This document shows positions 1-37,266 of a DNA stretch of 37,266 nt, one piece after another (the stretch's first letter is position 1; each line of letters starts with the position of its first letter). The stretch lies in NCBI GenBank assembly GCA_052055015.1, contig JBQJIT010000065.1; one strand, 5' to 3'. A program made the position numbers and the translations under genes. The notes beneath the pieces were generated by a model. That model was not told the DNA's origin, did not search any database, and worked only from the letters and a program-made list of their open reading frames with translations. Origin of the DNA: Malassezia furfur. Taxonomy: Eukaryota.

Positions 1-2422
1 GCCGGCCGCCTGGCCGGCGCGGGCGCTGCACGCAAGCGCACCGGTGCGCCGCACCCCGCTGCAGGCGCTGCGTGCGGGCTTTTCCGCGCGCGACTTGGAG
101 CAGGTGTGGGACGCATGGGACGCGCTGCGGACCGGCGGCGCGTTGCACCAGCTCCGCCGGCACGACGAGGCCGATCTGCTCGCGCTCGTGCGCGCAAACC
201 TCGCAGTGCTTGCGCCACGCAGTGCATCGGCCGCACACACGTTCCCCATCCGCGACACCCGCGACCCGGCGTGGCGCGAGCGGTGCGCCGTATGGGGGCG
301 CCGCGCCGCCGAGCGCAAGGATGTGCTCGGCGTACACGGCTGGATGCGCGTCGAACTGTTGTGCGGCGATGCGCCGCGTGCCATTGCACTTTTTCGCACA
401 TACCTCGATGCGCGCCGCGCCGCCGCCGACGGCGACACGCTCTACCTGGACGCCGACGTGCGCCAACGGCGTCAGGTGCACGACCTGCTCGAAGTGCTCG
501 TCCTGGCGTACGCGCACACGGGCGACGTGCGTAGTCTGGTCGACACCTTTCAGTCGTTTGACGTCGGGACGCACACCGAGCTGTTCTTTGACTATGCGCA
601 CTGCCGCCGCCAGTTTGCCAAGTTTCCGTGGAATGGCGCGCGCACGGAAGCCGCGCCGGACTCGCCGCTCGCCGCCATGCAGGAACGCGCGCTCGCCTTT
701 GTAAGCCATGCAGAGCTTGCGCGCGGCCTGCAGCGTGGCACGGGCGGCGCCGGCGGGCCGAACCGCATCGCGCGCCTGCTGGGCAGCCTGCTGACGCGTG
801 GCGACGTGGTGTCGTTCTGGCGCCTCTTTCGCACAGCCATGGCCGCGGGGGTGCTCCCCGCCGACACGCCCGCAAATGCCGCGTGGCTCGCACAGGCGCA
901 GCTCGCACAGGGCGACGCGCTCCCGGCATGGACGGACAGTTGCTGGACGGTGTGTCTGAGCGGCCTGCTCGCCGCGCGGCGCACCGACCTCGCGAGCCAG
1001 GTGTGGGCGGCGCTCATTGAGGTAGCACACGCGTTGGCCGCCCAAGGCGTCGCGTGGCCGCCGCTCGCGGTGTGGAATGCGCTGCTCGATGGCTACTCGC
1101 GTGCGAACGACTTTGACGCCGTGCAGGCGACGTGGCAGGTGCTTGTTGACCCGCACGCAAGCACCCGTGCCGTGCCGCTCGCCCAAGGTGCCGCGCGCAC
1201 CCTGCCGCGTCCCGCGTCGCTCGCGCCCGACCTGCTCTGCTACACGACGATGATCGCCGCCTCATTTCGGCGGCAGCGCCCTGACCTTGCGCTCGCGCTC
1301 TTCCGTACGCTGCAAGAGATGCAGGCGCGCGGCGAGCTGGCCATCTCGGTTGAGACCTACAACGCCGTCCTCCACGGTCTGTGTGTCGTGGGCCGCACCA
1401 AGGACGCCCAGCATCTCTTCCGCACGATGGGCACCGGTCGTGTCCCCCGGCCGACCATCACGACGCTCAACGTGCTCCTGCGCGCGCAGTCACGCAGCCG
1501 CGACCTGTCCGCCATGGCCGAGACGCTGCGCGCGATCCCTGCTCTGCAGCTGCGCCCGGACGTGATCACGTTCACCACCGTGCTTGATGCACTCCTTCGT
1601 GTCGCCGACACGCCCGAGCGCGCGCGTGCAGCCGTCGAGCAGGTGATGCAGATTATGCACTCGATGGACGTGCAGCCTAACTCGGTCACCTTCACCGCCA
1701 TGATCAAGGCATGCCTGCATATACCCAGCCAGGACGGCGAACCGCGCTGGCAGGTCGCGCTGCAGCTCCTCCACACAATGTGCACGACGCGCCTCGCACC
1801 CAACGGAGTAACGTACGCGACGATAATCCCGAGCGTGCTGGCACACGGCGCGCAGATTGCCGCACTCGCGCAGCGCAACCAGATCCCGGCGCTGTTCCGT
1901 AAGCTGCCGAGTACCTTGCCGCAGGCACACGCCGCATCGGACCTCGCGTGGGACGCCGACCGCGCCGCACTGCGTCTCGCGATTGTGCTCTGGGAGCAGA
2001 TGCGTGCCGACAATATCACGCCTTCGGCGGAACTGTACCACGCCATGCTCCGTGCGCTGCTGGCCGTGCCGGAAAACGCGACAGCATTTGCCTACGGTGC
2101 AGGCCTCGCCGACGAACTGTTGCATGCACACGGCGCACTTGCGCCGCACGCCACCGCCCAGGACACGACGGCGCCCACACCGACCGCTCACAGCTGGATC
2201 ACGGTGCTGAGCGCCTTGGCGCCCACCCAGCGGCACGCCGCGGGCGCCGCCAGTGCGCTCGCAGATGCGCTGCTAAGCGCCACGCTGCAACATTACGTGA
2301 CGTCGCCGCACGGCCGCGCTGCGCTGCACGCCGATCCACGGCCCACCGCGCAACGGGTCGAGCGCCTCGTGCGCGACGCACGCACGCGCCGCACCCCGTC
2401 CGTGCACGCGGGGGCAGATTAA
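1..2422 (+). CDS. Pentatricopeptide-repeat (PPR) protein, probably a mitochondrial RNA factor; 5' end lies outside the window
   Basis: Frame is open from the window edge to TAA 2420-2422. Serial PPR motifs: LAVWNALLDGYSRA, PDLLCYTTMIAASFR, SVETYNAVLHGLCVVG, PTITTLNVLLRA, PDVITFTTVLDALL, PNSVTFTAMIKACL, PNGVTYATII. Confidence 0.88.
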   Translation, partial: PAAWPARALHASAPVRRTPLQALRAGFSARDLEQVWDAWDALRTGGALHQLRRHDEADLLALVRANLAVLAPRSASAAHTFPIRDTRDPAWRERCAVWGRRAAERKDVLGVHGWMRVELLCGDAPRAIALFRTYLDARRAAADGDTLYLDADVRQRRQVHDLLEVLVLAYAHTGDVRSLVDTFQSFDVGTHTELFFDYAHCRRQFAKFPWNGARTEAAPDSPLAAMQERALAFVSHAELARGLQRGTGGAGGPNRIARLLGSLLTRGDVVSFWRLFRTAMAAGVLPADTPANAAWLAQAQLAQGDALPAWTDSCWTVCLSGLLAARRTDLASQVWAALIEVAHALAAQGVAWPPLAVWNALLDGYSRANDFDAVQATWQVLVDPHASTRAVPLAQGAARTLPRPASLAPDLLCYTTMIAASFRRQRPDLALALFRTLQEMQARGELAISVETYNAVLHGLCVVGRTKDAQHLFRTMGTGRVPRPTITTLNVLLRAQSRSRDLSAMAETLRAIPALQLRPDVITFTTVLDALLRVADTPERARAAVEQVMQIMHSMDVQPNSVTFTAMIKACLHIPSQDGEPRWQVALQLLHTMCTTRLAPNGVTYATIIPSVLAHGAQIAALAQRNQIPALFRKLPSTLPQAHAASDLAWDADRAALRLAIVLWEQMRADNITPSAELYHAMLRALLAVPENATAFAYGAGLADELLHAHGALAPHATAQDTTAPTPTAHSWITVLSALAPTQRHAAGAASALADALLSATLQHYVTSPHGRAALHADPRPTAQRVERLVRDARTRRTPSVHAGAD

Positions 2423-2520
2423 AGCCGGCGTACCGTGGCCCGGAAACTGCTTACGTACATAGCGGGGGGCGTGGCATGCCGTCCGGTCCAGCGCCAGCCG
2501 GGTGTCTTCGCACCGACGCC

Positions 2521-3150
2521 ATGTCCACCCAGACCGAAACGGCCCTGAGCAACGGCACCTCGCACTCGTCCGCCCACGTTCCGACGCATCCGGAGGCGAT
2601 CCGGGTCGAGTTCCAGGACGGCGACTACAACTCGTATGCTGTCGCGAGCATGGTAGGTTGCCCACAGCTTAGACAGCCCTTCCAAAAAGGCGAGATCATC
2701 GCCACGTTTGAGCACGCTACGCCCAGCTCCGCCGTGCGCTACTCTACGGTGCAGACGGGTGACGACGCGCATCTCGAGTTGAACAGCGAGTAGGTGCGCC
2801 GACTGACCCACAGCCTGCTCTACTGCAACCACTCGTGCGACCCCTCCGTCGAGTTCCACGTCAACGAGACGGATCTTCGCAAGGGGTATGCATGCGCCGC
2901 GCGCGACATTCGCCAGGGCGAGACACTGACGTTCTGTACGTCGCACACTGACCGCAGTTTATCCCTCCACGGAATGGCACATGGCCCAGCCGTTTGCGTG
3001 CCGATGCAACGCCAAAGTATGTGAGCCCCTCTTACCCAGCAATGCCTCGGTACGATCGCCGGTGCCGAAAAGCTCAGCAACGAGCAGCTTGCGCCCTACT
3101 TCCTCAACGACCACATTGCGCGCCGCAAGGCCGCCCAGGCCTCTTCGTAG
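2521..3150 (+). CDS. Small stand-alone SET/post-SET domain protein (putative lysine methyltransferase)
   Basis: ATG 2521. Introns 2653-2676 (24 nt, in frame, less certain), 2790-2813 (24), 2936-2957 (22), 3017-3039 (23). Spliced product has LLYCNHSCDP (SET NHSC motif), RDIRQGETLTFFYPSTEW and post-SET FACRCNAKQCLG. TAG 3148-3150. Confidence 0.85.
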
Positions 3151-3220
3151 TACCCACTGGGGAGTGGAGGAGACGCATTGATTGAGCCTCGCCCCACATT
3201 GTTTGCAGCACGCCCGAGGC

Positions 3221-4199
3221 ATGCCGTCCGAACCGCTGGACGCGGCCACCGAGGAGTATCTCCTGTGGCTCCTCTCAGATTCAAACTTACCCACAGGTAT
3301 GCTGAGGCGCTCATCCAGGTGGTTTTATCGCGTCCGCGGGCCTCGAATCGTACTATGCTCACGGCTTTCTAACGCACGCCCTCAAGCCCGGTGCGTCGCA
3401 CCAACACGCCGTTGTCCAACGTACCATTGACTTTGTCGAGTTCTCGCTGAGCAACTACGTGCAGTCCGTGCTGCCGTTCCTGCACGCCGCTTACTGCGTC
3501 ACGAAGTCGCTTGCACACGACACACCCCGCGCGATGCGCGCATTGGCCTGGCTCGACGCGCAGCACCATACCCTCTTGCTAAACCATGTTGCGCGCCGCG
3601 CATCTCTCATTCAGGGCAGTGCACTGCTCTCGCTCTTCGTGAAATCGTTTGCCCAGCGCGATGCGACGGCGCACTCGCTCGTGGATCGCCTTCGCGTCAA
3701 TGCCCGTCGAGGGTGTGCGAAGCTGAATAATGGCACAACCGCACTGCGTCCTGGTGCAGAAGAACTCGCGGGGCATTTGGCCATATGCGCTGGTGTGTTT
3801 GCAGCGGTCATTGGGCTGTCAGAAGAGCGCATGCTCCGCCAGAACCTCTTCCTCCAAGCCCGCAACATTATGTCGTGCTCCATTCGCCTCAATACCATTG
3901 GGCCCTATATGGCGCACCAACTGCTTGCATCCCAGCTGCATGAGCTCGTGGCGCGCCACTTTGGGAGGTTGGACCGTGGCGTATGCCAGCACCTGTTCGA
4001 TCAGGCGCTGCACGCATCTGAGATCGAGGCGCCGGCGGCATCTCAACGCGCCTCTCCATCCAATGGTCGCGATTGGGACTGGGACTGGGAGGATCCAGTG
4101 AGGCATGCGCAAGAGCTTACGCCATGTATGACTTGGCCACTAGGTGAGATTATCCAGGCAAGACACGACCAACTGCACTCGCGGCTATTTAATAGTTAA
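3221..4199 (+). CDS. ureF: Urease accessory protein UreF-like
   Basis: ATG 3221. Intron 3297-3318 (22 nt) restores LLSDSNLPTGGFIASAGLES, the UreF N-terminal motif. Also GHLAIC and the family C-terminus HDQLHSRLFNS*. Confidence 0.88.
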
Positions 4200-4900
4200 T
4201 TGATTGTGACGAAGCGGTTCGCACAACAACCCGCTTTTCAAAATGCATGTGGGGTTCGCCTTCCTCCATGAATTCAATATTATCGGTATGGTAGCCGAGA
4301 CTGTGTGAGCACTCGCAACCTACCGGTCATAGAACTTCCGCGCAATCACCAAGGCATTGAGCTCGATGTTTGCGTCCACCGTTTGTGTGCCACGCGGAAT
4401 GGGCGTATTGCTCAGCGCTTGGACCACCCATTTCTCCGCACTGTCCAGAAGGTAGCGGCCTGCGCCACGACCACGACGCGTAGCGCTGATGACAATACGA
4501 CCTAGCTTGACACCGGAAAGAAGCACGGAAGTGCCGTCAGCAGATAGCTCGAGCACCTGCTGGCAGTTCACGATCGAGGCTATCACCTGTGCTTCGGATC
4601 GCTGATGCCCCGGCGGAGACTGATCCTTACGACTTTGAGGGTAGCATGTCTCCGGTTCATCGGGTAATGGCAGGGGAATGATGCGCAATGTTCCCTGAAT
4701 GCTCTTGTCGCTCTCGTCAATAAGAAGCAAGCGCGCACTGATGTCGTCGAGGCTGTGTAAGCGCAGCTGACCTGCCTATTCATATCACGATTGGCATCGA
4801 ACCCCTGTTCTTCTACATAAACCTTGTATCTCAGGTTGTACGCTGCACTCAGTTCACTATCGGTGAGTGCAAGCCGCCAGGAGAAGTCATTTAATGCCAT
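4189..4900 (-). CDS. GNAT N-acetyltransferase, YjcF/ElaA-like, tandem copy 1
   Basis: ATG 4900. Intron 4753-4775 (23 nt, GC-AG) and intron 4301-4323 (23 nt). Motifs AAYNLRYKVYVEEQGF, KLGRIVISATRRGRGAGRYLL (acetyl-CoA motif A), ARKFYDRLGY, EFMEEGEPHMHF. Confidence 0.85.
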
Positions 4901-4934
4901 GAAGTTTAAGAATCAGCCGAGGCAATTGCCTGGA

Positions 4935-4941
4935 TGAGTCA
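4935..4941. promoter_or_regulatory. TGAGTCA (Gcn4/AP-1-type bZIP site) upstream of GNAT copy 1
   Basis: Exact TGAGTCA about 35 bp upstream of the ATG. The 11-mer TGGATGAGTCA also lies upstream of copy 2. Function is inferred. Confidence 0.4.
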
Positions 4942-5217
4942 CCTTCATGATTCCGCCAAATCGGTAACTGCCAAAAAGTTGGACATGCGGGGAAAATAGT
5001 AGGCGCATCGGCCAGGGTCTAGTTAAGGTTAAATGCAAACCTGTCGGAACTAAGAAAGGATGAGACTGGCTTTCTGATCAAGGCTTTCTATTGAACATCC
5101 CATAATCTAAAACTCTTGTTATAACGGGGATAGGAAGGCTTTATAGTGGGCGACTATCGATGAGCGGGCATGAATTGATGTATTTTGGAGAAATCGAAAG
5201 GATAGTGCATAGACCAA

Positions 5218-5914
5218 TCAAACACCCTTCCGGACAGTAACCCGCTTTTTGAAAAGGACATGGGGCTCGCCCTCGTCCAGGAATTCCACATTGTCCGTTG
5301 CATAGTTGAGACTGAATTAGTATAACACGCCACGTACCGGTCATAGAATTGGCGGGCACGGACTTGACCACCAAGCTGAATCAAGGCTTCCACCTCTTTG
5401 ACACCCTGCTTCACTGGTACTTGCGCCAGCGCCTCGACGACCCATTTCTCAGCACTGTCGACCAAAAAGCGGCCGGCACCCTGGCCTCTAAGTGAGCTGC
5501 TGACCACAATACGACCAAACTTCACCCCAGAAAGTAGGATAGAAGGCCCATTTGCAGTCTCTTCCACAACTTCTTGTTGATTCGCGATGGAGGCGATTAC
5601 TTGCTCTTCTGTACGAGCGCGGCCAGGTGGTGACTGATCCTTCCTTTGGCAGCCCGGAAAGGTAACCTCCCCACTTGGTAATGGGCAAGGAATAATGCGT
5701 AGTGTACCTTTCACACTGCCGTTGGACGTGTCAATTAACAGCAGATGCGCTGCAATCTCATCGAGGCTGAGTAAGTCAGCTGGTCTCACCTGTCAATATC
5801 AAGGTTCGGATCAAAACCTTGCTCCTCTACAAAAACTTTGTGGCGAATGTTGTACGCAGCACACAGCTCTTCATCAGAGAGCGCAAGGCGGCACGACAGC
5901 GTATCGGAAATCAT
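5218..5914 (-). CDS. GNAT N-acetyltransferase, YjcF/ElaA-like, tandem copy 2
   Basis: ATG 5914 (MISDTLSCRLALSDEELCAAYNIRHKVFVEEQGF). Introns 5767-5789 (23 nt) and 5312-5337 (26 nt). KFGRIVVSSSLRGQGAGRFLV, ARQFYDRLNY, EFLDEGEPHVLF. TGA ends at 5218. Confidence 0.87.
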
Positions 5915-5943
5915 GGGGGGCAATACTAGCCTAAGTGCGTGGA

Positions 5944-5950
5944 TGAGTCA
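5944..5950. promoter_or_regulatory. TGAGTCA (Gcn4/AP-1-type bZIP site) upstream of GNAT copy 2
   Basis: Exact TGAGTCA about 30 bp upstream of ATG 5914, within the same 11-mer as in copy 1. Confidence 0.4.
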
Positions 5951-6038
5951 GCTATGGCCTGGTGGTCCAAGCGCCCTCGCGACGAGCCTAGATGTGGAGA
6001 TGAGGCGACCCATATTGGCAACGCGCAGTCAACTTGGC

Positions 6039-6730
6039 TCAGGAAGGTGTCTGCTCACGCACGAGAATGCGCTTCTCAAAATGCATGTGGGGCTCACCCT
6101 CTTCCAGATACTCGACGTTGTCTGTCTGGTACCCAAGGCTGCATTAGACGTGTGACCTACCGGTCATAGAACCTGCGTGCTTGAGATTGACTGCTGAGAT
6201 GGATGCTGGCATACACCCTCCCAATGTCCGGCTTGACAGATACGTCAGATAAAGCCTTCGTAATCCATTCTTCTGCACCCTTCATTAGGAAACGACCGGC
6301 TCCGCATCCCCGATAAGGCGCTCTTACTGCCACGCGGCCAATCTTCGCGCCGGACAGCGCAAGGGTGTTACCATCAGCAGACAGTTTTTGAGCCTGTGCA
6401 AGCGATGCGGCAACCTGCTCTTCCGTTCGACCGCTGCCAGGGGGAGAATGATCCTTTCTCTTTGCATCATGCACAACGAAGCTGTCCGTACAAAGAGGAT
6501 AGGATAGGATACGCAGGGTGCCTTGTACACTCCCATTGCTTTCGTCAACGAGTAGGATATGGGCCGCCGTGTCGTCGAAACTGATAAGAATAACGGACAC
6601 ACCTGTCGAGGTCACGGTCAGCTCCAAAGCCTTGCTCGTCTACAAAGACTTCATAGCGTAGATTGTATGCTGCGCATAAGTCAGCGTTGGACAAGGCCAG
6701 GCGCAAGCCGAACTTAGGTGACTCCATCAT
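6039..6730 (-). CDS. GNAT N-acetyltransferase, YjcF/ElaA-like, tandem copy 3
   Basis: ATG 6730. Introns 6581-6602 (22 nt) and 6139-6160 (22 nt). AAYNLRYEVFVDEQGF, AKIGRVAVRAPYRGCGAGRFLM, IHLSSQSQARRFYDRLGY, EYLEEGEPHMHF. Closest of the four to the bacterial YjcF pattern as recalled. Confidence 0.88.
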
Positions 6731-6892
6731 AGAAGTGGAGAAAACCTACCCGGATGGATTTAACACCCCTACTAGATGTGAGATCTGCGAATGAGTCGAC
6801 GCTCGATGGCAAGCAAGTGTTTGAGCATTTTGTGCACTCTAGGCCCCATATCTAAACCGAACACCACGGCATAGTCCAGGGCGGTTGATAAC

Positions 6893-6960
6893 TGTTTTTT
6901 TTTTTGTTTCCTTCACAGGTTTTCTTCCACAATTTTTTGTTTAAGAGTTAAAAAAAAAGC
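6893..6960. repeat. Poly(dT)/poly(dA)-rich low-complexity patch between GNAT copies 3 and 4
   Basis: T run at about 6895-6905, more T runs to 6942, A run at 6950-6958. By eye, the most AT-rich stretch in the window. Confidence 0.7.
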
Positions 6961-7098
6961 TTTGGAAATTGCATATCATCAAGTGCGACTACGGACAGAC
7001 AGGTGCTTGCCCATCATTCAAACTTGAATGCATAGAACCCTGGTTATGGACACCAAGTCTGTCCCTGGCAATTTCGATAATCTTAAAATATTTAAAAT

Positions 7099-7789
7099 TT
7101 AGTCCTTGCGCACGGTGATGCGCTTGGAGTAAAGAAGGTGGGGGTGGCCCTCCTCCAAGTACTCGTTGTTGTCGGTGTGGTAACCCAAGCTGGGTGAGTT
7201 AAGATACATACTGGTCATAGAACTTGCGAGCACTCACAAGGCCACTAATCTCGATGGTCGCATCGACTTCCTTAGTGCCTTTAGTCACAGGCGTCTGGTT
7301 CAGCGCCTGAATGATCCACTTTTCGGCACCGTCCAGCAGGTGGCGACCACCGCCGCGACCGCGGTGCGCGGTGTGCACGGCAATGCGACCCAGCCTCACG
7401 CCAGAAATGAGTGCCGAAGGGCCATCGGCAGACTGCTCGAGAAGCTGCTGGCCATCGACAAGAGCCGAAATGACCTGCTCCTCCGTACGGCCGCTACCAG
7501 GGGGCGAGTTGTCCCTCCGGCTGGCCTCGTAGTAGAGAGGGGCCTTGTCCTCGACAGGAAGCGGCACAACGCGCAGAGTGCCCTGCACACTGTTGTCACC
7601 ATCGTCGATCAGCAAAAGCTGTGCAGCCGTGTCGTCGAAGCTGCGGGTGAGCACATTCACTTACCTGTCGAGCTCACGGCCGGCATCAAAGCCATGCTCC
7701 TTAACAAAGATCTCATGGCGCATGTTGTATGCGGCCTTGAGATCCTCATCAGAGAGAGCGAGGCGCCAACTGAAGCTGTGGGTAGACAT
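7099..7789 (-). CDS. GNAT N-acetyltransferase, YjcF/ElaA-like, tandem copy 4
   Basis: ATG 7789 (MSTHSFSWRLALSDEDLKAAYNMRHEIFVKEHGF). Introns 7641-7664 (24 nt) and 7190-7211 (22 nt). RLGRIAVHTAHRGRGGGRHLL, ARKFYDHLGY, EYLEEGHPHLLY. TAA ends at 7099. Confidence 0.88.
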
Positions 7790-8076
7790 GATGTTGTGAA
7801 GAAACGAAACTAGGGCTGCTCCCGATGAATAAAACCCGGAACCCCCGGCTTCTCCATGTGGGCGAGCCACATTCGTCGAAAGCCGTGGAATCATAAACGT
7901 GCTCGTACTACCCGTAGCAGACATCATGACACGTAGAAGCATGTCTGCACTATTTTGAAGGGCGCCGGCACGCGGCACGTCACTGAACCGTGGGTTCAGC
8001 CGTTGCCCACTGGGGGGTGGTCCATCTAGAGCATGGAAGACGGCGCGTTGATGAACTGTGGTATAGTATAGCCTAA

Positions 8077-8336
8077 TTACACACGCTTGGAGAAACGTGC
8101 GAGGTGGTAGTTGATCGTCGGCTTGCTCTTGTTGACCGCCGCACGCTGGGTGAGATTAGAAAACGTACCTTGGTCGCCATGCACTCGCGCAAGGTCCGTG
8201 TGGGCTCCAGGCACACCGACTGTGACCGGATATCATTCGAGCTCGCCCAGCACGCAAGAACAGCCGCAAACTCGGCCGCGCATGGCGCATTGGCAGCCAT
8301 CTTCTTGGGGCGCACCTTCAATTTGTCGACCTTCAT
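8077..8336 (-). CDS. MRP10: Mitochondrial small-subunit ribosomal protein mS37 (Mrp10)
   Basis: MKVDKLKVRPKK...PCAAEFAAVLACWAS...CLEPTRTLRECM (twin CX9C). Intron 8146-8168 (23 nt), then KPTINYHLARF, the family C-terminus. Confidence 0.85.
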
Positions 8337-8364
8337 CGCACTGAAGAAGGAGCCAACAGAATGC

Positions 8365-8370
8365 CACGTG
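8365..8370. promoter_or_regulatory. CACGTG E-box in the divergent MRP10/Sec61-beta spacer
   Basis: Palindromic CACGTG in the 82-bp spacer. It recurs in three other divergent spacers (10236, 16639, 30241). Confidence 0.35.
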
Positions 8371-8418
8371 GCGTGGAGGTTCCCTCTTGTCGGCCATCGT
8401 TCCACACCTTTGATTGGA

Positions 8419-8785
8419 ATGGTGCGTGGTTGCTCGTCGCTTACACAGTCTTCGTCTACTGGTCATCAGCCCCTTACGCAAGCGCAGCTTGCTGCTCTTG
8501 CCAGCCGTAACTCGAGTGTGATGCGGTACGTTCCGACACTCACGCAGGCGGCGCGCAGCGCAGAAGGAGGCCGAAAAGCCGCATAGCGCTCGTGCGGCTG
8601 GCGCTGGTGGCAGCTCTAGCACGATGCTACGCTTGAACACGGATGACAGTCGTGGTCTGAGCGTGTACGTTACCTGATCCTTACGCAGCGACCCTGTGGT
8701 TGTACTGGTCTTGTCGGTTGCCTTCGTGTTTAGCGTCGTGCTTCTGCATATCCTCGGCAAAGTCGCTCGCTACTTCTCGAAGTGA
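8419..8785 (+). CDS. SBH1: Sec61 translocon beta subunit (Sbh1/Sbh2 family)
   Basis: First exon is the ATG alone (8419-8421). Introns 8422-8448 (27 nt), 8526-8547 (22), 8665-8688 (24). Product has AAGAGGSSSTMLRLNTDDSRGLSVDPVVVLVLSVAFVFSVVLLHILGK, the Sec61-beta signature with tail anchor. Confidence 0.9.
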
Positions 8786-8808
8786 TGATGATTTTTTTCC
8801 AAATGCTG

Positions 8809-10180
8809 CTATTCACTGATAAACGTGTGCTCCTCAAAGAGTGTGCCCTTCACCGTGACCGTCTCCTCAGACCCGGAGTCGGATGCAGGGAGCTTCAACT
8901 TGAGCTCCGCAGGGTTCATGGTTTGATAGATGTACGGCTTCGTGCCGGCAACATAGTTCACGATCTTCTTCACAAAGAAGGGAATCTCTTCCATGACATC
9001 GACCTTGTCGACCAGGCCCTTCGTTGCAGAAGGCGCGCCCAGCTGCACCTGGAGCTCTGCCGAAACAGGCTTGTGCTGGGCAATGGTTTGGCCATCCCAA
9101 CGATACGCAATCGACTGCGGCACCTTGTAGCCAGTCAGGTCATCTAGCACCTTGTCCAAGTGGTCAATGCGCGTCTTGCTGTGGCGCGGCGGCGCGTCTT
9201 CAGGCGCATCCAAATCGCGCGTCCCAGCAACGACTGCGATCAGCTCACCTTTGTGTACGAGCGAGCCAATCGTGACGATCTGCGACGCCCGCTTCATGGG
9301 CGTCCCATCCTCACCAACATGGCAGATACCATAGTCCGACGTCGTGGTGAACTCCATCAGCAGCGCCGAGACGCCATCCTGCTCGGGGCTCTGGAACGTG
9401 CAGAAGTTCCACCGAGCAGCCACGAGGTTCGGGCGCATACCTTGAATGGCATGCACAAAGGCACCTTGGCCATTTGCGTCGATGGCGGCACCGTCCAAGA
9501 CAATCAGACCGCTTGTCACAGCGTACGGCCAGAAACGGTGCACGACGTACCCAGCAGGCGAGGCGATGTTTTCACCAAAGTAGCTGAACCCGCCACGCTC
9601 ACCATTTCCGAGCTTCCAGCCCTTGGCGGCAGCAGGCCGCTTCATGGAGTACATAAGTTGCACGTCCTTGTCCAGGTTCGCCTGAATCATATATTCCTGC
9701 GAACCGTCGGGAAGATCCTTCATGGACACAGTGAAAGCATTCGACTTCGTCGACCGCTTCTCGTTGTCCAGTGGGGTAAATCCCTCCGCCTTGGTCGACT
9801 TCCAAATCTTACGGCCCGTCTTGGGGTTGAAGTACTTGAACGTCATGTGCACCTGGGGGTTCCAGAGGCTGGGTCAGCAAGGGAGGGGCACGTACCCAAC
9901 GGATGAGTAGATAATCTGGCTCATGACAAAAGCTCCATCCTCCAGAATCGAGTACCACACCTGTGTCTCGGTGGTGAGGCCCGACGGGCACGTCCAGTTC
10001 AGATCCGTGCGCGCCAACTCTCCGTACAATTCGGACTGGGGGAAGGCGTCCGAAATGGCATGGAAATTCGTTCCATGGCCGGCTGCACCAGCAGTTTTGC
10101 CCTCGTCTGCCTGCGGTTGCGATGATCCAGTCCTGGGGTCAACAAAATGATGCATACAGCCAAGAGCTCCAACTCGACAT
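8809..10180 (-). CDS. SVF1: Survival factor Svf1-like protein
   Basis: ATG 10180 (MSSWSSWLTG). Introns 10133-10157 (25 nt) and 9869-9895 (27 nt). Motifs TETQVWY, SQIIYSSVG, HRFWP, IQGMRPNLVAARWNF, DKVDVMEEIPFFVKKIV, TKPYIYQ, EHTFISE*. Confidence 0.88.
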
Positions 10181-10301
10181 GGTAATGTAAAAGCTTCCGG
10201 CCCTGCGACCAAAACAGGGTCGTGCACCGTCTTTGCACGTGGCCCAAATTTCGGCCGGCTCTCACCAAGGCGCAGAGCAACACGACCCATCTGACTGCGC
10301 G

Positions 10302-11307
10302 ATGCGCCTGCGTGCACGGGTCACGGATATAGGACTCTTGACGGGACTCGCGCGTAGGTTTCGTACTGATCGTAGAGACGGCATCAAATGTTTCCCCGCG
10401 GTCTTTCTTGCAATTCACGCCAGACTACTTGCGACTGATTTGCCCCAATGGCCGTGACGGGATCCAGATCTGGGCGACGCTGCCCGTCGTACGTGGGACG
10501 CTTACACAGTCGGCTCTCTTCGCCGAATACCGTGTCGAGTCCAATCGAAACAACGAGGTGACTTTGGAAGTGGCCACCGAAGCGTTGGCACGTGTGCTCC
10601 GCTCGGCGGCTGGCGCGTTGGACCTGGTCTTGCGTCTAGGCAAACGAAACGGTGAGCCCTTGTTGAGCATGGCGATCGCGATGTCATCCCATTCCGGATC
10701 GCGACTTGATGTCACGCAAGATATTCTCATTCGAATCCTGCGCACGTCGGAGCTGAACCTCATTACCGAGCCCATGTGTCCCCCACCTGATGTACGCACA
10801 ACTACGTTGACTCGCCTAGGTATATATCACGTTGCCGCCGCTGGCCGAGGTGCGCGCTGTTGCGGAACAAATGCGGCCTATGTCGAGTGAAGTGTGCCTT
10901 GCTGCAAATCAGCAGGGTACATTCCGCCTGGCTGTGCTCGACAGTGAAGTGGTGGGTGATGCGAGTTGGTCCGACCTCGAAATGCCCCGCGTACAAGGTA
11001 TGCTGCTGCGATCGGTCGCTGACAGGACAGGGCGTGACACGGGAATCGGCACGAGTTCCCGGGAATTTCACGAGGTCCGCCTGAGCATGCGTGCGCTGCA
11101 GAACGTACTCAGCAGTGCCTCAGTGGCAAAATCGACCATTGCGTGCCTTTGCGCTGACTATTGCATTGTATTATACGTGTATCTCACTGGCCAGCCAGAA
11201 CGAAGTGCGAACAACTCCGTCACCGGAGTTCTGAATGTATGTTACTGCGTTCCGATTGGATGCTTAAATCTCAGTTCATTGTCGCTGGCCTCGACTCCGT
11301 AGATTAA
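10302..11307 (+). CDS. HUS1: 9-1-1 checkpoint clamp subunit Hus1/Mec3
   Basis: ATG 10302 (MRLRARV). Introns 10354-10375 (22 nt), 10489-10509 (21), 10792-10819 (28), a possible in-frame one of about 33 nt near 10998, and 11237-11274 (38). Motifs FLQFTPDYLRLI, GIQIWATL, LFAEYRVES, EPMCPPPDVYITLPPL, CIVLYVYL. Confidence 0.82.
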
Positions 11308-12042
11308 GAAATTCGTTAATCCCGATCAGGCCGTGCCGCCGCAGTCCACGCACCCGCTGCCTGTCAACCGCGGTTATTTTTAGGCGCCTGGCCCGATCTG
11401 CCAGGCCAAGTTGCCTTGACTCACTCCACTAATGCTCCACAGCGAATCAGCGCTACTCTCGGAATTGAGGCACAGCTTATTCCTTTAGCCGGGCGTTGCC
11501 CAATAGCCTAGTAGGTGTTATTGACATGTCGGAACTCCGAAAGCGACGTAACTTACCTTTGTAAACGAGATCGATTCACCGGCGTTTACAGGTCCAAATT
11601 GCGAATTCGACGCAAGTTTGGCCAATGGCAGATAGACAACGTGGGGTTCATGGGAACACGATATAGCGACAGCTGTCCAGTTCAATTCCCGTCCAACGTT
11701 TGTCCCTTGCTCTGCAGGCTGGTCTTCTACCCAGCTTGACCCGGCTGGAAACCCAGCTAGAAGGACGGTTTGTGCATCTCCTGCGTTGGTGTGACGAACG
11801 TCGAAATTGGCACGTTGCTTTCCTACTTTGCAGAAAAAAAAAAAAAAACTGCGAAGCAGTAGAAGCTGCCGACGACCCAAAAAGCTGTAGATAGGCTTGG
11901 GTGACGACCTACCAGCAAGTACGGGTTTGTGCCTTGCAACAAGTGCATCAAGCCGTGCTCATTTTCCCTACAATCGCATACCGACCTACGACCCTAGATC
12001 CAGCGGTAAGACCGCGACGCGATTCCCTGTCGCTTGGATAGA

Positions 12043-14052
12043 ATGGGGTCGCAGACATGGACTGGATACGGACCTGAGGATGCCGACGACTTTTCTGGTT
12101 TGGGCCAAGCACATATGGACCCCAGCGATGCTTCACTAGGGCCCACGCCCCATCTCACTGATGCCGGTCCTCGTTTGTCCGTGGGTCTGTCTCCGCCCAA
12201 GTCCGTCAGCTTGGATGCGCCTAAGTCCTCGACCAAAACATGGCCGCCATTGCCTCCGGCGCCTCGCCACTACACCTATCCCCTACCCCAAGCCGAGCGC
12301 GAATTTATCTGGATGCAGTCGAATCCTGGCTCGCGCGAAGCATCTCATGCGTCTTCTCACGTCCCCTCTGACGCGCAGCCGATGCTGTCCGCCTTTGACA
12401 CGTCTTTGAGTGGGGCGCCTGGTCAGGACCGGTCGTTTGGCTCAGCTTCGCAGGCCATGGCCTCGATGGACCGCGAGACGCCGAGCCCTCGTCTCGCCTG
12501 GGAGCGCGGCTGGCCCAATGTGCCGCAAACTCTGACGATGACGCAGGCGCCTGACCTATCCTCCGCGACGCCCATGGTGCCCTCGGGGCAGCCGATGCGC
12601 TTGCCGCCGTCAACAATCAATCCTATGTATGCGTCCAACGACCTGCGCTGGCCGGAAGCTTCGCAGATGGGTCCTGGTGCGACGGTACCGTCGGGCCCCA
12701 TTCGGATCCATCCCAATGTGCTGGAAGGCGCCCAAGCACCAGGGCCTGGGGCGTGGAATAACCGAATGCCTCTCCCGCGCGGGCGTGCCGATACAGTGAG
12801 TCCCCACCATGACCGGCACAACCAAGAAATCTCTACCTTGTTCATTGCTGGCTTTCCCGATGACATTACCGAGCGCGAGTTTGCCAATATTTTTCTATTT
12901 TCCAAGGGCTTTGAGGCGTCCATGCTCAAGTACCCGACCCCCCCGCATCCTAGGGGAGGTGATGACGCTCACGACAAAGGACATCATGGCGAGCAACACG
13001 ACAAAGACACACCCGGCCCCGAGTCGACTGGCTCACGTAACAAGCAAATCATCGGCTTTGCTAAGTTTTACACGCGCGAGGAGGCGTTTGAGGCACGCGA
13101 GGTTCTCAACGGGTTCCGCATCGACCCAGAGCGCGGCTGTATATTGAAGGCTGAGCTCGCCAAGAAGAATTTACACACGAAACGAAGCGCACCCTGCGTC
13201 ATTAACAAGCATCAAGCCACCAACGCGCACGGCGTTGCATCTCGGGGCGTCGTCCATGAGACGCCGCTGTCAATGACCGACCCACATACGGCATATGCGA
13301 TGGCCATGTTGAACGCAGGCATCCCTTCTACCCAAACAAAGCACTTCCCTACGCCGCTCAATATGGCGGCAATGACCGACAATTCTCGTGATATCATATC
13401 ACCCGCGCTGCCGCAGAGTGCGCCGCCGCGCATGGATACTGTTTTGCCCAACCTTGGCGCGTGGACAATGCCTTCTAACTCGTTCGATATGTCGATGGGT
13501 GAACGAGGCTCGTACGTCGGTTCGCCGAATTTGACGCGTGGTCCGGCCGTGCTTGATGCGCCGCGGGGGCTCAACAAGATCGTGCCGTCCGGCTACGACT
13601 CGCTGCCTAAGCGACCTGACGTGAGCGTGCGTCAGGCGAGTCTTGGCGAGCCGCGCCGGCTATCCACCGATGCGCGCGTCGCCTTCCGCGATGCGGGCGC
13701 AGGCGAGCCTCTGACGAGCTTTGACCCGGCGGCGTCGCTTGGTCGCCTGCAGCTTGGCCGCGACTCACCCGTACCGGAGCGCCCCGAAGTCAAGGAGCGC
13801 GGCGAGCTGTCGATCCCCACGCCACGCACCGACACGGGCGATGCGGCGCTGAACAGTCTGCTAAACAGCTTTCCGCAGCGGCGCAGCCCGGTGTCGATCT
13901 ACACACCCTCGACACAGTCCGAGGGCCGCTCGAGGGAAGCCCCCGAAATGGAGTCGTCCTACTTTGACAGGCCTGCTGAGAGCCAGGACCCCGGCAGCAG
14001 CCCGGGGGCGATGCGCTCCGAAGACGCACTGGGTGCCCCAACGAGTTTGTAA
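12043..14052 (+). CDS. RNA-binding protein with an RBPMS/couch-potato-type RRM (Scw1/Whi3-like)
   Basis: Uninterrupted ORF. EISTLFIAGFPDDITEREFANIF...QIIGFAKFYTREEAFEAREVLNG...ILKAELAKKNL, flanked by P/S-rich disordered sequence. Confidence 0.82.
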   Translation: MGSQTWTGYGPEDADDFSGLGQAHMDPSDASLGPTPHLTDAGPRLSVGLSPPKSVSLDAPKSSTKTWPPLPPAPRHYTYPLPQAEREFIWMQSNPGSREASHASSHVPSDAQPMLSAFDTSLSGAPGQDRSFGSASQAMASMDRETPSPRLAWERGWPNVPQTLTMTQAPDLSSATPMVPSGQPMRLPPSTINPMYASNDLRWPEASQMGPGATVPSGPIRIHPNVLEGAQAPGPGAWNNRMPLPRGRADTVSPHHDRHNQEISTLFIAGFPDDITEREFANIFLFSKGFEASMLKYPTPPHPRGGDDAHDKGHHGEQHDKDTPGPESTGSRNKQIIGFAKFYTREEAFEAREVLNGFRIDPERGCILKAELAKKNLHTKRSAPCVINKHQATNAHGVASRGVVHETPLSMTDPHTAYAMAMLNAGIPSTQTKHFPTPLNMAAMTDNSRDIISPALPQSAPPRMDTVLPNLGAWTMPSNSFDMSMGERGSYVGSPNLTRGPAVLDAPRGLNKIVPSGYDSLPKRPDVSVRQASLGEPRRLSTDARVAFRDAGAGEPLTSFDPAASLGRLQLGRDSPVPERPEVKERGELSIPTPRTDTGDAALNSLLNSFPQRRSPVSIYTPSTQSEGRSREAPEMESSYFDRPAESQDPGSSPGAMRSEDALGAPTSL

Positions 14053-14108
14053 GTGAAACTGGTGCGCTCTCCGCGTGCAAGTGGGGACCCATACTAATGC
14101 CGTGAAAG

Positions 14109-14748
14109 CGACGCGCCGCCCGATGTGGATGCCGCACTAGACCTCGACGTGGAGGCAACGACGGGCTTGGAGCAAGCGTAAGTGGCGCCCTACTGACGCA
14201 GTGCCTACGCGGTTGGCTATGAGCAAGGTATCGACCGAGGCGAGCGCTTTGGACACGGTGAAGGGCGTCTGCTGGGGCGCGAAAAAGGATTCGAGCTCTG
14301 GGAAGAACTGGGCTACTACCTTGGCACGATCCATACCTGGCGGCGCATTCTTGAACACGAACGGGGCGGGTACGTACAACAAAGCTCACGCAGCGGCAGT
14401 CGCAAGACACAAAAGCAGCTGCAGCACCTAGGGAATCTTGAATCGCTTATCCAGCAGATGCCGATGCATAACGACTCGACGGTGCTCCACGATGAACACG
14501 CACCTACCTCTAACGACGACGATGATGAATCCCAGCCGGGCCTACAGCGGCTGCTCGAGCGGATCCGCGCGCGCTACAAGCTCGCGAGCTCCAGCTTGGG
14601 CATGCCGAGATACACACAACTCCCTTATACAGAGGCCACCAAGCCGGAGACGGGCGGGCCCGAGGCAAGCGGCCCCGCCGAGTCCGCCAAATCGCACTAC
14701 TCCCGCGTGGCTGGGCAGCTGGTGGATGTGACGCAACTCAAGTACTGA
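14109..14748 (+). CDS. LTO1: Lto1/ORAOV1-like Fe-S targeting adaptor (Yae1_N GX3 repeats); start must come from an upstream exon
   Basis: Intron 14178-14201 (24 nt) gives LEQAAYAVGYEQGIDRGERFGHGEGRLLGREKGFELWEELGYYLG. The C-terminal part has LLERIRARYKLASSSLG. No in-frame ATG lies between TAA 14095 and the domain. Confidence 0.8.
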
Positions 14749-14959
14749 GCCGCCGCATCACAAAGCGGCTGCGTGTGTATGAATGGTTTCTCGTCCACGA
14801 TGTATATACTATGGATGTAAGGATCACGGCGCGACCCCTTCCTGTCCACACGCCCAGAGCACCAGCCTTCCATAGCCACGCCGAGACAAGTGGAGGGTCA
14901 GCGAACAATTCTTGCCGTGGAGACGCCGTGCTGTGCGTGTAGGCCTGCTGATCGCGCCG

Positions 14960-16124
14960 ATGCACCATCACCACAGCGTGCACGACCATCTTTTCGGGGG
15001 TCATGCCCATACACATACCCACGGCTGTGCAGAGGCTGCCGCGGTCGGCATCCAGCCGGGCCGGGCAGGGACACAGCGCACGGTCGCGCAGGTCGCGCTC
15101 CTCGGCCTCGTGTCCAACGTGCTGCTGTGCCTCCTGAAGGCCGCGGCAGGGTGGGTTCTGGGCAGTGCCGTGCTGTTAGCTGATGCTTCCCATTCGGCAT
15201 CCGACACCTTTGGCGACGTTCTCGCCTTGTGTTGCTTGTACAAAGCCCAGAAACGGCCCACGCCGCGATACCCGCTGGGCTACGGCAAGCTCGAGACGCT
15301 CGGGAGTGTGGGGATTAGCATCATGCTCCTTTGCTCTTCGGTCGGCATCATTGTGCATGCGTGCGCGCGCCTCATACAGACCATGCCCGATGCGTGGCGC
15401 GCGTCGCTAGGCCCGGCGACTTCATGGCTAGGGCGTATGCTGCAGGCCCTTGGTGCCGGCCACACCCACAGCCATGCGCACGCGCATGCGCACGACACAC
15501 ACGCTGCAAGCGTGAGCGCCATCTTGTTTGTGCTGATCGGCATCCTTGCCAAGGAAGCGCTCTATCAATTTACCCACCGCATGGCGCGGCGAACGCACAG
15601 CTCCGTGCTCGAGGTAGGTACCCATCCACTCACGCAGGCGAGCGCCTACCACCACCGCATGGAGGCCATCGGCTCGCTCGGCTCCTTTCTTGCGATTGCG
15701 GGAAGTTGGCTCGGCTTCCCCATGCTCGACCCGGTCGGTGGGCTGCTGCTGGCGCTGCTGTATGGACGCGGCGCATGGTCGCTGCTGCTCTCCGCGTTGC
15801 AACAGCTGTGCGACCAGCGCGTGTCGGAGGACGTGTACGAGGCGATCCAAAATGCGTTCGACGAGGCGATTGTCGAGTGCAAGGCCCATGCCACGCCGCC
15901 GTGCGAGTATAGTGCGTTGACGGCCATCGGCAGCGGGCGAAACGTCGTGGTGCACGCAACGTTGCATTTCTCGCCCCACGTCCGTGTCGCAGATGCACTC
16001 GAAACTGAGAAGCGCGTGCATGATGCGGTTCGTTCCGCGGTTCCAACGGTACGTGGGCACGCGAGGTATCCTGACGCAGATCATCGTGCTCCAGATCCGG
16101 CTGAGTCTTGCAGAGGTAGCGTAG
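14960..16124 (+). CDS. Cation diffusion facilitator (CDF) metal transporter, Mmt1/FieF-like
   Basis: His-rich N-terminus. GSAVLLADASHSASD, YPLGYGKLETLGS, AYHHRME, LDPVGGLL. Introns 15614-15637 (24 nt) and probably 16049-16079 (31 nt), so the 3' end is approximate. Confidence 0.82.
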
Positions 16125-16139
16125 GTCGAACTATGGCGC

Positions 16140-16593
16140 CTACTTGGGGATGCCCTCCGGGTAGCCCGAGTTCGGCGAGGGCTTGTAACGCCACGGCAGC
16201 CCCGACTCGTCGAGGCGCTTTTCGGCCTCGGGCGTGGCCCACTGCCGGACGCTGTGTGAGTTGCGGAGGAAGCAACGTACCTCTTGTCGGGCTTGTAGTA
16301 GAGCAGGACACCAAATGCGGCCATCCCACCATAGAAGCCCCAGTACCAGAGGCGCTCCCAGGCGGCCTTTTCCCGCTTCTGACCCGGCGCGGGCGGCTGT
16401 GTGAGACGCGCGACCCACCTTTTCACCAAAGAGGTAGCCTGGGTGTTAGTACGGCGTGTGCGCGTGATGGGGACATACCCGACGGCTCGTTGTAGCTCGG
16501 AGGACCGCCTGCATAGCGGCGCTGCATGCGCAGAGCCATGGGGCGCTGCGTAACCGCGCGCGCGGTGCTCAAACTGCTGACGCGCGCAAACAT
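16140..16593 (-). CDS. Complex I ESSS/NDUFB11 (NP17.3-like) subunit
   Basis: Arg/Ser-rich presequence. Introns 16439-16478 (40 nt), 16397-16418 (22), 16252-16280 (29). Product YNEPSGYLFGEKPPAPGQKREKAAWERLWYWGF...YYKPDKSVRQWATPEAEKRL. Confidence 0.85.
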
Positions 16594-16772
16594 GAAGGGG
16601 GAATGGCGGCGCGGACGGACCTGGCCCAGTGGTGCCCTCACGTGCATGGATTAGGTAAGCGTGTTTGTCCGGCGCTCTGGTGGCAGCGGGGGGTGCTCTT
16701 AGCGACGCCACAGGCCACCGTACCCCCGCTGTTTGGACGACGTGTGCTGGCCGTGTGCACTAGGCGCTTGCG

Positions 16773-18271
16773 ATGGCCATATTGGTTGAATCGGTGGCGG
16801 GAAACACGCTGGTACAGCCGCATGCATCCTCCCACCTGGGTGGGGCGGCGTACCAGGCACAGCCGGCAGGCATCGATCTTGCCGAGACGGTCGTGCACGA
16901 CACCGACGGGCACGACGACGTCGAGGCGGATGAGGACGAAGAGGAGGTCGGTCAGCCGGAGCTGATGGCGCCCGAGCTGCTGAGCGAGGCCATGGTGCGC
17001 TCCGGCTTCCTGCTCAAGCGCGGCGACAAGCGCAAAGTAGGTCCCCCGTCCTCACACAGCACTGGAAAAAACGCTGGGTGGTGCTGCGCGCCTCACGCCT
17101 CGCCTTTTACAAAAACCAGAAAGAGTACCGGCTGATGAAGGTGGTCAACACACACGAGATCCGCGCCGCCGTACCAGTCGACTTTAAGCGTGTTGGCCTT
17201 ACCGTCGGCATCGTCACCCCGGAGCGGACGCTGTACATCCGCGGCGCCACGCAGGAGGAGACGTATGCCTGGCTGCACGATATCAATCGCATCCGCGAGC
17301 AATCGCGCGACTCGCAACCGGGCCATGAGCTCGCGCACCAGATGCACGCGCTTCACATGCGCACCGACGGACGGCCTACGTCGCCCCGCATGGATACGGG
17401 CCCCGCGGCATACCACCGGGCAGAGCAGGGCACAATGCCGGCGCCTATAACCATTGCGCCACGCTCGGTGACCGCGCCGACCGTCAGCATTTCACAGGTG
17501 TGCGACGACATGCGCGCGGAATCGATGGTACTGAGTACGTCGCCGACATCGATGACGGCGGCGCAGCGTCCGCCGGTGGGGCGCGACGAGTCGCATGTTG
17601 GCGACATGCTGAGCCCTCGTCTGCGTACCGCACCGCCGATTTCCGAAGCGTTCGAACACGACGACGCGCACGACGACGCGCGGCTGATGCCGCCGGCGAT
17701 GCAGCCAGTCCTGAGCTCATCCGAAGAGGAGGGCGAACAGGACGAAACGCGCGTTGCCCCCGTGCCGCTGCCGCTGCCGAGTCGTGACGAGGACGTGGAC
17801 CGGATCGTTGCGCAGGGCTACCTAATGAAGCAGAGCTCGCGGCGAAAGCAGTGGCGCAAGCGGTGGTTTGTGCTGACTGTCCACAATATCTTCTATGCGG
17901 GCAGCCACATGGACAGCCGCGCGCACCGCAGCATCCCCACATCGATGATCCTCGACGTGATGGAGTGCGAGCCGCCTGCGAGTGCAAATCCGCCATTCAG
18001 CCTGCGCTCGCTGTCGAGCGCAGCGCTGCCGACGGATGCGCCGCATGGCAAGCACGCAGCGCACGCCGACTCGCCGATCCAGACCGTGTTTGCTCCGTCG
18101 AAATCGCGCATGGAGCACTGCTTCAAGATCGTGACCCCAATGCGGACCTACTTTTTGTGCGCGCCAACCGAAGAGGAGGAAATCAAGTGGCTCAGCGCCC
18201 TGCAGACCATCCTAAACCGGCAACACTGTGCACCTGGGTCCCAGCAACGAACCGTGATGAGCCCCCACTGA
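16773..18271 (+). CDS. Tandem PH-domain protein (Opy1-like)
   Basis: Intron 17037-17059 (23 nt) gives PH1 VRSGFLLKRGDKRKHWKKRWVVLR...LAFYKNQKEY. PH2 is QGYLMKQSSRRKQWRKRWFVL...FKIVTPMRTYFLCAPTEEEEIKWLSAL. Confidence 0.85.
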
Positions 18272-18295
18272 ACCGAAGTACTGTATATATGTTTG

Positions 18296-19002
18296 TTAGA
18301 GACCTTCGTCTACGTTGACCACGCGACTCGGATCGGTCAGGTGTGCCACGTCCGCCCACCGGCGCAGCACCGCCGGTGTGCTTGTCAGGTCGATCTCCGA
18401 AATGCTGCAATTCCAGAAACGCGAGGGCTGTACGTCTGGGGCGAGCTCAACGTGCCCATCAGCGAACAGCACCGTATTGGTGAGCGCACTGAGCGCACCG
18501 CCGTGGCTCACCAGCACCGTCGTCCCTGGCGTGCGCGCAGCCGTCACACGCAGATCGTCATAGAAGGCCCGCAGCCGTGATGTCATCCTGCGTCAGCATC
18601 GCGCACACGTACGCCTCGCGGCTCTCGATGCCCTCGGTGTCGTCGGGCTTTTGCGAAGGACCTCGGTACACTTTGCCCTGCAGCACGCCAAAGTGGCGCT
18701 CCATGATGCGCGCATCTGTCTCGACGGGGACTTTGGGATGGTGCCGTGCAATGGCCTCTGCAGTCTGGGTTAGTTTGGCGCACGTACATGCAGTGCGCGC
18801 GTCAGCGGGCTCGACACGATGCGCACAATCGGCGCGTCGCGGAGCGCCTCGCCCGTCATGGTCGCCTGGCGTCGGCCAAGATCATTGAGCGGCGTGTCCA
18901 GCTGGCCCTGGATAATACCTGCATAAGCATTGGCGACGCACCCTGCACATTCTCATTCGTCTCGCCGTGCCGCACGAGCAGCAAGCGCGGCGAAGACGCC
19001 AT
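18296..19002 (-). CDS. Histidine phosphatase (phosphoglycerate mutase-like family)
   Basis: ATG 19002. Introns 18919-18941 (23 nt), 18765-18787 (23), 18588-18612 (25). LLLVRHGETNEN, SSPLTRALHTA, ERHFGVLQG, VLVSHGG, NCSISEI. Confidence 0.88.
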
Positions 19003-19026
19003 GGCAAGAAACAACCTCCACCTTCA

Positions 19027-21030
19027 TGATCCAGTTTGGCAGCCAGCTGGCCCTCGATGGGCACAGCGTCGCGCTGCTCATCCTGATCACCTATTTTTGC
19101 CAGGCGGCGCCACCAGATGGTGAGGAGCGCGCGCAATGTATCTTGCTAATCATGATTGCGCGCATGATGGAGCAGCTCGACGCGCCGCCGGCGTCGCTTG
19201 CCGAGCTCCAAGCTCGTCTGCACCGCGCGTTTGCTGCGTACCCAGAGACCTACGAGGGCATCTATACCTACCTGGCGCACTGGTTTGTCCTGCTGGACAA
19301 CCTCGATGGACTCACCGAGCTCTTCCACGCGAAGTTGCCCGAGTGTCTGCACCATGCACACGAAGAGATCCCGGAAGGTGCCCAGGTGCTCGCGCGCCGC
19401 TCATACCTTGGCGTGTACGTGCGGCGAGCGCGTCTTGCATTCGAAATGCTGCTCGACGCCGAGCGTCTGCAGCTCGCGGCGACGTGTGCGGCGTGGCGCA
19501 CGGGTGCACCGCATGGCCTCGCCGACGAATGGCGCACCAACAGCCAGGCGCGCGCCTTTCGGCAATGGCGCACGAGTGCGCAACAGGGCGACTATGAATC
19601 GACCAAAAATGAGCTGCACGCCTTTTTCGATCTGACGCTCCCAGGGTGCGACCAGGAGCTGCACCAGCACGCTCTGCTCAACCTCGCTTACTTTCATACC
19701 CAGACGCGTGGCTACGCCGCCGCCCGCACGACACTCGACGAGGCCATCCTGCTCGCACGCACGGTCGGCGACACCGAGTGCATGCGTGCATGCGACCACC
19801 TACTACAGCAACTCGGTTCGCTTGACCCTCCGCCCCCAGACGCGCATGGCTGGCTCCTGACGGAGCGCGCGTCCGACACGCAGCTCACGTGCGGAGCCTA
19901 TGCACCGCTCACGCGCTGGCAGGCCGAACAGCACCTGCACGAGGGCAAGCCGCTGCTAGGTATTGTACAGGCCCTTGCGGACGCGACGTGGGCCGCGCGC
20001 TCCGACGCGCGCAAGCCGGGTGCCGACTGGGAGCCGCGGCCAAGTATCGAGCGGAGTGCCGCCTGCCCATCGGCGGTGCTCGCGCGCGTTTGGCTACGAC
20101 TCGGCGTGTCGCCCGTGGCCGAGGCGTACCTGCGGCACATTGACGGCCTCGGGCAAAGCACGCGTGACTGGCGCGAGTTGCGTCTCAGTGCCGCGGCGAC
20201 GCAGGCGTACGCCGCAGCCGAGACGGGCGCCTACGATGCGGCGTTCCATGCGCTGCTGCAGCCGCGTACCTTGCAGCTCCTCCAGACGATGCAGCACTAC
20301 GACGTATGGCAGGCGGCTGTATGGCGCATCGTGCACATACGAGCGCGGCGACAGCGGAACACGGCGACACTCCGGCGCCTGGCCGAGCTGTGTCCCGACA
20401 TGGGTACGTGGGACGAGGCGGAGGGCACAGCCTCCGTCGAGGCGCTGCAACAACTCGACGAGGCGCGAACAATCCTTGAGGCCAAGCAGCCGTTCGCATG
20501 CCTTGACACCTTGATGCAGTCGGTATCGAGTGCTGAACAGCAGCACCTGTATCCCCTGCAGCGCCGCGGACTGGCGCTCCTTGCTGAGGGGTTCACGACC
20601 GCGCTCGAAAACGCCGAGCAGGCGCTCGATCCGACGCTGGCCGAGATTTTGCCCCAAGCGCTCGCGGACCACAACGCTGAGCGGCGTGGGTGCGTCGAAT
20701 ACGTGTATGCACGGACATTGCTTGCGTTGCACGACGCCGAGGGCGCACGCACGTGGCTGGCGCGCGCCGAGCAAGGTACGTGGCGCAACTGACCCAGACT
20801 TTGCCTCGACCGAGAACTATACCGAGCAGGCTGCGTGCCTCTACATGCATGCGCGTATTGCGAACCATCTAGGAGATGCGCGTGCGCGCGACGAGCTTGC
20901 GACGGCGCACGCCGCCGTGCACCGGCGCGCCCTGGAAGCAACGACGGCGCCAGACGCCGATCCTCATGTACCCCGCCTCCACATGCTGCTTAACGCCGCC
21001 GTGAGAAACGTAATCAAGCCGGAGCTTTAA
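19027..21030 (+). CDS. APC5: Anaphase-promoting complex subunit 5-like
   Basis: RRSYLGVYVRRA and the Apc5 domain GDYESTKNELHAFFD...HQHALLNLAYFH...LDEAILLARTVGDTECM, followed by helical TPR-like sequence. Intron 20776-20797 (22 nt). The start choice is inferred (first in-frame ATG). Confidence 0.78.
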
Positions 21031-21035
21031 CTACG

Positions 21036-21636
21036 ATGCCGGTGGAACTCATCACGGTGGACGACGCTGCGGCCTGGGCGAAGTCGTCCATCAACGACGG
21101 CGTGACGCACAAGGACGGATGGACATATCTTGCTTTGCACGGCACCGACTGCAAGCTTGTGTATGCAGAACGCAACGGCGTTGTGGCCGGCTCGGGCGAG
21201 CGCGCCGCAACCGAGCGCCCGAGCCGTGCACACCAGACGGAGATGCGCTTCCGGCTACGTGTTAAGGAGAACATGACCAACTCATTCGGCACGGTGCATG
21301 GCGGGTGCCTCGCGACGGTGATCGATACGCTCTCTTCCTTCCTGATGCCGCTGCACTCGAGCGGCGTGATGGGCCAGCCGTGGCTCACGTTTGGCGTGTC
21401 GCAGACGCTCACTGTGAATTACTTGGCGCCGACGCGCGTCAACAAGTGGATCGAAGTGGTGGTCACGTCGCTGTCGGTCGGCAAGAATGTCGCGCTGCTC
21501 GACACGCGGGTTTACGAGTTGGCCGGCGACGAGCACAGCGAGCGCAAGGTGCTCACCGCAACGAGCACGCACAACAAGGTACGTCGCACACGCTCATGCC
21601 CAGGTCGACGTGAGCTCGCGCATGTCCAAGCTATAG
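21036..21636 (+). CDS. PaaI/ACOT13-type hotdog acyl-CoA thioesterase with C-terminal PTS1 (SKL)
   Basis: MTNSFGTVHGGCLATVID hotdog motif and GVSQTLTVNYLAP. Intron 21579-21603 (25 nt) yields ...HNKVDVSSRMSKL*. Confidence 0.87.
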
Positions 21637-21644
21637 AGTACAGA

Positions 21645-22628
21645 TTAGCGCCAACGGTTGCGATCCATGCCGCCCCGTGCACCCATGCGCCCTGGGTGCG
21701 GGCACGCATTGGCAAAGTGGCCATACTCGCCGCACTTGTAGCATAGCACCTCGTTCAGCTCGCGCCGGCGCGGATCGCGCGGCGCGCTGGCCATTGGCGT
21801 CTTGCGCAGCTCTTCGGCGGCGGCCCAGTCGGCCTCGGGCACGATGGCGCGACCTGTGCGCGGGTCGGTCGGCAGCTCGTGAATGCCGGGCCCCGTGCCA
21901 AAGGCCTGCATGATCGGCAACGGGCGATGCGTGAGTAGCGGCGTGGTGGCACGCGACTCGGGCGTCGGTTGGAGCGCCTTGACGCTGGGTGAGCTCAAGT
22001 GACGTACTGTCCTAGGTTGCATTCGGGCCCAAGTGGGCAAAAGCCTGCGAGGTAGTACGGGCATGCCACTTGGCGCATGTGTTTCTTGGGGCATTGCGGA
22101 CCTGGGTTAGTCGCGCGCCGACATACCGCGGGGGCAAAAGCCGCGCTTGTACAGTTCGCACTCGCGGCGCTTCACCGATGGGTCGATGTGCACGTACAGG
22201 CACTCGTCACCGGCGTTGCAGAAACCGTACGTCGCATAGAAGCGACACTCGGCCATGCGTCGCAGGTCGTACTCGTGCAGGTAGTCGCAAGCGTCGCCCT
22301 TTTTGCACAGGCCACGCAACCAGTGCTTGCACACGGTACGGCGCAGCGCATCACGCCCAGGCGCGGGCACCGCAGGTGACGGCGTGACGATGTGGCGCAG
22401 TGGGCACTGGCTCTGGAGCGCGCAGCGCCCTTTGCGGTACCGCGGGCAGACTTCGTCGTCGGTGTCGAGGCGTAGCTGCAACTCGCGCTTCACGAACGGC
22501 TCAAACGAGAATTCGTTGTGCTGCCAGTCGCCCTCTGTCGGGGGGCGCCGGATACGCACGCTCGAGAAGAGCGACGAATTGGCATGGATGGGGACATAGT
22601 CCACCGGCAGCGCGAGGATGTCGGACAT
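21645..22628 (-). CDS. YTH1: mRNA 3'-end processing factor Yth1/CPSF30
   Basis: Five CCCH fingers, including [22 protein letters not shown]. Introns 22102-22126 (25 nt) and 21985-22007 (23 nt) complete fingers 4 and 5. C-terminal CCHC knuckle [14 protein letters not shown]. Confidence 0.92.
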
Positions 22629-22703
22629 CGTCGCCCGCCGCGCAACGGCTCCACACGCGAATCCGGCGGATTTTGCCTTGCGGACCCCTCCACCTCTACT
22701 ACT

Positions 22704-25409
22704 ATGCCTTCCGGGGGGGCGTGGGGACGGACGCCAGGTGTGGCGCCGCCGGCGCCGCGCGCCGGGCCGTCAGCGTCGGCGTTCCCCGACCTGGCGAGCG
22801 CACAGCGCATCCCCACTACGCGCCGCACGCGCTCGGCGGCGCGCGCCATGTGGGCGTCCGACGAGCTGGGCGCCGGTTCGCCCGCGCCGCAGACCCGCAC
22901 CGACCAGCTCAACGCGCGCGCGACGCAGTGGCGACGCACCGGCCGTGTCGCACGCGAGATCGTGTTCCGCGATGAGACCGTCGTGCCGGTGGCGCACACG
23001 TCCGCCACCACGCTCGAGGACGAGGAGCGTGGCGCCAGCATCGCCAGCGTGCGCATCCACGACAAGACGCAGGGCGCCGCGCTCGGCGCCTGGGCCTCGC
23101 TCTTCCAGCCACGCGCCGATCCGCTCGTGACGGATGCGCCGCTCATGCGCACACATCCTGCACACACGTACGCGCGCCTCCGCGCCGCCGACCTGGCCCT
23201 CCACACCGTGCACGACGCGGCGGAGCTGGCTGAGTGCCCTGCGCCGGGAGCGGTACGCGAGGCGGTGGCGGCTGGTGCGCGTGCGCTCCGTGCGGATGCG
23301 CGGGGGGGCGCGCCTGATGCGCTGCAGGCGTACGGTGCTCTCTTTCACCTCGTAGAGACGTGCGTGTCGTCGCCGTTGATGCTGTACCGGCTGTGTGCAC
23401 GCGGCGACGTCGGTGGCATGCCGCTCGACGCGCTCGTGCGCGCCGCCGACGACCTGCCGCTCGAGGTGCGCGGCGCATTCCGCGCGCATCTCGACGCATG
23501 CCTCGACACGCACGCGGCACACCTCGCTGCGGCGCAGCGCGCGGCAGACCCCGACGAGGCCTTGGCGGTCTTCGAGTCGCGCTTTGATGACGTGCGCGCC
23601 GCGCCGCGCATCTGTGCGCTGCTCGCCCTCGAGCTGTGTGCGCCCGACGATGCCGAACGCGTCGCGCGCCTCGCCCACGCCGTGCCGCGGCAGGCATGGA
23701 CGGCGCCGAGCGAGGGGCTCGAAGACTGGCCGACGCCGCGCCTCGAGCGGCTTGCGCAGCGCGTGAGCACGGCGATCAGCGCGCGCCTCGGGTCATACCA
23801 CGCTGCGCGGCAGCACGCACGCATCCTCCCCGCGTCGACGGATGCGCAGTTGCCCTCACTCCTTGCGCTCCTTGGCCACGTGTGGGACGCCAACATTGCG
23901 CGGCCCGCCGAGGCGCGCTGCGGCGTTGCTGCCTTTTACGCGGTGGCGACCGAGCTGGGCTTTGCGCTCGATGAATACCAGCAGTGGGTCCACGCGCCTC
24001 GTACCGAGCGCGGCGTGCACCTCCTTTGCGACGAGCCGTGCGTGTTGAGCCTCGGCGCCAAGGTGCAGATCCTTGCGTGGGAGGCGCGGCAGGCGATGCG
24101 GCAGGCGTCGACGTATGCTTGGGTGCATGCGCACACGCCCGTGTTGCCCACATCGCGCGCACATGCGCATGTCGCGGCGGGCGTGCGTGTGGCGGCGGGC
24201 GAAGTTACACCGGTAGGTGCGGCCGGGCCGGCGGACGACGACGCGGCACTGGGCGTGTGTGCGGTGCATGTGCGGCGCACGCACCTCGTGGACGACTCGC
24301 GGCCGCTGCTGTCGCTCGATGCTACGGCACTACTGCGGCCCATGAAGGCAACCTTTGACAACGAGCTAGCGCAGGACGCGGGCGGCGTGCTCAAAGAGTA
24401 CCTGCTGCTCGTGTGCGAGGCGCTGTGCGCGCCGAGTGCGGGCCTCTTGGCGGATATAGACGAGAACCCGCAGCGCGGCGTCCTATGGCTCGCGCCACGC
24501 GCCCCGGACGCTGACGACGCCGAGACGCACGACGCGCTGCAGCGTCTTGAGCTGCTTGGTGTCGTGCTGGGCCTTGCGCTCGTGCACGGCGTGACATTGC
24601 CACTGCGCTTCCCTGTGCGGGTGTATGCGCACCTGCTGCACGCTGCCAATGCCGCGCCACCACCGCCCACAGACCTGGCGGCGCTGCGGCCCATCCGCCC
24701 TGCACTCGCCGCGGGACTGGCGCAGCTGCTCGCGTACGACGAGCGTGGCGGGCGCTCGGTCGAGGACGCGATGCACCTCACCTGGTCTGTTGCGCACGGC
24801 GCGCATGTCTATCCGCTCGCGCCCGGCGCACCCGTCGTGACCGCCGCGGACCGCGACGCGTACGTCGCGCGCGTCTGCACGTGGGTGCTGCACGACGCGG
24901 TGTGCGCGCCGCTCGATGCACTCACGCGCGGGTTTGTGCGTGTCGCCGCGCCGCCGACGCCCGTTGCACGCTCGCCGCTGTGTTTGCTGCAGCCTGAGGA
25001 GCTCGAGACACTGCTGCGTGGGCGCGACGAGCGCGTGCTGGACGTCGACGCGCTGCGTGCAAGCGCGGCGCACGTTGGTTTTCCTGCGCGCGCGTCGCGG
25101 TACGGCGCGCAGGTGCATGCGAACGTGGAGCACTTTTGGGCGGTGTGGGCGTCGCTCGACCCTGCATCGCAGCACGCATTGCTTGGCTTCATCACGGGCA
25201 GCCCGCGCGTGCCGGCGATGGGTGCCGCGAGCGTCGGCCTGCGCATCCAGCACGTCGACGACCCTTACGCGCAGCTCGGCACGGCGCGGGTGCCGTGGAG
25301 CAGCACGTGCACCTCGACGCTCTTCTTGCCCGTGTACGACTCGCGCGCGGCGCTGGAGGCCAAGGTGCGCGTCGCGCTGGCGCACAGCACGGGGTTTGGA
25401 CTCGGGTAG
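22704..25409 (+). CDS. HECT-domain E3 ubiquitin ligase (divergent, Hul4-like)
   Basis: VHVRRTHLVDDS, ELAQDAGGVLKEYL, LGVVLGLAL, PEELETLLRG, LLGFITGSPRVP, and the C-terminus TCTSTLFLPVYDSRAALEAKV...GFGLG*. First ATG 22704. Confidence 0.85.
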   Translation: MPSGGAWGRTPGVAPPAPRAGPSASAFPDLASAQRIPTTRRTRSAARAMWASDELGAGSPAPQTRTDQLNARATQWRRTGRVAREIVFRDETVVPVAHTSATTLEDEERGASIASVRIHDKTQGAALGAWASLFQPRADPLVTDAPLMRTHPAHTYARLRAADLALHTVHDAAELAECPAPGAVREAVAAGARALRADARGGAPDALQAYGALFHLVETCVSSPLMLYRLCARGDVGGMPLDALVRAADDLPLEVRGAFRAHLDACLDTHAAHLAAAQRAADPDEALAVFESRFDDVRAAPRICALLALELCAPDDAERVARLAHAVPRQAWTAPSEGLEDWPTPRLERLAQRVSTAISARLGSYHAARQHARILPASTDAQLPSLLALLGHVWDANIARPAEARCGVAAFYAVATELGFALDEYQQWVHAPRTERGVHLLCDEPCVLSLGAKVQILAWEARQAMRQASTYAWVHAHTPVLPTSRAHAHVAAGVRVAAGEVTPVGAAGPADDDAALGVCAVHVRRTHLVDDSRPLLSLDATALLRPMKATFDNELAQDAGGVLKEYLLLVCEALCAPSAGLLADIDENPQRGVLWLAPRAPDADDAETHDALQRLELLGVVLGLALVHGVTLPLRFPVRVYAHLLHAANAAPPPPTDLAALRPIRPALAAGLAQLLAYDERGGRSVEDAMHLTWSVAHGAHVYPLAPGAPVVTAADRDAYVARVCTWVLHDAVCAPLDALTRGFVRVAAPPTPVARSPLCLLQPEELETLLRGRDERVLDVDALRASAAHVGFPARASRYGAQVHANVEHFWAVWASLDPASQHALLGFITGSPRVPAMGAASVGLRIQHVDDPYAQLGTARVPWSSTCTSTLFLPVYDSRAALEAKVRVALAHSTGFGLG

Positions 25410-25440
25410 GCCGCAGATCCTATGTAGCGACTACGGCCTC

Positions 25441-28400
25441 TTACGCCGGCCACTTGGCGGGATCCAGCGCCAGAATCCGCTGGAAGGCCTGGTCGCGGTC
25501 GACGACCGCGGGCAGCGTCAGGCCCTTGGGCTGCCCATGCAGCACAATCTCGAGGCCCTCGGCGCACGTATCGAGCACGGGCGTGTTTTTCCGCGTGCGC
25601 TTGATCGTCGCGATCTGCTCGAGCGGCGCGTCAAACATGACGCGGTTCGGCTCGGGGATCACCGCGGACATGACCGAGTAGGCTTCGAACGGCGTACGCC
25701 CCTGGCCCTGTGCCTCGGCACGCACCATCTCGCGCACGTCGCGCGGCGAAATTAGGGGGTAAAAGGTGCGCCCGTCCACCTCTTTGGTGAGCCGCGCGGC
25801 CTCGACGTCAGACAGGTTCGGCGGCAGGCGCATCGGCTTGATCGTCGAATGCGTCAGCTGGAATACGATGCGCGTCGGCAGCACCACCAGATGGCCTACG
25901 CGCTTGCGGTGCACCGCCAGGTAGACGTTCGGCTCGCCGGCATCGTCAAACCACCGGATCCCGCGCGTTGCGCCGCCCGCGCCGCGCGACGGCGACGGCG
26001 ACGGCGACCTGCCCGCATCGGGCGTCACACGCGCGTGCACGGCGTCCACCGAGACCGCCGGCGACATCGCCACGCCGTCCTGCGACAGACTCAGCGACGC
26101 ATACGACGACTTGCGTGCCACCGAGTTCTCCAATGCGTCCCGCTGGTGCTGCCGCATACGCCGCCGGCGCTCGAGCTGCTCCTGCAGCGAGTCGGACTGC
26201 GCTGCAATGTACATTGGCCGGCCACTGGGTGGCGAGGCGCTCGTGGGCGCCGCCGCGGCCATGGGGTGCGCCGCCGGCACGGGCGCCGTGGGCGCTGCCG
26301 GCTGTACGACCACCGCGGGCGCTGCCGGCTGCGGCGTCCATGGCGCGGCGGTTGTCTCGTTGGTCGCAGTGGTGGTGACGGGGGCAGCGGCGGTGGCAGA
26401 CGCCGGCGCCCCTCCAGGGGCGGCCACCGGCGCGGCCACTGGGGCCGCTGGCGTTTCGATCGTATGCGTCACGGCGCGCGTCTCTTCGGGCACGGCGTGC
26501 GGCGCAGGCGCTTGCACTTCGGTGTGTGGTACCTGGAACAGGGGCGGCGCCGGGGCCACCTGCAGCCGCGTGGGCGGCATCGACTCCCATGCGGGCAACA
26601 GCCCTTCGTGCAGCGCTTCTGCAGAAGCCCCGGGCGTTTCGGCCTCGGGCACCGCGGACGCAGGCTCTGACGCGGGCAGCGAAAAGCCCAGCGCGGACAG
26701 CGCACGCTCCGCAACCGTGCGTTGGTCCACGTCCTCGTCCTCCTCTCCGGCGTAGTCGGAGCCGACGCTCTCGACATCCTCCCATTGTGGCTCGTGCGTA
26801 TCCGAGGTAGCCGAATCGAACTGTGCCGTGGAGGGCGCCGCGGGCGTGCTTTGGACAGGCGGAGGGAGGTGCGCGGTGGTCGGTGCCGCGGCGGGTGCCG
26901 CGGCGGCCAGCGGCTCGGTGGGCAGCACCCTCGGTTGTGCCATCCACTCGGTAGCATGGGTCGAACCCTCCGACGCGTCGGGGCGCGGCGCACCGGTTGC
27001 GATTTTGTGTGCGATGGGCGACGCTTCGGGCGCCAGCAACACTTGCTGCACCTCGGTCACAGGCGGGGCCACTGGCGAGGCGGCCATGGAGGGCGCGGAA
27101 ACCACAGGCGCCGGCACTTGCTCTGTGGACACCGGCTGATGCACGGGCGGAGCGTACGCGGGCTCGGCAGGCACGGCAGAGGCGTACGCGGGCTCGGCAG
27201 GCATGACCGGAGCATGGACAGGGAGAGCAGGCGCGGACTGCACCGGGGCGGCCTGTGCCGCGGCCGGCTGGGTAGTGTGCACGGCTTCCATGGGCGCGTC
27301 GACAGGCTCCGGCTCGGCCAGCTCCGGATCGATCACGGACCACCGGGCAGCGCCGCGCAGCATCGCCTCGGCCTCGGCCATGTGCGCCGCCGCACGCCGC
27401 TTCGCCTCGGCATCGCGGGCCTGCGCCGAGCCACGCAGCTTGGCCTCGGCCTCGGCGATGTGCGCCGCGCGCGACTCCTCGGACTCGGCGGCCTCGGCAG
27501 CCTGGGGCTCCAGTACGGTGTGTAGACGCGACGCCGACGACGCAGGCTGGCTCACGCGCTGCGGCCGGTCGGAAAGAATGTAGCCGCGGCGCGCGCTGCG
27601 CAGGGGCCGCGCGCCGTCCACGTCAGCGCCTACCGCGCTGTCGTCCATCGTCGACGCACTCGTCTCGGCACCGGGTGCGGCGGCGGACGCATCGCTCGGC
27701 TCTGAAAACACGCCGGTGACATCAGCGACGGGCCGGTGACGCGACATGCGGCGCGACGCCATCGGCACGGGCTCTTCGGCGCCATCCGTGGCATCCTGCC
27801 AGCGCTGCAGCACGCGGCGCGTCGGCTTGGACGGACGTGTGTCCTTGCGGCGGCGCACACGCGGCTCGGCGACCTCTTCGATGCGGTTCGGCTCCATCTC
27901 GACAAACTCGCCACGCCGGCGTTTCTCGCGCTCGGTCTCCCAGCGTGCATGGAGCTGGGTTTGGTGCAGGTACTCTTCGTCGGTCGGCACGTTCGACAGC
28001 ACCTGGTCGAGTACGGTGCGCGACGAACTGACAAACGGCTGGGTGCCCTGTGCGGGCGTGGGCGCCTCTTGGAAGTAGTCCCACACCTTGCTCCAGTAGC
28101 CGTACTCGATCATCGGCGCAACCACGAACACGCACAGGAAAACGAGCGCGCCGGGAAGCTTGACCATCATCCACGTTGTAATGTGCGCACTCAGGACCAC
28201 GAACAACAGCAACCAGCCAAGGTAGCGCAGCGTCACGATCGGGTTGCGCCACATCGCCAAGTTCTTCATGCGCTCGTGCACGTCCGCAAGGCCATGCGTG
28301 TAGATCAAAATTTGGTCGCCGATCTGCTGCAGCATCGCCGAGGAGGCCACCGTGAGCGGTTGCGTGGCAACCAGGTCGAGCCGGTGCGTGCGGCGCACAA

Positions 28401-30165
28401 TCGTGCGGTTGCTCAGCGTGCGCCGCAGCCCAGGCTCGTCGGTGTCAGACGGCTCAAAGGTCTCCTCGGCGGGCAGATGCAGCCACCGAAAGGTCGCAAT
28501 GTACAAAAAGGTGCACAGGAAAAAGATGGCCAGCAGATCGCCGCGCCACCACACCACCGTGTAGAACGCCGCGACACTCCCGGTAAGCCATGGCTGTTCC
28601 CAGCGCCACAGCCGGCGCAGCATGACAAACAGGCCATGGTACAGGATGTACACATTGATCACCAGCCGCGACGCATTTTGGTTGAAGACGTGCATCCGCG
28701 TCGTCTCGCCCGTCCCGTACACATCGTTACGCGCGCGCATACGCTCGTCCAGCGTCGGCGCATAGGTCGACACAGACACCACCGACATTGCGTCCGGGTC
28801 CAGCTGCCCTTTGCGCCACTTGTCGGCGATTGGCGCCGCACGCGACACAAACGCAGGGCTTGACGTGTCGGCCGTCGCTGCAGCGTTCGACGGCGCCTCG
28901 TCCATCGCCGCGCGTACGCCGGGCGACACGATCGCCGCTTCAGTTGTCACCACATCAACAACTGGCGGGACGGCCGTCTGCGACGCACGCACGTCAGGCA
29001 TGGCTGGCGCCATTGGCGACAGATGCATGGCCGGCGCGATCGGTGACATCGGCGCGGCTGGCACGGCCGGCGACAACGGCACAGTGGGCGCAATCGGCGA
29101 TGCCGCAGCGGGCTGGCCCAGCCGCGGGCTGAGCGGCGCCGTGCGCTCGGCTTCCCTGGGCGCCGCCACAGACTCAGGGATCGCGGTCGCCTCGAGCGGC
29201 ACGTCCTCCACCGCATCATGCCCGCTGTACGACGGTGCGAGCGCGTCGTGCGAGGTCTCGATATAGGTACCCTCGCTTCCGTCATGCGCCGGCACCGCAC
29301 GTGGTGCGCTCGGATCGTCGCGGATCGAGTCGAGGTACGTCGTCGGCGTGTGCTCGTCCATCCAGTCGATCTCAGCAGGCTGCTCAATGGCCGCGGCGTC
29401 CTCGCCTTTGCGGCGCACCGAGACGCGCTTCTTGCGGCGCGTTGGGTCCTTTTTCTCGCGGTCGGTCCCGTCCTTGTCGCGCTTCTTCTTGCGCACGACC
29501 ACCTCGCCGTTTTCGTTGACCACCTTTTTCTTTTTTTTCTTCTTTTCCTTCTCGACCGGCACCACATCATCGTTCGTGAGCTTTGCGAGTGCCGCTGCAG
29601 TCGCCGAAACGATCGGCACACCGCGGTCCGTGTCATCCGCATCGCGCGACTCACCCGTGGCACTCAGAACGGTGCGAATGCGGGGTTGCGGCGGTGCATC
29701 CTCGTCCACCTCCTCGGTAACCGTCGGGCGGCGCGAAAGACGCGCGGATGCCTCGCGCGACGTATCCTGCATGTCGTCGTCCTCAAGCCACGGACGCGAC
29801 TCACTCCGGCGGTACACATCCAGGAACGACCGCGAGCGGCCCAGACCGGACGCGCCGGCACTGGCGCCCTCGGCCGGCGCGCCGCTCGTCTGCCCGAAAG
29901 GCTTGCCCCACATGGATTCCTGGGAGGCAGGTTCCAGCTCGCCGTTCGTGCCATGGTGCGGGCCGCGCTCGTCCAGCGCCGAAAAGAGGGTACGCCGCGG
30001 ACGCTCGTGCGTCAGGCCCGCCTCCATCGCACCAGGCGGAGGCGGTGCGACTGAGCTACCGAGCTCGTCGAGCGTATGGCGGACTTCTCCGTAGCGGCTA
30101 TCCCCTGGGTCAACTCCTGACCCGTATCGCCGCGAGTACGCCGGCAGCGGGACACTGCTCGCCAT
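25441..30165 (-). CDS. Large, mostly disordered protein with a central hydrophobic membrane module and a C-terminal PH/GRAM-like domain
   Basis: First plausible ATG is 30165 (MASSVPLPAY). Module LRRLWRWEQPWLT...ADVHERMKNLAMWRNP plus hydrophobic helices resembles MCTP/GRAMD4-type hairpins. C-terminus GHLVVLPTRIVF...GLEIVL...DRDQAFQRILAL. Family assignment is tentative. Confidence 0.7.
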   Translation of the reverse strand: MASSVPLPAYSRRYGSGVDPGDSRYGEVRHTLDELGSSVAPPPPGAMEAGLTHERPRRTLFSALDERGPHHGTNGELEPASQESMWGKPFGQTSGAPAEGASAGASGLGRSRSFLDVYRRSESRPWLEDDDMQDTSREASARLSRRPTVTEEVDEDAPPQPRIRTVLSATGESRDADDTDRGVPIVSATAAALAKLTNDDVVPVEKEKKKKKKKVVNENGEVVVRKKKRDKDGTDREKKDPTRRKKRVSVRRKGEDAAAIEQPAEIDWMDEHTPTTYLDSIRDDPSAPRAVPAHDGSEGTYIETSHDALAPSYSGHDAVEDVPLEATAIPESVAAPREAERTAPLSPRLGQPAAASPIAPTVPLSPAVPAAPMSPIAPAMHLSPMAPAMPDVRASQTAVPPVVDVVTTEAAIVSPGVRAAMDEAPSNAAATADTSSPAFVSRAAPIADKWRKGQLDPDAMSVVSVSTYAPTLDERMRARNDVYGTGETTRMHVFNQNASRLVINVYILYHGLFVMLRRLWRWEQPWLTGSVAAFYTVVWWRGDLLAIFFLCTFLYIATFRWLHLPAEETFEPSDTDEPGLRRTLSNRTIVRRTHRLDLVATQPLTVASSAMLQQIGDQILIYTHGLADVHERMKNLAMWRNPIVTLRYLGWLLLFVVLSAHITTWMMVKLPGALVFLCVFVVAPMIEYGYWSKVWDYFQEAPTPAQGTQPFVSSSRTVLDQVLSNVPTDEEYLHQTQLHARWETEREKRRRGEFVEMEPNRIEEVAEPRVRRRKDTRPSKPTRRVLQRWQDATDGAEEPVPMASRRMSRHRPVADVTGVFSEPSDASAAAPGAETSASTMDDSAVGADVDGARPLRSARRGYILSDRPQRVSQPASSASRLHTVLEPQAAEAAESEESRAAHIAEAEAKLRGSAQARDAEAKRRAAAHMAEAEAMLRGAARWSVIDPELAEPEPVDAPMEAVHTTQPAAAQAAPVQSAPALPVHAPVMPAEPAYASAVPAEPAYAPPVHQPVSTEQVPAPVVSAPSMAASPVAPPVTEVQQVLLAPEASPIAHKIATGAPRPDASEGSTHATEWMAQPRVLPTEPLAAAAPAAAPTTAHLPPPVQSTPAAPSTAQFDSATSDTHEPQWEDVESVGSDYAGEEDEDVDQRTVAERALSALGFSLPASEPASAVPEAETPGASAEALHEGLLPAWESMPPTRLQVAPAPPLFQVPHTEVQAPAPHAVPEETRAVTHTIETPAAPVAAPVAAPGGAPASATAAAPVTTTATNETTAAPWTPQPAAPAVVVQPAAPTAPVPAAHPMAAAAPTSASPPSGRPMYIAAQSDSLQEQLERRRRMRQHQRDALENSVARKSSYASLSLSQDGVAMSPAVSVDAVHARVTPDAGRSPSPSPSRGAGGATRGIRWFDDAGEPNVYLAVHRKRVGHLVVLPTRIVFQLTHSTIKPMRLPPNLSDVEAARLTKEVDGRTFYPLISPRDVREMVRAEAQGQGRTPFEAYSVMSAVIPEPNRVMFDAPLEQIATIKRTRKNTPVLDTCAEGLEIVLHGQPKGLTLPAVVDRDQAFQRILALDPAKWPA
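27152..27203. repeat. Coding tandem duplication, 30-bp period (PAEPAYA x2)
   Basis: GCGTACGCGGGCTCGGCAGGCA occurs at 27152 and 27182. Confidence 0.75.
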
Positions 30166-30292
30166 GGTCCGATGCCCTGGAGGATTAGCTACAGCTGCCA
30201 GGGGCAACTCGTAGGTCTTGTGGGGCTGGCTGACTAATTTCACGTGTGCATCGCGTGCGCGAATTTCCGATCGCTCTTTTCCCATCGTCGCC

Positions 30293-31113
30293 ATGTCGAG
30301 GCAGCCCGAAGTGGGAGAGATCCCCGAGCACGCCGCCAAGGACCTCAAGCAGGTTGAGAAGGACCTCGATGAGGCCGAGGCCGAGATTCGTACGTGCGCT
30401 ATGCTCACCGTGCAGTGAAATACTCTGCGCGTCTGCACGACCCGATCTTTGCCAAGCGCGACGTCGTCTTGGAGAAGATCGACAAGTTCTGGCCGCAGGC
30501 GCTGACGAATTGTGTGTCGACCAACGTGTACATTGATGATGACGATCATGCACTGCTCGACTCGGTCACCAAGATCGCTGTGAAGCGTGACGTGAACGAC
30601 CCACGCGCCGCCACGATCGAGTTCCACTTTGCGCCGAACGACTTTATCAACGACACGGTGCTTGTGAAGGAGTTCAAGCTCGACCCGAAGGCAGGCCCCT
30701 TCTCGGCTCAGTTCGACTTTGCTTCGGAGACCATCCCGCAGCCGACGACGATCCAGTGGAAGTCGGACGAGAAGAACCTGTCGAAGCGCAAGCCCACCAT
30801 TGGTGACCTCAAGGAAATTAAGGAGGGCGAAGAGGACGCCGAGGACGAGGAGGAGGACGACTTCGAGCCGGGTTCCTTCTTCTCGAGCTTCTTCGACAGC
30901 CAGAGCCGTCAGGTGGCCGGCAGCATTGGCCAGGCCATCGTCGAGGACCTGTACCCGAACGCGGTGCAGCACTACGAGAGCCCTTCGCTGTACGAGGACG
31001 AGGACGAGGAGGACGAGGAGGACGAGGAAGACGAGGAGGACGAGGACGATGACGACCGCGAGATCGATCTCGAGGAGGAGGAGACGCGTCCTAAGAAGAA
31101 GTCGCGCAAGTAG
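30293..31113 (+). CDS. NAP-family histone chaperone (Vps75/SET-like)
   Basis: ATG 30293. Intron 30390-30415 (26 nt). PIFAKRDVVLEKIDKFWPQAL, IEFHFAPNDF, TIQWK, SFFSSFF, IVEDLYPNAVQHY, then an acidic tail and NLS-like PKKKSRK. Confidence 0.88.
30994..31056 (+). repeat. GAG/GAC microsatellite encoding an Asp/Glu tail
   Basis: Run of GAGGAC/GAGGAG units encoding EDEDEEDEEDEEDEEDEDDDD. Confidence 0.75.
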
Positions 31114-31379
31114 ACCATAGTAAACTCGCTACGCGATCGTCTGTGCGCCCAGCGGTCAGGTGCCGGTCGCCTGCATCCTGGCCCCAGCGCAGGCTGGCGA
31201 GCCGCGGTGCAGTCGTCACATGCACGCTTAATCAGCATCGCTTGGTCATGCACGCCGATGCGGGCGGACAGTGTTGGCACTGCACGTTTGCGCGCGCGCA
31301 CTGCTACGCGGGGTTTCCTGGGTGTTTGTCACTGCATCGCCGCCTGACGGATCTTTGTCTGTGACGGTGCATCCGCACG

Positions 31380-34300
31380 ATGGTCGCGCTGTCGAACCCC
31401 TTCTCGAAACATAAGGGGGATGAGCCGAAAGGCAAAGAGGCCGAGGAGGCCATAGCACAGCAGCTCGAGTCCGAAGGTGCCGATGTGCACACCTTCAGTG
31501 AGGACGCGTCGCCGGAAGAAAAGGCGAAGAAAGCCGAAAAGGCGCGCGCGGACCTCAAGCCCAAAGGCGACCTGGCCGTCAAGCAGGAGGAGAAGCGCAA
31601 AGAAGAGGAGGCAAAGCTGCAGCGTGCGATCTCTTCCGACCTGGGCGGCCGCAAAGTGCGTGCCAACGTAAACCTGCGCGACATTGACCGTGCTTCGCGC
31701 GAAAATGGGCAGCTTGGGTTCGGCGACGTGGTGCCCGGCTCTCTCCCGGCGGGGCAGCCATCGCTGGACATCCCCAGCTGGTTTTCGGTGGGATGGATCG
31801 ATGCATCGCGCAAGCTACTCAGCCTGAAGCCGGGCGAGCTGGAGGACATGTCGCAGCGCCTGCGTAACGCAGACTTGGTGACGACGTTTCTGAGCGAGGC
31901 GTACTACGGGTACATGTATACCGACGCGGGTGTAATTGTCGCCGCAGTGCTCTCGACCTACTTCGCAACACGCTTTGGCGGCGGCTGGGGTATGGTCTTG
32001 GTGATTTTGAGCATCTGCGCGACCTATTACTGTGCGAGCAATCGCCGCGTGAACCAACGCATGCGTGACGATATCCAGCGCGAGCTTGCGCGCCAGCGTA
32101 TGCTCAGTGAAAACGAGACAGCACGTTGGATCAACAACTTCTTGGCGCGTTTCTGGCTGATCTATGAGCCAGTGCTTAGTGCGACGATCGTGCAGTCGGT
32201 CGACGAGGTGCTCAAGACACAGACACCGCCTTTCCTCGACTCGCTGCGCTTGACTACCTTTACGCTGGGGACCAAGGCGCCGATCATTGAGTCGGTGCGT
32301 ACGTTGCCCGACACGCCGGACGACATGATCGTGATGGACTGGAAGCTGAGCTTCATCCCCAATGACATCAATGATTTGACCGTGTACCAGGCCTCGAAAA
32401 AGATCAACCCCAAGGTCGTGCTCACGGTACGCTTCGGCAAGGGCAAGATCGGTGCGGGTCTGCCTATCCTGCTCGAGAACATGGCGTTTTCGGGATCGCT
32501 GCGTATCCGCCTGAAGTTGATCAGCAGTTTCCCCCACGTACAGGTGGTCGACCTGTCGTTTATGGAGGCACCATTCGTCGACTTTGAGCTGAAGCCAATC
32601 GGCGGCAGTATGCTCGGTTTGGACGTGGCGGCGCTTCCGGGTCTTTCGGGCTTCATCCACAACCAGATCAATGCAAACCTTGGTCCGATGATGTACAGTC
32701 CTAACCAGTTCTCGCTGAACCTCGAAGAGCTCATGTCCGGCTCGCCGCTCGACACCACCATTGGTGTGCTGCAAGTCACCATCTGGAGCGCGCGCGACCT
32801 GGTCGGCGTCAAGTTTGCTGGCGGCACGCCCGACCCCTTTATTTCGCTTTCGATTGACGACGGCAAGGAGATTGCACGCACGCGTGTCAAACAGGCGACG
32901 GTGCAGCCGACGTACAAAGAGACCAAGTTTGTCCTGCTGCAGAAGCTGCAGGGCCTGCTGACCCTCGCTGTGTACGACTACAACGACCGCCGCCCAGACA
33001 CGCGGCTGGGCTCCACGACGTTTGACCTGTCGACACTCGAGACAAATCCCGAGCCGGGCCAGCTCAACAAGGCGGTGATGTACAATGGCAAGACGCCGCA
33101 CGGCTCGATGCAGTTCTCGCTCTCCTACTACCCTGTGCTCAAGCCCGAGACCGCCGAGGACGGCACGCCTTTGCCGCTGCCCGAGACGAACGCGGGTGTG
33201 GTGCGTCTGACGCTGCATCAGGCGCGCAACCTGATCAAGAACGACCACATCCCCGGGGAGATGGAGCCCAAGGCGCGTCTGTTGCTCAACGACAAGGTCG
33301 TCAAGGAGACCGATGTGATCAAGAACTCGCGCGACCCTATCTTCGAGGAGGTCACCGAGTTCCTTGTGACCGACCGTCTCTCGAGCGTGCTCACCGTCGA
33401 GATTGTGGATGCGCGCGAGCTGGCGCAGTTTGCGGTGATCGCCAAGCTGAGCACCAAGATCGAGGATCTACTGCAGGCCAAGCGGCGGCAGCAGGACTGG
33501 TTCCCTGTGCCAGAGACTGCGGACGAGATGATCCGCATGTCGGCGCAGTGGAAGCCCGTGGTGATGGCTGGCAGTATCAACGGCAGCAACAGCTACCGCC
33601 CTTCGATCGGTGCGCTCAAGGTGTGGCTCCGCGGTGCGTACGACGTCAAGAACGTCGAGGCGCTCACGGCGGGCAAATCGGATCCGTACGCGATGCTGCG
33701 GGTGAACAACTTGGTGGTGAGCGGTACGGCGGTGATCGACAACGACCTGTCGCCCGTGTGGAACCGGGTGCTGTATGCACCTGTGCACTCCACGTCGGAG
33801 ATTGTGCGCCTCGAGGTGATGGACTACCAGACCTCTACAGCGGACCGCACGCTCGGCTACGTCGATCTGCCGGTGCACGAATTTGCGGAGGACAACGTGG
33901 AGGACAACACCTACCCGTACCGTGGCAACGGGCGGCAAACGAAGCGCGAGCAGCTGCGCCAGTCGAACGGCACGTTCAAGGGCACGATCGACTTCGACAT
34001 CGAGTTCCTGCCCGCGATGCACGTTGCTGGCGCCAACTTTATCGAGCAGAATCGCAAGATGGCCGAGGAGCAGAAGGCAAAGAAGAAGCGCCAGCGCCAG
34101 CTTCCGCCTGGCTCCACGCTGGACGCGCCCGACGCCATGCGCGTGCAGCAGGCGCAACACGACGCGTATACCACCGAGGTGGTCGCCGGACAGGCACCCG
34201 CTGCACACGAGGTCGCCAACGACCTGGCGCAGGCGTCCGGTGTCAACGACGATGCCAATGGCGAGTGTGATGACGATGACGCGATCGTGGCAGGCGCCGC

Positions 34301-35741
34301 AGTGCAGCCCGGCGACGACGATGACGACGAGGGTGAGAACAAGGGTGTGGAAATCTCGCCGCAGGAACTGCTGCAGCACCCGTCCGGTGTGCTCGTGTTC
34401 AACCTGATCTCGGGTACCGTGCTCAAGACGCACGCACAGCTCGAGGTGGTCGTCGACGACAGCTACTGGCCCGCATACACCACCGAGCGACGCAAGAAGA
34501 ACTACAACTGGGACGAGGTCGGCGAAGCGGTCATCCGCGAACTCGACGTGTCGTGCATCTGGTTCCGCCTGCGCAACGGCACTGCGGACGAGGACGTGTT
34601 TGCGGAGTACATGTGCGGCACCAAGGAGCTTCTGCAAAAGTGCCTCACGCAGCCGACCGAGCTCACTCTGACGCCGACCGGTGCACACGCGACAGACATG
34701 CCCGAGATCAACGTCCCTAATGTATCGATACCCGACATGCAGCAACTGAGCGACATGCCCGGCAAGGCGCTCAAGGGCGGCTACGACATGGCAAGCGCAG
34801 GCGGTAAGAGCCTCGCAAGTGCCGCGCAGGGCAACAGCGCCAAGGCGGCGCTCGCCGCGAACAAGATCAGGATCAGCTGCCGCTACATTCCCATGGACGT
34901 GTACCTCGAGCCGATCGAGAGTATCGTCAACCAAGGCGCACTCTCGATCGAGGTCGTGAGCGCCGCGAACCTGCGCTCTGCTGATCGCGGCGGCAAGTCG
35001 GACCCGTACGTGATCTTTGAGGACAACGGAAAGGAGCTGGTGCGCTCGCGCGTGGTGAAGCGCACGCTGAACCCCACGTGGAACGACGTGCTGCCCGACG
35101 TGGTGATCAAGTCGCGTCTTACGCACGACTACGTGTTCAACGTGCGCGACTGGGATCAGGTGAGCGCCTCAGACCCGCTTGGCATTGTCCATGTGAACCT
35201 TGCCGAGCTGGAGCCATTCGAGACGCACGAGCGCACGTACCGCCTGACCGGGGAGGGCGCTTTGCCGAACAGTACGCTCACCGTCCGCCTGCTCTTCCTG
35301 CCGCAGTACGCCAACAACCGCACCTCAAAGGGCTCTGCATTCATCGGCCGCAGTGTGGCCTCAGGCGTGATTGGCGGCATCGGCGGCATCGGCAAGGGCG
35401 TCGCGTCCGGTGGTCTGCACATCGCGACGGGCGGCCTGCATCTCGGCAAGGGCCTTTTCCATGCCATCACCGGGCACGAAAGTCGGCACAAGCGCGCCAA
35501 GAGTGGTACAAGCCAGCTTACCACGAGTGAGCCGCCGCCTGCGGATGCATACCAGCACCACCCCCAGCAGAACGTCTCGGCGTACGACCAGCAGCGTGGC
35601 GGCCACCACCCGCCGCTGCCCACGCAGGACTCGTCGTCGCAGCTCGACACGCGCTCATTGCGCGACTCGCAATCGATGCGGCAGCGACGTGGACGCCTGC
35701 ACAACCCCTTCAAGAAGCACCGCGAGCCCGAGATGCCCTAG
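31380..35741 (+). CDS. Tricalbin (extended-synaptotagmin family; TM hairpin, SMP, multiple C2 domains)
   Basis: Intronless 1453-aa ORF. SMP start ETARWINNFLARFWLIYEPVLS...FTLGTKAP. C2 motifs GTPDPFI, LTAGKSDPYA, RSADRGGKSDPYV, KRTLNPTWN. Confidence 0.93.
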   Translation: MVALSNPFSKHKGDEPKGKEAEEAIAQQLESEGADVHTFSEDASPEEKAKKAEKARADLKPKGDLAVKQEEKRKEEEAKLQRAISSDLGGRKVRANVNLRDIDRASRENGQLGFGDVVPGSLPAGQPSLDIPSWFSVGWIDASRKLLSLKPGELEDMSQRLRNADLVTTFLSEAYYGYMYTDAGVIVAAVLSTYFATRFGGGWGMVLVILSICATYYCASNRRVNQRMRDDIQRELARQRMLSENETARWINNFLARFWLIYEPVLSATIVQSVDEVLKTQTPPFLDSLRLTTFTLGTKAPIIESVRTLPDTPDDMIVMDWKLSFIPNDINDLTVYQASKKINPKVVLTVRFGKGKIGAGLPILLENMAFSGSLRIRLKLISSFPHVQVVDLSFMEAPFVDFELKPIGGSMLGLDVAALPGLSGFIHNQINANLGPMMYSPNQFSLNLEELMSGSPLDTTIGVLQVTIWSARDLVGVKFAGGTPDPFISLSIDDGKEIARTRVKQATVQPTYKETKFVLLQKLQGLLTLAVYDYNDRRPDTRLGSTTFDLSTLETNPEPGQLNKAVMYNGKTPHGSMQFSLSYYPVLKPETAEDGTPLPLPETNAGVVRLTLHQARNLIKNDHIPGEMEPKARLLLNDKVVKETDVIKNSRDPIFEEVTEFLVTDRLSSVLTVEIVDARELAQFAVIAKLSTKIEDLLQAKRRQQDWFPVPETADEMIRMSAQWKPVVMAGSINGSNSYRPSIGALKVWLRGAYDVKNVEALTAGKSDPYAMLRVNNLVVSGTAVIDNDLSPVWNRVLYAPVHSTSEIVRLEVMDYQTSTADRTLGYVDLPVHEFAEDNVEDNTYPYRGNGRQTKREQLRQSNGTFKGTIDFDIEFLPAMHVAGANFIEQNRKMAEEQKAKKKRQRQLPPGSTLDAPDAMRVQQAQHDAYTTEVVAGQAPAAHEVANDLAQASGVNDDANGECDDDDAIVAGAAVQPGDDDDDEGENKGVEISPQELLQHPSGVLVFNLISGTVLKTHAQLEVVVDDSYWPAYTTERRKKNYNWDEVGEAVIRELDVSCIWFRLRNGTADEDVFAEYMCGTKELLQKCLTQPTELTLTPTGAHATDMPEINVPNVSIPDMQQLSDMPGKALKGGYDMASAGGKSLASAAQGNSAKAALAANKIRISCRYIPMDVYLEPIESIVNQGALSIEVVSAANLRSADRGGKSDPYVIFEDNGKELVRSRVVKRTLNPTWNDVLPDVVIKSRLTHDYVFNVRDWDQVSASDPLGIVHVNLAELEPFETHERTYRLTGEGALPNSTLTVRLLFLPQYANNRTSKGSAFIGRSVASGVIGGIGGIGKGVASGGLHIATGGLHLGKGLFHAITGHESRHKRAKSGTSQLTTSEPPPADAYQHHPQQNVSAYDQQRGGHHPPLPTQDSSSQLDTRSLRDSQSMRQRRGRLHNPFKKHREPEMP

Positions 35742-35876
35742 TGACCGCATAGTTTGCCCACCCCCCATCCCCTCCACTGCGTTTGGCGTGCCCACCCGAT
35801 ACGTGATAGGCCCCCGATCTCCTACGCCAATCGCGATCGCGGGCAGTGTTCCCCGGACTTCGACGCGCGACTCGGC

Positions 35877-37266
35877 ATGGTGCGCGGGGGGCCGCTGCGC
35901 GCGAGCTTCGCGAGCAGCAGCACCACTTCGCTCGCCCTCAGTACACCGGCCGCGAGCCCGCATGGCTCCGATAAGCCCGTGGCCGCGCCCACGCCGTCGC
36001 TCGGCCTCCACCGCGCGGCAGGCACCGGCAACGTTGCGCTCGTGCTGTACGCCCTCGAGAACGGTCAGGCGCCCAACGGCCTCCTGCATGGCGTGGCACC
36101 TCTGCACGTCGCCGCGTGTGTCGGCGACGTGGTCTCGACGCAGCTGCTCATCGCGTTCGGTGCGGACGTCAACCAACCTCGTGCGCGCTCGCGTTCGCAC
36201 CAAGCGCCCGGCGTCGAGGGGTCAACGCCGCTGCACTTTGCCGCCGCCAATGGACACTATGCGGTGGTGTGTGTGTTGCTGGAGAACGGTGCGCGGCCCG
36301 CGCCGACAGACCGCGACGGGCAGACGCCCGAGTCGCTCGCGCGCGCGAATCACCATACGGCGTGTGCGGACTTGGTGCGCCAGTGTGCGCTCACGCACGG
36401 CGCGCAGGGCCACATTGAGCGCGACAGTGTGCGCGAGGCCGGCTACGCTGTGCAGTGGGGCGACGAGATCGTCGCGCCCGTCTCGCGCGAAAACTCGCCG
36501 GAAATGACTCGGCCCGTCCGCGAGCGCTCGTCGCTTGCCCCGCCCGTGCTGCCGGGGTACTGGACGAAGCCGGTGGCTGTCCCGCTGCATATCCGCACGG
36601 ATGTCACAGATCCACCCCAAAGAAGCAGCACGGCGTCGCCTGCGCCGAGCGAGGTGCGCTGGCGCGCGTCGCTGCCGCTCTTTCTCGAAAAGGCGGCACA
36701 CCCCGCATCGTCGCTGCGAGCGCTCTGGCCACAGGGCAACGCGGCGCCGGCCATCCACCATTCGCGCACCGCCGACGACGCCGAAGACCATGCGTCGACG
36801 AGCGGGCTGCGTGTGCCGCGCATCAGTTCGCGCACGGGCCTATCGAACCTGCTCAAGCGCGCGACAGGCACCGCCACCTATCCACGCACGCCGGACGACA
36901 GCGCGCCGCAGCCGGCGCGACGAGAGCGACTCGTCGCGCTTCTCGGGCATCCTGTCGCCCACCGCCCTGCTCTCGCTCGTCAATCGCCGGTCCCAGGACA
37001 ATCTGTCCACCGCCTCCTCCGCCGAGCACAGCGAGTCGCCGGGGCCCTCGGCGTCCCCGGGGTCGGACACGGCAAGCGTACGCGTAGCGCTGCGTGCGCG
37101 CGACGGCGGCGCGCCGCGCACCGACACCACGCGGCTACGCACGCGGCGTGCCGAGCCGCTTGCCCTCACCGCGCCGAGCAGCGTGTCGCGGACGACGCGG
37201 ACGACGCGCCTGCGGAGCAGCAGCGTCTCGGCGGCGCACTCGAGCCAGGCGTGGGACGGCGAGCGC
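35877..37266 (+). CDS. Ankyrin-repeat protein with disordered C-terminus; runs off the window end
   Basis: ATG 35877, no stop before the window end, so absent from the ORF track. Repeats LGLHRAAGTGNVALVLYALENG, PLHVAACVGDVVSTQLLIAFGADVN, GSTPLHFAAANGHYAVVCVLLENGA, DRDGQTP. Confidence 0.85.
   Translation, partial: MVRGGPLRASFASSSTTSLALSTPAASPHGSDKPVAAPTPSLGLHRAAGTGNVALVLYALENGQAPNGLLHGVAPLHVAACVGDVVSTQLLIAFGADVNQPRARSRSHQAPGVEGSTPLHFAAANGHYAVVCVLLENGARPAPTDRDGQTPESLARANHHTACADLVRQCALTHGAQGHIERDSVREAGYAVQWGDEIVAPVSRENSPEMTRPVRERSSLAPPVLPGYWTKPVAVPLHIRTDVTDPPQRSSTASPAPSEVRWRASLPLFLEKAAHPASSLRALWPQGNAAPAIHHSRTADDAEDHASTSGLRVPRISSRTGLSNLLKRATGTATYPRTPDDSAPQPARRERLVALLGHPVAHRPALARQSPVPGQSVHRLLRRAQRVAGALGVPGVGHGKRTRSAACARRRRAAHRHHAATHAACRAACPHRAEQRVADDADDAPAEQQRLGGALEPGVGRRA

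Follow-up and report, generated by a model that had tools for sequence, protein, structure and literature searches.

What enzyme is encoded four times in a row at this locus, and why would a yeast keep all of the copies? In genomes as small and poor in genes as those of Malassezia, it is striking that a four-fold expansion of a single enzyme has been retained. In the stretch of the Malassezia furfur contig JBQJIT010000065.1 analysed here (37,266 nt, hereafter the window), exactly four head-to-tail GNAT genes, g1 to g4 (214-221 aa), occupy the minus strand between positions 4189 and 7789, boundaries that coincide exactly with the g1 stop codon and the g4 ATG. A tblastn search of the window with the four proteins found no fifth copy or remnant. 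With moderate confidence, we read the locus as an old one-to-four tandem expansion within a Ustilaginomycotina-specific subfamily of ElaA/YjcF-like GNATs acting as independent N-acyltransferases, in which g4 is the ancestral-type copy and g1-g3 have probably shifted.

The spliced models bear out an earlier reading of the bare sequence (the sequence-only reading) that had proposed four same-strand genes with two micro-introns each at identical phase-2 positions, since the spliced frames are open in 4/4 genes. On the minus strand, g1 (4189-4900, 221 aa) joins exons 4900-4776, 4752-4324 and 4300-4189 across introns at 4753-4775 and 4301-4323 (23 nt each), and is the only copy to carry a C-terminal extension, of 7 aa. 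Exons 5914-5790, 5766-5338 and 5311-5218 make up g2 (5218-5914, 215 aa; introns 5767-5789, 23 nt, and 5312-5337, 26 nt), while g3 (6039-6730, 215 aa), the most diverged copy, consists of exons 6730-6603, 6580-6161 and 6138-6039 separated by two 22-nt introns (6581-6602 and 6139-6160). The outermost gene, g4 (7099-7789, 214 aa), is assembled from exons 7789-7665, 7640-7212 and 7189-7099, with introns of 24 nt (7641-7664) and 22 nt (7190-7211).

In all four genes the introns, 22-26 nt long, interrupt homologous codons and, because exon 1 measures 125 or 128 nt and exon 2 420 or 429 nt, both are phase 2. The residues at the g4 junctions are those of the NCBI models from M. brasiliensis (P0002) and M. 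obtusa (P0004). A CTNAY-like branch motif lies a few bases 5′ of the AG in 8/8 introns, and seven of the eight follow GT-AG. The exception is g1 intron 1 (GC-AG), where use of a GT four bases downstream of the GC donor would shift the frame, so that splicing of g1 may be poor. Introns this short are no peculiarity of the array but the norm in the genus: the accessible part of the account of the curated M. sympodialis annotation gives a mean intron length of 30 bp (PMC5389616).

The array was thought to sit between ureF and MRP10. The first flank holds, as 3306-4199 on the plus strand carries the final exon of a gene with a UreF domain (urease accessory; PF01730, Pfam E 2.3e-17), its CDS end overlapping the g1 stop region convergently by 11 nt. 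On the other side, a small CHCH/twin-Cx9C ORF (~8077-8336, minus strand, 23-nt intron near 8147-8169) is a plausible MRP10-like candidate, its Pfam CHCH match being weak and below the cut-off (E 0.0042). As for g1-g4 themselves, paralogy is what joins them functionally, and nothing further; that they make up one acetylation system, detoxifying or modifying amines, antimicrobials or host skin metabolites, as the sequence-only reading suggested, is a conjecture.

By sequence and modelled fold alike, g1-g4 are GNAT acyltransferases. Full-length relatives pass the Pfam GNAT gathering scores: P0002, a near-identical g4 orthologue, does so for Acetyltransf_5 (score/gathering 31.5/22.4), Acetyltransf_7 (28.8/27), Acetyltransf_10 (26.8/23.6) and Acetyltransf_1 (22.2/20.7), and P0004 and P0015 do likewise; the g1-g4 exon-2 fragments alone mostly stay below these cut-offs. 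An AF2 model of P0002 has a pLDDT of 92.5, and at least 500 of its Foldseek matches are GNATs. Foldseek places 3efa, 5jph, 1q2y, 1xeb and 5z6n (ElaA) at the top, with ElaA/YjcF-type chains at ranks 1-5 and 8, and phmmer against PDB returns 3efa (1.9e-9), SACOL1063 and YjcF. In VIA-align, generic GNATs score Z 12-14, whereas 3efa and 1q2y (YjcF) both reach 17.3 and 1xeb reaches 16.5, so that the nearest solved chains are of ElaA/YjcF type, clear of the generic members.

That the copies are YjcF/ElaA-type GNATs, as first proposed, thus stands in view of the top matches (3EFA, SACOL1063, YjcF, 1XEB, ElaA); what does not stand is a plain bacterial type. Rather than a compact single domain of ~140-155 aa, g1-g4 are proteins of 214-221 aa with a ~48-aa insert between beta3 and beta4 (model residues ~69-116) that has an invariant SPPG..R.E core, and this insert-bearing subfamily, which occurs across Ustilaginomycotina, falls far below the ElaA cut-off. 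The ElaA equivalog (NCBIfam NF007644/PRK10314) was accordingly rejected as a label, with P0004 at 18.4 and P0015 at 24.3 against a cut-off of 171 bits (P0002 is not listed). No NCBIfam model is reached, and matches to GNAT models specific for a substrate (aminoglycoside, streptothricin, polyamine, arsinothricin, RimI and others) attain 11-25 bits, the cut-offs being 86-420.

The N-terminal region invites another assignment, namely that the four proteins are long-chain N-acyl amino-acid/amine synthases of the FeeM/OlsB/LuxI kind that use host-lipid-derived fatty acyl-CoA instead of being acetyltransferases. The top Pfam family of P0002 is Acetyltransf_5 (residues 23-83), and the N-terminal 70 residues match the NCBIfam exosortase-associated acyltransferase (5.2e-8) and OlsB (1.5e-7) models better than any acetyltransferase model. 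FeeM (2g0b) aligns over 156 residues, more than the ElaA-like chains do, at Z 14.2; this and the values for the AHL synthases RpaI and TofI (Z 13.3-13.4) lie below the ElaA-like chains and above many GNATs, and phmmer adds weak AHL-synthase matches (E 0.02-0.09). However, the sequence matches cover the N-terminal motif only (residues 3-76) and fall far under the curated cut-offs (32.6 vs 111.95 for TIGR03694; 31.5 vs 350 for OlsB), the same motif occurs in insert-less bacterial and Mortierellomycota relatives, and the ElaA/YjcF-like chains do clearly better both in fold (Z 16.5-17.3) and in sequence identity (25-32%). We regard this assignment as unlikely, and as improbable its extended form, in which the synthases would have diversified in substrate, with the insert as acyl/acceptor pocket and g1-g3 tracking host or microbial amines. 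If true, it would mean that a lipid-dependent skin yeast takes fatty acyl-CoA derived from its host and joins it to amino acids or amines.

The fold search also returns NatA, Naa50, RimI and Ard1 chains at Z 13.4-14.0, and a Ceraceosorus relative was named 'N-terminal acetyltransferase' by its depositor, as would be expected if the four proteins acetylated protein N-termini or lysines, each paralogue with its own protein targets. These Z-scores are, however, at the level of generic GNATs, 3-4 units under the ElaA/YjcF group, rimI scores 14-16 bits where its cut-off is 86, and the depositor's name comes without any supporting test; we therefore hold protein acetylation to be quite improbable.

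Returning to the ElaA/YjcF-like reading, its marks are visible in all four copies. The motif pattern first described (RxxVFVxEQG and its companions) recurs in each, albeit not to the letter: g1 has VYV, g2 LNY and LDEG, and g4 IFV and EHG. An RG(R/C/Q)G(G/A)GR loop, fitting the CoA-binding beta4-alpha3 consensus of GNATs (R/Q-x-x-G-x-G/A), is found in 4/4 copies. Considering the 14 positions that are invariant in a 14-sequence family alignment, a set that includes the RG.G.GR loop, Y183 and P201-H202, all four copies keep 13-14, with 13 in g1 and g2 (A129V in both) and 14 in g3, whose insert is shortened by a 3-aa deletion.

Around these positions divergence is as strong as the sequence-only reading had held, with 53-61% amino-acid and 55-62% nucleotide identity among the paralogues. 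Synonymous sites are saturated (pS 0.74-0.89) and dN is 0.32-0.41, which indicates that the paralogues are old and under purifying selection; in the 2/6 pairs with finite dS, dN/dS is 0.11 and 0.12. The suggestion that the copies are intact and not decaying is thereby upheld, jointly with the retained invariants.

The tree likewise agrees with a lineage-specific expansion. A single starred clade (97/90) unites g1-g4 with the fragments of their orthologues, and within it the M. obtusa, M. psittaci and M. brasiliensis sequences fall on the g4 branch (94/95). This placement dates the duplication before the split of M. obtusa and after the split from the other Malassezia-like sequences, so the duplications map, on the aligned sequences, inside the M. 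furfur/brasiliensis/psittaci/obtusa clade. g4 is 96.7% identical to M. brasiliensis MBRA1_000227 (P0002) and lies 0.03 from its nearest orthologue along the tree, against 0.15-0.18 for g1-g3; g4 thus looks like the conservative copy and g1-g3 appear to evolve faster. Root-to-tip distances within the clade are not very different (~0.40 for g4, 0.43-0.58 for g1-g3), and the rate contrast may come partly from comparing g1-g3 with a more distant species (fragments P0008-P0010). The expectation that annotation misses these genes is borne out in part: g4 orthologues are annotated as hypothetical proteins in three Malassezia species, one of these models, that of M. psittaci, having an aberrant C-terminus, and the g1-g3 orthologues were found only as unspliced ORF fragments.

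Could g4 alone matter, with g1-g3 as weakly expressed, drifting duplicates heading to loss? GC3 is 0.52-0.57 in g1-g3 and 0.71 in g4, compared with 0.65-0.82 in long window ORFs hand-picked as plausibly coding and 0.39-0.57 in non-coding frames. The longer tip distances to orthologues, the GC donor of g1, the A129V change of g1 and g2 at a family-invariant site and the restriction of named annotations in three related species to the g4 orthologue point the same way. Yet g1-g3 have kept open frames past synonymous saturation, with dN/dS at ~0.1 where measurable and 13-14/14 invariant residues, and in other assemblies the fragments orthologous to g1, g2 and g3 likewise keep exon 2 open throughout. 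Moreover, an upstream block shared by g1 and g2 is kept although silent sites are saturated. It contains TGAGTCA in both genes (plus strand), at 4935-4941, 35-41 nt upstream of the g1 ATG, and at 5944-5950, 30-36 nt upstream of the g2 ATG, which we take to be a bZIP (Gcn4/AP-1-type) consensus. Drift towards loss is consequently an improbable account of g1-g3.

Under the favoured expansion of ElaA/YjcF-like enzymes, each copy would most likely be an independent, soluble, acyl-CoA-dependent N-acyltransferase, presumably working on small molecules. Acyl-CoA would be bound at the beta4-alpha3 R-G-x-G-x-G-R loop, and a small amine or amino acid would sit in a cleft that has along its borders the RxxVFxxEQG helix region (N-terminal), the EEGxPH hairpin (C-terminal) and the insert specific to the lineage. 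The FY motif's tyrosine, which is conserved, would donate a proton to the departing CoA thiolate, tyrosine having a catalytic role in GNATs. Counting against an acetyl donor, the acyl chain could be a longer one, given that the N-terminal 70 residues resemble OlsB and exosortase-associated acyltransferases. g4 would represent the conservative ancestral-type copy of the array, whereas the faster-evolving g1-g3 have probably shifted in substrate range or regulation, presumably towards different substrate ranges. Retention of all four is probably due to selection, with more than one substrate or condition to be served.

To our knowledge, the ElaA/YjcF subgroup has solved structures and no physiological substrate in any organism, and four diverged, constrained eukaryotic copies offer a natural comparison set for finding its targets. 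In practice the gain is limited: Malassezia genes with micro-introns could be annotated better, and the array gives a defined target for deletion and assay.

Among solved structures, B. subtilis YjcF (1Q2Y), the putative N-acetyltransferase 3EFA of L. plantarum and the acyl-CoA N-acyltransferase 1XEB of P. aeruginosa superpose at an rmsd of 1.8-2.1 Å over 139-145 residues (25-32% identity). They have in common with the Malassezia proteins an N-terminal R..VF..EQG motif, an RG.G.G loop and, at the C-terminus, an EEG.PH hairpin. They are shorter (140-149 aa, against 214-221 aa with the ~48-aa insert) and, going by their entry titles, have no assigned physiological substrate. S. aureus SACOL1063 (5JPH/5JQ4), second-best by sequence and Foldseek, also lacks the insert (18-20% identity in the Foldseek alignment); in the accessible part of its description it acetylates threonine along with certain further amino acids (PMC10267138), making it the sole close solved relative with an activity reported in the sources at hand, which serves as a hint to the substrate. 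E. coli ElaA (5Z6N) groups structurally with these proteins (rank 8 in Foldseek, TM by target 0.81), and the accessible portion of PMC6199490 describes it as having no known substrate, its overexpression merely inhibiting growth.

Relatives also occur in Ustilaginomycotina (Tilletiaria, Violaceomyces, Sporisorium, Pseudozyma, Ceraceosorus, Thecaphora and Acaromyces) as uncharacterised proteins labelled hypothetical or N-acetyltransferase domain-containing, which belong to the same family (E 1e-54 to 1e-71 against the family profile), form the outgroup clade of the tree (100/99) and are 24-31% identical to P0002. Among the search matches each named species has one protein, with no array seen there. 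Their insert lies at the same place, but is longer and of another sequence (PLG, vs the SPPG..R.E core in Malassezia). Compared with these systems, the array amounts to an unexceptional expansion, specific to its lineage, of a known, uncharacterised enzyme type and not to a system of a new kind.

The four-gene array of GNAT acetyltransferases placed at 4189-7789 by the sequence-only reading is confirmed, with exact coordinates, because the spliced frames of all four genes are open, both of their phase-2 introns are shared and a whole-window tblastn search with the four array proteins returned the same four copies and nothing more. Gene models were obtained by reading region 3800-8200 together with stop-to-stop ORFs and the reverse complement, with two short introns per gene removed by script. 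All genes lie on the minus strand and are numbered from the UreF-domain gene: g1 (exons 4900-4776, 4752-4324 and 4300-4189; introns of 23 and 23 nt) encodes 221 aa, g2 (exons 5914-5790, 5766-5338 and 5311-5218; introns of 23 and 26 nt) 215 aa, g3 (exons 6730-6603, 6580-6161 and 6138-6039; introns of 22 and 22 nt) 215 aa and g4 (exons 7789-7665, 7640-7212 and 7189-7099; introns of 24 and 22 nt) 214 aa. Both introns interrupt identical codons in every copy. We conclude that the array is genuine and well preserved, a lineage-specific tandem expansion to four genes within an uncharacterised, insert-bearing subfamily of ElaA/YjcF-like GNATs.

The copies are diverged and under purifying selection. 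Paralogue identity is 53–61% at the amino-acid and 55–62% at the nucleotide level, and Nei-Gojobori estimates over the paralogue pairs give saturated pS (0.74–0.89) with dN of 0.32–0.41. A finite dS is returned for two of the six pairs, and dN/dS is approximately 0.1 where measurable. Each copy keeps 13–14 of the 14 family-invariant positions in a 14-sequence alignment (A129V occurs in g1 and g2), so the paralogues are intact, as had been proposed, and not decaying duplicates.

Seven of the eight array introns are GT-AG. The eighth, g1 intron 1 (4753-4775, minus strand), is GC-AG, and an alternative GT four bases downstream would yield a 19-nt intron and a frameshift. By reading the sequence, a CTNAY-like branch motif is found near the AG of all eight, and the junction residues of the g4 model are those of the NCBI models for M. 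brasiliensis (P0002, MBRA1_000227; 96.7% identical) and M. obtusa (P0004). Introns this short are usual in the genus: for M. sympodialis, annotated with manual curation, 5350 introns with a mean of 30 bp and 99% RNA-seq support are described (PMC5389616), a review terms Malassezia introns ‘very short’ (PMC7426719) and the M. restricta annotation is described with a minimum intron length of 15–20 (PMC6473144). A deliberately loose intron pattern scan across the window gave 147 rows, of which many overlap or are false; among them are all array introns except g2 intron 1, whose donor falls outside the pattern. By eye, around two dozen more candidate introns of 21–31 nt with GTAYGT-type donors were seen in other genes of the window, e.g. 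at 2790-2813, 8665-8688, 14370-14393, 18765-18787, 21985-22007 and 30390-30415, with CTNAC branch motifs.

Upstream of the array, a plus-strand ORF carries a UreF domain (E 2.3e-17), and the end of its CDS and the g1 stop overlap convergently by 11 nt (4189-4199), an overlap created by a 7-residue C-terminal extension present in g1 alone. On the downstream side, a small CHCH-type ORF carries a 23-nt intron and has a weak Pfam match (E 0.0042); it is plausibly MRP10. The array has a GC content of 0.50–0.56 against 0.60–0.73 in most of the remaining window, where a few 1-kb bins fall to 0.52–0.58; the trough spans 4000-12000 (0.50–0.58). Within the 368-nt g3–g4 spacer, T-rich and A-rich runs are seen at 6895-6970, probably part of either the promoter of g3 or the 3′ region of g4. 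A scan for bacterial promoters and terminators scored as shuffled sequence does, which is what a eukaryote should show.

A block of about 20 nt upstream of both g1 and g2 holds the heptamer TGAGTCA, 30–41 nt before the ATG (4935-4941 for g1 and 5944-5950 for g2), which we take to be a candidate bZIP (Gcn4/AP-1-type) site. The count of TGASTCA in the window is not significant (three observed, 3.56 expected by chance); two of the three sites nonetheless occupy the same place ahead of two paralogues that are saturated at silent sites. Only degenerate versions precede g3 and g4.

In the phmmer search of 1.84 billion representative proteins, P0002 gave 249 hits at E<=1e-3, 36 at <=1e-10 and seven at <=1e-30, and a named-protein profile search found 35 proteins at E<=1e-5 among 8000 scored candidates. 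Insert-bearing proteins occur in three Malassezia species, Tilletiaria, Violaceomyces, Sporisorium (two), Pseudozyma, Ceraceosorus, Thecaphora and Acaromyces, every one of them annotated as hypothetical or ‘N-acetyltransferase domain-containing’. Relatives of about 145–150 aa that lack the insert come from Mortierellomycota and bacteria (e.g. Peribacillus). Because the insert-bearing form is spread across Ustilaginomycotina and the insert-less one belongs to Mortierellomycota and bacteria, the array family is a variant, passed down vertically in Ustilaginomycotina, of a bacterial-type GNAT that is itself widespread, and not a recent arrival in Malassezia by transfer. A transfer from bacteria to Malassezia was considered as the origin of the array and rejected, since the insert-bearing family is also found elsewhere in Ustilaginomycotina and all Malassezia-like rows group in a single clade against those outgroups; the rejection concerns the array in Malassezia and leaves aside whether the fungal family came from bacteria at an earlier time. 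A metagenome scan returned one 1-kb contig with a 23-residue match.

The earlier expectation that annotation may miss such genes stands in part: of the three named g4 orthologues one has an aberrant end, and g1–g3 are represented only by unspliced fragments. The aberrant model, from M. psittaci (P0003, MPSI1_001324), ends in a C-terminus unrelated to that of the family and without the conserved LGY...EEG.PH segment; its intron 2 was probably missed or misplaced. Database searches with the array family returned no named proteins matching g1–g3, only unspliced ORF fragments, and in the three named species these genes are either absent or lack gene models. No description of the array or family was found in the main texts searched; a supplementary gene-family table, such as S3 of PMC4634964, might list it. 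The word ‘acetyltransferase’ is absent from the main text of PMC4634964, PMC7426719 and PMC5389616, as is ‘GNAT’ from that of PMC4634964, and the five uses of ‘N-acetyltransferase’ in the text of PMC7468201 each concern MAK3.

A maximum-likelihood tree of the exon-2 region (144 of 243 columns) was built from 37 rows, the four window proteins and 33 of 184 database proteins; insert-bearing hits were chosen, leaving out bacterial, Mortierellomycota and two-domain forms. The four array genes fall in one starred clade (97/90) that also takes in the fragments P0008, P0009, P0010 and P0014. P0008 is g1-type (83% identity), P0009 g2-type (80–82%) and P0010 g3-type (85%), and the g4 branch (94/95) holds M. 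brasiliensis (96.7% identical to g4), M. psittaci (79%) and M. obtusa (72%). These identities assign the window to a Malassezia in the furfur/brasiliensis group. The sister group consists of thirteen further rows, probably other Malassezia as judged by a shared LPG.GR(T/S) insert motif alone, and other Ustilaginomycotina form the outgroup (100/99). Given that g1–g4 are one clade, that the three named species sit on the g4 branch and that Malassezia-like rows are sister, the duplications took place after the furfur-group lineage left other Malassezia-like lineages and before the M. obtusa split.

The copies are not alike in composition or distance. GC3 is 0.71 in g4 and 0.52–0.57 in g1–g3, with 0.65–0.82 in long ORFs picked by hand from the window as plausibly coding and 0.39–0.57 in non-coding frames. 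The tree path to the nearest orthologue is 0.03 for g4 and 0.15–0.18 for g1–g3, a contrast that may partly reflect comparison of g1–g3 with a more distant species through P0008–P0010, and root-to-tip distances within the clade are similar (~0.40 vs 0.43–0.58). The clusters of P0001 (g4-type, 98% identity in exon 2), P0009 and P0010 list one and the same longest contig, of 2,750,656 bases; this suggests, short of proof, that g2-, g3- and g4-type genes sit together on a chromosome of a single related genome and that their divergence from the window is very unequal. Substitutions between orthologues cluster in the insert (9–14 of 45–48 sites changed in g1–g3) and in the beta5-alpha4 segment, with a lower number in the beta4-alpha3 CoA region.

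Head-to-tail duplication recurs in the family, as three further proteins indicate. In P0021, a single ORF, residues 7–147 match residues 57–211 of P0002 and residues 154–191 match residues 6–43, which reads as a copy without intron 2 running directly into exon 1 of the next copy. P0022 (355 aa) and P0031 (319 aa) each have two domains, those of P0022 being of the insert-less type. With P0021, a tandem or fused layout is seen in another, more distant Malassezia-like genome.

As for function, the array proteins have the fold of GNATs in the ElaA/YjcF subgroup, with an intact CoA loop and conserved FY and PH motifs. Each copy would use acyl-CoA to acylate a small molecule at its amino group, in the simplest case an amino acid or an amine, and substrate range or regulation may vary among the four. 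Their N-terminal motif is in addition similar to that of enzymes transferring long acyl chains, and this likeness keeps alive a reading of the array proteins as N-acyl synthases, to which we assign a low probability. For acylation of an amino acid or amine, the sole biochemical anchor, an indirect one, is the related SACOL1063, for which acetylation of Thr and of certain other amino acids is cited (PMC10267138). A MadA/YiiD-type malonyl-ACP decarboxylase, an Atlas structure neighbour, was discarded, as the decarboxylase there is the hot-dog domain and not the GNAT domain, according to PMC8666670.

Exon 2 alone gives GNAT matches below threshold; full-length P0002 and its relatives score above the gathering thresholds of four GNAT models in Pfam. 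For the AlphaFold2 model of P0002 (14-sequence alignment, pLDDT 92.5), Foldseek ranks 3EFA, SACOL1063 (5JPH), YjcF (1Q2Y), 1XEB and ElaA (5Z6N) at the top. A Foldseek-independent fold search gives Z of 17.3 for 3EFA, 17.3 for YjcF and 16.5 for 1XEB, at 25–32% identity over 139–145 residues, with generic GNATs at Z 12–14, and phmmer against PDB sequences recovers the same group. Since these searches converge, the YjcF/ElaA assignment proposed from the sequence is correct as far as the structural subgroup goes. A homodimer prediction with two copies of P0002 scored 0.00, ‘no answer’, and carries no weight either way.

The array proteins are not ElaA equivalogs (18–24 bits against a cut-off of 171 in the NCBIfam model), and none of the substrate-specific GNAT models of NCBIfam is approached; ElaA itself is described as remaining without a function (PMC6199490). 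They are also about 65 residues longer than the solved relatives, mainly because some 48 residues are inserted between beta3 and beta4 (~69–116 in the model), where they are predicted to form two short helices and one strand; the SPPG..R.E core of this insert is invariant in g1–g4 and their orthologues.
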